Notes under the pieces: model-generated
Told to the model about the DNA's origin: nothing
The model's input: the letters and a program-made list of their open reading frames with translations, nothing else
Database searches by the model: none
Source of the DNA: an uncultured archaeon
Lineage (GTDB): Archaea; Thermoproteota; Bathyarchaeia; Bathyarchaeales; Bathycorpusculaceae
Reading direction: 5' to 3'
DNA length: 64,000 bases
Assembly (NCBI GenBank): GCA_963782915.1
Contig: CAWALK010000015.1
Span: 160,001 to 224,000, forward strand
Program-made: the position numbers and the translations under genes
Shown: positions 1 to 64,000 of the stretch, one piece after another
Layout: the number at the start of each line of letters is the position of its first letter
Numbering within the stretch: the stretch's first letter is position 1

Positions 1-49
1 TTCTTCGGATTTGGCTTTTTAGGTTAATTTTTTTGTCGGTCTTGTTCAT
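1..49 (-). CDS. 5' end of a gene running off the window, possibly adenine phosphoribosyltransferase
   Basis: ATG at 49 gives MNKTDKKINLKSQIRR. This resembles the APRT N-terminus and lies 12 bp downstream of the MTA phosphorylase gene. Only 16 codons are visible. Confidence 0.3.
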   Translation of the reverse strand, partial: MNKTDKKINLKSQIRR

Positions 50-61
50 TTCAATCTACCT

Positions 62-868
62 CTATGCGAATGCGCCACTTAATGCACAGTTGCATTTGCA
101 GTTTGGTGTGCTTGGTGTTTGGGCGATGGTTTCAGCGATTATGCGTTTGACATTTTCAATGTTGCTTTTCATTATGTTAACGATGTCTTCAACGCATACG
201 TTGTGTTCTTTCCAGCAGTCATAGTCGGTAACTGTTGAGATGTTTGTGTAGCAGATTTCAGCTTCACGAGCTAATACAGCTTCGGGGACCATGGTCATGC
301 CGATGATGTCTGCACCCCATTTCTGGTACATGTGTGATTCCGCTTTGGTTGAGAAGCGGGGTCCTTCGATGCAAACATATGTGCCGGTTTCATGGTGTTT
401 GATTTTTAGGTTTTTGGCCACTTCTACTACGGTTTTGTGAAGTTCAGGACACATGGGTTCCGCGACGGATATGTGGCAGACTTTTCCTTCTGCAATGCTG
501 TAGAATGATTGTTCGCGTCGGGTGGTTCGGTCTATGAATTGGTCGGCAAAGACTATTTCGCCGGGTTGATAATCTTCTCTCAGCGAGCCAACGGTTGAAG
601 CTGCAAGGATACGTTTTACGCCTAAGCGTTTGAATGCCCAGATGTTGGCTCTTTGGTTGAGGTCCGTGGGCCTGATGGTATGAAGTTTTCCATGTCTTGG
701 TAGAAACGCCACGGTTTTGCCGCCGAGTTCGCCGATTGTGAAGGCGTCTGAGGGTTTACCGTATGGGGTATCTATCGTGATTTCTTGGACGTTTTTGAGT
801 AGTTTAGGGTCATATAGACCGGTTCCGCCGATTACTCCAAACTCGATTTGCATAGCTCTTAACTGCAA
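62..868 (-). CDS. mtnP: S-methyl-5'-thioadenosine phosphorylase
   Basis: GVIGGTG, FLPRHG, DQFIDRT, EGPRFSTKAE, GMT and TDYDCW motifs of the MTAP/PNP family. Confidence 0.93.
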   Translation of the reverse strand: MQLRAMQIEFGVIGGTGLYDPKLLKNVQEITIDTPYGKPSDAFTIGELGGKTVAFLPRHGKLHTIRPTDLNQRANIWAFKRLGVKRILAASTVGSLREDYQPGEIVFADQFIDRTTRREQSFYSIAEGKVCHISVAEPMCPELHKTVVEVAKNLKIKHHETGTYVCIEGPRFSTKAESHMYQKWGADIIGMTMVPEAVLAREAEICYTNISTVTDYDCWKEHNVCVEDIVNIMKSNIENVKRIIAETIAQTPSTPNCKCNCALSGAFA

Positions 869-955
869 GCGTTTGACTTATAAAAATAGCGCATGGCTGT
901 TTGATGGGGCTCCAAAATATTTTATTACCCCCGAAGTGTCATTTACTAGTTAGGA

Positions 956-1219
956 GTGATTTTTTTGCCAAAATATATGGTCAATTCAGCCATTCTACAG
1001 TCTGGAAAAAACCCCCAAGCCTGCGCTGAAGGCGCCGCAAAAATGCTTGCCAAAGGAAAAATCAAGGATATAGAAGCTAAAGCCTGCTACTGCTGTACCG
1101 GCGAAAACCGTGTTGCCTTCCTCATCGAGGGACCAAGCGAAGATGCCGTGTTGCAGGTGGTTCAGGAGCAACTCGATATTCCGGTTGCGTCTATTACTGA
1201 GGTACAGGAAGTCAAGTAG
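956..1219 (+). CDS. small hypothetical protein
   Basis: 87-aa ORF with GGAGTGA Shine-Dalgarno-like site and upstream TATA-like TTTATTA, divergent from mtnP. Confidence 0.65.
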   Translation: MIFLPKYMVNSAILQSGKNPQACAEGAAKMLAKGKIKDIEAKACYCCTGENRVAFLIEGPSEDAVLQVVQEQLDIPVASITEVQEVK

Positions 1220-1769
1220 CCTTCAAGACTTCTTTCGCTGCTTTAGTGTAGATGTCGAGGTCTTGCTCTGAAAAGAGCACTAATGTGATTTTTTCTATTT
1301 TGCCTTCTTTTTCTAGATAATCCTTGATTGCCTTTACGGCTATGCGACTAGCTTCCTCAGTTGGGAAATGATAGCTGCCTGTGCTGATGGATGGAAAAGC
1401 AACAGTTTTCAATCCCTGAGCAGACGCCAGTTTGAGCGTGTTCCAATAAGACCGCCGAAGTAGTTTGGCTTCGTCATGCAAGCCTCCATGCCAGATTGGC
1501 CCAACCGTATGAATAACATATTTTGCTTTTAGGTTGCCGCCTGAGGTGATAACGGCGTTTCCCGTTGGCAATCCATCTGGCCATTCTTTCTCTCGTAGGC
1601 GTTTGCATTCCTCAAGAATTTTCGGTCCGCCTCGGTTGTGTATGGCTGCATCTACTCCGCCTCCGCCTAGAAGCGTCGAGTTGGCTGCGTTGACGATTGC
1701 GTCTGCTTCGACGTCGGTTATGTCGCCTTTGATTAGTGTGAGGGTTGCGTTTGCGATTTTAAATTCCAT
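1212..1769 (-). CDS. macro-domain protein (O-acetyl-ADP-ribose deacetylase, YmdB/Af1521-like)
   Basis: GDIT, AIVNAAN, GGGGVDAAIH, VIHTVGP and AFPSISTG motifs. Confidence 0.93.
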   Translation of the reverse strand: MEFKIANATLTLIKGDITDVEADAIVNAANSTLLGGGGVDAAIHNRGGPKILEECKRLREKEWPDGLPTGNAVITSGGNLKAKYVIHTVGPIWHGGLHDEAKLLRRSYWNTLKLASAQGLKTVAFPSISTGSYHFPTEEASRIAVKAIKDYLEKEGKIEKITLVLFSEQDLDIYTKAAKEVLKAT

Positions 1770-1805
1770 ATTCTACCACTACTGCAAGCCTGCAATTATA
1801 CTATG

Positions 1806-2438
1806 CTATGCCAATATCGTCCACAGCGCCGAACCCATAAAGAAGAAACCGAAACCGACGAAGACAGCGACACAGAACAATGTTATGCCCACTCGGACCT
1901 TGTCATTCCAAAATCGCTGGGATTTGAAAACGACGAAAGCAGCGACCGTGTACCATGCAAAATCAGTAAACCAATGAACGCCCGTAAATATAGTGAAACC
2001 CAGCAGCCCAAACAGTTGAGCATTGAGAACTAAGGTTGTGCCGACGGTTAGCCACCATAGAATGAACCCTGCATTGATGGCGGTTGTGTATGCTCCTGCA
2101 AGTATAGTGTCCCGCATTGGACTCATCTTAGCCTCTTCGCGTTTGTTTCGGCTGCGGAAAGTCTGGACCCCCATTAAAACCATCATGGCTCCGCCGATTA
2201 AGCCCACGGCAACCTGCACCATCGCTGGGATCTCAAACATGCTCAGAACAAAATAAATCAAAAACATCAACGGAAACTCAACGAGACCGTGGCCAAGGGC
2301 GATTAGGGCTCCGGAGATTTTGCTTTTTTCAGCTCTTTTGAGGGTAACCGCGAATAGGGGTCCCGGCATAAGCACGCCTGAGAGTGAAATGAGCAGTACC
2401 GAAGCCAAGAACATAGGGAACTCCATTATGTAAGCCAA
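1806..2438 (-). CDS. LysE-family translocator
   Basis: SGVLMPGPL motif, about 6 hydrophobic segments. Confidence 0.85.
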   Translation of the reverse strand: MAYIMEFPMFLASVLLISLSGVLMPGPLFAVTLKRAEKSKISGALIALGHGLVEFPLMFLIYFVLSMFEIPAMVQVAVGLIGGAMMVLMGVQTFRSRNKREEAKMSPMRDTILAGAYTTAINAGFILWWLTVGTTLVLNAQLFGLLGFTIFTGVHWFTDFAWYTVAAFVVFKSQRFWNDKVRVGITLFCVAVFVGFGFFFMGSALWTILA

Positions 2439-2488
2439 GCAGGGGGCACCGTTTCGTTAACAGGTTTTTGCAGACTCGGCTATAAGGA

Positions 2489-3085
2489 TTACACGTCTGA
2501 GGGGCGATCCCATTCAATTTCGTTTTTGCTGGGTTCGCGTTCTTGGGTCTTCAGTAGGCGAGTTTGCATTTCCACGATGTCTGGGCTGTCCTTTGCGGTT
2601 ACGTAGTTATCCAGTAGTTTTTGGTTTAACTCGAAAAACGTGTGTCCCCACGGAAAAATCTCTAAAACTTGGTGAGCTTCTTCTTTGAAACCCGCAATAT
2701 AGAGAGCTGCCGCAATTGCTTCGGCGGTTGTTAGTTTGGTAAGCTTGCCAAAATTCACGGGGTTGCCTGCTATGAGGATGGGTAAGCATCGGCTGGTTCC
2801 ACGGACATGTTCACCCATGACTTTTTGGGCGTGTTCCCAACTGCAATCCAACGCAGCTAACCCGAACTGTTCAATCCTTTCCTTATCAGCTGGGGAGAAC
2901 GCGATTTCCCCAAAAGGATTTAAAACGATGGCTCTGTTTGGCAAGAATTTTACTCTAGTAACGATTCTTGCAAGCCCCCGACGCTTCAGCCGTAGTGCCG
3001 TATTCTTTTTGGGGTCATCTTGAGCAGCATGGTAAATGGAAATCCTAACGGGGAGGTTTGGTTGTGGTTCGGACTCAGGTTCCAC
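2489..3085 (-). CDS. tsr3: SSU rRNA aminocarboxypropyltransferase Tsr3
   Basis: QDDPKKNTA, LDCSW, RCLPILIAGNPVNFG, LTTAEAIAAAL and FPWGHTF motifs. Confidence 0.92.
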   Translation of the reverse strand: MEPESEPQPNLPVRISIYHAAQDDPKKNTALRLKRRGLARIVTRVKFLPNRAIVLNPFGEIAFSPADKERIEQFGLAALDCSWEHAQKVMGEHVRGTSRCLPILIAGNPVNFGKLTKLTTAEAIAAALYIAGFKEEAHQVLEIFPWGHTFFELNQKLLDNYVTAKDSPDIVEMQTRLLKTQEREPSKNEIEWDRPSDV

Positions 3086-4611
3086 TTGCTTGTTTCACCT
3101 TCAAATGATCCATGGGGTTTTCAAGAACTCGCGGAATCCACTCGATGATGTCTGTTGCAACCATGTGGTAACCGATTTCGGATGCTACCAAGTCGCCTGC
3201 TGCACCGTTTACGAATGCTCCGGCAACTGCTGCTTCGAATGGGTCAGCATGGAGCGCCATTAATCCTGCGATGATTCCGCCTAAAACGTCGCCTGTGCCG
3301 CCGACGGTCATGCCTGGGTTACCGGTGAAGTTCAGTTTTGAACGTTCAGCGTTACATATGATGTCGGTTTTGCCTTTTACAAGGATGGTTGCGTTTAGTT
3401 TCTTCGCGGTTTTCTGAATTGCCGCTACTCGCGCCTCCTGGTTTTCAGGCAAGGTTTCGCCCGTGAGTATAGCGTATTCGCCTGCATGCGGCGTCAAAAC
3501 CAACGGAACCTTCAAGGCACGTTTGAATTTGGCGAAGGCTTTCAACCCGTCAGCATCCAGCAGCAACGGTTTACCCGCCATTTCAACTTCATCGATGCAG
3601 GCTTTAACGAATTCTTGGGTTTCAGGGGTCAATCCCATACCGGGTCCCATGGCTACTACATCGACGTTTTTGATAAAGGGTTTGAGCGTTTCCATGTTCG
3701 CTGGGTTTAGATTGTCGCCTTCTAGTTTAACCGTAATCAAGTCAGGCGAGATTGATGTTATTTCGTAAGCGTTTTTTTGGGGCGTCGCCAAATAGACGAG
3801 GTCTACTCCTGTGCGCATTGCTGCCAAGGAAACTAATGTTGGAGCGCCTGAGTAGACGTCGCTGCCGCCGATAACCAGTAAGCGCCCAAAATCGCCTTTG
3901 TGACCCGTTGGACTACGCGGTTTAGATGCTAACAACACGTCACCCGGTCCTGCGAATCGCTCCATTTCCGAGGGCAAACCAATATCGCCAACAACGACTT
4001 CGCCGGTGTATCCCTTGGCTTTTTCCAAGCCCTTCTTTGCCTTATGGAAAGTCACGGTCAAATCCGCTTTAACAGCGGTTCCTAAGACGTCGCCGGTGTC
4101 GGAGTCGATTCCTGTAGGGACGTCGACGGCGAGTTTAAAGCCCTTTGTTGCGTTTATGGCGTCTACGACTTGGCTTATGGGCGCTTTAAGTTTGCCCTTA
4201 GTCCCTGTTCCTAATAGGGCATCGATAACTACGTCAGCAGCTATGGCAGGGATCGCTGCACTGTCTGTAACTTCAATAACAGGAATTTTACCTTGAAGCG
4301 ACCTGTAAAATCAGGAAGTTTTTCAGTGCCGCTTCATGGCTAATATCGCGTCCTTTTCCAACCAAAAACACGGACACCTCAAACCCCGCTGCCAACAGGT
4401 GCCGGGCAGCTACAAAGCCATCTCCGCCGTTGCCGCCAAGTCCGCAAAAAATCGCAACCTGCTTACCCTTGGGGAATCGTGTGATGACTTCTTGGGCTAC
4501 GTTTCGCCCTGCCAACTCCATGAGCTGCAGGAGGCTGACGCCGAAGTACTCTGCGTTAACTTCCAGGGCACGCATTTCGCGGCTTGAAATGAAGGAGTTT
4601 TGGTTTTGCAT
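3075..4611 (-). CDS. nnr: bifunctional NAD(P)H-hydrate epimerase/dehydratase, one frameshift near 4300
   Basis: N part has LMELAG and GGNGGDG. After the shift the frame reads DALLGTG, AVDVPTG, TVTFH, then HKGDFG, TPHAGE and GGTGDVLGG. Confidence 0.9.
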
Positions 4612-4665
4612 AGTGACGCCTTACTACCATTTGTCTACGTTTAAAGATAAGGCTATCCTTGAGCC

Positions 4666-5513
4666 GTATACAAAAGCATCTCCCAACACACTTTTTTAGG
4701 GAACAACTTTTTTGAGAATTTTTGAAAACAGAAAAAAAGGGCAAAAAACGCTAATTTTTTCGAAAATAGGCGAAGCTTATATAATCATGCCGAGCCAACG
4801 GCGACAATTTCGCTGGAGTTAACGACAAGGCAAGCTGAAGTGCAATAGGGTGCTCTTTGAAAAGTTCTGCCGGCGACTTGTACTCGCCAACAGACGCTTA
4901 TGCCAAGTGTCATAAGCAGTTGGGCTGTCAATTTCCGCTCAAAACCACACTGTTAAGCGAACCGGCAAGACAATACACGGTACTTAAGCTGCTTTGCACC
5001 CCAATTTTTAAAAATATTATTGAAAATCCGGTTGCCGCTTGCTTTCCAGCGATAAACTTTAGGAGCTAAGTGCCCTAAAGTTACTTGCTAGACGAAAATT
5101 TCTGCAATTATTGTTAGCCGTGACTGTGTTCTGCTGCTGTAATTCAGTTTGCCTTTTGGATTTTGCCAGAGTTTCTATTTTAGCTCTTGGTTTCTCACCG
5201 AAAAATAATCGAACGTACACTTTTTACATTAAATAGTTAAAAAAACCCTGGTGGTTTACCTGAAAAGACATGAAAGGCTGCAATTTATCCATAGACAACG
5301 TAAAAGTGTGGGCTACGGTTAACGAATAACCGAAAACTGAGGTCAGCTGGTTTTTGCGGATTTGGCGTTTTTCCCTGAAATCGAGGGAAACCTTATTTTT
5401 TGCGTTTTCACGTAAAATTGCCGTGGGTGCCGTTGGTGGTTGGTGTTACGGGTGGTTTGGGTGGTTCGCAAGGTTTGCAGGGAAAACTGTGTTTTGGTGA
5501 TGCTTTTGTATAC
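4666..5513 (+). repeat. modular non-coding element copy U1, bounded by inverted M1 motifs
   Basis: M1(+) 4666-4697, M4 box 4770-4789, M3 box 5199-5241, M5 box 5281-5327, M1(-) 5481-5513. No credible ORF inside. Confidence 0.75.
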
Positions 5514-5583
5514 AGCCTCCGGCTTAGTGGCGATGTAAACACAAATTACCCATATTTTGCTGCGCATATGTTAACCGTGCGGG

Positions 5584-6299
5584 GTGTCAAGGTTGAGTGT
5601 TGAGCGGAACCTGTTAATTTCGCTCCTAAAATTGACCAAAGAAGGGGCTACTTTAATCAAAGATGTCAATGTAGAGGCAAGATTGCCCTCAACTGTTTGT
5701 ATAAAGTTGCTGCAGAAAATGCAAAATGAAAACCTCATTTATCTGGAAGGCGACAAAGTAGAGGTTGACACTGAAAATCGCCTAAAAATTGCTGTAAAAG
5801 CAGTCTCATTAGGCGCAGATATCCAGAACATAAGTGACACGCTAAAATGGCAAGAGTTTGAAGAAATCGCTGCCATCGCACTTAAAATCAACGGATATGT
5901 CGTTAAGAAAAACTTGCGTTTTACGCATGGCGGCCGCAGATACGAAATAGACGTGGTCGGCTGCCGAAAACCCTTGTTGTCTGCATTGACTGCAAACGTT
6001 GGCAACATGCAATCGCAGCATCTGCGCTTAGGAAAATAGTTGAAGAACAATCCCAGCGAACAGAAGCCTTAGCGGACACTTTGCCCAACCTTAAATTGGA
6101 CCTTGAATGCACTAAATGGGAAAAAGCAAAATTCGTCCCGGCCGTCCTATCGCTTGTTCCAGGAGCCTACAAATTTTACTATGAAGTGCCGGTGGTGCCT
6201 GTGCTTTCGCTGCAAGATTTCATAGGTCAACTGCCCCTGTATATGGAAACAGTGAAGTGCTTTCCCAAAAAATTCAGCACCTTAAGCAGCGATTCTTAG
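5584..6299 (+). CDS. winged-helix plus PD-(D/E)xK (Mrr-like) nuclease-domain protein, frameshift near 5975
   Basis: WQEFEEIAA and YEIDVVG motifs. The reading continues in another frame (CIDCKRW) into ORF 6081-6299. Confidence 0.7.
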
Positions 6300-8153
6300 T
6301 ATCTCTGTTTTTGCCAGTTTAAAGGCTGGGTAAAGACTCAACAAAAACATTGCAATCAACGCTGAAATAAGCCAACCAAAAATCAAAACGATAGTGCTGG
6401 TTGACACTATGGGGTTAGCCATCAAAATCATCACGGTAATAATTGTTCCAAGCGAAATACCAGCTCCGAAGCTCGAAAAAAGCACGATTGCACCCTGAAT
6501 CGCCGAAATATTTATGATCAATCTGGGTCTAGCACCCACTGCCCTTAACATGGCGAATTCGGGTCGTTGCTCATCTATGGATAGCATCATGTAACCAACC
6601 ATACAAAGGGCGGCTGAGGCTACTGTGAAGAGAGGCAGAAACATGATGGCTTGCCAAGTTGCACCCAAAAACGCTTCGTTTTGCTCAACGGTTTGCGTGA
6701 GGTCAAAAACGTCCAAGTCCGAATCCGCCGCCTTCACTATGGCGCGTATTTCAGTTATGGCTGAGTTGCGATCTGCTGAATCCTCGAGGTTAACAACCAG
6801 CAAATTCGGATTCGCTATGCCCGTTGCATTCATCAATCTATCTATAGGTACATAGGTGACTAAGCCGTTGTTTATGGGGTCAACGTTGATGCCCACGATG
6901 CGGAAATTTTTGTTTCCGATTTGTATGCTTTCAACCAGTGGATCTGATAGGCGAATGTATTGCGCTGGGTCTGGGGAATACATTTTTTGGGCGATAGAGT
7001 CGCCGATTACTGCTTCAAAAGTGCCGTTTTCGCTTAGGTTTCTGCCTTTGCTGGGGATATTATTGGTTGATTTTGGGATCTAAACCGATTATGAGTGCTT
7101 CGCCTTTTCTGCTGTCGCCCACATAGGTTTCGGCTCCGTCGATTACGGTAAAGTTGCTGATTTCCCCTACAGTTTCATACAGCACCAGTCGCGGGTTTAC
7201 TGAATTTACACCGGACAAGGCAGTTAATCCGGGATAGACGGTGTCGGGAATTGCGAGTTTAGAATCGGAATAATTGAAGCTGCCTGCCTCTTTTGCGCCC
7301 GCAAACTTTTGCAGCAACAACTCATACTGAACACCCATACTACTATGAGCTACAACAACTGAGTTGCTGTTCGACGGTGCTGTTTACCCATGAAGTTGTG
7401 GTGTCTTTAGCGATTATGCCTCCGGCAACCGAAACCGTCAACAAAACAAACACAATCGAAAGCAAAACAACGATGCGCAGAGTTGCAGATTGCCGCCTAA
7501 AAAGGCTCCTTGAAGCGATACGCCATGTCAACGCTGAATGAGAGAGGGCTTTGTGTTTGCCGCCCATGGCTAAACCGTAGAAATTAACAGGGGAAAGGGC
7601 TTCGATCGCGGACATTTTTGAGGCTTTAATGATGGGCCGCAAACCGAAAACCAACGCCAACACGAAGAATACAACGAAAACTATGGGTGCAAACCACCAA
7701 TTCGGCGTTGAGTAGGCACCAAAAACGAGGTTAGCTGCAGTAAAGTCCGCTAAAAATCCGAAAACCACACCTAAGATGCACCCGATAAAAGTGACTGCCA
7801 ATAGTTCAGTCATGAAGTATCCGCCGACCAAACTGTTGGGGCATCCTGCCGCTTTGATCAAACCAAAATCACGGGTCCGCTGCGCCATCATCAAAAAAAC
7901 AATAAAAGATGTCAAAACTGCGCCGACTATGAAAGATGAGTGCGCCTATGAAAGTTAGGAATTGCCCAAAAGTCGCGCTTAAACCCAACGTAAAAGTACC
8001 CGTTGAGGCAGCTAGTCCGACGCCCAAGCGTCCGCTAAACAGCAGCAAAAACAATGTGGATGCAATACTCAAGGTGAGGGTTGTGATGACTAAGCCTGTT
8101 TGAAGCCGCCTCCGCAGTAAGTCGTTGATTGGGAAGCCTGCGCCGCTACTCAT
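6282..8153 (-). CDS. ABC transporter permease (FtsX/MacB type), broken into four ORFs by frameshifts
   Basis: Two FtsX signatures (QRTRDFGLIKAAG and EQRPEFAMLRAVGA), directly downstream of the ATPase gene. Confidence 0.8.
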
Positions 8154-8850
8154 TTTCCGTCGCCAACTTGCCTTCTTTTAGGGTGATTACTTGGTCGGCT
8201 AATTCGCGGATTTGTAGGTCATGGGTGGAGACTATGACTGTTTTGCCCTTGCTCTTTAGCAGCTGGAGTACGTCGAGGATTTTTTGGGCGTTTTTTGTGT
8301 CAAGGTTTCCTGTGGGTTCGTCGGCCAAAATCAATTCAGGATCATTAGCTAGTGCCCTTGCAAAGGCGACGCGTTGCTGTTCACCTCCGCTAAGTTGGGA
8401 AGGAAAATGTTTTTGGCGATGCTCCAAACCAACCATCGCAATTAACTCGGCAACTCGTGTTTCGATTTCCAGCGGCGGCTTTCGTGTCCACTCCATTGGA
8501 AAAGCCACGTTCTCAGCCACCGTCAAGGTTGAAACTAAGTTGTATGCTTGGAAGACAAAGCCTATGTGGCTGCAGCGAAAGTCTGAGAGAAAATCCTCAT
8601 CCCTGCCAGTCAGATTTTCGTCGGCAACAGTTATTTCTCCTTTTGTGGGCCGATCGATGCCGCTGATAATGTTTAGCAGAGTTGTTTTGCCTGAGCCGGA
8701 GGGGCCACATACGACCACAAATTTTGCTTTAGGAACCTCGATGCTGATGTCTTGCAGGACCGTGATTTTGTGGTTGTTGACTTGGTAGGTTTTCTCCAAG
8801 TTTTTTGTAGTAACCATTAACGAGTCATTATCGGGCATCGCCTTTATCAC
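8146..8850 (-). CDS. ABC transporter ATP-binding protein (LolD/MacB type)
   Basis: Walker A GPSGSGKT, signature LSGGEQQR, ILADEPTGNLD. Confidence 0.95.
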   Translation of the reverse strand: MIKAMPDNDSLMVTTKNLEKTYQVNNHKITVLQDISIEVPKAKFVVVCGPSGSGKTTLLNIISGIDRPTKGEITVADENLTGRDEDFLSDFRCSHIGFVFQAYNLVSTLTVAENVAFPMEWTRKPPLEIETRVAELIAMVGLEHRQKHFPSQLSGGEQQRVAFARALANDPELILADEPTGNLDTKNAQKILDVLQLLKSKGKTVIVSTHDLQIRELADQVITLKEGKLATENE

Positions 8851-8917
8851 CTGTTTTAGTTTAACGAGAGGTTACTTTTAAGCGAATAAGAAGCTTGAGG
8901 TACACTCATTTACCGTG

Positions 8918-9355
8918 CTACTCTGGGTAGCAGGTGTCGATGTTTAGGTTGCCTCGGTCACGCTTCAGAAGCCTGACCTTGTCGGGTAGCTTGTCTTTTT
9001 GCCAATCGCTCCAGCTGATCTCTTTAAACAGCCAACGTTTGCCCAAGTGTGCCACTACAACAGCGTGTTTGCTCTCGTTGCCTGAGGGAATGAATTGGTC
9101 TAGGAACCGGAAGAGTTTGTCGATTTGCACTTTGGGGAAGTAGGCGTAGTAGGTGGCGTTTTTGACTTCAAAAGCGTAGAGGTGGGGGCCTTTGCGCGCC
9201 ATTATGTCTGGGAGAGGGTTGAGGCTTGGGTTGCTCACAGGCACCCGGACCGCGAAGTATCCTTTCTTTTGGAGTAGTTTGACTAGTGCGGTTTCGCTGT
9301 AGAAGCCTCTTTTGCGCCAACGCCTTAGCCGGATGCGGTCTTCTTCAGTGCTCAA
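8918..9355 (-). CDS. Hjc/Hje-like Holliday junction resolvase family nuclease
   Basis: G...E..LVKLLQKKGYFAVRVP.S, PDIMA and AFEVK, the PD-(D/E)xK pattern of archaeal resolvases. Confidence 0.75.
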   Translation of the reverse strand: MSTEEDRIRLRRWRKRGFYSETALVKLLQKKGYFAVRVPVSNPSLNPLPDIMARKGPHLYAFEVKNATYYAYFPKVQIDKLFRFLDQFIPSGNESKHAVVVAHLGKRWLFKEISWSDWQKDKLPDKVRLLKRDRGNLNIDTCYPE

Positions 9356-9420
9356 CTCTTTGTCCTCGCTTTGCTGCTATTGGGGGTTGGTTTAATTAAA
9401 AAATTGTTGCACTGTAGAGC

Positions 9421-9453
9421 GCAAAACTGTGTTTTGGGGATGCTTTTGTATCC
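9421..9453 (-). repeat. dispersed motif M1
   Basis: Minus strand reads GGATACAAAAGCATCCCCAAAACACAGTTTTGC. Confidence 0.85.
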
Positions 9454-9698
9454 GCTTACTTTTTGGCTGGTGAAGCTGGGAGACACTGGTGACCATGCAT
9501 ATTCTGGATATTACCTTGATCACAATGGCAACTGAACAGGTATTGTATAACATTCAGGTTTTAAAAATAATGGCGATAAAGCTCTTACTAAACGCTGTCA
9601 AAGTGCCCTAGAGCCCTATATTGCCGGGAACAAAAGATGTCCCTAAGAGACCAAAAAACATCCGCCGAAACACCACAGAGCACACAAATCAGGCAGCG

Positions 9699-9730
9699 GT
9701 ATACAGAAGCATAACCCAACACACTTTTTT
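9699..9730 (+). repeat. dispersed motif M1, start of degenerate element U2
   Basis: GTATACAGAAGCATAACCCAACACACTTTTTT, followed by degenerate M4-like (9973-9995) and M3-like (10275-10300) boxes. Confidence 0.8.
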
Positions 9731-11657
9731 AGCTACAACCCAAATCCGCAAAAGCCAAGCCCCTGGCAAACTCCCAGATCAGCTGCAAAACCAGTGCTTC
9801 AGCAGTTACCCTCTAAAATCCGAAAATCTCAGATACCGAGCGGTGCATATTTTTCAGAAAAATTTTTTCGGAACAAATCGCCAGAGTTTGCTAATTTGCG
9901 CTCAAAAAGCCAAAAACTGCTCTAAGCACCCGAAGGCTAGCCGAAAAAGTTGGCTTTTGCTTCGCATGGAGATTTTCGGAGGTACTTATATGAGGCCCCG
10001 ATATTCCCCATGCCAGTCTAGTGCACTAGGGACAAACTATACCTAATCAAGGCGTATTTGGCATAAGCGGCTGTTTTTGAGGCGATAGATTTTGGTTTCC
10101 ATGAAAAAATATCTGTTATTTTTTAATCTATGGGGATTCGGAGTAAAACAACCATTCTGATTTAATATTCAACCAAAATAGGGCTAAATTAAAGCTGTTT
10201 TAAGCAAAGAGGTCATACGATTAACCGTAAAATTTGCAGCCCTAGAGTAGGGCTCAAAATTTTAGAATTCAGATAAAAACTTCGATTTAACTTTTTTACA
10301 GCAGACTTGTCGCTCACCCCCTTTGTTGACAACTTACAGTCTTAGAAAGCAATCTCAACTGCCCTTCTGAAGGCCGACGACTCAGAGAAAATTTGAACAG
10401 TTAGTATTTGCAGGATTCCAAAGTGAGGCTAGGTCTGACTAGCAAAGAGGAAAACCCAAATCGAAAATACACAGCTGCTCAACAAGTTGTTTATTGGAAA
10501 AACGCTGGTGACACCGAAAAGCAGTTACTGCCTAGTTTAGAAGAGTGGTGACACACCAGAGAACACGATCGTTGCTTTAGGCAATACCAAATTTTTGATC
10601 TAATTAGAAACTGTATGCAGAACCTGTAGAGGGGTTAAGGCTATTTCCAGAATTGGTTGTTGCTCTTTAAAGGTCTGGATCCGGTAGTAGAAAAAACAAT
10701 CCTTGGCCAATCAGTGGAGGTGTTTCCAGTAACTCTTGAGTGGGTTTGATTCGAGGGCTTTAACCGCTCAAACCATTAGCGGGCTACAGATATCTTAAGG
10801 AAGAAGAGGTCTTAATCGATTGTACTCAGCAACAATAACAGCGTCAGGCATCCCTGAGAGCACTGGCACCGATAGGTAAAAATCAAAATAGACCCACCCC
10901 TCACTAAAATTTTCTTGCTGCTTCAACCAAATAATTTATCAGTTTCCGCTAACGAGGCACATTTAAACGATGACTAAGTAATCAAGAAATCATTTCACAG
11001 TCACCTAAGATATCATAAAGCTGCTTCTTCAAATAACAAGCAAAATAGTTAGGTTCGGCTTAACTGACTTTCGGCAACTAACAATCCTCGACGTTGTATG
11101 CAATCAACCCAAAGGGCGCTCGCTCTTTCCGGTAAATCGGCTAATCTTCCTGCTGATAAAATTAAGAATGTTTTCTTCTGTAGTAACCTTACTACCAAAA
11201 ATGACGCTGCACAGGAAGAGGGTACAGCGAGCAGCCAATTGATGTCGCTTCACAGGTAAGCCTCAGGACCCGGAATAGTGAGTGGCATAAAGTTAGGCGA
11301 GTGTAAACAGCCTTTATCACGTGAAATTTTTTTGGCTAACTATCATAGTTACGTGCTCTGACGGGTTGTTTTTTGTGTAAATGAAAGTCACTTACAGGTG
11401 CAAGCAGAGTTTTCTTTTAGGTTTTTATCGCTTGGTTGTGTCAGGTGATGGTTATTTTTATTGTAATACTTTAGCCACAGTGGTCACGCCAGCGGTATTT
11501 TAGATCAAGCAAGAGAGCAATAAACCTGTAGTTTTGGAGAGGAGTAAGTGAGGCAAATATCACTAATTTACCCTTTCAGGAATATTTTGTAAAGTGTCAA
11601 GTTAGGTAACCAATTCGTTTTCCACGATTGTAACCCAAATTTGCCAAGACCGCACAG

Positions 11658-11900
11658 CTACATTTGCATACTCACAAGTGGAATAACTTCCGCCCGTCCG
11701 TGAACACTGCGCAGATGAAAATCATGCGCCTCTAAGGTATCAAAAAGCACTCCGCAATCTCTACACCGATACTTGCCCTCAGCGGTTCTCTCGGAGGCAT
11801 CCTCATAATCCAGCAGGGCATTCGCCAAGTTTTCATCATAAATTTCCTGATACCCTTGATGTTTTTTTGTTTGCTGTTTCACCTTAAAAGTCACCTTCAA
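11658..11900 (-). CDS. small C2H2 zinc-finger protein
   Basis: YRCRDCGVLFDTLEAHDFHLRSVH. Confidence 0.75.
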   Translation of the reverse strand: MKVTFKVKQQTKKHQGYQEIYDENLANALLDYEDASERTAEGKYRCRDCGVLFDTLEAHDFHLRSVHGRAEVIPLVSMQM

Positions 11901-12020
11901 AAAGAGAATATCGCTTCATGATTCACTGCGTTCTTACAGCTTTAAAGCGTGTGTGAGTGGCTTATGACAGCAACAAACGCCTGCATTAATGGTATATCTC
12001 GGGCTTTTGCGAAAAATTCC

Positions 12021-12054
12021 GTATACAAAAGCATCCCCCAGACACAGTCTTTTT
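12021..12054 (+). repeat. dispersed motif M1
   Basis: GTATACAAAAGCATCCCCCAGACACAGTCTTTTT. Confidence 0.88.
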
Positions 12055-12107
12055 CGAGGTTTAGAAAAGTTTTTCAGCAAAACAACCCGATAAACCATGG
12101 GAGAAAT

Positions 12108-12521
12108 ATGTCTGGCTTTAGCGTTGTAAATAAAACCTTAAAGTTTGCCACCCAAGGCGAAATCCACTTCACAGACTTATCCGAAAAAATCCAAGAAGCC
12201 GTCAGCGCCTCTGCAATCAAAAACGGCATCGCCCACGTCTTTGCACCCCACGCAACCGGCATCCTGATACTAACCGAAAACGACCCTGCCCTACTAGAAG
12301 ACATCAAAGCCTTCCTTGAAGAACTCGCGCCTAAACATGGAAATTATCAGCACCCATCAAACGCCCATGCCCACTTGCGATCCATGCTTCTGCCCCCGGA
12401 CAAGACCTTACCTGTGATTGATGGGCAAGTGGCGTTTGGGACCTGGCAATCGCTGCTCTATGTAGAAACCGATGTTTATCCAAGGGAAAGAACCGTTATC
12501 ATCCAAGTTATGGGCGAATAA
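12108..12521 (+). CDS. YjbQ/UPF0047 family protein
   Basis: FAPHATG, TEND, NAHAHL and FGTWQ motifs. Start reassigned to ATG 12108. Confidence 0.9.
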   Translation: MSGFSVVNKTLKFATQGEIHFTDLSEKIQEAVSASAIKNGIAHVFAPHATGILILTENDPALLEDIKAFLEELAPKHGNYQHPSNAHAHLRSMLLPPDKTLPVIDGQVAFGTWQSLLYVETDVYPRERTVIIQVMGE

Positions 12522-12564
12522 TTGCCCTGAGGAGTGTCTTCGTTTTTCTGGCTAATTTCTTCGA

Positions 12565-12913
12565 ATTCGCTTTTCGTAGCCCCAAAAAATACTTCGACCA
12601 TGGAGAAATTGAACAATTAAGTGCTAATCCATTCAGCCAGTAACGGCAGGTTTAACGTTTTGTTGTAAAAAGTGTCCATTCGATTGTTTTTCGCATAGAA
12701 GAACTCTGCCAACAGCGTAAGTGTACGGTTCGCGCTGACAAATCGGTCACCAAAAGCACACTAAAAGCCCCGTTTCAGCGCTCAATTACCCAAATTTTTA
12801 GCCATTGAGGCAGAAAAAGCCCTAATTCGAACGCTTTTGTGCAATAGAAAGGGTTGCTATGGGCTAAAAATCAGCGGTTTTTAACCCTCTGCCCATGACT
12901 ATATAGGCTTCGC
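12565..12913 (-). repeat. modular non-coding element copy U3
   Basis: M4 12913-12894, M3 12693-12651, M5 12611-12565, all on the minus strand with the same M3-M5 spacing as U1. Confidence 0.75.
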
Positions 12914-12928
12914 ATCAGTTCGAGATGC

Positions 12929-13666
12929 TTAGCCGCGGTGTTCAGTCTTTATCCGTTTATTGACACCCTTAGAGCGCATTTTCGCTTTCTTTTTTGCATC
13001 GTCAATCAGCGAGGGTTTCTCAGCGAACGAATCTGGCGTAGACTCTTCAATGGGCAACTTATCCGCTACCTCAGAGAAGTCAGCGTCAGTTGCTTGCTCA
13101 GCACCATTTTTGAGCATGGTTTCAACAGCACGATCGACATCTCCCTCCTGTAGGTTGATGCCCAATGTTGCATCCATAAGAACAACTGCCTCAAAGCCAA
13201 GCTTGCATGCATCAACAACTGTGTTAACGACGCAGTAATCCGTAGCTAAGCCGGCAACAAAAAGTCGCTTAACTCCGAACTGGCGCAGTTCATTAGCAAG
13301 GTTTGTGCCGTCAAAGGCTGAATACGCTTCATGTTTGGGGTCGGTTGCTTTTGAAATCACGCAATAGTCATCGGGTAGTTTGAGGTTTGGGCTAAATTTG
13401 GCGCCCTCTGTTCCTTGAACACAATGAGGCGGCCAAGCTCCACCTTGCGCTATAAACGATATGTGATCCGCGGGGTGCCAATCGCGTGAAGCTATGATAT
13501 GTGCTTCTGAGGATTTGAAATGGTTAATGTATTCGTTTATGACGGGGATGATTTCATCGCCGCCTGTGACGGGTAAGGCTCCGCCGGGAAGAAAATCAAT
13601 CTGAATGTCTGTAATTAGGAGGGCATCATGTTCGGTTAAGTTGTAGGGTTTATTCAAACGCTTCAC
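12929..13666 (-). CDS. pncA: nicotinamidase/pyrazinamidase
   Basis: DIQIDFLPGGAL, DWHP..H.SF, WPPHCVQGT, YSAF and GLATDYCV motifs. Confidence 0.9.
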   Translation of the reverse strand: MKRLNKPYNLTEHDALLITDIQIDFLPGGALPVTGGDEIIPVINEYINHFKSSEAHIIASRDWHPADHISFIAQGGAWPPHCVQGTEGAKFSPNLKLPDDYCVISKATDPKHEAYSAFDGTNLANELRQFGVKRLFVAGLATDYCVVNTVVDACKLGFEAVVLMDATLGINLQEGDVDRAVETMLKNGAEQATDADFSEVADKLPIEESTPDSFAEKPSLIDDAKKKAKMRSKGVNKRIKTEHRG

Positions 13667-13805
13667 CTTTCATAAAAAGAACTGTTTACTAATTTAAAAT
13701 ATTCTAAAACCAATTATTGCTATAGCCTAAACTATTGAATAAACCTTTTTTCGCCACACCGATAACTCGTAAAAAACATAATTAAACGCACGGCGAACTA
13801 GCAGA

Positions 13806-14087
13806 ATGGTGAAAGTTTTGGCGATTTTGGCTTATGTTCTCTTTAAGGTTGCTTCAGGTACCGAGCGTGAAGTTGCACAGAAGCTGATTGAGTTTGAGGA
13901 GGTTACTCAGTCGGACATACTCTTTGGGGAATATGATGTTATTGCACGGGTTTCCACGGATGATTTGGATAAGCTGGAAGAGTTTGTGTCAGAAAAAATC
14001 AGGACTGTTCAGAATGTTTTGGTTACCTCAACTATGATTATTTCACGGGAATACAGGGGTAAGGGTAGCATTCCTAAAACTAAGTAA
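13806..14087 (+). CDS. stand-alone Lrp/AsnC ligand-binding (RAM) domain protein
   Basis: FGEYDVIARV motif, no HTH domain. Confidence 0.85.
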   Translation: MVKVLAILAYVLFKVASGTEREVAQKLIEFEEVTQSDILFGEYDVIARVSTDDLDKLEEFVSEKIRTVQNVLVTSTMIISREYRGKGSIPKTK

Positions 14088-14114
14088 CTTTGCGATTTTG
14101 TGCTTAGAAGCCTG

Positions 14115-14718
14115 TTTTCGTTGCCCGATGGCTTATTTGCATGCGCCAGAACAGTAAATTGTACTCATAAGCGTTATTTTGAGCTATGGTACTGGTGTTT
14201 CTTTAACTGAATAATGTAAAAAGTGACCATTCGAAAATTTTTCGCCGACACTAACAGCAAACTAAGTTCGGGTCTATCCAGCTCTGCTAAAAAAGCCTTC
14301 TATCAGCCGAGATACCCCAAACGTATCCAACCCCGAACACTCAAAACATCTAACACATAGCCAAAATCAACCCTTAAACAGACAACACGACAGATCAAAA
14401 CCCCCGAGTGGCCACCGGAAAAAACCAAAGGTACCTAAAAGCGTCCGATAACAGCGCTATTTGGCGTTAATCTTGCAGGCGTACCTGATTTGAGATGCCT
14501 TACTTTGGCTGGCAGAGACTTTTTGTTTTAGGTGCTTTCCGTTTTTGCTCTGAGATAGACAAATGCAGTGATCGTTTAGTGTTTGGATTTGTTGAGAGGT
14601 TGTTTCGAGGCGTCTGGCTTGTGCATGATTATATAAGGTTCGCTATTTTTCGAAGATTTAGGCATTTTTTGGGGTTTGTTGGCGAAGAAAACTGTGTGTG
14701 GGGGATGCTTTTGTATAC
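14115..14718 (-). repeat. modular non-coding element copy U4
   Basis: M1 14718-14685, M4 14643-14624, M3 14244-14202, M5-like CAATTT...GGGCAACGAAAA starting at 14161. Confidence 0.75.
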
Positions 14719-14746
14719 AGACCACAAATCGATGGGTTTTAGCCGC

Positions 14747-14768
14747 TTTATATAAGGGAGGGGGAGGT
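14747..14768 (+). repeat. TATA+G-tract motif M2
   Basis: TTTATATAAGGGAGGGGGAGGT. Confidence 0.65.
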
Positions 14769-15061
14769 ACCTTGGAGGTAGGTAGTAGGTTCCAGCAGGG
14801 TCTCTTTGGTTTTTAATACGGGATAGGGGGTCTTGGCAAAGCAGCAAAAGCGTTTTTATCAAACACACAAAAGCCCCAATCTGTTTGCATAAGCAGTCAG
14901 CAACCGAAAAGAATACTGACGCCAAAAAGCAATCATCTACAACGTCTGTTGGTTGTTGTTGAAACAAGGCAATTCCACAGCAACCACTAAAACAAAAAAG
15001 AGCCTCAAACGCTCCGCTGCCATAAATAACTAAATCAAAAATTGTTATAGAGAGAAAAAGC

Positions 15062-15265
15062 TTACTCTTTTTCTTCTTCTTTAATTTCGCATTGAAGCTT
15101 CTTAATGATTTCGTCAGCTCTCAACGCTTCGATTTTAAGTGTATAGAGTTGACCTGGTGTGCGCAACTTCAATTTTACGCCGTCTTTTAGACGTTTAACC
15201 TGGCATTGTTTTGCTTTGGCGCTCATGGCCACGAATTTCTCAACATCAGTAATCTCAGATGGCAT
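15062..15265 (-). CDS. rpl38e: ribosomal protein eL38
   Basis: MPSEITDVEKFV...VKLKLRTPGQLYTLKI matches the eL38 pattern (MP..I....F, VKFKVR....LYTL). 67 aa. Confidence 0.8.
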   Translation of the reverse strand: MPSEITDVEKFVAMSAKAKQCQVKRLKDGVKLKLRTPGQLYTLKIEALRADEIIKKLQCEIKEEEKE

Positions 15266-15418
15266 TTTACTTGTTCCTCAGTTAATATTCGCTGTGATGG
15301 ATAGCACGCCAAGTTTTTATCTGTTTTGGTGGACATAACTTATATTCAATCAACCCGTCTAAATATGAAAGATAAGCTGCGTAAGCGTATGCTTGGCTTA
15401 ACGGAGAATCAACGTTAG

Positions 15419-16661
15419 ATGAATCGAGTGCATGTCCTCTCGCTGATTTTAATCATAATTCTCATATTGGCAACAGCTACAGCGCTATTTTCTTACACGC
15501 AGAGCAGCAGCCAAACAGCCAACGCTTCAGCGTCAGTTTACGTGGGAGTGGCTTTCGGCGGAAACACCCCTGAACAAGCAAAACTCCTCATCGACAGAAC
15601 CAAAACCTACACCAACCTCTTCATCCTCAACGCAGGCAGAAACAACATCAGCACAAACGAATCGGCGGTTGAGGAAATCTGCGATTACGCCACAAACGCC
15701 AACCTAAACATAATCGTAAACTTGGGCATCAGAACCAACGCTAATTGGCAGTGGCAACTTCAATTCGTCAATAACTCCAAAGACCGCTATGGCGACAAAT
15801 TCCTCGGCGTTTACTATGACGATGAACCCATGGGAATACCGTTTGATTGGAATTGGCCCTCAGTCTTTGCCAGAAGCAGCTCAGCATTTTCTGACCCTTA
15901 CTTACCTGTTTTGCAGCCGCTTTTCCAACGAGTTGAAACCGCCAAGCAGACAGGGCAACTACCACGAAAATTACACAGTAGAATCCCAATGGTACCAAAG
16001 ACTCTTACTGCAGAACAGAGGACATAACGACCTCAAAAACAACAACATCACAACCTACACATCCGATTACCTGCTCTACTGGTACGACTACTTGGGTGGT
16101 TACAGCACGGTTTTTGCCCAAATCGGATGGAACACAAGCCTCATCAACCAGCAAATCAGCCAACTCCGAGGAGCAGCCACACTGCAAAACAAAACATGGG
16201 GAACAATAATAACGTGGAAAACCATGCAGCCACCATACTTAGACAGCGGCAAAGCAATCTATAGTCAAATGGTAACCTCCTACAATGCAGGAGCAAAATA
16301 CATCACCATCTTCAACTACCCATACAACGACAGCAGCAATCCCTATGGCACATTGACCGATGAACATTTCCAAGCATTAGAGAGGTTTTGGAATGAGGTT
16401 GCAACAAAAACAACGCCGAACTCAGCCCATGCCGAGGCAGCATTGGTTTTACCTAAAGATTACGGTTGGGGAATGCGACGCCCAGATGACAAGATATGGG
16501 GCTTCTGGAACCCAGACACCAAATCACCCCAGATTTGGACTAACACCCAAAAACTGCTCGATCAGTATGGACTCAAACTGGACATAGTCTATGATGACCC
16601 AGCATACCCAATCCAAGGCAACTATAGCAAAATTTACTATTGGAACCAAACAATCCCCTAA
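15419..16661 (+). CDS. membrane-anchored/secreted hypothetical protein, frameshift near 15960
   Basis: N-terminal TM segment, YYDDEP motif. ORFs 15419-16027 and 15789-16661 join into one protein. Confidence 0.75.
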
Positions 16662-16689
16662 AAGAAAAAGGGTTTCGAGCTACATTGGC

Positions 16690-16893
16690 TTAACTTTTCT
16701 TTGAACGGATACCGAGTTTAAGGTTAATGTCAACCGTGTATTCTTTATCCATTTTTCCAACAGCGAAATTCCAATCTTTAACCTCAACTTCCATATCCTT
16801 GAATTGACTAACAATCGCATCTTTGTATTCTTGAGCGGTTTCGCCAATCTTCTGTAGCTTTTCAGTTATGTTAACGGATGTATCAGGCATCAA
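16690..16893 (-). CDS. small hypothetical protein
   Basis: 67 aa, GGAGGTG Shine-Dalgarno site upstream. Confidence 0.7.
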   Translation of the reverse strand: MMPDTSVNITEKLQKIGETAQEYKDAIVSQFKDMEVEVKDWNFAVGKMDKEYTVDINLKLGIRSKKS

Positions 16894-16961
16894 TTTACAC
16901 CTCCTAAAAACAAGTTACCTACGCATGAAGCATGTGACAGTTAACTGATAATAAAAAATAT

Positions 16962-18185
16962 GTGACTGTGCAAACACAACAGCAAAATGCAATACACCCA
17001 GAATTCACCTTATCTATTGGTAGACTGCTTTTGACAACCTACAAAGTAGGCATATCAGGTTCTTATGGAGGATTAAACCTCGGTGACGAAGCAATACTGC
17101 AGAGTATCATTGCTCAACTCCGCAATTCACTGGATGTTGAAGTGACGGTTTTTAGCCGCAACGCCCAAGACACAACCGCAAGGCACCATGTGGAACATGT
17201 GATTGAAGTAAGGAATTTGACTAAAGTAGAGATTACGCCCCAAATCCGAGAGCTTGACTTATTCATTTTAGGCGGTGGTGGAATCTTTTTTGACAAAGAA
17301 GCAGACGTTTTCCTTCGCGAACTCGAAATCGCATACCAGAACAGCGTGCCAACAATGGTTTACGCAGTTGGCGCTGGACCATTAAACAATGAGAACTCGC
17401 GAAAAAAAGTAAAACAAGTCCTGGATAATGTTGATGTCATCACTGTGCGGGAACGGGAAGCAAAAAAAATATTCGAAGACATAGGCGTCGATAACCAAAT
17501 AATGGTTACGGCTGATCCTGCGTTTCTCTTAACGCCTGAGCCGCTTCCAAAGGATGCATTGAAGTTTGAGCAGGTACATGGAGACCGAACCTTGGTTGGA
17601 ATTTCGGTGCGTGAACCTGGACCAGCAGCACCGGACATCGACCCAAACTTTTACCATGCCCTCTTGGCTAACGCGGCAGATTTCGTCATAAGCCGTTTGG
17701 ATGCCGATGTTATTTTTGTTCCTATGGAACGCCAAGTAAATGATGTTCAACATTCCCATGCAGTTATCGCCAAAATGCTTCAGCCGCAGCATGCCGCAGT
17801 TATGAAGGGAGAATATTCTTCAGGGCAACTCCTTACATTCATGAAAAATTTTGTTTTTACCATTGGCATGCGGCTGCATTTTCTAATTTTCTCAGCTCTT
17901 CAAGGAGTGCCATTTGTACCTTTACCATATGCAACCAAAGTGAGCGGCTTGCTGGATAACCTGCAGGTTCCTATGCCACCTCTTAATCGTGTCGATTCAG
18001 GATTAGTAAACGCATACATCGATAAGGCATGGGATAACCGCAATGCAACAAAAGAAAAGATCGAGCAGCTTCTACCAAGTTTAAAACAGCTTGCAGCAGA
18101 AAACAACCGCTTAGCAGTCGATTTACTCACGGGAAAACGCTCAGAAACCCCCGAATTGCACAAAAACCTTGCAGAAGCAAGTTAA
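16962..18185 (+). CDS. polysaccharide pyruvyl transferase (CsaB/WcaK family)
   Basis: GSYGGLNLGDEAIL, ITVRE, TADPAF and IGMRLH motifs. True start is probably near 17031. Confidence 0.88.
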   Translation: MTVQTQQQNAIHPEFTLSIGRLLLTTYKVGISGSYGGLNLGDEAILQSIIAQLRNSLDVEVTVFSRNAQDTTARHHVEHVIEVRNLTKVEITPQIRELDLFILGGGGIFFDKEADVFLRELEIAYQNSVPTMVYAVGAGPLNNENSRKKVKQVLDNVDVITVREREAKKIFEDIGVDNQIMVTADPAFLLTPEPLPKDALKFEQVHGDRTLVGISVREPGPAAPDIDPNFYHALLANAADFVISRLDADVIFVPMERQVNDVQHSHAVIAKMLQPQHAAVMKGEYSSGQLLTFMKNFVFTIGMRLHFLIFSALQGVPFVPLPYATKVSGLLDNLQVPMPPLNRVDSGLVNAYIDKAWDNRNATKEKIEQLLPSLKQLAAENNRLAVDLLTGKRSETPELHKNLAEAS

Positions 18186-18196
18186 AGGCGAACAAT

Positions 18197-19612
18197 TTGC
18201 CAGTAGCCAAACGGCCCATAAAAGAAATTACTCTGCCAGCACGCAATGCAAAAGTGCTCCCTGAAGCGGACGTGCTAGTTGTGGGTGGCGGCCCAGCTGG
18301 AATCGGCGCCGCTTTAGGTGCTGCTGAAACAGGTGCAAGGGTGCTGCTGGTTGAACGGTATGGTTTTTTGGGTGGAAGCGCTACTGCGGGGCTTGTTTTA
18401 ACGATGGCTTCGTACTACACCTCCTCGAAGGTTCCCTTGGAGCGGTCAAGTGATGTTACGCTATTTCCTACGGATCATGGAGTAGGAAAACCCATTATCG
18501 GCGGTGTTTGGGAAAAGCTTGTTGAGCGGCTGGTCTTGGCTGGCGGCGCATTTGCACCTTCTACTAAAACGGGGTATATGGTTCCTTTTGACCCCGAGAT
18601 CTTCAAGCTGGTAACCTTGGAGATGCTCAATGCTGCCGGTGTAGAGTTGCTGTTTCATTGTTTTGCAAGCGGCGTTATCAGCAATGGAAACCAAATCGAA
18701 GGCGTTATTTTTGAAACCAAGTCTGGACCCATCGTTGCCAAAGCAAAGGTGATTATCGACGCTACAGGCGATGGTGATGTTGCAGCTTTTGCTGGAGCAA
18801 GCTTTGAAGTTGGTCGAAGTAGGGATCGCATGGTTCAACCGATGACCCTGATGTTTTTGATTGAGGGGTTTGTTCTTCAACGGTTTCAAGAGTATGTGTT
18901 GGCGCATCCTGATCAATGGCATGGCGTAAATGGCTTAACAGCATTGATGCAGCAAGCCAATGCAAAAGGCGAATTGAATGTTCCCCGAGAAAATATTTTG
19001 CTGTTCGGAAACGTTCACGAAGGCCATGTGCTCGTCAACAGTACACGCGTATTGGATACCTTGGGGACTGATGTTTGGGATTTGACTCGTGCTGAATTAG
19101 AAGGTAGACGACAAGTTGCCGAATTAACCCGTTTTTTCCGCAAGTATGTGCCTGGTTTTGAGGAGGCATATGTGGCGCAAAGCGGCATTATTACTTGCGT
19201 TCGGGAGTCAAGACGAATTATGGGTGAGTACGTGTTGACTGCCAAGGATGTCCTGGAAGCACGCCAGTTTGAGGATGCAATTGCGTTGGGAAGTTATCCT
19301 ATCGATCTGCATAGTCCCACCGGAAAAGGGACCATTCTTAAAAAAATTAAGCCCGGCGCAGCTTATAGCATCCCGCTACGATGTCTAATTCCGCTTAAGG
19401 TTGATGGGTTGGTGGTTGCTGGCCGCTGTATTTCAGGGACGCATGTGGCTAATGCGTCTTATCGTACGATGCCGATTTGTGTGGCTACTGGCCAAGCGGC
19501 TGGAGTCTGCGCTGCTTTAGCGGCAATTAATAGCCAATCGCCAAGAACAGTTAAAGCTGCCGAGGTGCAAAAGGAGCTGCTACGGCAGGGTGCTATTTTG
19601 AAGCTAAACTAA
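18197..19612 (+). CDS. FAD-dependent oxidoreductase (FAD_oxidored-type family)
   Basis: GGGPAG, IDATGDGD, VRESRRI, YPIDLH and AGRCIS motifs. Confidence 0.88.
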   Translation: MPVAKRPIKEITLPARNAKVLPEADVLVVGGGPAGIGAALGAAETGARVLLVERYGFLGGSATAGLVLTMASYYTSSKVPLERSSDVTLFPTDHGVGKPIIGGVWEKLVERLVLAGGAFAPSTKTGYMVPFDPEIFKLVTLEMLNAAGVELLFHCFASGVISNGNQIEGVIFETKSGPIVAKAKVIIDATGDGDVAAFAGASFEVGRSRDRMVQPMTLMFLIEGFVLQRFQEYVLAHPDQWHGVNGLTALMQQANAKGELNVPRENILLFGNVHEGHVLVNSTRVLDTLGTDVWDLTRAELEGRRQVAELTRFFRKYVPGFEEAYVAQSGIITCVRESRRIMGEYVLTAKDVLEARQFEDAIALGSYPIDLHSPTGKGTILKKIKPGAAYSIPLRCLIPLKVDGLVVAGRCISGTHVANASYRTMPICVATGQAAGVCAALAAINSQSPRTVKAAEVQKELLRQGAILKLN

Positions 19613-19635
19613 AAAGTGCATTAAGGTGGCTTTTG

Positions 19636-19917
19636 TTAGTGTGTTGGGTGAATATGTTTTATCCCAAAATACATGGCTACAACGAATAGCGGCAGGAATA
19701 CGGCTTCAATAACCAGAACGATGACGAGGTTGTTGGTATGACTGGCCTGCACTTGCTGCAGCGTAGGTAGTGTGACGTTGCCGCCTGTCTGCATGCCAGT
19801 AGGATTCTGAATAATTATGAGGTCACTTTGCGCCTGTAACGAAAAAATGACGGCAGGCACGATGATTGCAACCGCCAAAAATATGCCGGCTATGGCAAAA
19901 GTCTTTTTGTAATGCAT
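19636..19917 (-). CDS. small two-TM membrane protein
   Basis: Two hydrophobic helices, ATG at 19917. Confidence 0.6.
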   Translation of the reverse strand: MHYKKTFAIAGIFLAVAIIVPAVIFSLQAQSDLIIIQNPTGMQTGGNVTLPTLQQVQASHTNNLVIVLVIEAVFLPLFVVAMYFGIKHIHPTH

Positions 19918-19973
19918 AAAAAAACGCTCATAATATATTTTCTCAAAGAAAGTAATAAGCATTAAAGATTATA

Positions 19974-20051
19974 TGGTGGGCCGTACCGGATTTGAACCGG
20001 TGATCTTCGCCGCGTGAGGGCGACGTCCTAGCCAAGCTAGACTAACGGCCC
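19974..20051 (-). tRNA. tRNA-Val(CAC)
   Basis: GGGCCGT acceptor stem, anticodon arm TCGCC-CTCACGC-GGCGA, T arm GGTTCAAATCC, encoded CCA, no intron. Confidence 0.95.
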
Positions 20052-20464
20052 AACTCTTTTAGATTCAAAATACATGTTACACTTTCATAAAGGCTTTCCC
20101 TATCATCCACATAAAGGATTAGGTATAGGTGAATTCGAATGCTTAACTATCGAAGTTTTGAAGAGTATAAGCATTGGTGAAATGCTGATTTTCGCATGTT
20201 TTTTTGATAGCGATAGCTGGGCTATATACTGGTCAATTATGCAGCTATTTTTGTTTTGAATTTTAATTATTTTTAGACGAACCAATACGAAGTATTACTA
20301 TCAGCGAGAAAATTTATGTTGACTTTCTCAATTATTTTCGGAAAGCTGACTTTTTTACCGAATAACATTTAAGTCACTTAATACGTTCGAATTCTGAGTA
20401 CTGCTGGAAGGGCTTGTCCTTTTGTTAGTCTGACATGTCTACATTGAAGTGAAAGGAAGAAAAG

Positions 20465-22365
20465 ATGAGACGCTCGCAACTTGTAACTATACTAGTCGTT
20501 ACAACAATAATAGTAGGGATACTGAGTGTTTATTCAGCGGATAACAGAGTTAGCGCTACAATTGTTAAACCCTCTGTTGATACAACAAGCAATAGTCACC
20601 AAATTAATTCAATCTCAACTACATATTCAGCCTCAATAACAATAACACCAAGCGCAATCAAGGAGATAATTTACGCTACAGTTTACAGCGCCAGCGGAAA
20701 AGATTACACGCTAAGCATATCTTCGCCTTCTTCTCCTTCTTTATCCTGGAACAATCGAGGCGATAAAAGTACTGATGATGGCGAAATGGCTGCTTGGTGG
20801 GCAGTTTCTTTATCCACTAAACCGATAACGATTACGTTTACTTCAGACAAAAAGACGAGCCTTGTAGTGTCAGCTTTTTGTGTAATAAACGCAGATACAA
20901 CAACACCATTTGAACAAGATACCTTTGGGTATAATTCAGGCAAATCGGCAGTTGCATCTGCATCAATCACAACCAACAACCCCCATTGTCTAGTTGTTGG
21001 GGCAGTAGCATTTAGCGGAGCTAGCACCGTTACTATCGGAGAGGGTTATACTGAAATTACTAACACTGGAACGTCACCCTCAGGTGCAAGTGAATACCTT
21101 ATTACTACAGCCAAAGAGGGAAATACTCTAACCTTTACGCCAAGGATATGAGTTGGGTAGAGATAGTTGACGCTTTTGTACCTGCTTCAAAATCGATAAC
21201 AATATCATCGAATCCCCGAACAGGCGCTGGATTCATAACCGTTAATGGAATCACACAAACTACGCCTTATACGGCAAGTTATACCCCGGAACAGTTCTTG
21301 CACTATCAGCCATTAGCCCAGTATCAGGAGGTACCGGAATACGGCATGTTTTTTCAAGTTGGAGCGATGGTCTTGGCCAAACACATGACTATATTGTTCA
21401 AAGTGCATCTGAAACTATCACTGCAAACTACCAAACACAGTACCAGATCAACTTTTGCTCAAACGGGGTTAGATAGCACAGTAGCCAGCACTACTTTAAC
21501 AGGCGAAATTTTGAATGTTAATGGGACATCTATTCATTATGCAGGTTTACCATATTCTATTTGGGTAAACAGCGGAGACCGCTTAGTTTACACTTACAAC
21601 GCTACCTGCGCAAGCACTGCTACCGGGAAACAATTTAGTCTCAGTACAGTGTCGGCAACATCCCCTTTAACGGATATATCAAGTTCACAGACCGTTACTG
21701 CAACTTACCAAACACAGTACCAAGTAACATTTGCATCTAACCCATCTGGTAGCGGTTCTATTGACCAAGCTAACGGTTATTACACCACAGGTTCATTAAC
21801 AGCCATAACTGCAACTGCAAACGGCGACTATATTTTTAGTCACTGGAGCAATACGGGAAGCATCTCTTTTACAGATACAACCACTGCCACAACAACTATG
21901 ACAGTCAACGGTATCGGAACGGTTACAGCACACTTCACACAAAAAGCCACAACATCCCTAACCATAGCATCCAACTTAGAGACCGTTGACAAAGGCAACC
22001 CAATAACAATATCAGGCACCCTAACCAGTGAAGGAACAACGCTTTCAGGAAAAACAATAGTAATCAGCTACTATAACGGTACACATTTGCTCGAAGTAGG
22101 CACCACATTAACTCAGGCAGATGGAACCTACCACTATGTATGGACGGTACCTGCATCCTTGCCTAATGGTCAATACATAGTCAAGGCAGATTTTGCGGGG
22201 GACAGCCAATTTTTAGATTGCAGTTCGGCAGATTCAGGTGGTAATCTATCAGTCAATGTATTGCCCGAGTATGCTTTCGGCGGATTAACAGCGATGATAA
22301 TCTGCTTGGCCGCTATGATGCTTTTCTTTAAACGGAACAAAGCGCCTAAATCCATTGTGAAATAG
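20465..22365 (+). CDS. secreted Thr/Ser-rich Ig-like surface protein with PEF-CTERM-like tail, frameshifted
   Basis: Signal peptide, beta-rich repeats, C-terminus VLPEY-hydrophobic helix-KRNK. Split into ORFs 20465-21151 and 21148-22365. Confidence 0.7.
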
Positions 22366-22499
22366 TGTCTGTATTGTCGATTTACCAGCTTAGCTCTGAT
22401 TTCAGGGTATGTCAATTACATTTGTACGAAAACGTAAATAAGTAGCCGTGTCACAAACTTAATAGCCTCTCAAATATTTGATGGGCACACCAGGTATGT

Positions 22500-22576
22500 G
22501 CCGAGGTAGCTCAGCCTGGGAGAGCGCTCGGCTGAAGACCGAGTCGTCGCATGTTCAAACCCTGCCCTCGGCACCA
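22500..22576 (+). tRNA. tRNA-Phe(GAA)
   Basis: GCCGAGG acceptor stem, anticodon arm CTCGG-CTGAAGA-CCGAG, encoded CCA, one T-stem mismatch. Confidence 0.92.
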
Positions 22577-22720
22577 TCAACTTAACTTGGAATAAACCTG
22601 AGATAGGTTTACCTTCTTTTGGTTATTTAAAGAATTTGAAACCGCCTAATTGGGATCTCTTTTCGCCAATATCTGAGGTACTAGCAAATCAGTAACTTGA
22701 GGAGTTCAATTGATTTTGGC

Positions 22721-24991
22721 TTATTTCCTAATGGGTAATGTGACCATGAATTTTGTTCCTTTGTCTACTTGGCTCTCAAAGGTGATTGTGCCACCTTGAG
22801 CTTCTATGACTCGTTTGCAGACTGCTAAGCCGAACCCTTGACCTTTTGATTTGGTTGTGAATAGGGGTGTGAATATTTTTGACTTGATCTCTTCGGGAAT
22901 CCCTGTGCCAGTATCTTCTACGGAAATTTGAATTTTATCTTCATTGTTCTTCTCTGCTTTTACTGCTAACTGGCCACCTTCTGGCATAGCCTGCACAGCA
23001 TTCGTTACCAAGTTAACTAAAACTCTCTTCAGAAGCAATGGATCTGTATATGCGGTTAAGCGTTCCTGAATCAGGATGTTAACTTGAATGTTGCTTGGGA
23101 TGGCTCCCTGTGCTAAAACTGACGTGATGAGAGGGTTTAAACTGACGAATTGCTTTTGTGCTTCGACAGGCCTAACAAAAGTCTGTAAATCCAAAACTAT
23201 TTTGTCCATATAGCTAATTTGCTCTTCAATAGTTCGAACACTTTCTTGAAGGCAACTCTTATTTTCGCCTTCAGGCATTGATTCGAGTTCATTTTTAGCT
23301 AAATAGACTTCGCCAGAGATTGTCTGCAATGGATTACGCAAGTCATGCCCCACCATGCCTGCTGTTTGACCAATGTATGCCAAGCGCTCTTGACTCTTTA
23401 GCTGTTCTTGTAACACTTTCTGTTCCGTGATGTCCTCATGCAGTATAGCAATGTTAGTTACGTGACCAGATTCATCCCTTATTGGATAGATGACTGTACT
23501 TAACCATCTTTTTCTGCCCAACCCCTTGGTTGAGGGGTCCAACGCTGCGTCATACTCAAGGTCAGGAACCTTAACTATCTCCCCTGCGTATGCTCTTTTG
23601 ATAAATGGAACCCACCCGTTTTTGATAACTTGTTCACTTTGCAGAATGTTGTACTTGCCAAGAGTGAATTCCCTTGGAACCCCCCAGAGTTTATCCCAAG
23701 CAGGGTTAACTTGAACCTGAAAACCGCTCTTATCGTAGAGTTCAAAAACAACTGGAGACTGGTCGATTATTTTCTGCAATTTTTCTTCGGTTCGTCTTAA
23801 TGCTTCTTCCGCTTTCTTGCGTTCAGTAATATCAATTACTAATCCTCTTAGACCAGTGGGATGACCTTCATTAACAATAGGGTTGGCGACAATTATTGCT
23901 GGGAAAGTGCTGCCATCTTTTCTCATAACTGTAAATTCGTTGTAAGGAGTAGGTTGATTATTGAGGGTTTTCTTAAAATCATCAATTACTTTTTCTTTGT
24001 CTTGTGGAGCAATTAAATTAAAGACATCAAAGCCCTTGTCGAATTCCTCTTTTGAGTAACCTGTGATTTCAAAGCCACTGGCATTTGCGAAAAGTAGGTT
24101 GCCGTTAGCGTCAGTTTCAAACACAATTTCAGGTAAAGAATCAGCAAGACTCCTGAATCTCTCCTTTTCTATTTTTAAGGTTTCTTCAGTTTTCTTGCGT
24201 TCAGTTATGTCTCTGAAGAGTATGCCAACTTGACCTTTAGAGTAGAGGAAGTAGCTTGCATCATACCATCTTTCCGTATGCCTGTTATAGTTTTCATAAC
24301 GCATTGACTTACCTGATTTGGCAACCATACCAACAAGTGAAATCCACTCAGGCGCCAGATTTTGCTCAATCTCTTTTGCCCTCTTACCTTCAACAACGGT
24401 TTTCTTTATTCCAGTTTGGCGTTCATATGCAAGATTAACGTTCAAAAATCTAAAATCAATCGCTTTGCCAGTTTCGTCATATACGGGTTCTGCCAAAAGG
24501 AAACCGTCATCGCTATTGTCAAAAAAAGTATGATAAAATTGTTCGCTTTGTTTGAGCCTGTCCTCGGTTTTTTTACGTTCAGAGATGTCTCGAACGACGC
24601 CAAGAAAACTTGTTGGTTTTCCGTTCTTATCGTATAGCGCAGTTACTGAGATTTCGGCGTAAAAAGTAGAGTTATCCTTCCTTAGAACGCCAACTTGGTT
24701 CAGTACTTTTCCCGTTTGAAGTACCTTAAGGGCTCCTTCCATTGCCCGCTGTCTATCTTCTGGAACTACGATGTCGTAAACGTTTTTTCCTATCAACTCT
24801 TCTCTAGTTAAACCTAACTGCTTATATGAAGCCTTGTTACAGTCCAAAATTTTTCCTTCTAGCCCTACTATCGTTACACCGTCTTCTATGGCGTCGATAA
24901 TATTCTGATGCTTTTCTTGGTCGTATTTCAAAGCATCTTGGATTTCATTACAATTCACAAAATAAGACCTATTTTGTTGCGTATCAGGCAC
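22721..24991 (-). CDS. cytoplasmic multi-PAS sensor histidine kinase
   Basis: About 4 PAS/PAC repeats (RDITERKK), H-box GHDLRNPL, N/G boxes NAVQA, DTGTG, GFGL. Confidence 0.93.
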   Translation of the reverse strand: MPDTQQNRSYFVNCNEIQDALKYDQEKHQNIIDAIEDGVTIVGLEGKILDCNKASYKQLGLTREELIGKNVYDIVVPEDRQRAMEGALKVLQTGKVLNQVGVLRKDNSTFYAEISVTALYDKNGKPTSFLGVVRDISERKKTEDRLKQSEQFYHTFFDNSDDGFLLAEPVYDETGKAIDFRFLNVNLAYERQTGIKKTVVEGKRAKEIEQNLAPEWISLVGMVAKSGKSMRYENYNRHTERWYDASYFLYSKGQVGILFRDITERKKTEETLKIEKERFRSLADSLPEIVFETDANGNLLFANASGFEITGYSKEEFDKGFDVFNLIAPQDKEKVIDDFKKTLNNQPTPYNEFTVMRKDGSTFPAIIVANPIVNEGHPTGLRGLVIDITERKKAEEALRRTEEKLQKIIDQSPVVFELYDKSGFQVQVNPAWDKLWGVPREFTLGKYNILQSEQVIKNGWVPFIKRAYAGEIVKVPDLEYDAALDPSTKGLGRKRWLSTVIYPIRDESGHVTNIAILHEDITEQKVLQEQLKSQERLAYIGQTAGMVGHDLRNPLQTISGEVYLAKNELESMPEGENKSCLQESVRTIEEQISYMDKIVLDLQTFVRPVEAQKQFVSLNPLITSVLAQGAIPSNIQVNILIQERLTAYTDPLLLKRVLVNLVTNAVQAMPEGGQLAVKAEKNNEDKIQISVEDTGTGIPEEIKSKIFTPLFTTKSKGQGFGLAVCKRVIEAQGGTITFESQVDKGTKFMVTLPIRK

Positions 24992-25370
24992 TCTAAAAAA
25001 TATGTAAGTTAATAATTAATAAACTATTGCACGTAAGGCGCGAATGGTTGGTTGCTTAGCTATTTTGCTCCTTAAGACAGTCAGATAATAGGCAGAATTG
25101 TTCATGTTTTAAGATATGGTAAACCAAGTGTTTGTTTCTATATGTAAGTCCTTAGTGATGAAACCTATAGGTAGAATATTTTTTTTAGTAAGAGACCTCT
25201 TGCCAAGCCACTTATTAGAAAAAAAGCCTAACACGACCAAACCAACCAATAGTTTCGTTCGAAAACAACTGCAAACAAAACCGCCATAGAATCCAACAAA
25301 CCCTTAACCTCCCAATCAGAAAGACTGCGCCCATACAATTCCAGAGCAACCAGCTATGCAGTTGTTTAGC

Positions 25371-25394
25371 CTATAAATAAGGGAGGGGGTAGGT
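25371..25394 (+). repeat. TATA+G-tract motif M2
   Basis: CTATAAATAAGGGAGGGGGTAGGT. Confidence 0.65.
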
Positions 25395-25626
25395 GCTGAG
25401 AGCAAAAGACCACCTTTGGTTTGCTTTGGTTATTTACTTAACCATTGGTTGTTGTTGTGTATAGAAGGTTTTCGCCAACAACACACTGATAAAGAACCCA
25501 AAATTTTGAGCCATTGGAAAGGGCGCGGTGGTTGGCGGACGATTATTCGCGAATGGGCTATGATAGTGGCCGATTTCATTGTGCTTTTTAGTGATTGCAA
25601 ATGCTTTCACGGCAGAATAGCAGCCA

Positions 25627-25804
25627 ATACATGCTTTCACATCCACGCGGCGGCGGCTTCGTGCATAGAGCCATGCAGGGCATGTGGAGAAAAACAGATT
25701 ATCCCACACCGAAACAGACGCAGAAAAGCAATGCAGCCGCCAAACGCAACGCAATCCTCAAACAGTCTTGTGGAAAATTAAAAACCGCCACACCCACATA
25801 AAGA
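25627..25804 (+). repeat. dispersed ~180-bp non-coding element B, copy 1
   Basis: Colinear with the reverse complement of 46752-46927, including an identical 39-bp block. Confidence 0.88.
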
Positions 25805-25907
25805 CAAAAAAATATTTCAACCATCAAAGAAGCTGACAAGCTGAAAATTTAAAACCAATCGCTTTATTACCCAAAAGCTGCTTTGGCTAAAGACGCGAGG
25901 CTTCACA

Positions 25908-26459
25908 ATGGAATTAGACGTTTGCATTAAAGGCAGAAGAAGCGTTAGAGCTTACACAGAAGAACCAGTTTCCAAAGAGCAAATGGAAGCTGTTTTGGAA
26001 GCGGGTACTTGGGCACCTACTGGTATGGACCGCCAACCATGGCGATTCATCATAATCGAAGACAAGAACCTAATCAAACTGGTTTCCGACGAAACCAAAA
26101 CCTTAGTTAAACAAGCCATGCCGCCCATTGCGGAGAGGTTTTCCACTGACGCAGACATAATCTGCTACAACGCACCCACGCTAGTACTGGTCTGTACCGA
26201 AAAAGACCCTCAATGGACAAACGTGAATCTCCTTGACAGCGTTTTAGCAGCGCAGAACATGTTCCTCAAAGCCTATGAATTGGGGCTTGGAACCTGCTAT
26301 ATGGGTTTTGTACAGCTACTAAACAATAAACCCGATGTGTTGCGCAAACTCGGTGTTCCCGAAAACTGCGAAATGACCGTGCCCTTCATAATTGGTCACC
26401 CTAAAACTAAACAGGGCAATGGAAAAAGGCAAAAACCCAACATTCTAAAATGGGTATAA
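25908..26459 (+). CDS. nitroreductase family protein
   Basis: RRSVRAY, APTGMDRQPW and QNMFLKAYELGLGTC motifs. Confidence 0.92.
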   Translation: MELDVCIKGRRSVRAYTEEPVSKEQMEAVLEAGTWAPTGMDRQPWRFIIIEDKNLIKLVSDETKTLVKQAMPPIAERFSTDADIICYNAPTLVLVCTEKDPQWTNVNLLDSVLAAQNMFLKAYELGLGTCYMGFVQLLNNKPDVLRKLGVPENCEMTVPFIIGHPKTKQGNGKRQKPNILKWV

Positions 26460-26460
26460 G

Positions 26461-27072
26461 CTAAACTAATTGGCTTTTGCCACCACTTATTTTCTTTCCT
26501 TTAGGCATAACAATCCCCAATTGAGGGTCGCCGTAAATGATCGCGTTTCCTTCCAAAAACAGTTTGCCAACATAAGCAATCGTAACAGCATCCAATTCAT
26601 GGTCACTCATACCTGCATGTAACCCTTCTATGCCAAGTTTTTCCAAACCAGCCCTCATTTTTTCGAGTCCCTGCTGTTTTCTTGGAATCCCCCAAACATC
26701 CTGAGCGCCGCCAGGGTAAGCCTCCAAAACCCTAAAACCCATTCCCTCGAAAATTTCTCTCAATTTTATGCCACGCACGGTTAATTTCCGCATAGGCCCC
26801 AAAGTGATTGGGAAAAGTTTGATACCCATCTTTAGAAGCACCCGATCGCTTTCCCTTAAATGGTTGCCTGTTCGTTCCTCGATGGATTTTCTTCCAGGCG
26901 GCAAGCTTAAGGGTGCATCTATAGCGATTACTTGGGGATGGGCATCGACTGTTTTTTGTATGATTTCTTTGTCTGTAAATAGGTCGCTTGTTTCTGCTTT
27001 CATGTCGGTGAGTATGCAGAATCCTGTGGGTCTTGTTTCGACTCCTGCCAAATCTAACCCAACAATCGACAT
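26461..27072 (-). CDS. DUF429 family protein (predicted RNase H-fold)
   Basis: GLDLAG, IAIDAPL, EAYP and HELDA motifs. Confidence 0.8.
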   Translation of the reverse strand: MSIVGLDLAGVETRPTGFCILTDMKAETSDLFTDKEIIQKTVDAHPQVIAIDAPLSLPPGRKSIEERTGNHLRESDRVLLKMGIKLFPITLGPMRKLTVRGIKLREIFEGMGFRVLEAYPGGAQDVWGIPRKQQGLEKMRAGLEKLGIEGLHAGMSDHELDAVTIAYVGKLFLEGNAIIYGDPQLGIVMPKGKKISGGKSQLV

Positions 27073-27283
27073 CTATAACCCTCGTAACATAGGCGGATGG
27101 GATAGTAATTCTTAACCATTGCCCACCGCAAACATCCATCAAACGCTCGCTTGCTAACATAAAAAACCCTGTTTTATTCATTAATTTACCATAAAAAAGC
27201 GCCATTTTAGCCTTAATAGAAGCAAGCTATCGAAAGTGTTTTAAATACATACATACGATAACGTTGACCAAGAGGAAATGTCC

Positions 27284-27448
27284 ATGGCAAAATGCCCCAC
27301 TTGTGGAAAAGAAGTTAAAACAGCAAAGAAAACATGGAAGATGGCTGGAAAACCAGACAAAAAAGGAAAACGTACCCAATTAACCATCGCACTCTATGAC
27401 TGTTGCGGCAAAACGTTCCGCGAAGTTCTAGACAAGAAAAAAATCTAA
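27284..27448 (+). CDS. Cren7-like zinc-ribbon chromatin protein (54 aa, below the ORF-track cutoff)
   Basis: MAKCPTCGKEVKTAKKTWKMAGKPDKKGKRTQLTIALYDCCGKTFREVLDKKKI. TATA TTTTAAATA upstream, T-rich terminator downstream. Confidence 0.8.
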   Translation: MAKCPTCGKEVKTAKKTWKMAGKPDKKGKRTQLTIALYDCCGKTFREVLDKKKI

Positions 27449-27585
27449 ACGAGAAACTTCCATATTTTCTTTTTTCTCTTATTTTCCAAAGACTTCCATT
27501 TCTGAATGTTGTGGTTGTGCCTCTGCTACCAACAAACGTTTAATTGCTTAGTTAACAGCCAAGTCCTTGGGGAAGGAAGTATTTT

Positions 27586-27912
27586 TTGCCATTTAACAGA
27601 AAACGGGACCGTATACAAATTATAGCTGAAATATTAGGCCTCTGCAGAAGCCCTCAAACTCAAACCTACATTCGCCGCCAAACCAGCATATCATATGCTG
27701 TGCTTCAAAGTTGCATCATGCAGTTGCTTATGCGGCAATGGCTTTTGCAAGTGGACGTAGAGTGTGGACAAAAAAAGTTGGCGATCACGGATAAAGGGGT
27801 AGCTTTTTTGGATAAATGGCTGGAACTGCAGAAACTCGCTGGGTTAAAGAGTAAGCGAATGCAAATTGTGCCGCCATCTGAATTTCAAGCAGTTAAGGTA
27901 TCTTGCCGCTAA
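27586..27912 (+). CDS. archaeal winged-helix DNA-binding protein
   Basis: RKRDRIQIIAEIL...ITDKG pattern. Confidence 0.75.
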   Translation: MPFNRKRDRIQIIAEILGLCRSPQTQTYIRRQTSISYAVLQSCIMQLLMRQWLLQVDVECGQKKLAITDKGVAFLDKWLELQKLAGLKSKRMQIVPPSEFQAVKVSCR

Positions 27913-27935
27913 TCAAAGTGCAAAGGGTAATTTTC

Positions 27936-28574
27936 TCATTCTAAAATGGCTTCTAAGCGTTCAGGAAACAAACCGTTAACCACAATGCAATCTATTGGCC
28001 ACTGACCAAGGAGTTTAGGTAATGCTTTATCGACACTTGTTCGTTGCTTCAGTGCTAAAAGCGCAGTTGGACCGATTTTTTTGATTAATTCCGCATTTTT
28101 CGCTGTCTTTGGGTCAGCTGTGAATATGCCATCAACATCTGTACACAACAAAACCTTGCTTGCATTTAGCCGATGCGCTATGTAGAGGGCGATAGAGTCA
28201 GAGGTTACATCCCACGAATTCTCCAGCGGATCCTCAAGAAACATCATGTTTGAGGGCAAAAAAATCGGCAAATTACCCGTATCCAAAGCGTCTTTTGCAT
28301 CCTTGAACGTTCTAACCTCTACCGAGTTAGAAACTAAATCTGCAAGAAGCATGCCAAATTGGTCCATTCCCAAAATTGCCATCCGATGAGATGCCTTACA
28401 GGACAGGTTAAAGCGTTTATCAGCAGTTCTGACAACATCTGCGAATTCGCCGCCCCCAGGAACAATTACCAGCGGATGCTTCTTTGAGAGCCCAGATAAT
28501 ATTTTCATTAAAACAGATAGTTTTTCGGGATTACTTGCTAAGCTGCCGCCGACTTTTACCACCGTTATTTCCAT
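27936..28574 (-). CDS. mfnE: amino-acid-kinase-family protein, F1-phosphate kinase of methanofuran synthesis
   Basis: VVKVGGSL, VPGGGEFAD, SWDVTSDS and TDVDG motifs. Last gene of the mfn cluster. Confidence 0.78.
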   Translation of the reverse strand: MEITVVKVGGSLASNPEKLSVLMKILSGLSKKHPLVIVPGGGEFADVVRTADKRFNLSCKASHRMAILGMDQFGMLLADLVSNSVEVRTFKDAKDALDTGNLPIFLPSNMMFLEDPLENSWDVTSDSIALYIAHRLNASKVLLCTDVDGIFTADPKTAKNAELIKKIGPTALLALKQRTSVDKALPKLLGQWPIDCIVVNGLFPERLEAILE

Positions 28575-29636
28575 AGGATTGTTTCTCCGCATTGTTTGGT
28601 TGCAGCCATGAATGCTACACCGACTGCTGGCGTTGCCAAAACTGCTTCTTTAGGCAGCAAAGCATCCAAATCGATTATTTCGCCAATCGCCTATTGATTC
28701 AGCGGCTTTTTTTGCTAGAAAATCTTTGCCAAGACCCAGTGACAACAAGTGGAACTTTCAGTGTGGGTTACCGTTTTTGTGTCGTGTATACACCTTTGTT
28801 AGACTTCAGCGATTTGCTTGATTTGCTGTTGGTAAACATAATCCGCCAAATCAAAAATTTCTTGTTTAGTCAACATATCCGTGTCTGCACATACCACTCT
28901 GGATAGACGAGCCATGGCTTCCTGCACGGTTTTTCCTCGTCCATCAGCAGTTTCAGACGTAAAATCTTCAACGGCAAGGTGACCTAATAACAAGTGAATG
29001 TCGCCTGAAGTAGCAAAAAGCTCAGAAGACACAGCTGCAACACCATCTCGTATGGGAATCGAATGAACAATTGCCGCTATATTGGTTCGCAAGCTGCCCG
29101 TGTAGACGAGTTCTCCGCAGATTAGTTTGTCAAGGTCAGTTTTTCCCTTCGCAACAACCTTGCCATTAACGATTGGAATTATGCTTGTACTTGTACTGCC
29201 AACATCCACTACCACGGCATTTTGGATATGTTTGGCTACTATCCAGCCTGTGGCTGCCCAATTAGCCGAAGCAACAGTAATTGGCTTCTCCAGGGCAACC
29301 TGAGACGAAATCATCTCGCCATCAGAGTTTAAAACGAACATGGGCACCTTTGGAAAAGCAGTTTGAACACAAGATAAAATTTGGTTAACGCCTTCCCGTT
29401 TAGTTTGATATGCATCTGACAATTCAGCAGTCATAGTTACGACCCAAAACATCCAACGAAGCAGCACCCAACCGAGCTTTAAGCGCTAAAAGCACAGAGC
29501 CAAGCTTTTGGGGGTCTTTCCAAACAGGAAAATATTCAGAAGCAACCCTCAAACAAACCGCTCTATTGCCCTCTATATGCAGAAATGCAGCTTTGGTATT
29601 GGCGCCGCCAATATCGAAGCCTAACACGTCAACCAA
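28565..29636 (-). CDS. mfnF: hydantoinase-A-family protein MfnF, several frameshifts
   Basis: GFDIGGANTK, VTMTAELSD, SANW, DVGSTST, ELVYTG and TADGRGK motifs. The C-terminal part (VVTGLG...PAVGVA) continues to TAA at 28565. Confidence 0.82.
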
Positions 29637-29646
29637 ACAGGTTTCC

Positions 29647-30900
29647 TCAACCCATAATGCTGCATACGGTCTTTTTAGCTTCTTCTAAACGCACCGAGGC
29701 ATCTTGCATGTTCTTGCCTTGTCCCATGATTAAAGCGTAAGTATTGGCTTCGTCTAATGGGAAAGGCGGCGAAATAACCTCAGTTGATTTTGCGGCTTGT
29801 TGGAATGCTTCGAGGTTTGGTTTGGGGGTTTGGATTTTTGCGAAGCAAGCAACATTGTTTATCGGGTTTTGGGCAGGTAATTTGTCTTCAACTACAGCCT
29901 CAATTACTGCTTGACCAACATTAAAGCCAGCAACCGCACGTAAACCAACATACGAAGTAGTTAACCTTGGATTCACGTCTACTACATAGGGTTTGTCTTC
30001 GCCTAAAACAACGTCAACACCAACGTAGCCTCGTAAACCGAGTGATTCAACTACTTTCTCTGTTAACGTAAACGCTTGCTGCTTAAGAGGATGTTCAAGT
30101 GGAACGCAGCCGCTGTCGTAATGTGATTCAGCGCCTATTTGAGCCAATGTGACTTGTTGTTTGTTTAGGCTAATGGCTACTGCTTTTTTGCCGTTTGCGA
30201 TAAGGCTAACGCTTGTAGATTCCCCTTTTACGAATTCTTGTGCGACGTAGACTTTTTGTGGGGATTCTGTTTTTGTTTTAGTGAGGGCTTTTTCGAGTTC
30301 ATATTCGCTTTTTAATAGGTATATTCCATCGCAGCTTGTGCCATCTGTGGGTTTGATGAGAATTGGATACGCCAACTCGGTTCTAAGTTCGGCTTTTACG
30401 GTTGTTAGGTCGTCGTCTATGTTAAAGGTGATAGTTTTTGGGGTTGAGAAACCGTTTTTCCTCAGATGTTCGTCCAGCGTAGCTTTGTCTGACGCCTTAG
30501 CAATGGAGTCAAATTTACTGTTGAGGACTATTTTGCCAGTTGCTTGGGCGCGTTCAACGAGTTTTTGTAGGGTTTGCCCTGTTTCAGGTGCAATAATGTA
30601 GATTGCATCGTTTATGGATGCTATATTGGATATGAACCGTTGGGGTTCGTTAGCGTACAAAATTGGTACGGTGCAATCAGCTTCTAATGGTGGATTCAAT
30701 TTGGAAATCCGATCATCCAAAAGAACCGTAACTTCATGCCCAGCAGCTTTGAAATCTGCGGCAACACCGCGCAGCATCGCATAACCTTCCGCTAAAACAC
30801 TCGACGGAATAGGTTGCCCTGCATAGCCGCCGCCTGAAACATGCTCGTAAACTATAATCCTCAAATTCTTCCCCTTAACCCGATGAGTTAATTCAGTCAT
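29647..30900 (-). CDS. mfnD: ATP-grasp tyramine-L-glutamate ligase
   Basis: EGYAML, IIAPE, IKPTDG, GYVGVD and DVNPRLTTS motifs, plus cluster context. Confidence 0.8.
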   Translation of the reverse strand: MTELTHRVKGKNLRIIVYEHVSGGGYAGQPIPSSVLAEGYAMLRGVAADFKAAGHEVTVLLDDRISKLNPPLEADCTVPILYANEPQRFISNIASINDAIYIIAPETGQTLQKLVERAQATGKIVLNSKFDSIAKASDKATLDEHLRKNGFSTPKTITFNIDDDLTTVKAELRTELAYPILIKPTDGTSCDGIYLLKSEYELEKALTKTKTESPQKVYVAQEFVKGESTSVSLIANGKKAVAISLNKQQVTLAQIGAESHYDSGCVPLEHPLKQQAFTLTEKVVESLGLRGYVGVDVVLGEDKPYVVDVNPRLTTSYVGLRAVAGFNVGQAVIEAVVEDKLPAQNPINNVACFAKIQTPKPNLEAFQQAAKSTEVISPPFPLDEANTYALIMGQGKNMQDASVRLEEAKKTVCSIMG

Positions 30901-30912
30901 ATCATACGTAGT

Positions 30913-32046
30913 TTAAAGTTTTTCGTTTTCCTTCAATGTTTTCAGGAAAGCCAATGTATGTTTACGCTTTAAATGGGGCATTACAACGATTCTTATGCAG
31001 TCATAACGTGGAATGTATGATACAAACCAGCCCCGCCGCCAAAGGTTATCAGCCAGTTTTTTTGTGTTTTTGCCCTGAAAAGCGATTATGTTAAGCGTTG
31101 GTTGGCATAGGAGATTAAATCCTGCCTCTTTGATACCCTCAGAAAGAAGTTTAGTGTTTTTCATGCAGCCCTCAACAACCTTTCGGAAGCCTTCAACGCC
31201 CAATTCTTTGAAAACCGCCCATGCCGACGCTGCTGAAGCACCCGTTCTTGTGCCAACAAAAGTGTACTGTGCCCTGTCGGTGAGGTAGGGTGTTTCGGTT
31301 TTGAGGCAATCAAGCATTTGGGGATTTCTAAACAGGATGCCGCCTGATGGAATCGCTGCCATACCCATCTTGTGTGGGTCAACGGTTAGGGATTTTACGC
31401 CTTCCAGCTGGAAATCGAATGGGACCTTGTTGGTTAGGAAGGGGATGACTAAGCCGCCGAAAGCTGCATCCACATGCAAATGCACCTGATGACGCAACGC
31501 TATTTCTGAGAGTTCATCGATTGGGTCAATTGCGCCTAACTCGGCGGTTCCCGCTGTACCAACTATGGCAACGGTGTTCTTGTTTACGAGTTTCTCAACT
31601 GCTGAAGCTTTAACCCTAAACGATTCATCCAATGGGGCATATACTGGTTTTATTTTCAGTAAGCTGCAGGTTTTTGTAAACGAGAAATGTGCTGATTCGG
31701 GCAACACAACCTCGGGGCAAGCAATGTTTGCGGTGTTTCGTGCGGCAAGCAGTGCGAGGAGGTTTGCTTCTGTTCCGCCTGAGACTACAAATCCAGCGGC
31801 ATCTTCTTTGTGGAGAAGCGTGCCGAGCTGCGCCACGACTTCATGTTCAAGTTGGGCGGTTGCTGGAAAAAGTCCCTGGTCGCCAAGGTTTGATTCAAAA
31901 TATATTTCATACGCTTTTTTAGCGATAGGATGGGGTTTTGTGCACATGGAACAGAGGATTCTGCCATCCGCATAACGTTGGTCTTGGGTATGGCGTTTTT
32001 TTAGTTCTGCTAAAACATCTTTTCTGGGTAATCCTTTTGGATGCAC
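30913..32046 (-). CDS. mfnA: L-tyrosine/L-aspartate decarboxylase (PLP)
   Basis: SMCTKPH, SGGTEAN, HVDAAFGG and DPHKMG (PLP lysine) motifs. Confidence 0.92.
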   Translation of the reverse strand: MHPKGLPRKDVLAELKKRHTQDQRYADGRILCSMCTKPHPIAKKAYEIYFESNLGDQGLFPATAQLEHEVVAQLGTLLHKEDAAGFVVSGGTEANLLALLAARNTANIACPEVVLPESAHFSFTKTCSLLKIKPVYAPLDESFRVKASAVEKLVNKNTVAIVGTAGTAELGAIDPIDELSEIALRHQVHLHVDAAFGGLVIPFLTNKVPFDFQLEGVKSLTVDPHKMGMAAIPSGGILFRNPQMLDCLKTETPYLTDRAQYTFVGTRTGASAASAWAVFKELGVEGFRKVVEGCMKNTKLLSEGIKEAGFNLLCQPTLNIIAFQGKNTKKLADNLWRRGWFVSYIPRYDCIRIVVMPHLKRKHTLAFLKTLKENEKL

Positions 32047-32048
32047 AG

Positions 32049-32771
32049 CTATGCCCTCGTGGCTTGCTTAACGGCGGCTACTAATTGGGCAACTAATTCG
32101 CGGGTTATGTAGCCCTTGTTTCGGTCGCTTTGCGTACATGCTGCACCACGTAACCCAGCTATGTCTGCGCCTAAACCGTAAACAACAACTAAATCCTCTT
32201 TACGCAGAGAACCAGCCAAAGCCGCCTGCATGCCGAAACTGTGTGTTGAATCTATGAATGTTTTTAATTGCTCAATGGTTTGGTTGTCAAAGAGGTTTGA
32301 CCCGTCTTTGGTGGCAGTATCAAGCATGGCAACATCTACGTTGGCTTGATATGCAATTTCAGGTATTAATGAAGGATCGATTGTGCCAATTTTTTTGGCG
32401 TCCGCATATCCTGCCGCTGCAACTTTAATGTGGGGATTACAGTCTTTAGCGGCTTTATTCACCTGTTCTAGAAGAAATATTGCTTGCTGAGGCGTTTTCA
32501 ATCCGTATAACCCAACTTTTACGTAATCAACCCCTAATGTGGCAGCGCCCAAAGCTGCAAGCGAAATGGAACCAGGAAGATTCGGCACGTCGCCAAGGGT
32601 ACAGCTTACCTCTATAGGTTTGGGTGTGAGCTGTTTGATGTTTTTGATGACCCAGGGATAATTAGCGCCCAATGCACCTTCAAGAGGGTTTTTAACGTCG
32701 ATTATATCTGCGCCACCAGCGATGGCTTCTTGGGCTTCGGCTTCGTTTTTGGGGCTGATGAGTAGCTTCAA
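32049..32771 (-). CDS. mfnB: (5-formylfuran-3-yl)methyl phosphate synthase
   Basis: LLISP, GGADIIDVKNP.EGALGA, MLDTATKDG, ALAGSL and GLRGAAC motifs. Start reassigned to TTG 32771. Confidence 0.9.
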   Translation of the reverse strand: MKLLISPKNEAEAQEAIAGGADIIDVKNPLEGALGANYPWVIKNIKQLTPKPIEVSCTLGDVPNLPGSISLAALGAATLGVDYVKVGLYGLKTPQQAIFLLEQVNKAAKDCNPHIKVAAAGYADAKKIGTIDPSLIPEIAYQANVDVAMLDTATKDGSNLFDNQTIEQLKTFIDSTHSFGMQAALAGSLRKEDLVVVYGLGADIAGLRGAACTQSDRNKGYITRELVAQLVAAVKQATRA

Positions 32772-33019
32772 TTGGGTATCACAATGATGCGGCTTGTTGG
32801 TGCCTTTAAAGTTTTCCTGTGGATTGGCAGGTGTTTTCTGCTCAAATGCGGTTATCAGTGGTCTTTTGTGAAGGGATTTGTTGGAAGACATGGCGATGTT
32901 TTCACTGTTTCCCCCCTCCTTTTGGAGCAATAATTTTGTGGGGCGTCCTTGTTTTTCTTTGTTGATTGTTGTCGTAGACCCTTCTTATTTCAACAACTAC
33001 CATTGGGCTTGGTTGGCAG

Positions 33020-33321
33020 CTGTGTTTTGGTGTCTGCGTCTGTATAGGATTGCTGGTTGGTTGCGACGGTTTCTGCAAACAGATTGGCGAAGGCATACAG
33101 GAGGTCCTTTGCTCTCACCAACCTACCCCCCCTCTATTTATAGCCTCAATGGATGCAGACGAAAACAATTTGGAAGCAGGCGTATATTGGTTTCTCGCGT
33201 GGGGTTTTATGCGTTTGCAGGCAGATTTGAGGGGTTGCTAGGCGCCTGTGCCCAAAGCCTACCCTTTGAGTTGAAACGGGACTTTATTGCTCTGCAGCTA
33301 CCCCCCTCCCCCTATATGTAG
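33020..33321 (-). repeat. two M2 motifs and one degenerate M1 motif
   Basis: Minus strand: CTACATATAGGGGGAGGGGGGTAG (33321-33298), CTATAAATAGAGGGGGGGTAGGT (33143-33121), TATACAGACGCAGACACCAAAACACAG (33046-33020). Confidence 0.65.
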
Positions 33322-33398
33322 CAGCCAAAACCCTAAAGCCGCACAAAACTGTTGGCTACGGTTAGGTTTTTTTAGGTGCACCCACCAATGAAGGATGA

Positions 33399-34140
33399 GT
33401 GTTCAACGTGAAAATTATCCCAGTCATCGATATCTTAAACCAAGTCGCCGTCCACGCCGTAAAAGGCAAACGCAGCCAATACAAACCAATCGAGAGCAAC
33501 CTATGCAAATCCAGCGATCCACTAGAGGTTGCCAAAGCCTTCAAAACCTTGGGGTTTAGCGAGTTATACGTGGCTGATTTGGATGCAATAATCGATTGCA
33601 GAACAGATTTTTCGGTGCTCAAACGGATTACCAACGAAACTGGGCTATCTTTACTGGTAGACGCTGGAATAACTAACCTAGACCGAGCAGAGCGGCTGTT
33701 TGAAAGCGGAGTTTCCAAACTGATAATCGGAACAGAAACCTTGGACAACAAAAAATTCGTAGCCGAAGCCATCCAACGGTTTGGAAGCAGCCGTGTAGTT
33801 GTTAGTTTAGACATGAAGGGCAATAGTGTGATTGTTAAAGCTGGGTTTGAGGGTTGCATTGAACCGATGTGTTTGCTAAAAGAGTTTCAGGCGATGGGTG
33901 TTTCGCAGGTTATCGTTTTGGATTTGGCTCGTGTTGGGAGCGGCGAAGGAGTAGACTTGGCTTTTCTTAAGAAAATAAAAAACGAGTTAAGCATGGATGT
34001 TTACGTTGGCGGCGGCGTACGAGGCATCGACGATTTGGTCGAACTCAAAAAGCTAGGCAGTATCCGGTACATTAATCGCCACTGCACTTCATACAGGCAA
34101 AATCTCTGTCGCAGAACTAAAACAGAAAGGCTTCATCTAA
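33399..34140 (+). CDS. HisA/HisF-related TIM-barrel protein, frameshift near 34060
   Basis: IIPVIDI...AVHA..G.R..Y.P, LYVADLDAI, LDLARVGS and VGGGVR motifs. True C-terminus LIATALHTG...GFI ends at 34140. Confidence 0.82.
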
Positions 34141-34859
34141 GCCCGTTTAGCCAAACAAACTATCCCGCCGAGTTGTGTGAGGCGTGCTCCTGCGTTGGAT
34201 TCAGCACTAATCACTCGTGTCTTAACCTGTTTATTCATAGCAATCTGCATTAACCGATTAACCCGATATTTCTGGCGACTACTCGACAAATAAACATCCG
34301 TTAACATCAGATACTCAGGTTGAGGTTTTCCTGGAGGCTGCGTGTTTAGGATTAGGGTTTCGGCTTCTTGAAGTGAGAAAAGGACAAGATTATCTGAGGA
34401 GCTTAAGCGTTTTTCCAGGACTTCAAGGAGGTTTTCGGTTTCTTGTGTAGCGTTCTCTTGGATTAATTGCTTGAAAGTGCCCTTCTGAGTTAAGATTTGG
34501 ACTTGGGTGGGTGTGCTTGCGGAACCCACAATCACCGATATTTGCGCTTTATTTGTCCCCTGCAGAAGCCATGTATGATGGGCGGTTACGTGTTTTTGGA
34601 GGTCTTGGGCATAGCTGGTTCTTGGGGCGGAAGCGATTATGATGCTTTTTACGCCCTCTTTGAATGCTATACGTAGGGCATTGATGATTGCCTCGTGGAA
34701 GTTATAGAGGGCTTTTTGGTCTTTTCGGTCGCCGTTTAGGGGTATTGTTTGTTGGGGTTTGGCGACTTGGCTAAAGATTTGCCAGATTGCAGCGTGGTCT
34801 TGCTCTACACCTATGAGGATGGCGACAGGGTATCCTCGACGGTAATTTTTGGGTTTCAT
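34137..34859 (-). CDS. pelota/eRF1 middle and C-domain-like protein
   Basis: IIIASAP and VISAESNAGARLTQLGGIVCL resemble pelota domains 2-3. 240 aa, no N domain. Confidence 0.6.
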   Translation of the reverse strand: MKPKNYRRGYPVAILIGVEQDHAAIWQIFSQVAKPQQTIPLNGDRKDQKALYNFHEAIINALRIAFKEGVKSIIIASAPRTSYAQDLQKHVTAHHTWLLQGTNKAQISVIVGSASTPTQVQILTQKGTFKQLIQENATQETENLLEVLEKRLSSSDNLVLFSLQEAETLILNTQPPGKPQPEYLMLTDVYLSSSRQKYRVNRLMQIAMNKQVKTRVISAESNAGARLTQLGGIVCLAKRA

Positions 34860-34962
34860 TGTATCCGCTGTATTGTTGGGGGCTGGCTTATTTTAGGTGT
34901 TGCATAACCTCATAAACGGCATGTTTATGAAACCCAAAAACCGATTATTTGTGAGGATTCTT

Positions 34963-35289
34963 ATGAATAAAATCTATAGCAAACATGACCTCGATACAGA
35001 ACTGGCTAAAACCAAGAAAGTCCTTGTCCTGTTTTACGCTACATGGTGCCCTTATTGCGTTCGTTTTGTTCCATTCTTCACCCAAAAAGTGGCGCCTTTG
35101 GGCTTCGAAAACATAGTCCATGTGCTGCTAGACGATTATGACAACCCCCTGTGGGATGAGTATGACATCTCTGCGGTTCCAACGGTAATTCTGTTTGAAG
35201 ACGGCAAGGTATGTAACCGTGTAGATGGTAAATTAGGCAGAGGTCTTAGTGAGGAACAATTTAGCAAGTGGCTCCAAGACCTCAAGTAG
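34963..35289 (+). CDS. thioredoxin family protein
   Basis: FYATWCPYC active site, VPT cis-Pro motif. Confidence 0.88.
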   Translation: MNKIYSKHDLDTELAKTKKVLVLFYATWCPYCVRFVPFFTQKVAPLGFENIVHVLLDDYDNPLWDEYDISAVPTVILFEDGKVCNRVDGKLGRGLSEEQFSKWLQDLK

Positions 35290-35452
35290 CCCCTAATTGA
35301 GGCATTGTTTGCTTGACTCCTTAAAGGATGTCTCAAAAGTAGTCTTATATTAACCTAATAGTATTTTACTAGTAGCTCTTGCGCCCTTGCGTCAAGTGAC
35401 GCTTCTTATTGGCTTAGCCACCTTTGCAGGCAGCTAAAAAGTTGGTTATTCT

Positions 35453-37015
35453 ATGCATAAAAAAATTGGTTTTGCCGTTGTCGTTGTTTTTCTTGGCTTT
35501 ATTATTCTATTTGCGAGTATGTCAACGGCAAAAGCGGATTTCCAAGCTTTAAAGTTGCCAAGTACGCTTAATTTTATGGGTAATGATATGGATTCAAACG
35601 GTGTATTATGGGCTGGAGACAAAAATTTTGGCCTCTGGAAAAGCACCGACCGAGGCGCATCTTTCCAACCCGCCTATACGCTGCCCCATGATCCGCCAAG
35701 ACCCGACAATCCGTATTCAGGACTTGTCTGGAACGTTTTTGTCGATTCAAGAAACTATATTTTCGTCAGCGGAGGCGGTGCAAATAATTCACTTTACCGC
35801 TCAACAAACGGCGGTGCAAGCTTTGGCGCGGTATTAAACGCTAATGACACTAACAGCCAAGCCTTCTTCATCGCAATGACCGAGGATAATTCAGGTAACC
35901 TCTATGTGGCAACCTACACTATCGGAACAGCAATACAACCCCAAATACTCAAGAGCACAAACGGAGGTACCACATGGACCAAAATCACCAATTTCAACAC
36001 TTTCCACTTCCATAACATCAAATACAACCCCTATAACGGCTACCTCTATGCAGTCACGGGCGAACGCTTTGGTTCGTTAGTTAACTTTAATGATTCTGAA
36101 AAAATTTTTAGAAGCAAAGACAACGGCGCCTCATGGAATCTGGTAGTTGATAGAAATGACGCCGTTGGTACGGTTTATTTGGCGATGGCTTTTGTGGGGA
36201 ATTACGTGTATGTGGGACAGGATTACCCGTCTAGAACCTGCCAAATTCAACGATTCCTCGACGAGGGGCAAGCAGGACTTTGTACGCCTCAAGTAGTGTA
36301 TTCTCCGCCCAGTGATGGTTGTATGCCGTTTGTTTCGGGTGTATTCTTCAATGGTTCGCTTGTTTTTGGTAACTGCGCCGAAATTCAAAATGGAACTACA
36401 AGGGTAGTTTCGAGCCGTGATGGCGTAAACTGGAACATTATAACTTCAGCAAGCATTTTGTCGATTGAACCGCGATGGAATTTTTTCACGACTCATCCCC
36501 GAAGCGGCATTTTTGCGACTCTAAAAGGTGGCTTTTCCTATCAAATTGCCGATATGGGGCCTCAACCTACTCCAAGCGCTCCACCCATCCCTAGTTCTAC
36601 GCCCACACCTACTCTTACGCCTTCACCTACCCCAAGTCCAACGCCAACCCTTACACCAGAACCCACTATAGAACCAACAGCCCAACCAACCGAACCAACG
36701 CCTATAGCGCCAACTCAAACACCCACTTACACTCAAAGCCCAACAACAGATCCAACACTCCAACCCACAGCAAAACCCATAACCCACAAACCTACCCCAG
36801 CCCCCACGCCGACTCCGACAGCTACCCCAACCCTAACTCCCACACCTACGCATGAACCGACAAAACAATCAGCTACACCAACAGCAACTCCAAACTACAT
36901 CAGTACGAGCGCATCAAGCGGCTTATTCTTCGAAATAGCTGTAGCTGCGTCAGTAATCGTTGGAGGAACTATCTTGTCGGTTACTTTGCTTAAAAAACGT
37001 GGATTTAAGAGATAA
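35453..37015 (+). CDS. surface-anchored BNR/Asp-box beta-propeller protein with Pro/Thr stalk
   Basis: Signal peptide, repeated S-x-D/N-x-G-x-S/T-W/F boxes, PT-rich linker, C-terminal TM helix and basic tail. Confidence 0.85.
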   Translation: MHKKIGFAVVVVFLGFIILFASMSTAKADFQALKLPSTLNFMGNDMDSNGVLWAGDKNFGLWKSTDRGASFQPAYTLPHDPPRPDNPYSGLVWNVFVDSRNYIFVSGGGANNSLYRSTNGGASFGAVLNANDTNSQAFFIAMTEDNSGNLYVATYTIGTAIQPQILKSTNGGTTWTKITNFNTFHFHNIKYNPYNGYLYAVTGERFGSLVNFNDSEKIFRSKDNGASWNLVVDRNDAVGTVYLAMAFVGNYVYVGQDYPSRTCQIQRFLDEGQAGLCTPQVVYSPPSDGCMPFVSGVFFNGSLVFGNCAEIQNGTTRVVSSRDGVNWNIITSASILSIEPRWNFFTTHPRSGIFATLKGGFSYQIADMGPQPTPSAPPIPSSTPTPTLTPSPTPSPTPTLTPEPTIEPTAQPTEPTPIAPTQTPTYTQSPTTDPTLQPTAKPITHKPTPAPTPTPTATPTLTPTPTHEPTKQSATPTATPNYISTSASSGLFFEIAVAASVIVGGTILSVTLLKKRGFKR

Positions 37016-37048
37016 TTAAGAAAAAAGAAGAGAGAAGTTTTTGTGTTT

Positions 37049-37549
37049 TTAGGTTGGTGGTGGCGGAGGCGGTGGAGGCGGATAAGATTGGGATGTTGAT
37101 GCGAACGATTGCCCTGTTCGGACAAAGGTTACTCCTCCGTAGCGGTCAAGGAATTTTTGGCGTTTATCTCCGGGTGTAACAATTCCGACTATCCAGTCCA
37201 ATATCAGTAGTGCCCAGAAGATTTTGCTTATGTTGCGAATGAGTGCTTTGTCAAAGGGTACTTTTCCACCGGTGACCGTTCGTACTTGTATGCCAAGCAA
37301 TCTTTTGCCGATAGTTGCGCCCCAGTAGAAATCAAGTATTGTGAAATATAGCACTAGCAGAACGCCCCAGATGAATGAAGAGGTAAGGAAGCTCCAACCG
37401 AGAAGATTAAAGCCACCTGTAAATATGGATGCAATGGCGAAAACAGCGCTTATTAGGGCTGTTACAATCAGTAAAATTATGCCGTCGATGGCGAAAGCTA
37501 TTAAGCGTATTAGCCAATGGCCCCAGTCTATTTGCTCAGTACTTGTCAT
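37049..37549 (-). CDS. RDD family membrane protein
   Basis: RLIAFAID, GATIGKRLLGI, RN and Q..LD motifs, poly-Pro tail. Confidence 0.88.
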   Translation of the reverse strand: MTSTEQIDWGHWLIRLIAFAIDGIILLIVTALISAVFAIASIFTGGFNLLGWSFLTSSFIWGVLLVLYFTILDFYWGATIGKRLLGIQVRTVTGGKVPFDKALIRNISKIFWALLILDWIVGIVTPGDKRQKFLDRYGGVTFVRTGQSFASTSQSYPPPPPPPPPT

Positions 37550-37645
37550 TTTCTTTTAAACTCCTGATAGTCACTTTTGGAATACCAAGCTATTAATAGT
37601 TTCTATCAACCAACAGATCGCTGCCAATCAAAACATAAAGAAAAG

Positions 37646-38296
37646 TCAGGGCTTAACGCCGACTAAAAGAGCAATCTCAAGCCACTTCCAATAACAATCC
37701 ACATCAACAAAACCGATCTCCCGCAACCACCCCAACTGCGTTTCAACATCCAAAAGCTTGTTTGAAGGATCCTCTGTTTCATGCATCTGCCCAATCGCTA
37801 AAAAAAACCTACGATGCAACTCCAAGGTAGAGGAAGATACGTGTTCAAAATTGCAGAAGACGCCTCCATGGTTCAGGTGGCTGAATACTTCAGTGTAGAG
37901 TTGCCTCTTTCGCTCGTGGGTCAAGTGATGTATGGCTAAACTTGAAACTATGGCGTCAAAGCAACCCAAATCTTCGGGAAGCGGCAAGCTGAAGTCATGC
38001 TTAACTATACTGATTCGCTTGTCGTCTTGGAACCGACTTTTAGCTTTGGTTAGCATTGGATCGGAGAAATCCAGAGCCACACCCTGCTTGATTTGGGGAT
38101 GGCTTGCAAGAACCAGTGAGAGCAATCTGCCGTCGCCAGTGCCCAAATCTAGAACCTGCTCAGCGCTTTTGGGTATTTGCTCTAAAAGCACGTTTTCGCC
38201 TTCGGTTCTATGCGGTAGCTTGTGGGCTCTGGATAAATACTTGAAGGCATGCTTTTTTGTTTGCCATTCACTCTGCGGTGATTCGTCATTGTGCAT
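37646..38296 (-). CDS. class I SAM-dependent methyltransferase
   Basis: VLDLGTGDG and FDAIVSSLAIHHL motifs. Confidence 0.88.
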   Translation of the reverse strand: MHNDESPQSEWQTKKHAFKYLSRAHKLPHRTEGENVLLEQIPKSAEQVLDLGTGDGRLLSLVLASHPQIKQGVALDFSDPMLTKAKSRFQDDKRISIVKHDFSLPLPEDLGCFDAIVSSLAIHHLTHERKRQLYTEVFSHLNHGGVFCNFEHVSSSTLELHRRFFLAIGQMHETEDPSNKLLDVETQLGWLREIGFVDVDCYWKWLEIALLVGVKP

Positions 38297-38437
38297 TCTG
38301 AAATGCCTCTGCTTGTTTTTGGCGCCTGTTTTATTTAAGGTTGTGATGGTCTTTCCTGATTTTACGCCTTATAGGAAAATAAGCCTTATATCTCATCGAA
38401 TATCCTTATGGAAGAATAAAGAGAGGGATTTTACACC

Positions 38438-38782
38438 TTGGAATTTTGTCCCAATTGCGGTTCACGCCTTGAACCAAAAAGAACAGGCGAAGGCAACGCC
38501 TTTATGCTATGCTGCGCAAAATGCAGTTTTACAAAGCAGCCAGTTGATAGAAAAACTGAAGCACGAACAGGCGCAGTCATTCAACCCAAAGCTAAACCAT
38601 TCTTGACCGTCGTAGGAGAAAAAGACGAAGTCAACACTATGACTAAAATCAAGAAGCCATGCGACAAATGCGGAAACGACGAAGTCTACGTTTGGATGGT
38701 TCAAACACGCGGCGGAGACGAAGCCATGACTCAGTTCATGAGATGCACCAAATGCGGTCATACCTTTAGAGAATACGCCTAA
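38438..38782 (+). CDS. tfs: transcription factor S (TFS/RpoM family)
   Basis: Two zinc ribbons (FCPNCG..CAKC and CDKC..CTKC), acidic hairpin QTRGGDE. Confidence 0.9.
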   Translation: MEFCPNCGSRLEPKRTGEGNAFMLCCAKCSFTKQPVDRKTEARTGAVIQPKAKPFLTVVGEKDEVNTMTKIKKPCDKCGNDEVYVWMVQTRGGDEAMTQFMRCTKCGHTFREYA

Positions 38783-38859
38783 AAACCGCTTATTTGCCTG
38801 TATCTTTCGAAAGATATTAAAAGCCTAACAGGTATAAAAGTTAACCTAGATGAACATCC

Positions 38860-38955
38860 ATGCCAAGCAAACAAGGTAAGCCCTTAACTAAGAAAGAGAA
38901 AGACGAAAAAAGAAAGGCAAAAAAAGCAAAAGGAAGCAAAACACAGACTAGTTAA
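38860..38955 (+). CDS. putative 31-aa basic microprotein
   Basis: MPSKQGKPLTKKEKDEKRKAKKAKGSKTQTS. TATAAAA about 25 bp upstream, T-run downstream. Confidence 0.5.
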   Translation: MPSKQGKPLTKKEKDEKRKAKKAKGSKTQTS

Positions 38956-39084
38956 ACTAGCCTAAATCTGCTTGAGCCTTTACAATAATTTTTTTTATTT
39001 TCAACCCAATAGCTTTGCTGCACACCCCATCAACCGTTCTATGGATTCTCCGGAAAACCTTTTACTCATCAACGCATATCTTGC

Positions 39085-39846
39085 TTGCTAAGTGACCAAA
39101 AAATGGCTACCAAAAGCAAATGGCTCATCTCATCAGCATTAATCATCGTAATCGCATGCAGCGCACTCTTTGTTGGTCTGCAATATCAAACCAATTCAGA
39201 CGCCACACCCGATAAGGATACGGTGTTTCAACTTGCCGCATTCAACACGTTCTCAACAGGCAAATATGAGGGTACAATGGCATACAGCGAATTAGAAAAG
39301 CATGGCGATTTTGGTATCGGCACATTCGATGGCTTAAACGGCGAAATGCTAGCGTTGGATGGCGTCTTCTATCAGATCCCAAGCAGCGGAATACCTAAAG
39401 AAGTGGATGTAACCCAGACGTCGCCGCATGCAACCGTCACCTATTTTGAAGCTGACAAAAACTTCACAGTCGCAGGCCAAAATTACACAGAACTAAAAAC
39501 TTTCCTAGACAGCCAATTAAGCTCATCCAAAGACGTAATTTACGCCATAAAAATCAGCGGCACCTACGATTATGTACAAGCACGAAGCCCAGAAAAACAA
39601 GCACAACCATACCCCAACCTCACCGATGCACTAAAAACCCAAGCCATATTCAACTTCACCGACGTTTCAGCAACAGCAGTTGGCTATTGGTTCCCAAGCA
39701 GCATGAACGGCGTTGACCCAGCAGGTTACCACATGCACATAATAACAGACGACCGCACAGCAGGCGGACACATACTAGACTGTATCATAAACAACGCCAC
39801 CATACAAGTGGACGTTATCAACAAATACAGCCTAACTCTGCCATAA
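39085..39846 (+). CDS. alpha-acetolactate decarboxylase family protein with N-terminal TM/signal
   Basis: HGDFGIGTFDGLNGEM and GYHMHIITDDRTAGGHILD motifs. Confidence 0.88.
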   Translation: MLSDQKMATKSKWLISSALIIVIACSALFVGLQYQTNSDATPDKDTVFQLAAFNTFSTGKYEGTMAYSELEKHGDFGIGTFDGLNGEMLALDGVFYQIPSSGIPKEVDVTQTSPHATVTYFEADKNFTVAGQNYTELKTFLDSQLSSSKDVIYAIKISGTYDYVQARSPEKQAQPYPNLTDALKTQAIFNFTDVSATAVGYWFPSSMNGVDPAGYHMHIITDDRTAGGHILDCIINNATIQVDVINKYSLTLP

Positions 39847-39996
39847 CTCTAATTCTCTTTCTTTAAAATTGTTATATCCAACCCATCATTACCATAACAC
39901 GCCGATGACGAAAAACACGTTAGTATGATGGAGAATAAAGTTTTCTTCCAAGGATGATTACAGGAACAAATTCGGAGGCAATCGCAGCATCATCCG

Positions 39997-41205
39997 CTAA
40001 ACTTGGGGGATTTTTAGGGCACTTTTTATTTTAGCAGCCAACACCCTATGCTTCTTTTCAGTAAGCGACGCAACGATGAAAGCAACCTCGTTAATCAACA
40101 ACAGAATAGGCATGAAAAGTAAAAAGCGGTCAACTTCAAAGTTCAAACCGTTAAGGAACAGGATAATGGGATAATGGATTAAAAAGAGGGTGTATGAGAA
40201 AGCCGCGATGGAGCTGCTCCAATTAGCAACTCGCCTCTTTAGCATTAAACCTGAAAGCGACGGTAGGGTTCTGCCGTTAACAATAAAGAGACCCAGGAAT
40301 ACACAGGCGGAAATGAACAATCCAAAAAGCAGGCTAAACGAGTCATGGGTTAAAGTAAAGATTACATTTGCTTCATACCCAACTGCCGCCAATGCAAAGA
40401 GGAACGAGGCAACCAAAACGCCAGTTGCAACGCGGCTTTTTAGCTTCGCTCGCACGGTTGGATTACATGTTAAGCACATCATGGCAGCTCCCAAGAACCA
40501 CACGATGATAAAGGCACTGTAATCCCACGCGAGTGCAACAAGAATTATGCTTAACAGGGCTGCAATGCCAAAGAATAAGATCTTACCGCGTGCATTAGAA
40601 GGCTGTTTTCCAAAGAAGCCTAAAGCGCCAAGGATTATCCAGCCGAAGAACATGTAAAGCCACCATTCCACAACCAGCGTCCACAAAACCCCATTGAACC
40701 CAAAGGGAGCAATCGCCGCCGACGAAAAAGACGTACCCAAAACAGCACTTGAGGTGGCGTTGAAGAAACCGCTTGGAAACATATCCATCATAGTCAAGGT
40801 GGCAGCGAAGCCCTGAACTGAGGGCGGCTGCTCCGAATCCAAGAGGTGAGTGAAGTATACGCTATTTGTTGCATAGATACCACCCACTACAACTATGCTG
40901 ATCAATAGTGCAGGCAAGAGACCAGAGTAAATGCGGCTAAATCGGTCAACAAAATAGTTTCTAAAGCCATACTGGCGGTTTGCTGTTTTCTGAAATACAG
41001 TGTACGCTATTAAGAAACCTGAAATGGAGAAGAAAAGAAAAACCCCTATTCCGCCCAGCATGCCACCGAAGAAAATCGAATCTAAAACCATGGGTTGATA
41101 CTTCGTAAAGAAATGGCTGATTACAACCAATTCGCAGGCAACTAGGCGAACGATGTTTAAGAAGACGGAAGCTTCAGGCGAGAGGGCATTTCTGGTTAGC
41201 TTCAA
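39997..41205 (-). CDS. acyltransferase-3 (OafA-like) membrane O-acyltransferase
   Basis: FFSISGFLI, RFSRIY, LWTLVVEW and SYTLFLIHYP motifs. Confidence 0.88.
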   Translation of the reverse strand: MKLTRNALSPEASVFLNIVRLVACELVVISHFFTKYQPMVLDSIFFGGMLGGIGVFLFFSISGFLIAYTVFQKTANRQYGFRNYFVDRFSRIYSGLLPALLISIVVVGGIYATNSVYFTHLLDSEQPPSVQGFAATLTMMDMFPSGFFNATSSAVLGTSFSSAAIAPFGFNGVLWTLVVEWWLYMFFGWIILGALGFFGKQPSNARGKILFFGIAALLSIILVALAWDYSAFIIVWFLGAAMMCLTCNPTVRAKLKSRVATGVLVASFLFALAAVGYEANVIFTLTHDSFSLLFGLFISACVFLGLFIVNGRTLPSLSGLMLKRRVANWSSSIAAFSYTLFLIHYPIILFLNGLNFEVDRFLLFMPILLLINEVAFIVASLTEKKHRVLAAKIKSALKIPQV

Positions 41206-41313
41206 GAGTTCACCCAGTGTTTGATTTCAATGTAGGCTTGTTGGGTGTTATCAAGCTTACGCATGTCTAAGGGGCGGTTTTTTGTTAAGGCATTTATTGC
41301 GGAACCATAAAGT

Positions 41314-42043
41314 ATGCTTATGCTAAATAGAGCCAGCTGGAAGCAACGGATTTTCGGGTACCGTAACCTAATCAGAAGCATCCAGCAGCAAACCATCTTT
41401 CGTATGCTAAACCTTCAAGATGGCGATGTAGTGCTGGATTGCGGATGCGGCGACGGATATTACCTTAACAGCATGGTTGAATGTAGGGCAAATCCAGTTG
41501 CACTGGATTGGAGACTGCCAAAGGGTGTACATTTCTTACGCAACAAACAACCGAAGGTGCCATTTCTAAGAGTCGACGCTCAAAAGCTGCCTTTTGCCGA
41601 TAGCCAATTTGACAAGGTTTTGCTTTCCAGTGTGTTACAGATGGTCGAGAACGATGAAGAGTTGCTCCGTGAATGCCATAGAGTTCTGGGGAATTCAGGT
41701 GTTTTGGTGCTGTCGGTTACGATGGATTACCGTTTTTTTGATACCTTAAACACCGCTAAGTCAGAGCTAAAGGCACGGTTCGGCGTCAGGGGTACAGGAT
41801 ACTATAGTTTGGATGAAGTGAAGGGGTTGCTCGAGAAGGATTTTAGGGTATCAGAGATAGAGTATTCGCCGAAGCTGTTGGGTTCGCTGCTTTATGAGGC
41901 TGAGCTTTACCTGTGGTACCGTTTCAGGATTCCGTTTCTCAGCGCTGCTAATGTTCCCAATTTTTGGGGTAATCGCCTTCTTTGATAGACACTTAGGTGG
42001 GCAAGTCGGCGATGAGTTAATCATTAAGGCACAAAAGCGTTGA
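41314..42043 (+). CDS. class I SAM-dependent methyltransferase, frameshift near 41950
   Basis: VLDCGCGDG, LPFADSQFDKV and ECHRVL motifs. Confidence 0.8.
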
Positions 42044-42211
42044 TTTTTGGCAACCGTTTTTTAGGGCGAGTAGGTGTTTCTCTGTAGCGTCGATGAAGAC
42101 AATTGCACGTAAGAACTGGAGAAATCCAGAGTGACTGAATATGCATTAGTGTACTGAGCCGCCCATGGCAACATTAATTAAATCAATGTGAAGTATTGCT
42201 GGTAGATTATT

Positions 42212-42544
42212 ATGCCCAAGAACCCAATTGGTCCATTCTGGTTCATCAGAGATGGCGAGAAATTAATCCAATGTAACAAAGAAGCGTTTGACAAAGCCAT
42301 CACTGAAGGAAAAAGCGTCAAGTACAATGGGTATCCTAACATGCGACTGGAAAAAATTGCGGAAGCACTTGAGGCTTCTAGGATGCTCTTACTGTCTCAA
42401 CCAGATTTGCCCACTAGATTCCGTGCAGTGCTCACTGACCCAGCAAACGTGGTAGCAATCGAAGTCATTGACGTTAACGACGCTGAATTCTGGGTTCATG
42501 AATCAAAAAACCCAAAGTACCAAAACACGTTTAGCAAACAATAA
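42212..42544 (+). CDS. hypothetical protein
   Basis: 110-aa ORF with ATG start and TATA-like sequence upstream. Confidence 0.65.
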   Translation: MPKNPIGPFWFIRDGEKLIQCNKEAFDKAITEGKSVKYNGYPNMRLEKIAEALEASRMLLLSQPDLPTRFRAVLTDPANVVAIEVIDVNDAEFWVHESKNPKYQNTFSKQ

Positions 42545-42586
42545 AGCCTTAAATGCATAAGGTACAGCAAAAGAGTAAGGGTACTT

Positions 42587-43057
42587 ATGAAATCAATCAT
42601 CCTTTACTCTTCTAGAAGCGGTAATACGAAAAAAATTGCTGAATCCATGGCAGTTGAGGTTGGCTGCGAAGCAATCAAAATAACCTCAGATAGTAATCCA
42701 TCTACTTTGGATTTGGAGGGGTTCGATTTGATTTTTGTCGGCACAGGGCTCTATGCGGGGACACCTAACGAGGACCTTGTGAAGTACCTTAGCAGCCTCA
42801 ACTTGAAAAGCACCAAGCAGTTTGTCCTATTCATTACTTGGGGCGGGGCACCTAGAAGCGACAAAATAGCTTTGGCGAGATTAAGGACGCTGTTGGAAGG
42901 CAAGAAACAGAAGGTACTGGAGGAACATTTTGCTTCTTACGGTGGATGGAAGGGCATTTTGATGAAAAGGGGGCACCCAAAACCCGAAGAGATCCAAGCG
43001 GCAGGTCAATGGGCTAAACAGTTAGTTGAAAAATTGAAAACTCCAAGCTCACCGTAG
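42587..43057 (+). CDS. flavodoxin family protein
   Basis: YSSRSGNTKKIAE FMN-binding loop. Confidence 0.88.
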   Translation: MKSIILYSSRSGNTKKIAESMAVEVGCEAIKITSDSNPSTLDLEGFDLIFVGTGLYAGTPNEDLVKYLSSLNLKSTKQFVLFITWGGAPRSDKIALARLRTLLEGKKQKVLEEHFASYGGWKGILMKRGHPKPEEIQAAGQWAKQLVEKLKTPSSP

Positions 43058-43117
43058 AAAATTATCTTATGGCAACAGCTACTTTTTGTGCTTCTCTGCC
43101 GCTATTGCATGCGTTGT

Positions 43118-43393
43118 TTAGTTGTGTGCTCTTGTTTTTTTGGCATTAGCCTTTTCGTTTCTTTCCCTATCCAGAAATTCTTCCCATTTGATGCGTTCAC
43201 TATCGATTTCTAGGGGGCAAATCACTTTGGCTATGCCATCGACTATGCCTTCGTTGCTGCCGTGTCTGCAAACCAGATTGCCGCCATCATCGATGTGAAC
43301 ATCGCAGACTTTCTGGTCGAAGCAGAGGCACTCAATCGCCATTGTAGGCTTGGGTAATAAGCAAAGAGTTTCAGTCATCCAACCTACCCGCAC
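43118..43393 (-). CDS. small Cys-containing hypothetical protein
   Basis: 91-aa ORF, no recognised family. Confidence 0.5.
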   Translation of the reverse strand: MRVGWMTETLCLLPKPTMAIECLCFDQKVCDVHIDDGGNLVCRHGSNEGIVDGIAKVICPLEIDSERIKWEEFLDRERNEKANAKKTRAHN

Positions 43394-43516
43394 AGTTGAT
43401 TTCTGCGGAAATTGTTTATAACACTTTGCTGTATCCCAGATGTTACAACATTTGTCGTTTGTAATCGATACTGTTGTTTTTGTGTAAAGGGTTTGGTAAG
43501 TGACTCATTTTATGGG

Positions 43517-44251
43517 TCAACGCTGATTCTGTTGGTTAATTTGCTGCAGAACATATCTTGCGACGTCTTCTTGCCCCAATGGCACTGGAACACGAGTTGT
43601 ATAAGTTTGGGCACCTGCTCTGCCAGACTGCGAGGTATAGGTGAATGCTAAGACTAACAAGCCCCTGTTTTGCTCTAAGGTGACTTCGTTAAAGTGAGTG
43701 AACATTGTTTTCCAAGTCACCAGTTTATTGTTTAAGAAAACGGCTTCCGCTGTAATGTAGACTTCTTTCACTCCTTCTGCACGGTTTTGTCTGTAGTTAT
43801 TCCATGCTGAAAACTGCCATGCAAACGCAACTACCCCAATCAAACCCAGCATCATTAGAAAAACAACGAATCCAGCTTCTTCATCGAGCACCCAAAAGAG
43901 AATCCCGAAGAAGAGCGCAAACCCTGAGACAATTAGGAATAAGCCTTTCTTCTCGGATTTTTCTTCAGCATACTCGTTTTGTGTGTATTCAGCCCAGAAT
44001 TGGGGTGTATAGGTCCAATGTGCCAGTATTCCTTCGCCGCGTTGGATATGGGTTACTTTTGCTGCCCAACCCAGATACATTAAACCCATGATAGCGGCAG
44101 TTATCGCGATTACGAGGCTGACGAAAGATATCGCGAATCCGCCGTCAAAACCGTCGATTCCCACCAGTTCAGGGATAAAAATCATTATCGCTGCAGACAA
44201 TGCTATTATGAATGAGGCGGTTGCGGTTCTTTTAGGTGGGTTATGGCTCAC
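43517..44251 (-). CDS. four-TM membrane protein
   Basis: Four hydrophobic segments and a soluble C-terminal domain. Confidence 0.75.
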   Translation of the reverse strand: MSHNPPKRTATASFIIALSAAIMIFIPELVGIDGFDGGFAISFVSLVIAITAAIMGLMYLGWAAKVTHIQRGEGILAHWTYTPQFWAEYTQNEYAEEKSEKKGLFLIVSGFALFFGILFWVLDEEAGFVVFLMMLGLIGVVAFAWQFSAWNNYRQNRAEGVKEVYITAEAVFLNNKLVTWKTMFTHFNEVTLEQNRGLLVLAFTYTSQSGRAGAQTYTTRVPVPLGQEDVARYVLQQINQQNQR

Positions 44252-44419
44252 TTGATTGGGGCACCTTACAGTTCAACAGAAGAGAGTGCCATATTATTCT
44301 TTGTATCTAAGCATTGGCAAGATAGAAAGAAGATACTGTTTATTGATGTAGATTCAGCAGACATAACTGCTTTTAAGTCGCACGATACCATAAAGACATA
44401 GAGCCGGATGTAATGCCCA

Positions 44420-45473
44420 GTGCTAAATAATCTAAAAATAAAATCATCAAGAATTCTTAAAAGCCGTTTAGCACTCAGCACAGTTGTAACAACACTCATT
44501 ATACTAGTCATATCCGTGTTACTTGCCGGCGTTGTATCCTACTTTGCTATCAACGTTACCAGCACACGCGTCCAAGAAGAAAGCCTTGCTGATTACTAAA
44601 CCGCACATTTGGTGCCCACAGAACTCAGCGGATAACCCTCAAGCCGCTTTAGCAATAGTTAACACCGGCGGCCGAGACGTAGTTATAACTAAAGTAACCG
44701 TTCGCGGGCAAGAGGCAATTCCGGCTAATGTTTATTACGGTACAACTGAGGACCCTGTAACTGATAAAATCGCGTATACTACCCTATCAGGGGATATATC
44801 GGTCGATATTGGCGATGGCAATTCCGTATCATTAAAAGCGTCTACAGGTGCTTTAACGTTGAATACCGGAAAAAGCCTTGTGATTTACATCGATAATCCC
44901 GACAGTATCTCCGTAAACGACGTTGGCCTTACAGTTGGAATAACGGTTTTTACTTCCCAGGCCATGTACTATAAAGAATCAAACGTCCAAACACCAGTAG
45001 AAGTAGCTGGTGAGGAAGCGCAACCTGAGCCGACTCCCACTCCGACTCCTGAAGAAGCATACATCGGCAACGAACACACATGGTACAATGAAGCTGAGAG
45101 CACATCCCAAGCAGCATTTCTAATAACAAACGGTCTCTCAGAAGCCGTAACCATAACCAGTGTCGATCTTGCAGGAGACCCAATAGCTAAGGAAGCCTTG
45201 TTCATCTACAAAGGCACGTTTTCACTAAACGATGACCTTACATGGATAACTGACGTTGGGGTGGATTCTGCCACTGTATTAGGCGGTGCAGCAACCCTGT
45301 CAGCGGTAGATGACTTTCCTATTACCTTAGAGGCGGGGCAAAGCATGATTGTCTATATTAAAAGTCCAACAAACATCGTTGTAGCCAACATCGGACATGC
45401 ATCAATGGCTATAGGGGTTACCTTGCAAACAGGTGGTCACTGCTGGGGATACGCTGACGTATTAGCGCCATAA
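44420..45473 (+). CDS. archaeal type IV pilin/archaellin-like protein, frameshift near 44590
   Basis: The frame from GTG 44420 reads KSRLALSTVVTTLIILVISVLLAGVV (class III signal peptide) and joins ORF 44523-45473. Confidence 0.75.
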
Positions 45474-45477
45474 CCCT

Positions 45478-45687
45478 CTATAAGCTAAATCTGCCCATTC
45501 TACGCAGAATCAAATTGGCTATGCCCCAAACGACCACGTCAGCAATGAGCATAACCAGAAACGGTATGTATCCCAAAAATGTTAGAATGAAAAGTATCGT
45601 AATCAGCACTATAGATATGACGCCTATTATTCTTTTTTTGTTGCGGATTTGTTGGGATGCATATTCGGATTCGGGCATAACGGTCAC
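45478..45687 (-). CDS. small two-TM membrane protein
   Basis: 69 aa, hydrophobic hairpin. Confidence 0.6.
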   Translation of the reverse strand: MTVMPESEYASQQIRNKKRIIGVISIVLITILFILTFLGYIPFLVMLIADVVVWGIANLILRRMGRFSL

Positions 45688-46084
45688 TATGCTTCAAATG
45701 CGGAAGCTCTTAAAAAGGATTTTAAGGCAAAATTGAATTTCGGTAAAGGTCATGGAAATGCTTGGCTTTTGTTATAGAACATTGCGCTTTTTTATCCAAA
45801 TTAGTGGTTCATAATCAATATTAGGCATCTACAACAAAGTTAGCTCTCGATCGCTATGCTAAGTTTAAAGGGCAAAAACCAAAAGAATGCGCTAACAACA
45901 AAACCTAATCTACAGCAGCCAAACCATCGCAAGAGCTTTTTTCTTTGCCCCTCATGCACCTGCTGGTTCACAAACCAACGCGACTTAAACTTTCACACAA
46001 AAAACTATTGCCGCAAAACCCACAAGAAAAACTAAGTCGCAACACACAACCTAAATAAGCCATTTTCGCCAATTCCGATGTACC

Positions 46085-46618
46085 TTGAACCCAATAAAAA
46101 TTAAGTTACCCCAAAACGTGGGCTTCACCTGTAAAAACTGCGGCGTCTGCTGCAAAATGCAGCCGCCCGATGTTGATAAAAACGAGCAGAAGCGCATAAA
46201 AGACAGAGGGTTTAAAGACTTTTTGGAGCAACCCGACGAGACGGGTCTTGATTGGATACGGCGAAAACAAGATGACAGCTGCTGGTTTCTAACCAAGGAT
46301 AATAAATGCCAAATCTATGATGCGCGACCTGCTGTTTGTAGGCTTGAACCATTCACTATCGTGGATTTTGATTATGAAACTAACACGGTTGAGTTGGAAC
46401 CGAATTTTCCATTTTCCGAATGCTGTGTGGGCTTCAATGAGGACCCTAAAACGGTATCCAGAGAAGATTTAGTTAAAGCTGTGCAGGTTTTGATACGTAA
46501 AATTATAGATTTGACTGCAGAGGACCTTGAGTTGCCTGTGACGGATAAGCGGGTTCTTGTTGAGACTCGTTCAAGGTTGCTTAGAAGAAGTGTTGAAGTT
46601 GCGGATTTGAATCTGTAA
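46085..46618 (+). CDS. YkgJ-family cysteine-cluster (CxxCxxCC) protein
   Basis: CKNCGVCC, CWFL and CQIYDARPAVCRLEPF motifs. Confidence 0.88.
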   Translation: MNPIKIKLPQNVGFTCKNCGVCCKMQPPDVDKNEQKRIKDRGFKDFLEQPDETGLDWIRRKQDDSCWFLTKDNKCQIYDARPAVCRLEPFTIVDFDYETNTVELEPNFPFSECCVGFNEDPKTVSREDLVKAVQVLIRKIIDLTAEDLELPVTDKRVLVETRSRLLRRSVEVADLNL

Positions 46619-46751
46619 CTGATTGTTTGCTTGCGGATTACACTGCAAACAACCTGCAACTGACCTCGCTGGAACTAAAACCCAATCGTCAGCAATGCCC
46701 GCTGGTTTGTAAATAGTGGATTAAATGGTGTGTTCTTGTTTTTGTTTTTTC

Positions 46752-46927
46752 TCTTTATGTGGGTGTGGCGGTTTTTAATTTTCCACAAGATTGCTTGAGG
46801 GGGCGACTGCATTTTGGGGTTGCAACGTTTTTTGGCGCCTGTTTAGGTGTGGGATAAGGGTTTTTCTCCACACGCCCTACATGGCTCTATGTGGACTAAG
46901 TCAGGGTGTGGATGTGGAAGCATGTAT
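46752..46927 (-). repeat. dispersed ~180-bp non-coding element B, copy 2
   Basis: Reverse complement is colinear with 25627-25804. Confidence 0.88.
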
Positions 46928-47165
46928 CGATTGTTTTTTTCTCTACAAGAACAGCTGTTTTTTGATGTTTACCGCATCTGAGTTTGGTTGCAAGTTTGCT
47001 TGTGGAGACTTCTACAAACAGAACAGCATAGATTTTTGATCGTACTATCAAATAAGAGGTGTTTACATCAACAACGAACAAATAAAAACAGACCCCCAAC
47101 ATTTGAGTACTGCTAAAGCAGTGCACTTAACCGTTTAATGCATTAGCGTGTAAACGTTTTTATCG

Positions 47166-47792
47166 TTGAGCCAAAATAGGAATTCTGCGATACCAATGCC
47201 AGACCCCATATCAACATTAACCAACACCTTCGTGTTACTTGGCACCGCATCATTCATGATAATAATCGCATTCCTCTGCACTACCCTAAGCTTCTCAAAA
47301 CTCCCAGCTACCCGACAGGGGCTTATCGCAAAACTAACAATCGGCACCGTTTTGGGTTTTCTGGCCATATACGCCACAATTATGGCTATTAAATTGCCCG
47401 ACGGCACCATACCCAACGTCAGAGAATTAGCCGCCATGATCGCAGGCGTAACAGGTGGACCAATAGCAGGTTTATTGGCGGGTTTGATTGGGGGAATTCA
47501 CCGTTTTAGCTTAAGCGGCGTTACAGCTGTGCCCTGTGGCTTGGCAACGGTTCTTGTGGGCACAATCGCAGGCCTTGTTAGCACGAGGCTTGTGGGTAAA
47601 ACGTACTGGCTAAAAGCTGCCGCCTTAGGTTTTGTTTTGGAGTCGCTTGCTATGGGGTTGGTTTTCGTGTTTGTGCCCTTCGATACAGCGTTGGGTATTG
47701 TGTCTCAGGTGTATGTTCCCATGGTTGCAGCCAGCACAGTTGGGTTGGCACTGTGGACGTTTTTGCTTAATAAATTGGAAATACAACGCTAA
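47166..47792 (+). CDS. stand-alone 5TM-5TMR_LYT (LytS/YhcK-type) receptor domain protein
   Basis: NVRELAAMIAGVTGGPIAGLLAGLIGGIHRF motif, no kinase domain. Confidence 0.82.
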   Translation: MSQNRNSAIPMPDPISTLTNTFVLLGTASFMIIIAFLCTTLSFSKLPATRQGLIAKLTIGTVLGFLAIYATIMAIKLPDGTIPNVRELAAMIAGVTGGPIAGLLAGLIGGIHRFSLSGVTAVPCGLATVLVGTIAGLVSTRLVGKTYWLKAAALGFVLESLAMGLVFVFVPFDTALGIVSQVYVPMVAASTVGLALWTFLLNKLEIQR

Positions 47793-47845
47793 CTAAACCG
47801 ATTTTTAGTTAAAAGCTTTTTTTGGTTTTCTAAAAAAGGAGAAGA

Positions 47846-48842
47846 TTAAGGCAATGTAACCGCTTGGGGCTCAAGAGCTCTAAGCGCTGACGCATCAATG
47901 TAATCGGCGATTACAGGCACGGTCTTCTGTGTCAGTTAAACCGTTGCTTATCATCCATGCGACTTCATGCTCCATAACACTTCCAAGTTTCCCTGTCAGC
48001 GTCAAAGTGCAGTTGTTACGGGACCAAACCGAAGCTATGTAAGCGTCTGTGTAGTTGAATCGGGCTTTAATTATCTGCTGAGTCTCTGCGGGGTTACTGC
48101 TTACATAATCTTGTGCATGTGCAAGCGCCACCAAAAGGTTATGGACAGTTTCTGGGTGGCTGCTTAACCAATCATTCCTGCAACTCAACACACTAAAAAA
48201 GGGTTCATCCAGCTGCAGGGGCCAATCAACAAACCCAGTTTCCAACCGCATCTTCACCTGCTCATTGTACAACTGCCAAGAAACAACCGCATCAACCGTA
48301 CCATTGCCAATAGCCTCAGCGAATTGTCCAGGCGGATAATAAACCAACGTTACATCCTGCATAGTCATGCCGTTTGCTGCCAAAAAGCGCCCAAGGTCAA
48401 ATTCGGCGACGGTGCTCTTTGCGGTGGCGACGGTTTTGCCCTTTAGGTCAGCTGGTTCGGATATTCCGCGGTCTTGTCTTGCGATTAAATCTACGATTTG
48501 TGCTTCACCCAAGGATGCGATGATGCTGATGTTCTGATTTTGGACGGCATTGAATGCGACGACATATTCGGAGGAGCCAGCAATGTCTACTGCGCCGCTT
48601 GTTAGGGCATCAACTGCGACGGTACCAGTAGCGTAATCTGAGATGGTTACGTTGAGTCGGTTGTCTGTGAAGTAACCCTGCTGCTGCGCAACATAGAGGA
48701 GCGCAAATGATTCGACTGGTACATGCCCCACCGTTACTGATTCAAGTGCGGGTGATGGCGTTAGGTTCTGGTAGACAAGTACTCCGCTGATAACTATGAT
48801 AAGTAAAACTGCCGTGACTGCGATTAGCGCCAAACGTTTCAA
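47846..48842 (-). CDS. NitT/TauT (SsuA/THI5-like) substrate-binding protein, paralog 1, frameshift near 3' end
   Basis: N-terminal TM, ADLKGKTVA, VDAVVSW. Corrected C-terminus ends at 47846. Confidence 0.82.
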
Positions 48843-48927
48843 GGGTTCCCTTACTCCGTTGCCCGTCTTTTTGAGGGATGATACTATAAAAAAATAGTGC
48901 ACCGATAAACAGGATATTAGGGAATCG

Positions 48928-49924
48928 TCACTGGATTTCGACTGCATCTGGCTTTAGTTGCTTTAAGAAGTCGATGGCTATGAAATTCCTTATTGTAGGC
49001 TCCGTTTTTTGCGTTGTCAGGTTGTTGCTTATGAGCCAATTAGCCTCTTCCTGCATAGCATCAGTCATGGTTTGTGTTAGTGAGAGGCGGAAATTGTTTC
49101 TGTTCCAAACGGTTGTAAGGTAGCTGTCGGTGTAGTTGAAATTGTCTTTAATGAGCTGCTGCGCCTCGGCGGGGTGGCTTTCGACATAGTTTTGGGCTTC
49201 TAAGAGAGATTCTATGAGGCGATTTACGGCGTCTGTGTGGGTGGTTATCCAGTCGTTTCTGCAGCTAAGAACACTATAGGCGGTTGTGTCTGCGTTAAGC
49301 GACCAACTGGTGTAGCCACTTTGCAGCTCCATTAGGATTTGATCCGTGTAGGGTTCCCAAGAAACCACTGCATCCAATGAGCCATTAACAATCGAATCTT
49401 TGAACTGTGCGGGTATAACGTTGACGATGTTGACTTCTCCCATGCTTAACCCGTTTGATTCGAGGAATTGGCCGAGATTGAATTCAGCGACTGTTTTTAG
49501 TGCGACACCGATTGTTTTACCCGAAAGATCTGAGGCATTGGTTATTTCTCGGTCGGTTCGGGCGATTAAATCCATCATTTCGCTGTCTCCAACGGCAGCT
49601 ATTATGCTGATGTTTTGTTTCTCCACCGCGTTTAGGGCAACTACATATTCAGATGAGCCAGCGACTTCGACTTCGTTGTTGGTTAGGGCGTTGACAGCGA
49701 TTGGGCCTGTGTTGTAGTCTTTTATGGTTACGTTTAGGTTGTTTTGTTCAAAATAATGTTGGTTTTGGGCGATGTAGAGTAGGGTGAAGGATTCCATGGG
49801 TACATGCCCAATAGTTACCGATTCAAGCATTGGTGCAGGAGCGTATGTTTTGGTAGATTAGTGTTCCACTAACAATTACAATTACCAGCACAGAGATTAT
49901 TGCGATTGTGACTGAACGTTTCAA
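48928..49924 (-). CDS. NitT/TauT (SsuA/THI5-like) substrate-binding protein, paralog 2, frameshift near 5' end
   Basis: SDLSGKTIG and LDAVVSWEP motifs. The TM anchor is encoded upstream of 49830 in another frame. Confidence 0.82.
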
Positions 49925-50051
49925 TTATCGGTTGCTCCATTAACACGTACCTGTTTAGCGGTATAAGGTATAAAAAAATAGTGCAACAACAGAAGCTCAA
50001 GGCAAAAAACGAAAAAAGAATAGTGGATACTACAGTGCTTGTAGTAACGTC

Positions 50052-50576
50052 TTATGAAGATGGAATTGGCAAAAACTCGCCAGTTACCGCATCAACCAAA
50101 CAGTAACCATCATGTGTTAGCGGCATCAAATCAGCTGAAGCATCGTAAGCAACGATTTGCCACATATACTGGTAAGTTACGCCGTCGATGACGAAGTCTG
50201 AATAGTCAACTTGCGGAGTATCCAAGGCATTAACGACAACAGTTTGGTTAGATGCCTCATCAACGTAGCCATAGACAAGTTTAACATCGACTCTTGTTGC
50301 CTTAAGTTCCATTAGAGAATCTTCCGTCCAAGTTGTGTATTCGAACGCTGTCAGAAGAGCAGGATACATGGCGATAGGGGGAGCGAAGGTGTTGTTTGCG
50401 TTGTCACTTACTATCTGCCCTATGGTGCTGTGGTAGAGTAATCTGTTGCTATTTTGTGCGTTAGCGTTTACTTGTTGGTTGAGATTCTGGTTTTGAACAT
50501 ATAAGTAAGCGGTCATACCTAACGAAACGATAAGGATAGCCACCAAAACAACTGATAACATTGAATTTTTATTCAT
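50052..50576 (-). CDS. membrane-anchored hypothetical protein
   Basis: N-terminal TM, C-terminal PepSY-like LVDAVTGE. Confidence 0.7.
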   Translation of the reverse strand: MNKNSMLSVVLVAILIVSLGMTAYLYVQNQNLNQQVNANAQNSNRLLYHSTIGQIVSDNANNTFAPPIAMYPALLTAFEYTTWTEDSLMELKATRVDVKLVYGYVDEASNQTVVVNALDTPQVDYSDFVIDGVTYQYMWQIVAYDASADLMPLTHDGYCLVDAVTGEFLPIPSS

Positions 50577-50703
50577 TTTAAGCCCTTAAAGCCACCTAAG
50601 CAAGCAAGCGGTAATATAAGTTTTTAGCGATCATATACAACGCTGATAAAAGACAAGGGGAAACTGCGAAAAATAGAAATTACTGAAATATTTAATTGCT
50701 GAC

Positions 50704-50997
50704 TTATGGGATTTTGGCAACGATTTCTTTTACTTCACTTAAACTAAAAGCCCTCATCGTCATCGTTTCCTGGTTCCCTGTAGCAGCAATAGCCAAAGAG
50801 AAGGCAGCAACAGTCAAATCATCTGCGAATTCAACTTTCGCCACTGCATCGTATGGTCCCATGGTAAGGTTCCAATCCAGCATTTTTCCGCCAAATTTAG
50901 CCACAGCAGCGTTGGCGCTCTCAACGTCTTTTGCGAGCGTTTTAGGATTAGCCAGCCCTTTTTGGGTTGATTTAATCAAAACTATGTAAGTCGGCAT
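50704..50997 (-). CDS. GYD domain protein
   Basis: MPTYIVL and TMGPYDAV motifs. Confidence 0.88.
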   Translation of the reverse strand: MPTYIVLIKSTQKGLANPKTLAKDVESANAAVAKFGGKMLDWNLTMGPYDAVAKVEFADDLTVAAFSLAIAATGNQETMTMRAFSLSEVKEIVAKIP

Positions 50998-51140
50998 ATT
51001 TTTCGTGCGTCTCCAAATGGAATAAACAAGTTAACACTAGGATAACTGGATTCGGCGGTTAAAAATGTTCTTAGATTTGGGGTCGGGTGAATTGGGTAAA
51101 CCTTTTATCCATTGACAATTAATGGCTAACTGGGGTAGCA

Positions 51141-51596
51141 GTGACTAAATCATTAATAGCGTTTGTAGTTGCATTCATGTTAGCGGCACTATTTTCGTTT
51201 CTCTCCTTGGCTTCCCGATTAACACTAATAGCATCATTAGCCCCCAACGATTTCCTCGGATTAGGCGCATTAAACAACGCCATAGCAATTGCTCTTAATT
51301 TGGCATGTCTTGGAGTATTTTTTGGCGCATTCTACTTTTTAGCCACAAAACATATCACGGCTTCAAAATCAACGGTTTTAGCGATGATTATCGGAGTTAT
51401 TATGGGTTCAGCAATCATGTATCCGTTAATTTTGGTCTCCTCTAGCAGCATAAGCTTTGGGTATTACTTGACTATGCTGGGTGGGTTGGTTACAGCGGTT
51501 TTTCAGTGTTTTCTCCCAGCGTTAACAGCGTTGTTATTTGTCGAATTGAGGCAGAAAACTCAAAAGGTTGAAGAGATTCCGCCAAACGTTATTTAG
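51141..51596 (+). CDS. membrane protein
   Basis: Four hydrophobic segments. Confidence 0.7.
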   Translation: MTKSLIAFVVAFMLAALFSFLSLASRLTLIASLAPNDFLGLGALNNAIAIALNLACLGVFFGAFYFLATKHITASKSTVLAMIIGVIMGSAIMYPLILVSSSSISFGYYLTMLGGLVTAVFQCFLPALTALLFVELRQKTQKVEEIPPNVI

Positions 51597-51747
51597 GGAT
51601 TTTTGCAGCAATACATAGGCTTGTTTGCCGAATCGAGTCTGTTAGTCTTAAGCGGTCGATAAACAAAAGGGCAAATAAGATATTTAGGAAAAGAAAGACA
51701 ACCCTGAGCTTCAGGTTGCCAACTGGTTGTCGGTATTTTTTTTTGTC

Positions 51748-51861
51748 TTACGGTTCTTTTGCCCAGTAGAATTTTTCGGCGCGGTAGCAATCAAAGCATA
51801 ATGGCTTTTCGTCTATGGTGTATTCGGGTTTCTTTTCGCCGCAATTTGCGCATTCATCCAT
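51748..51861 (-). CDS. putative 37-aa zinc-finger microprotein
   Basis: MDECANCGEKKPEYTIDEKPLCFDCYRAEKFYWAKEP, GGTGA Shine-Dalgarno site upstream. Confidence 0.6.
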   Translation of the reverse strand: MDECANCGEKKPEYTIDEKPLCFDCYRAEKFYWAKEP

Positions 51862-52579
51862 ACAAACATTCACCTTCGACATGTTTTTAATATCTTCAAC
51901 ATTAGCTCTGCGATTGAAAAGGGTTTCCTGCCTTTACCTCAACAAAAAACCACTATGCAGTTATAAATCATTGCAACTGTACAAACTAACCTGTTTCCAA
52001 TGCTGTTTATTATGCAATTAAAAATAACTTGGTAAATGATAAAGTCGGTAACAGCCTGTTTTTGCAAATAGCACATTTGTTCTTGCCCACACATGAATTC
52101 AGCACCCACTTGGTTATTGCTCGCGGAGACAAGGCAGGAAACCAAAGGGAAAACAGCTTTAGAGTCCTAAATGTGCAATTTTTGTTGAAGGATCGATAAT
52201 TCTTTGAGATAACTTCAATTACCCCCAAGCCAATGTTAGAGTTTAAATAGCCTATTTTACATGGAAGAAGAGGATGTTTACTAAATGACCCAACCAAAAA
52301 TGAAATTGAGAGGAAAAAAGAATTACAAGAATACACATGGAACAGTTTGCAGGGTAGTGTCACGACCAAAACCAAACTATAAAAAAATAAAGAAAGCACT
52401 TCACTTGAAACTGTTGCAGGCACAAGCTAGCACTCAAGCTAGCGCCTAATCATCGATTTTTAGTCTGTCGGTAAAAAGAGATAGCCAGTGTATCTGGTTT
52501 CTTTTATTTCTGTAAATTATTTAAAACAAAACCGTAGCTAAGTCGCTGCCCAAATCAACTCATAAACAGATAAGGCAAA

Positions 52580-52837
52580 TTAGCGGAAACCTCTAGTTTC
52601 ATAAATAATAATAAAATCCGTCTTAATCTCCATAACCAAATCATGCCCCTCAGCTATCCGCCGCAAGCAACCGACGCTTTCCTTAGAGAATTGTGCCTTA
52701 ATATTTATGTGGTAACCCCTAAACGTTGGCTTAGCTTTCTGGGGCAATAACGCAAAGGTGCTTCCCTCCAAACCAGGGCATGTGTCAGCAATTTCTCTTA
52801 ATAAAACAGCGATTTCTGCTAATTCCATATGGATCAC
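52580..52837 (-). CDS. small hypothetical protein
   Basis: 85-aa ORF, no family recognised. Confidence 0.55.
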   Translation of the reverse strand: MIHMELAEIAVLLREIADTCPGLEGSTFALLPQKAKPTFRGYHINIKAQFSKESVGCLRRIAEGHDLVMEIKTDFIIIYETRGFR

Positions 52838-52948
52838 AACTAGTTTACGTTAAACATTATGCTAAAGCACTTTCTTTAACATTCGTTTGGCATCTAAACA
52901 AACGCGTTTTCAAAAAATAATTTGTGTAGACGGAATGAAAAATACGGT

Positions 52949-53356
52949 CTAATGAAGGGGCGCTTGAGCAATACTGCGCAGGTTTGCACGAGTGAATATC
53001 AGATTACATACGGATATTGAACCTGAAGTGCTATTGTTTACTTTTTTGATGTATTGGGAGAAGTAGGTTTCGGTTAGTTTCCGCACCTGTTTTTCGTCAC
53101 TTGTATACTTCAAGTGAAGCAACTCATGTATTAAAGCCGCTCTTGCTCGACTACCAGCATACGCTATCAATAAGTCCTTGCCATATTTTTCTTCGAAGGC
53201 GCTGCAAAACTGGGCGGTTTTGGGGTAAATGCGAATCTTCCCAGTAGATGGGTTGCATTTTCCGGCGATTTTGAGTCCGTTCTCTTTTTGCAGGGGGTAG
53301 AGCTCGATTTTTACGCTATTCACCGTTTTTTGGTCTATTCCTTCGGCTTCAAGCAT
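52949..53356 (-). CDS. HExxH zinc-metalloprotease-like protein, probably extends upstream to ~53522 via a frameshift
   Basis: AGKC...IRIYP and ALIHELLHL motifs. The frame stays open upstream of 53356. Confidence 0.65.
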   Translation of the reverse strand: MLEAEGIDQKTVNSVKIELYPLQKENGLKIAGKCNPSTGKIRIYPKTAQFCSAFEEKYGKDLLIAYAGSRARAALIHELLHLKYTSDEKQVRKLTETYFSQYIKKVNNSTSGSISVCNLIFTRANLRSIAQAPLH

Positions 53357-53544
53357 TAAATAGACGAATTGTTGGAAGGGAGTTTTTTTTAGTGCTTTGA
53401 GGATGAAACGGGAGTATTTTGAGTAAAAACGGGTGTTTTGGAGCAGAGTTTCTGGTTTTTTATGTTGGTTGATTTCTATTTTTGTGGCTGAGTTTTGGTT
53501 GCTGTATAGTTTGTGTTATCATGTTTAGGCAGCTGACGTTTAGT

Positions 53545-53742
53545 TTAGAGCCTAACGAGGAATACGCTATTCTTGTTTGCTTTTGATGCAGCGCGTGTAA
53601 AGCCATGTGAATCGGGCAAGTTATCTAGGTGGTGACTTGCGGGGCATTTGATTCCAACTGTCTGTCCATTAGTGGATACCCAAACAATGCGTCCCATACG
53701 GGTGCATTGGGGGCACTGTGTGTATTCGCCTATGCAGACCAT
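53545..53742 (-). CDS. small zinc-ribbon-like protein
   Basis: CPQC...CPASH. Confidence 0.6.
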   Translation of the reverse strand: MVCIGEYTQCPQCTRMGRIVWVSTNGQTVGIKCPASHHLDNLPDSHGFTRAASKANKNSVFLVRL

Positions 53743-54595
53743 TGCTTTGTGCCCTCTTTTTTGTTGCCATAACCATAATCCTCACCCATTGCTTGCATGG
53801 ATAAGAGTAGATTAGCTTGTGCAGGAGACTTAAGCTCGGCACAAATTTCGAATGATTCAATATTTTGCTTCAATTCTCTCTCTTCTAACGAAATTATGAA
53901 AAGTTATTCACTTAGCCCAAACCCAAGCATAGAAGACTTTTCACTACTAACATGTGCTGCCGAGCTTATAAACAGGTGAATTTTCTATGCTGTTTCGGCA
54001 GGCGTTTAGCAAAAAGTGCTTGTTTTGAAGGAAGCGGCAATTTAGGGAGCGGTCAAATTGGCGTATACTCTGTTAAACGCGGTTTGTTTAATAAAAAGAA
54101 TAAATAAAAAAAATTCCATTTTAATTGATTAAGATGTTAAGCTATCAGCTTAGTATCTTAGTATCTGCGTGGTGGTCTACGTTTAGAGTAGCATTCTCGG
54201 CAGTAAACTGGCCTGCTTCCGTCTGGTTTGAATGGAACATCACATTCTTTTCCGCAGTCTGCGCAGGTTGCCTTGTGCATCTCTTTGTTGCCAAATGACA
54301 TTTCTATTTTTCACTTCCCTTTTCTACTTTACAAATTGCTTTGCAAGCTTGTGTAATGCAGAGCTTACACTAAAACCTATTCATTCGAAAACCGATTATA
54401 TTGTATTTTTATGCACGTAATCAGAAGGGATCCCATGGAATGTAGCAACGTTTGAGCGCTGTAAATTTTTTAAGTGCGCGCACTCGAATTCAAGATAGTT
54501 TTCGATTTGGTATTAGTTGTACTCTTTTAGAGCTTTTATTCGAAAAAAAGGAAGCTAAACCTTGACAAAAAATCGAAAAAATACATCACCAAAAA

Positions 54596-55672
54596 TTAAC
54601 ATTTGGAGATTGTCATTACCAACCTTGTACCTTTGCCAACTTCACCGTCTTCACTAATACTCCAACCATAGACGTGCACTATTTTCTTAGATAAAAACAA
54701 GCCAAAACCCGTGCTACCGCCAGTACTGAAGCCCTGTCTAAAGAGCTGCTTTTTGTACTCCTCAGGTATGCCTACGCCGTCATCTTCATAAATCAATTGC
54801 AAATCCCCTGAAGCAGTTTCCTTGTAGTGAACCCAAACATTCTTGGTAGTTTTCCCATATTTCCGTGTGTTATCGATAAAGTTGAAGAGAAGTTGCCTTA
54901 GCAAAGAGTCAGCATGCACGATTAAACCGTGGCAGTCATTGACTACTTTGAAGGGTAGTCCCGGAAACATCTCAACGGCTCCGTCAACAGCTTTCCCCAC
55001 GTCAACATCACTCAATGCTTCCATGCCTACCTGTTCATATGTGCTTGCGATTTCGAAAATCTTCATTGAATCAGTAACTGCTTGGGACATTTTATCTAGC
55101 CCTTCAACGACATCGGTTAGGTCGTAGTGTCTTTTTTTGAGTATGTACGTATAGCCTGTTACGGAACTAAGTTTATTGCGGACATCATGGCGGGTTAAGC
55201 TGCCGACGACTTTTAGCTTTTCGTTTAATTCTTCAATTTTGTCTATGTTAGCTGACAGATACTCTAGGGCTACGGTCATGTCTTTCTCGATTATTTTCTG
55301 TTCAGTGATATCTGTAGCACTAACAGCTGAACCAAGGCAAACTCCTTTATCGCCGTAAACGGATGAACGGTTAACAAGGATAGGAACCAGGGAACCGTCT
55401 TTTCGTTGAGCCAAATATTCTGTGGTGATTGCCTCTTCTGCAGTCAACCATTTTGATATAGACGCTACTTCATCCCTTGCATTTGAGCCTGCTAATACTT
55501 CGACTACATCTCGGCCCATGGCTTCGTTTTTGGTCCAGCCGAAGAGTTTTTCAGAAGCAGTATTCCAGAAGGAAATCTTGCGGTTTGTATCCACCATCAT
55601 CACTGCTTGTCCGATGTGATCAAGTAGGTTAGCGTGAAAGTTGTTTTGCTCTGTGTATGTTTTTGGTTGCAA
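54596..55672 (-). CDS. PAS-domain sensor histidine kinase
   Basis: PAS domain, H-box RHDVRNKL, DDGVG and GTGFGL-type G boxes. Confidence 0.9.
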   Translation of the reverse strand: MQPKTYTEQNNFHANLLDHIGQAVMMVDTNRKISFWNTASEKLFGWTKNEAMGRDVVEVLAGSNARDEVASISKWLTAEEAITTEYLAQRKDGSLVPILVNRSSVYGDKGVCLGSAVSATDITEQKIIEKDMTVALEYLSANIDKIEELNEKLKVVGSLTRHDVRNKLSSVTGYTYILKKRHYDLTDVVEGLDKMSQAVTDSMKIFEIASTYEQVGMEALSDVDVGKAVDGAVEMFPGLPFKVVNDCHGLIVHADSLLRQLLFNFIDNTRKYGKTTKNVWVHYKETASGDLQLIYEDDGVGIPEEYKKQLFRQGFSTGGSTGFGLFLSKKIVHVYGWSISEDGEVGKGTRLVMTISKC

Positions 55673-55881
55673 GATGAATCTCTCGTTTCAGGGTTGGTTT
55701 GAATGCGTACTTTAGACGGTAAATCTGGTAAAATGTATTTAATCGTTATGAATTGTTGATTCATTCGAATTTTTCGGTTATTCCAGTTATAAATAGGAAA
55801 TTTATTTAGGTTTTATAGGTGGCTAAGGATAAACCGAGGGGTCGCCGAAAAATTAAATACTAAATTTCAACCCTTCATAAG

Positions 55882-56208
55882 GTGAGGGTCTCATTAATGG
55901 GATTTTTATTAGGAGTCGGGTTATTAATCGCCGGAGTATTTTTAATGCTCGTAGCGGGATTTCTCTTCTTCACAATTATCCTAATTCCTTTGGCAATAAT
56001 TGCGGGAATTATTGGATTAATGCTGCTTATCGGCGGTTTGGTAGCCGCCGTTGCTAGGACAGCCTATCATTCGCATAATTATCATGCATATTCCGCAGGA
56101 GTTAAGTATTGTCCGGTATGCGGTGTCCAAAACGCTGTGGAAAATAAGTATTGTAGAAATTGCGGAACGATGTTTATTGTAAATTCGAATGAACTGAAAA
56201 GCCCTTAA
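55882..56208 (+). CDS. two-TM protein with C-terminal zinc ribbon
   Basis: YCPVCG..N....YCRNCG. Confidence 0.78.
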   Translation: MRVSLMGFLLGVGLLIAGVFLMLVAGFLFFTIILIPLAIIAGIIGLMLLIGGLVAAVARTAYHSHNYHAYSAGVKYCPVCGVQNAVENKYCRNCGTMFIVNSNELKSP

Positions 56209-56402
56209 ATTTTTTTGGGTGGAATTATCGCTCAAGAAATGTGCGCAGTAAGTTCTTGGGGATTCTTGTTTCTACCCCAAAGTTTAGTTATCTCTAAAAT
56301 TCCATTGTTGCCTTCTAGTTATATGCTTTTCCCACCAACAAAGGAATATAATTGCGGATGAGAGTTAAAGTAATTAACTCAAATTTTTGGTGGTGAGAAA
56401 TT

Positions 56403-56717
56403 ATGGTTAGTGCTGATGAGGTTTCCGGAAGAAAAGTAGTTAGCCTAAAAGGTGACGAGATAGGCGAAATTAAAGACGTAGTTTTTGATATTAAAAATTG
56501 GAAAGTTACCCACCTAAAGATGAAATTATCCAATAAAGCGGCGGTTTCATTGGGTTACAAGAAAACATTCGGAAGTTATGATGTGTGTATGCCTGTTGAT
56601 GTCGTTTCTTCAGTTGGTGATGCTGTTACGATTAACAAGACTTTGCTTGATCTTATTGCGAATGAAGAGGTTAAAGAATGTCCAGCTACCCACGGTGGAA
56701 TGAACATAGGGCTTTAG
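56403..56717 (+). CDS. PRC-barrel domain protein
   Basis: GRKVVSLKGDEIGEIKDVVFD...VGDAV. Confidence 0.85.
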   Translation: MVSADEVSGRKVVSLKGDEIGEIKDVVFDIKNWKVTHLKMKLSNKAAVSLGYKKTFGSYDVCMPVDVVSSVGDAVTINKTLLDLIANEEVKECPATHGGMNIGL

Positions 56718-57206
56718 TGAAATCACTTTTAGCTTAACTCTCCGAGCCCTTTATTTTTTCTAATTTTAGTATCCAGAAAGAGAAAAATTTTTGACTCCCA
56801 AAAAAAGAGATAGAAAAATTGTTTAAGCGCACACACTGAATTATTTATTTGGTTGTTGTGCTTCTCGGCGCTCTTCTTTCTCATCACGCCTATTCTTAAT
56901 CGCAGCAGCCTTCACTACTTTCCGTACCAATATTCAAGCACCTCCCAATTTCTTGTCAAAGCACGCCATGTACTGCTCTGGTTTAAGCGCGTGCCGACAA
57001 CAAAATACACTTCAAAAACAGATCATTTGGTTTATGATAAAGAAATGTGACTGTACTGCGTCCCATACTACTCTTAACGCTGGAAATTGCTTGCGCAATA
57101 AGGCCTTATTTCAACACGACAGAGGGAAAGTTTGGTCGAACGTTTTTGGTTCCAAGATGGATCGCTCATTTCGGATATGGCCATATTCACACTTACAACA
57201 ACCGCA

Positions 57207-58649
57207 TCACTTGATAGCGTTTTTCTTTCTAAGAACCACAAAAGCAACAAAAACTGAAACAACAACTAAAATGACCATAAACGCTAAGATAGCAATCTCC
57301 ACCCACCCCAATCCTAAAACTACTTGATTGGGTAACAACGTGCTTGAAGAATTTAAAACCACTTTAATTAAATGAGTGCTATGATGATAGGTGAAATAAA
57401 GAAGCCAGCCGTCACCTTGGGATTGATAAGAATACTCTATCTGGTTATCGTCTAAGTAGACTTTTAGAGCAGAAATATCGCTTATCAAAGACTTAGGAAT
57501 ATTTACAGTGACATAACCCGTTGTTCCCGGTTCGCCTGAAACGCTAAAGCTCAATTCTCGGCTAGTTGAATTAAAAGAAAAATCCGTGAGAGTGGAGTTT
57601 GAGTTGGCTGAGAAAACGTTTTGTTCCTGGAATGGTTCCAACGCAAAATTAACTGTTGTGGTTGCCTCTGAATAGTTTTCGTTCCCTTCATATACTGCTT
57701 TTAGGGAATAGTAACCTGTGACAGAGGGCATCCACTCGGCGGTGTAGCTTCCATCGATGCCTGTTTTGATTAGAGTCAGGTCGACCCAGGATTTTTTTCC
57801 GTTAACGCTGTAGGATAAAAGTATCGGTGCATCTGGGATGCCAGTTTCATTGATGGTTAAGTTGCCTTTGATTTGAACCTTGAAGTCCGTCATGCTTGTT
57901 GAGCTTATGCATGAAGTTGTAAGTGAAGGTTCTTGGCGGATAGCTGATTGTGCCTCAAAAATTTTGACGTTATCGTAATCGACTGGGATTTCTGTGTATC
58001 GTCCGCTAATTGCTAATCCGTCGAAAACGTAAGGTAGATCGCTTCCGTTAAACGCTCCCTTGAGTATTCCGTCGATATAAACTGAAAAGACTCTGTTTGG
58101 CCTGTCAAGAACGAACCTAATATGATACCATTGGTTGGGAACGTAGGTTTGCAGAACGGTACCTGAACCTTCTGCGTCCACAAAAGCCCGGGCAACTATG
58201 TTACCATTATCCGTGAAGGTTACGCCGTCGGTCCATTTGGCTTGGCCCCAATTGACCTGTTTCCAGAGCCCTACCTTAACGTCATCTCCAGAGGTGCCAT
58301 TGTTTGCGGTAACTAGTACGCTTATTTCGAAACCTATTATGTCTGAGCTACTTTGGAAATACGTTACTGCGTCGGCAGCCCAATTACGTTCACCCTGTAA
58401 TTGGAAGCATTTATTGGAAGAGTTCACTGGGTCGCTGATAACTTGCTGGTATTGATTGCCCATTCCATTAAAAACCAATGTCCACTGGGATGGGAAACTG
58501 CCCACCGAATAACTATCAAAGTCATCAGTAAAAAGCAAGTCATCCAAAGGGGCAGCAGCAACTGTTAGGTTAGGCGTAGCTGAAATTGCAATAGATAACA
58601 CAAGAATACAAACAGTAAATATTTTCCAATTGCACCCTGTATTTCTCAT
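57207..58649 (-). CDS. surface protein: lectin/LamG-like N domain plus shared Ig-like C module and TM anchor
   Basis: Signal peptide, FTDDFDS...QWYHI...DYDNVKI. The C-terminal half is homologous to ORF 60163-61446. Confidence 0.8.
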   Translation of the reverse strand: MRNTGCNWKIFTVCILVLSIAISATPNLTVAAAPLDDLLFTDDFDSYSVGSFPSQWTLVFNGMGNQYQQVISDPVNSSNKCFQLQGERNWAADAVTYFQSSSDIIGFEISVLVTANNGTSGDDVKVGLWKQVNWGQAKWTDGVTFTDNGNIVARAFVDAEGSGTVLQTYVPNQWYHIRFVLDRPNRVFSVYIDGILKGAFNGSDLPYVFDGLAISGRYTEIPVDYDNVKIFEAQSAIRQEPSLTTSCISSTSMTDFKVQIKGNLTINETGIPDAPILLSYSVNGKKSWVDLTLIKTGIDGSYTAEWMPSVTGYYSLKAVYEGNENYSEATTTVNFALEPFQEQNVFSANSNSTLTDFSFNSTSRELSFSVSGEPGTTGYVTVNIPKSLISDISALKVYLDDNQIEYSYQSQGDGWLLYFTYHHSTHLIKVVLNSSSTLLPNQVVLGLGWVEIAILAFMVILVVVSVFVAFVVLRKKNAIK

Positions 58650-58736
58650 TTGTAAACCTTGACTTTAGGGCTGAGTTATAAGCTTAAATATTTTTGGTTA
58701 AAACGTTTGATCTTTTAGTCCGATTTAATCAGAAGG

Positions 58737-59052
58737 GGGCTGGTGTATTGGTTGTAACCCGCCTTCTGTTGTTTGTGGCATTCGGCTAATCGGGCTACCC
58801 GCGCCTTCCGGTAGATTCTTCATCGGCGACTGTTTGCCCTTTCCACTTGCAGGACGGCCGTTTCACCGTTTCCATGCCGGCGGACTCGACATCACAAAAT
58901 GTGTCATAGCCATATCCGGTTGGACGTTTCGTTTCTGCTCCGTTGCCAAACCTCTCGGTCTGCCCCATCTGGAGCTGCAATTCTACATGTGGGCGGAGTT
59001 TCCTCAATCCCCTAATTCGGGGACCGATGGCCACGCACCAACTCACCAGCCC
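58737..59052 (-). ncRNA. rnpB: RNase P RNA
   Basis: Minus strand has P4 halves GAGGAAACTCCGCCC and AACAGAAGGCGGGTTA, internal GCAGAAAC, GGTGAAAC and TGCAAG, and terminal P1 helix GGGCTGGTG/CACCAGCCC. About 316 nt, GC-rich. Confidence 0.92.
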
Positions 59053-59111
59053 AAAACAGAAAGCTGCATGCATGCCAATAAACATACCCAATCAAAAGCG
59101 GTTCAGTAATG

Positions 59112-60005
59112 CTATATGAGCGTGCCGTGGGCTACAAGCACAACTTGCCCGCCGACATGAACCTCTTCCGTTTCGCCTGTTGCCTGAGCCTTCAAGAAAA
59201 GCAATGATGGACGCTTAATTTCGTAACCCTGCTCAACTCGGGCGTCAACTACGTCGCTACCAAAATAGCGGTAATGTGAGAGGTAACCTGCGAGGCAGCC
59301 GTTTCCTGAACCCGTCGCCGGGTCCTCGGGGATGCCGAATAAGTCAACAAAGACACGGACATGCAGGTTGTTTTCAGCATGACAAGTTTGCGGGCAAAAA
59401 ACCAGGATACCGCCGTGTATGTCACCGCCCATTTTTCTTAGTACTGTCAGGTCGATTTTGGCTTTTTTGATAGCTTCAAGGGATTTTAAGGGCACAATCA
59501 CGAAGGGCAACCCAGTGGTGACTTCCTGGATTGGGTAACGAGTATCAAAGCAGTCTTGGGACAACTGAAGGAGTTGTGCCATCTGTAGGATGCTGAAGGT
59601 GGCTTTGAAGACGGGCGATTTCTGTTTCATCCAAAGCGCCTCTTTGCCAATTGAGTCAGTTTTGAAGGTTACTGGGATTTGCCCGACGGCTAAATTGAGT
59701 TTTATGGTGTCGGTTTCTTGGTTGGTTATGAAGTGCTTGATTATGTATGCTGTGCCTATGGTTGGGTGACCAGCGAATGGGACTTCCCGTTGGGGCGTGA
59801 ATATTCTGACGTCATAGCCCCCGTTTCGGGGTTGATTTGAGAGAATAAATGTGGTTTCTGAGTAATGCATTTCGTTGGCTAATTGCTGCATCTTCTCGGG
59901 GGTTAAGTCGGTGGCGTTGGGGAAGACGGCAAGCTGGTTGCCTGCAAACTTTTTCTGCGCAAACACATCTACCAGATAGTAATTTAAATTCCCCATTTCA
60001 ATCAT
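59112..60005 (-). CDS. PhzF-family isomerase
   Basis: VDVF, GNQLAV, SETTF, RIFTP..EVPFAGHPT and EDPATGS motifs. Confidence 0.92.
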   Translation of the reverse strand: MIEMGNLNYYLVDVFAQKKFAGNQLAVFPNATDLTPEKMQQLANEMHYSETTFILSNQPRNGGYDVRIFTPQREVPFAGHPTIGTAYIIKHFITNQETDTIKLNLAVGQIPVTFKTDSIGKEALWMKQKSPVFKATFSILQMAQLLQLSQDCFDTRYPIQEVTTGLPFVIVPLKSLEAIKKAKIDLTVLRKMGGDIHGGILVFCPQTCHAENNLHVRVFVDLFGIPEDPATGSGNGCLAGYLSHYRYFGSDVVDARVEQGYEIKRPSLLFLKAQATGETEEVHVGGQVVLVAHGTLI

Positions 60006-60101
60006 CTAGAAATAACTTTCATCGCTTCTTTATATAACAACCGCTAATAAGCTTGACTCTTAAATAATGGAGAACCGGTACCCACGGAAATAGGTGGTTC
60101 T

Positions 60102-60131
60102 GTATACAAAAGCATAACCCAAACCCACTTT
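60102..60131 (+). repeat. dispersed motif M1
   Basis: GTATACAAAAGCATAACCCAAACCCACTTT. Confidence 0.8.
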
Positions 60132-60162
60132 AAACAAGTATTCAGATTAGAGCGCTTAAAAA

Positions 60163-61446
60163 TTAGGGGAGAAGCCGAAGACCCGCATAGTAACCCTCTA
60201 GAAATTGCCTTTTGCGGTTCCGTTTTACCCTCACTAAAACTGCAACAGAAGCTAATACAGCAATTATTATGGCTAAAATTATGATCCACTGAGTCACTGT
60301 ATAGTCCGTTGAGTCGTTAGTGTTCATTTGTACGGTGACTTCGTGGATACTGTGGTGATATGTGAAGGTTACAAGTACAGCATCAGGCGCTTGAACTGCA
60401 GTATATTGTAAGGGTTCCCCGTCGAGGCAGACCGTCAATGAAGAGAGATCGCTTACCATTGTTTTAGGCAGATTGATGCTTACGTAGCCGATTGTGTTAG
60501 AGGTCCCGTTAACACTGAAACTAACCGTTTGGCTTGTTGGGTCAAAAGAAAGCGCATTAACCGTCGAGTTAGAGGTTACCGAAAACACATTCTGCTCATG
60601 ATAGGGCATAACTACGAAATTGACGGTTTTGTTGACCTCGGAGTGGTAGACGTCGCCTAGGTATATGGCTTTTAGCATGTAGTAACCTGAGGCTTGTGGC
60701 ATCCAGACTTCTAAGAATTCCCCGTTGCTGTTGGTTACGGTTGTCGCTAGATCAATCCACGAGTTACCTGCATTAACGCTGTAGGACAGCAATATTTGAG
60801 CTTCCGTTACTGGCTCGCAGTTGGCATACAAGCGGCCTGTTATGGTTACTTTGAAGTTAGTACAAGAGGTTGTGCTTTGGCATGAAATCGCTATGTCTGA
60901 TTCATTTTTGGGTTGAGGCTCTTGGATTGGAGTTGCAGTTGGAGTGGGTGAAGGGGTGCTGCCGTTGACGTAATCGCCACAGTTTATCCAGTAGGCATCC
61001 CGAAAAGGGGTCTGTGTTCTGCCGCCAAAGACGCCGCCGCTGATTTGGTATATGCCTTCTGCTGCTTTCCCGTCGCCTGCGCCGTCAGGAAAGCCGTTTT
61101 TATCCAGGTCCTCCATTAAAGCAACAAGGAATGCTTCGGCGTGTGGATATGCTTTTGCAAGTGAGTTGTTCCCGGATAGATATTGGTCTTCGTGGGTTGG
61201 GAGGAACTGGAAGTTTTTGATATGCTCAACTGTTAGCATTGCCACTACTGCGCAGTCTTCAGCGCCAAAGGTTAGTTCGCGGTCGTTTCCAAAGTAGACG
61301 AATGTGACGTCATAGCCTTTTTGTTCTAATTCGTTGACGACTTGTTGGGCTGCGCTGGATATGGGTGCCGCTGTAATGGTTGAGGTAAAAAGGCCAAAAC
61401 ATACAATGACGATAAGTAGGCTGGTTAGAAACTGCCGAGGCTTCAT
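60163..61446 (-). CDS. surface protein with unknown N domain plus shared Ig-like C module and TM anchor
   Basis: Signal peptide, PT linker, ILLSYSVNAGNSWIDL and EQNVFSVTSNST...FTYHHS shared with ORF 57207-58649. Confidence 0.8.
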   Translation of the reverse strand: MKPRQFLTSLLIVIVCFGLFTSTITAAPISSAAQQVVNELEQKGYDVTFVYFGNDRELTFGAEDCAVVAMLTVEHIKNFQFLPTHEDQYLSGNNSLAKAYPHAEAFLVALMEDLDKNGFPDGAGDGKAAEGIYQISGGVFGGRTQTPFRDAYWINCGDYVNGSTPSPTPTATPIQEPQPKNESDIAISCQSTTSCTNFKVTITGRLYANCEPVTEAQILLSYSVNAGNSWIDLATTVTNSNGEFLEVWMPQASGYYMLKAIYLGDVYHSEVNKTVNFVVMPYHEQNVFSVTSNSTVNALSFDPTSQTVSFSVNGTSNTIGYVSINLPKTMVSDLSSLTVCLDGEPLQYTAVQAPDAVLVTFTYHHSIHEVTVQMNTNDSTDYTVTQWIIILAIIIAVLASVAVLVRVKRNRKRQFLEGYYAGLRLLP

Positions 61447-61582
61447 TTAATCACCAGTAACTCGATATGTCACTGTAAATGGGTTTGGCTTATAACGTTT
61501 CCTAAATCGAACAACAAGCAAACAACGTCTCAGTCCTAATACACAGCCGCCAGCACAAGTCGCGGTTATCGATCTTTTAGTC

Positions 61583-61808
61583 TTTAAATAAGGGGAGGGG
61601 GGTCTGTGCAGAGCAATAAGCCCTCTTCTATGTTGTTTATGGTACAGCTTGTTGAATCCGCCTCAACCAGCCAGCAACCCGTCTCGTAACCCAACACCAA
61701 ACAGACGCCCCAGCCAAACTGCCAGAAGAAGAAGGGTAAGGGAGCTCATGCCATTATCTTCTATAGAAAAAAACTTTTACGTATACAAAAGCATCACCAA
61801 AACACACA
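61583..61808 (+). repeat. M2 motif followed by M1 motif upstream of tbp
   Basis: TTTAAATAAGGGGAGGGGGGTC (61583-61604) and GTATACAAAAGCATCACCAAAACACACA (61781-61808). Confidence 0.8.
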
Positions 61809-62123
61809 AGCCATCCGCCGACAAAATCGAGAACAACCAAACAGAAGCCCCCAAAGAATCCAACTCAACATATGCAAACAAGCAGCATCCGCTAAATCAA
61901 CAACTGTCCAACAAAAGCACCCGCCAAAAACAAGCATCAAACAGAAAATATTTAAGCACCAAACAAAAGAGCACAACCCAAAACTAGAAAAAAGCCACAA
62001 AAAAATAAGTGAACTGTTTCGAAAACTCAAAAAAGCAACCAGGCCAACGCTAAAGAGCCCTTTATAAATAGATGCTCTTATATACTCACATTGTTATTTA
62101 AATAGGGAAGCACGTGACTTGAC

Positions 62124-62690
62124 ATGAGTAAACGAAAACCCATCATTAACATACAAAACATTGTCGCTTCAGTTTCTCTTAACCAGAAAATCGACTTACA
62201 AAAAATCGTCGAGAAATTCCCACAGACCGAATACAACCCATCCGTATTCCCGGGCTTGGTTTTCCGCTTAAAAAAACCAAAAACCGCAACCTTGATTTTC
62301 GGCACGGGCAAAATGGTCTGCACAGGCGCAAAATCCGAAAAGGAATCACGTAGCGCAGTAGAGAAAGTTGTGAAGGAACTCCGCGGTGAAGGCATCCAAA
62401 TTACTGAGAAACCAATCGTTAACATTCAAAACATCGTTGCTTCAGCTGAACTCGGCGGAGAAATTGACCTTGAAAGCTTAGTTTACAAGCTTGAACGCGT
62501 CATGTATGAACCTGAACAGTTTCCAGGCGCAGTCTTCCGCATGGCTGAACCCAAAGTGGTCTTCTTAATCTTCAGTGCTGGCAAACTGGTTTGTGTTGGC
62601 GCAAAGAAAGAAGAGCAAGTCTACGAAGCAGTGGATAAGATTCAGCAGTTGCTCGAAGAAAAAGAACTCATCTACTATCCCACAGCATAA
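62124..62690 (+). CDS. tbp: TATA-box-binding protein
   Basis: Two direct repeats IQNIVAS...Y.P..FPG.VFR...PK...LIF..GK.VC.GAK. Confidence 0.97.
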   Translation: MSKRKPIINIQNIVASVSLNQKIDLQKIVEKFPQTEYNPSVFPGLVFRLKKPKTATLIFGTGKMVCTGAKSEKESRSAVEKVVKELRGEGIQITEKPIVNIQNIVASAELGGEIDLESLVYKLERVMYEPEQFPGAVFRMAEPKVVFLIFSAGKLVCVGAKKEEQVYEAVDKIQQLLEEKELIYYPTA

Positions 62691-62844
62691 ACCTTTTTTA
62701 TTCCTCCAACACAGCCCCCGAATGGCTGTTTGTTGGAAAAACATTTTTGTTTATAATTAATAGTTAGTGTTCCAAATGTGGAACGTAGTGTTCCTTGTGT
62801 AGAACTAAAAGAAGCAATAGTCTACTCAATTTATGGTTCAGTAC

Positions 62845-64000
62845 ATGAAAAAAGCTATCCTCTACGCAATCATCGGCACATTACTAATCTCTATGGCTTC
62901 AGTGAGCTTTCTTGGTGCTAAAGCACTAAACGCACCAAACGAAAATGTCTGGATAGCAAAAGCCCAAATGCATATTGCAAGAGGCGATTTAGGCGTCGCC
63001 AGCGCCAATGGCAAAATGTATGCCCTAGGCGGAATAACAAAACCTCCCCAAATCGACTTAACCGCACACACAACTCTACCCACATTTACCGCAGCGGAGT
63101 TTACCGATAGAAACGAAGAATATGACCCCAAAACCAACGCTTGGACATTCAAAGCGGACATGCCAATTGCAAGATCAAATTTTGCCACAGCAGTAATCGA
63201 CGGAAAAATCTACTGCATTGGAGGCACTGGCATCAACTCTATGGTTACAGTTACGGATGTCTATAACCCAGCCAATGACACTTGGGAAACCAAAGCATCG
63301 CTACCAGAAATCGTATCCCGCATACAAGCAAATGTGATAGATGGAAAAATCTATTTGATAAGCGATAGGACAAATTATGTTTATGATCCAGCAGTTAACA
63401 ATTGGAGAGCATTTGAGTCGATGCCAACTAGACCTAACGGTTCCTATTGTTCCTGTTCATTTGGCGATAAACTCTATGTTTTGGCTTCGCCCTTCATACA
63501 AATCTATGATCCCACTTATGGCAACTGGACAAGGGGTACACAGATTCCGATTAAGTTAACTCAGCCAATCGCAGTTGCAGCTTGTGGTGTTGATGCGCCA
63601 AGTCGGATTTACATTTTCGACGGAACAATAGTTGCAGCCTATGATCCCCAAACTACGGTTTGGGAAGCAGGCGCCAATTTACCGCCAACACAAACAACAA
63701 TGGATTATACCATAAAAGAAGTTACAAACCAAGGACATTACGATGTTTCAGTGCTAAACGATGTAATCTATGTAGTCGGCGGCCAAGACGCAAGTTACCT
63801 TCAACTTGCCATTAATCAGCAATATACACCATTTGGTTATGGCACCGTTTCACCGCAAATCAGTGTTATTTCGCCAAATGCAATGAATTATTCCACAAAC
63901 AACGTTACATTATCATTTATGGTCAACAAACCAGTAAATTCAACCATACTCCAACTAGACACACAAAACCAAACAGTAACGGGAAACTGCACATTAACCA
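62845..64000 (+). CDS. secreted Kelch-repeat protein, truncated by window end
   Basis: MKKAILYAIIG signal peptide, repeats GKMYALGG, EEYDPKTNAW and GKIYCIGG. No stop seen before 64000. Confidence 0.85.
   Translation, partial: MKKAILYAIIGTLLISMASVSFLGAKALNAPNENVWIAKAQMHIARGDLGVASANGKMYALGGITKPPQIDLTAHTTLPTFTAAEFTDRNEEYDPKTNAWTFKADMPIARSNFATAVIDGKIYCIGGTGINSMVTVTDVYNPANDTWETKASLPEIVSRIQANVIDGKIYLISDRTNYVYDPAVNNWRAFESMPTRPNGSYCSCSFGDKLYVLASPFIQIYDPTYGNWTRGTQIPIKLTQPIAVAACGVDAPSRIYIFDGTIVAAYDPQTTVWEAGANLPPTQTTMDYTIKEVTNQGHYDVSVLNDVIYVVGGQDASYLQLAINQQYTPFGYGTVSPQISVISPNAMNYSTNNVTLSFMVNKPVNSTILQLDTQNQTVTGNCTLT

Follow-up and report, generated by a model that had tools for sequence, protein, structure and literature searches.

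The question raised by this locus is why several non-coding units, spread over 10 kb of the 64,000-nt stretch of archaeal DNA that we analysed (the window), carry the same sequence boxes in the same order, and whether these boxes are kept for an RNA product, for control of neighbouring genes, or as sites on the DNA itself. The order and positions of the boxes given in the original prediction were correct, and for M3 and M4 far above chance. Pattern searches recovered M4 at 4770-4789(+), 12894-12913(-) and 14624-14643(-), with 3 matches at up to 2 mismatches and a shuffle expectation of 0 (100 dinucleotide shuffles), and M3 at 5199-5241(+), 12651-12693(-) and 14202-14244(-), with 3 matches at 0 mismatches and an expectation that was likewise 0; throughout the entire 3.28-Mb assembly, M3 and M4 were confined to these three places each. 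M5 (CAATTT...GGGC(T/A)ACG) starts at 5281, 12611 and 14161, as had been noted; its loose pattern matched 6 times genome-wide, 3 of them at the locus, and the identity of 32/47 positions between the M5 copies of units U1 and U3 held on a by-eye recount. The cores following M4, described earlier as 410, 200 and 380 nt long, measured 407, 198 and 377 nt, and the motif M1 does lie ahead of M4 in U1 (4667) and U4 (14717). The description of the units as ORF-free stood at a cut-off of at least 100 aa and failed below it, where ORFs of 50-89 aa are present; no Pfam family above threshold was found for the two that were tested (70 aa, 4857-5069; 74 aa, 5343-5567), and the cores that hold these small ORFs are not conserved between species.

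U1, the type-A unit, lies on the plus strand and is bounded at its outer edge by an M1 found by motif search (4666..4692, +), with its arrow into the locus. Its M4 (4761..4792, from the consensus of 46 matches) consists of a CGAA-N6-CGAA pair, the TATA box CTTATATAA directly 3' of the pair, and TCAT, and is predicted from these letters to be a BRE/TATA promoter firing rightwards; a similar box, CTTTATATGAA, lies in the promoter predicted for the 16S rRNA of this genome. Comparison of cores indicated that the U1 core (4793..5198), which contains a T5+ tract, is an unconstrained spacer, and we found no similarity between it and any other core or the remaining genome. M3 of U1 (5199..5241), as defined by pattern and by alignment of relatives, is a 43-bp asymmetric box of fixed internal spacing, CGAAAAA-N3-TCGAA-N4-CACTTTTTACA-N7-GTTAAA. 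M5 and an ACG-N-CGAA box follow at 5281..5330 (sequence and orthologue alignment), and the alignment of 18 orthologous units revealed a type-A tail (5331..5583) composed of a BRE/TATA-like block (in relatives GGAAAGGTTATTTCAG), a stretch rich in G and T and, upstream of a NERD/Mrr-type nuclease gene, an M1 in inverted orientation (5485-5512, -).

U2 had been described as a degenerate copy. We observed instead that it is a separate fourth unit type (type D), conserved more strongly than any other: its promoter block (9931..10018, +; sequence and 18 other loci) shows 81.9-90.8% identity over 52-88 nt in 18/18 other loci. This block contains a CGAA-N7-CGAA pair (9931-9945) and a TATA-like CTTATATGA (9985-9993), the latter situated within the 14-bp spacer of a dyad, read from the sequence, whose 17-bp inverted arms (9965-9981 and 9996-10012) are complementary at 13/17 positions. 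The downstream part of U2 (10019..10310, +) has several conserved islands, includes the M3-like box proposed earlier (10283-10305), and ends in a T6 tract. One M1 marks the outer edge of U2 (9700..9728, +) and another lies upstream of hjc (9425..9452, -).

The other two units are on the minus strand. M4 of U3 (type C; 12894..12922) immediately follows the pncA stop codon, and is succeeded by the core (12694..12893) and by M3 and M5 (12575-12611), a segment (12575..12693) whose end is 54 nt from the stop codon of the convergent yjbQ gene. U4 (type B) has an M1 at its outer edge (14690..14717, -), M4 with its CGAA pair (14624..14652), a core (14245..14623) that is A/C-rich in its first half and G/T-rich in its second, and M3 and M5 (14119-14161) in a segment (14119..14244) whose end is some 30 nt away from the stop codon of a convergent Lrp/AsnC RAM-domain gene. 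All four units converge on a variable centre (10320..12104). Besides ORF-free DNA, this centre contains one M1 (12022-12050, +), located 80-85 nt before yjbQ, and on the minus strand a small ORF for a C2H2 zinc finger (11658-11900).

The boxes occur in the same order at the same syntenic locus in 22/24 congeners, and in 0/16 genomes from 15 other genera of the order. The units were in syntenic position in 19/19 loci, each with a type-specific signature common to its orthologues across species, and the 42 M3 copies from 19 genomes aligned without internal gaps. Purifying selection is required, since the boxes are 85-100% conserved while the adjacent spacers are saturated; the selection on the family that had been proposed is thus borne out by boxes retained across 19 species-level genomes beside diverged spacers. 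The variable centre ranges from 625 to 3627 nt (17 genomes), and M1 supplies all of its widely shared 10-mers (16/17 genomes). In a scan of public genomes, M4 was present no more than 600 nt upstream in 56/60 M3 loci of Bathyarchaeia type, and the 26 remaining M3-like loci (20 in other organisms, 6 viral) had neither the CGAA pair nor M4. By script, the boxes converged on the centre in 16/19 loci; two of the exceptions come from extra M4-like matches within the nnr coding sequence or next to it, and in the third a contig end cuts the locus. U1 and U4 have recombined once, inverting 9 kb. In summary, U1-U4 are four old paralogous non-coding modules at one fixed locus of a genus-level group of Bathyarchaeia from soil and gut, and they match no described family: searches of Rfam were empty at E<=5, and no matches were found in phages, plasmids or viral contigs.

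Among the three candidates put forward originally, a multi-site nucleoprotein platform with putative protein binding fits this sequence pattern best, and we tentatively favour, at somewhat less than even probability, the reading that the units form a promoter-bearing platform of this kind near the replication terminus. With their rigid internal spacing and shared CGAA pair, the boxes behave like DNA-level sites. The pair, with its members about one helical turn apart, is common to M4, M3 and U2; CGAA-N5-8-CGAA occurs 8 times in the locus, 7/8 within M4, M3 or U2 boxes, compared with a mean of 2.5 per 10.9-kb window, a density reached by only the top 1.3% of windows. Each module opens with a predicted promoter of canonical archaeal form, two CGAA boxes and then TATA (M4 or the U2 block), pointing to the locus centre. 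The region to be transcribed is a 200-440-nt near-neutral spacer with no ORF, no fold and many oligo-T tracts, which are stop signals for archaeal transcription; in three of the four modules this spacer ends at M3, with a CGAA pair at its start, and M5 comes next. According to the mechanism that we propose, the conserved information would be read as DNA rather than RNA, with M4, M3 and the U2 block as sites for one or more sequence-specific DNA-binding proteins, and the inward transcripts would be short and disposable. The likely role of such a platform would be to mark or insulate the pole as a barrier to transcription, forks or SMC, and the units may in this way help to organise the end of replication at the point opposite its start. 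Among the observations that count against this proposal, M4 looks like an ordinary strong promoter, which leaves some probability to an RNA product, and the zinc-finger ORF of the centre, found in only 7/24 congeners, is a poor candidate for the box binder. Nor is the neighbouring NERD nuclease family box-specific, as it is widespread (1470 matches).

The chromosomal position of the locus bears on the same proposal. Its distance from cdc6-1 is 49.1, 48.4, 49.5 and 47.7% of the circle in four complete genomes (2.35-3.04 Mb), although these genomes are related and probably collinear, so that the antipodal position amounts to about one or two independent observations. In genome G014, the cumulative GC skew peaks in the cdc6-1 bin and is lowest at 1860-1900 kb, and gene orientation converges at 1900-1940 kb, with the locus at 1898.6-1907.5 kb. 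In genome G000 the skew maximum is again at cdc6-1 and a wide minimum surrounds the locus, but the gene-orientation switch lies about 65 kb to the left of the locus and outside it, which counts against a terminus platform. M1 gave 19 nhmmer matches (E<0.01) in the genome under study, 8 of them on this contig; the motif is rare and about 28 nt long, with 7-10 copies per genome, and is concentrated at both poles. Outside the locus it points to cdc6-1 in 14/14 copies from the four complete genomes, and G000 shows the same for 6/6 copies on the contig with cdc6-1. The pole of the locus is where GC skew, gene orientation and M1 polarity all flip, and this pole, opposite cdc6-1, is probably the replication terminus.

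Of the alternatives, we consider it unlikely that the units are functional non-coding RNA genes, with M4 driving a fast-evolving RNA or the 3' half of M3 (TAAAnAG and TTAAAAAA, BRE/TATA-like) driving a small RNA that bears M5. The conserved order and orientation of the units would suit such genes, as would the canonical M4, which resembles the predicted rRNA promoter, and M5, which keeps a roughly constant interval of about 40 nt behind M3 and in many cases has a T-tract after it. Yet conservation between species does not extend to the transcribed part: among 39 cores, matches were seen only within the closest species pairs, and the cores drift nearly neutrally. The units of the closest pair were 79-83.5% identical vs 71.3% at 404 four-fold sites, a slight excess which is in favour of an RNA and makes weak constraint on the cores possible. 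A T5+ tract precedes M3 in 38/38 cores, the first at a median of 126 nt after M4 in cores of median length 346 nt, so transcripts from M4 would seldom extend to M3 and M5. We counted 127 such tracts where 51 +/- 6 were expected; homopolymer tracts are only about 1.9 times as dense in the cores (16.1/kb) as in ordinary ORF-free gaps of G000 (8.6/kb), which weighs against the platform reading. Folding energies were not above those of shuffles (z = +0.81 for U4). With RNAalifold, neither the M3-M5 segment of 18 type-A units nor U2 had a covarying pair, and U2 gave no consensus structure. These results weaken the RNA with variable 5' and constant 3' parts that was envisaged originally. The M5-to-ACG-box spacing differs between units by non-multiples of 3, giving no coding signal, and no genomic target stood out for the M5 seed. 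Archaeal BRE/TATA-driven non-coding RNA genes share with the modules a CGAA-type BRE beside TTATATAA, the lack of an ORF, and downstream T-tracts; they differ in that the sequence and length of the transcribed part are here unconstrained, with no structure and no Rfam family, and that what is conserved is a promoter and a distal box, not an RNA body.

Less probable still is a role of the units as long regulatory regions upstream of their neighbours, or as leaders for them (the NERD nuclease gene for type A and pncA for type B), with M4 and M3 as promoter and operator sites of a local regulon. Type A does lie upstream of the nuclease gene, in sense orientation, in 18/18 loci that hold both; where the Lrp-like gene is missing (4 genomes), type B is 114-211 nt upstream of pncA, also in sense; and the neighbours include the NAD-related pncA, nnr and a macro-domain gene. 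However, type C and most type-B units face the 3' ends of convergent genes (yjbQ, Lrp-like), pncA and the nuclease gene have BRE/TATA-like boxes of their own nearer the start codon, the T-tracts would stop M4 transcripts, and identical boxes would have to serve unrelated genes.

We regard it as improbable to a high degree that the locus is a replication origin, with the inverted M1 copies serving as boxes for the initiator around ORF-free DNA rich in A/T tracts, and the promoters providing transcription for activation. In its favour, 5-7 M1 copies, some in each orientation, fall within 10 kb and surround tract-rich DNA that lacks ORFs; the immediate flanking genes point away from the locus; and the cumulative GC skew has a minimum at it, which in bacteria is an origin signature. 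In this genome, however, GC skew tracks the gene strand (C > G on the coding strand), so its sign does not identify an origin. No cdc6/orc1 gene is nearby; both copies are carried by contigs other than this one, and in the complete genomes cdc6-1 occupies the opposite pole. At the 100-kb scale, the genes of G014 converge on the locus and, along the left flank of cdc6-1, are directed away from it, the right flank being flat. To our knowledge, M1 does not resemble known origin-recognition-box layouts.

That the units are functionless relics of a neutral segmental duplication or of the old non-autonomous mobile element once suggested is scarcely credible: three to four copies do repeat the box order, inverted M1 copies (4667+, 5512-) with AGCC beside each enclose U1, and one U1/U4 recombination has inverted 9 kb, but we rejected the reading because the copies keep the same syntenic slots in 19/19 genomes with none elsewhere, no target-site duplication and type signatures shared by orthologues, while there is no transposase, relatives do not repeat the AGCC flank, M1 is also found by itself at other sites, and the boxes are conserved beside saturated spacers.

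Among known systems, MITEs and other non-autonomous insertion-sequence derivatives also form repeated non-coding units of 0.4-0.9 kb, one of which here has inverted M1 brackets, but differ in being dispersed with target-site duplications, where this locus is single and fixed and each copy type orthologously conserved. The proposed platform can also be compared with the bacterial fork traps, Ter/Tus of E. coli and Ter/RTP of B. subtilis. Both have short asymmetric conserved boxes in two opposed groups that flank a region opposite the origin, and a rare polar motif (here M1) whose orientation depends on the replichore; yet M1 alternates in orientation inside the locus rather than forming two clean opposed groups, and several copies lie near cdc6-1, whereas Ter sites are not known to lie near the origin.

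For archaea, termination in Sulfolobus is reported to proceed via stochastic fork collision (PMC3020120). In Thermococcales, polarised sequences pointing to dif are frequent 4-mers, and dif sites have conserved AT-rich flanks (PMC2958812). M1 is similar in its strictly replichore-dependent orientation, which flips at both poles, and different in being rare, about 28 nt long, located at two poles, and directed to cdc6-1 rather than to the terminus. In T. kodakarensis, the chromosome-domain boundary 'boundary1' is reported to need the DNA surrounding dif, which also suffices to form it, but neither dif nor XerA (PMC11840125). The present locus differs in that we found no conserved dif-like 11-6-11 site in it, a point against the proposed terminus platform, and in that its modules, four over 10 kb, bear a canonical promoter and CGAA-pair boxes; a tyrosine-recombinase search for XerA gave a best G000 match of 26.7 bits, and in relatives such genes number 6-9 and vary in position. 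Boundary1 and the Thermococcales dif flanks nevertheless share with it a large gene-free region between convergent genes in an archaeal terminus region, with flanks that are conserved in the lineage and inverted in orientation, and boundary1 has the kind of DNA-level architectural role that we propose for this locus.

The locus, a region of about 10 kb, holds four units (U1 to U4), three of which carry the same boxes in the same order: a promoter-like box (M4), a variable core, a 43-bp asymmetric box (M3) and, about 40 nt after M3, a further box (M5). We observed only 3 matches to the M3 pattern in the 64-kb window, at 5199-5241(+), 12651-12693(-) and 14202-14244(-), with 0 matches in 100 dinucleotide shuffles; M4 likewise gave 3 matches, at 4770-4789(+), 12894-12913(-) and 14624-14643(-), with 0 expected from dinucleotide shuffles. 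In the whole 3.28-Mb assembly, M3 and M4 were confined to the same three sites each. A loose M5 pattern was confirmed at 5281, 12611 and 14161 and has 3 further, unrelated matches in the genome, and a recount from the sequences gave again the 32 of 47 identical positions by which the M5 boxes of U1 and U3 had been related. The cores of U1, U3 and U4, put at about 410, 200 and 380 nt in the original prediction, measured 407, 198 and 377 nt. They were unique within their own genome in a search of the assembly, and the suggested comparison with phages and plasmids gave no match. The unit regions had also been described as ORF-free, and we found 0 ORFs of at least 100 aa there; two short ORFs in these regions matched no Pfam family above threshold.

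When U1 was used as a DNA query, it found matches in 22 of the 24 other congeneric genomes, whereas 16 genomes sampled from 15 further genera of the order gave 0. We compared the locus from 18 of the matching genomes, mapping both the boxes and the genes around them. The M3 consensus is CGAAAaat.tTCGAAtG.tcA.TTTTTACA.TAAA.AGTTAAAaa, to which 42 copies align with zero internal gaps. Its runs of invariant bases are split by single free positions over 43 bp, never with an indel, a pattern that, as a reading of sequence, fits protein-DNA contacts better than RNA pairing. Small type-specific signatures, such as the base following TTTTTACA in M3, are kept between species. Because M3 is gapless and these signatures persist across species, we regard the copies as ancient paralogues, each under purifying selection; recent duplication of the units is contradicted by the same observations.

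In archaeal promoters, a purine-rich BRE directly precedes an A/T-rich TATA octamer. The M4 consensus from 46 hits, CGAAcCTTAtATAatCAT (extended form ttttCGAAa..cagCGAAcCTTAtATAatCAT), has both features, so that M4 is of classic BRE/TATA form, as had been noted, and is a predicted promoter; a comparable box occurs in the 16S rRNA promoter predicted for this genome. M4, M3 and the conserved block of U2 all begin with two CGAA boxes, 10-12 nt apart. Eight such pairs occur in the 10.9-kb locus, 7 of them within M4, M3 or U2 boxes; the genome mean is 2.5 per 10.9-kb window, and the locus is in the top 1.3% of windows. Both M4 and M3 are asymmetric, unlike a recombinase core site. A small C2H2 zinc-finger ORF (CxxC...HxxH) lies at 11658-11900(-), within the variable centre of the locus; we considered its product as a box-binding factor and rejected it, the ORF being present in just 7 of 24 congeners with the query used.

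We also used a 21-nt M3 core in a public scan of one genome per prokaryote species. Among the matches listed (80 of 123 stretches) there were at least 60 Bathyarchaeia-type loci, 56 of 60 with M4 within 600 nt upstream, and 20 loci from other organisms, which had neither the CGAA pair nor M4. In viral contigs the M3 pattern had 6 chance matches, all without the CGAA pair and without M4. Since M4 lies near M3 in most of the listed Bathyarchaeia-type loci and is absent from the other loci, the boxes do not occur independently of each other; independent occurrence had been named beforehand as evidence against the family.

Comparison of 39 cores from M4 to M3, which range from 166 to 426 nt, showed resemblance limited to the closest species pairs, and the three window cores matched none of the others. 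In the closest pair of loci (L013 and L017), three units were 79.2, 80.9 and 83.5% identical vs 71.3% at 404 four-fold degenerate sites. By this comparison, the spacers evolve near the neutral rate, under constraint that is at most weak. The cores share a composition, the first quarter being A/C-rich and the last quarter G/T-rich (mean keto skew -0.12 to +0.25). They contain 127 T5+ tracts, where 51 +/- 6 are expected, and 48 A5+ tracts, where 16 +/- 4 are expected; homopolymer tracts reach 16.1 per kb in cores vs 8.6 per kb in ordinary ORF-free gaps of the window's own genome. A T5+ tract precedes M3 in 38 of 38 cores; the first such tract lies at a median of 126 nt, the median core length being 346 nt. 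Oligo-T tracts are termination signals in archaea, so that a transcript from M4 should usually end within the core.

These tracts bear directly on the possibility that the units specify functional noncoding RNAs, which we consider unlikely. The original prediction had offered such RNAs with a variable 5' part and a constant 3' part, and termination inside the core, as predicted by the tracts in 38 of 38 cores, argues against that form. We observed no Rfam match at gathering score in the segment from 1 to 20 kb, and none even at E<=5 in 4500-15500, so that the units resemble no Rfam family, as had been supposed. The region of the predicted U4 transcript folded no better than shuffles (z = +0.81 sense, +0.48 antisense), and the fold z-scores ruled out a long core hairpin between the A/C-rich 5' half and the G/U-rich 3' half. 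Covariation, which had been proposed as a check, was not seen with RNAalifold: the M3-M5 part of 18 type-A units (the type of U1) gave 3 invariant pairs and 0 covarying, and 19 U2 sequences gave 0 pairs. In a by-eye check of the M3-M5 part for C/D-box and H/ACA readings, we found no box C. M5 as an antisense seed was also rejected: allowing up to 2 mismatches, we found no convincing target in the genome, and the resemblance of the M5 complement to a gene start that is repeated in four copies is limited to three codons.

A coding function fared no better. The ATG of M4 is poorly conserved and its frame stops 10-16 codons later in U1, U3 and U4, and the reading frame of the conserved M5 and ACG blocks differs between copies. 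A small protein starting at the M4 ATG, or encoded by M5 on either strand, is excluded because of these early stops and the frame shifts between conserved blocks.

The box slots were identical in every genome compared and syntenic in 19 of 19 loci. Flanking genes are nnr, a NERD/Mrr-type nuclease gene, an ABC transporter gene, hjc, yjbQ, pncA and a stand-alone Lrp/AsnC RAM-domain gene. Type A, which includes U1 and has the order M1-M4-core-M3-M5-tail-inverted M1 (M1 being a further motif), is located upstream of the nuclease gene; type B, which includes U4, is found beside nnr or beside the outer flank; and type C, which includes U3, lies between pncA and yjbQ. Standing as they do beside the same genes, with type A upstream of one of them, the units might be read as regulatory leaders of their neighbours, an explanation that seems to us quite unlikely for elements with the T tracts described for the cores. 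The fourth unit, U2, had been called degenerate, and this description was not borne out: U2 is a fourth type (D), and its 88-nt block at 9931-10018 is conserved in 18 of 18 other loci, with 81.9-90.8% identity over 52-88 nt. The block contains the CGAA pair and a TATA-like CTTATATGA, which sits within a 14-bp spacer flanked by two 17-bp inverted arms; beyond it there are more conserved islands, and a T-tract near 10300 forms the unit end.

In the window, types A (4.7 kb) and D (9.9 kb) point rightward and types C (12.9 kb) and B (14.6 kb) leftward. The same topography, with M4, M3 and U2 boxes all rightward on one side and all leftward on the other, was observed in 16 of 19 loci; two of the 3 exceptions are extra M4-like matches in or beside the nnr coding region, and one is a contig-end cut. 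The convergence point is always located between U2 and yjbQ, in a variable centre of 625 to 3627 nt where M1 words are the only widely conserved ones (16 of 17 genomes). The 9-kb block between U1 and U4 (about 4.7-14.7 kb), its polarity being judged relative to the nnr flank and the flank with the 15419-16661 reading frames, is inverted in the window genome and in loci L011, L014 and L019. These four genomes fall into one clade (SH-aLRT 95), and a single change on the tree explains them; the inversion therefore took place once in evolution, through the inverted outer units, and a programmed, recurrent inversion switch is rejected. Members of this clade have similar M1-M4 parts in both outer units, which accounts for the similarity of U1 and U4 upstream of M4 noticed at the outset. 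Contigs of three soil DNA runs compared with 4000-15500 were short, low-depth pieces, too thin for structural variants; they had no joint at any of the boxes and gave no hint of an inversion polymorphism. None of the sequencing runs listed for the stretch was an RNA run.

Three window genes look frameshifted relative to intact relatives (5584-6299, 6282-8153 and 15419-16661). The NERD/Mrr-type nuclease is represented by 151 aa plus fragments vs 240-245 aa in relatives and the FtsX-type permease by 3-4 pieces vs 624 aa, and the reading frames 15419-16027 and 15789-16661 overlap. These genes are either pseudogenes or the result of assembly indel errors.

In four complete genomes of relatives (2.35-3.04 Mb), the distance from the locus to cdc6-1, the better-scoring cdc6/orc1 gene, is 49.1, 48.4, 49.5 and 47.7% of the circle. 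In one of these, G014, cumulative GC skew peaks in the 20-kb bin with cdc6-1 and has its minimum at 1860-1900 kb, and cumulative gene orientation peaks at 1900-1940 kb, where genes converge; the locus occupies 1898.6-1907.5 kb. The window's own genome has a GC-skew peak at cdc6-1 and a broad minimum around the locus, and its gene orientation diverges at cdc6-1 and converges about 65 kb left of the locus, so that the agreement there is looser. Archaeal origins normally adjoin orc1/cdc6 and, given the antipodal position, we take the locus to be the pole opposite cdc6-1, most simply the replication terminus. The second cdc6/orc1 gene (contig C18, about 132.7 kb) has no GC-skew switch, unlike cdc6-1, which would fit one dominant origin. 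Near the two cdc6 genes the only repeats were a few exact 12-mer pairs, with nothing box-like.

M1 (TATACAAAAGCATCnCCnAAACACA) is rare, with 7-10 copies per genome, and its orientation depends on the replichore. The window copies are at 4667(+), 5512(-), 9452(-), 9700(+), 12022(+), 14717(-), 60103(+) and 61782(+). Outside the locus, 14 of 14 copies in the complete genomes (G003, G014, G041 and G042) point toward cdc6-1 along the replichore, as do 6 of 6 significant copies on the contig that carries cdc6-1 in the window's genome (C22, 25.3-260 kb), counts which overstate independence because the genomes are related and many sites are probably orthologous. In the complete genomes, copies 21-35 kb either side of the locus point away from it. 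M1 orientation flips at cdc6-1 and at the locus, which itself contains five to seven copies, some in each orientation. The complete palindrome (GATGCTTT-CTGTATACA-AAAGCATC) is carried by some copies, and M1 is followed by 60-160 nt of C/A-rich sequence.

Several other features were seen in the vicinity of M1 copies or elsewhere in the window. A TATA-binding-protein gene at 62124-62690(+) has an M1 copy about 340 nt upstream, and an archaeal RNase P RNA is located at 58743-59046(-). A dispersed repeat in two parts (about 14732-14852 and 14882-15007), with at least 80 matches on more than 20 contigs at 70-94% identity, includes a TATA box and then a G-rich run (TTTATATAAGGGGAGGGGG-like), and lies in several places 25-45 nt upstream of an M1 copy.

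The presence in the locus of inverted M1 pairs and A/T-tract-rich, ORF-free DNA could point to a replication origin, a reading that we regard as very improbable. M1 also occurs elsewhere in the genome, and its arrangement is presumably unlike the known layout of origin-recognition boxes. By adjacency to orc1/cdc6, the usual mark of an archaeal origin, the locus did not qualify: the cdc6 genes are on contigs C22 and C18, and the locus is antipodal in the 4 complete genomes. That the units are neutral or mobile relics, as in the old non-autonomous element first suggested, is scarcely credible with M3 and M4 only in the locus, slots syntenic in 19 of 19 loci, and the AGCC flank of U1 absent in relatives.

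In the aggregate, we tentatively favor the interpretation that the locus is a DNA-level nucleoprotein platform of four convergent modules at the terminus-side pole, with putative promoter activity, protein binding and barrier function. Each module would comprise CGAA-pair boxes and a strong promoter from which transcription enters a spacer that is rich in T tracts and free to drift; rigid M3/M5 boxes would close three of the four modules; and the four modules may jointly form the platform. A bolder proposal, which we hold to be doubtful indeed, is that of a dedicated terminus organiser, in which the convergent M4, M3 and U2 boxes and M1 would be polar protein-binding sites that confine fork fusion, as in a Ter-like trap, or replace an Xer/dif-type dimer-resolution or SMC-boundary site.

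How replication ends and how the terminus is organised are little known for archaeal chromosomes. For a lineage of Bathyarchaeia that has almost no genetics, there is now a sharply defined pole opposite cdc6-1, with four convergent conserved modules bearing predicted promoters and a rare replichore-polar motif. M1, M3, M4 and the U2 dyad of inverted arms are concrete sequences for DNA-affinity, contact-map and fork-mapping work in available Bathyarchaeia enrichments, and the M1 arrows together with the locus provide a simple computational handle to orient draft genomes of the group. The significance would be modest if the locus held only fast-evolving noncoding transcription units. We found no description of these elements in the literature searched, which lay mostly outside subscription journals, and papers on Bathycorpusculum and Bathyarchaeia replication origins, judged by title and abstract, included none on such elements.

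With regard to known systems, the units lack the dispersed copies and target-site duplication of a MITE or IS-derived element. An Xer/dif site has imperfect 11-bp inverted arms about a 6-bp spacer, is non-coding and shared by relatives, and occurs once per chromosome. A search for dif-like sites (11-bp inverted arms, spacers 5-8, 3.5-16.5 kb, recurrence among 18 loci) gave 76 candidates, and no non-coding conserved site in the locus. The most shared candidates (7 and 5 of 18 loci) belong to the coding sequences of nnr and yjbQ. Next, with 4 of 18, comes the M1 copy at 4669, a motif with other copies in the genome, and the others occur in at most 2 loci. In a search for a XerA-type tyrosine recombinase, the best match to PF00589 in the window's genome scores 26.7 bits; in the four complete relatives there are 6-9 matches, scoring up to 84 bits and differing in position. 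In 3 of these 4, tyrosine-recombinase genes lie 14-35 kb from the locus (G003, about 934-943 kb; G014, about 1866 and 1942 kb; G041, about 631 kb), and these could be integrases of mobile elements gathering near the terminus, or an Xer-type enzyme.

In a Ter-type fork trap, asymmetric sites stand in two opposed groups on either side of the terminus. Here, 16 of 19 loci have convergent M4, M3 and U2 boxes, at the switch of skew and gene orientation; this convergence was inherited as a single arrangement, and the orientation of M1 alternates from copy to copy within the locus. We know of no sequence-specific replication termination system described in archaea. Termination in Sulfolobus is reported as random fork collision, and the only worked examples of archaeal terminus organisation in the sources consulted are Xer/dif in a small number of lineages and, in Thermococcus, a single SMC boundary adjoining dif. 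Dif sites of Thermococcales are described as having conserved AT-rich flanks and polar short words aimed at dif (PMC2958812). The closest described counterpart of the present locus is the gene-free region surrounding dif in Thermococcus kodakarensis, which is reported to lie between convergent genes in the terminus region and to be required and sufficient for an SMC-dependent domain boundary, without need of dif or XerA (PMC11840125). The present locus differs from that region in being without a recognisable dif, in carrying predicted promoters and CGAA boxes, and in consisting of four dispersed modules.
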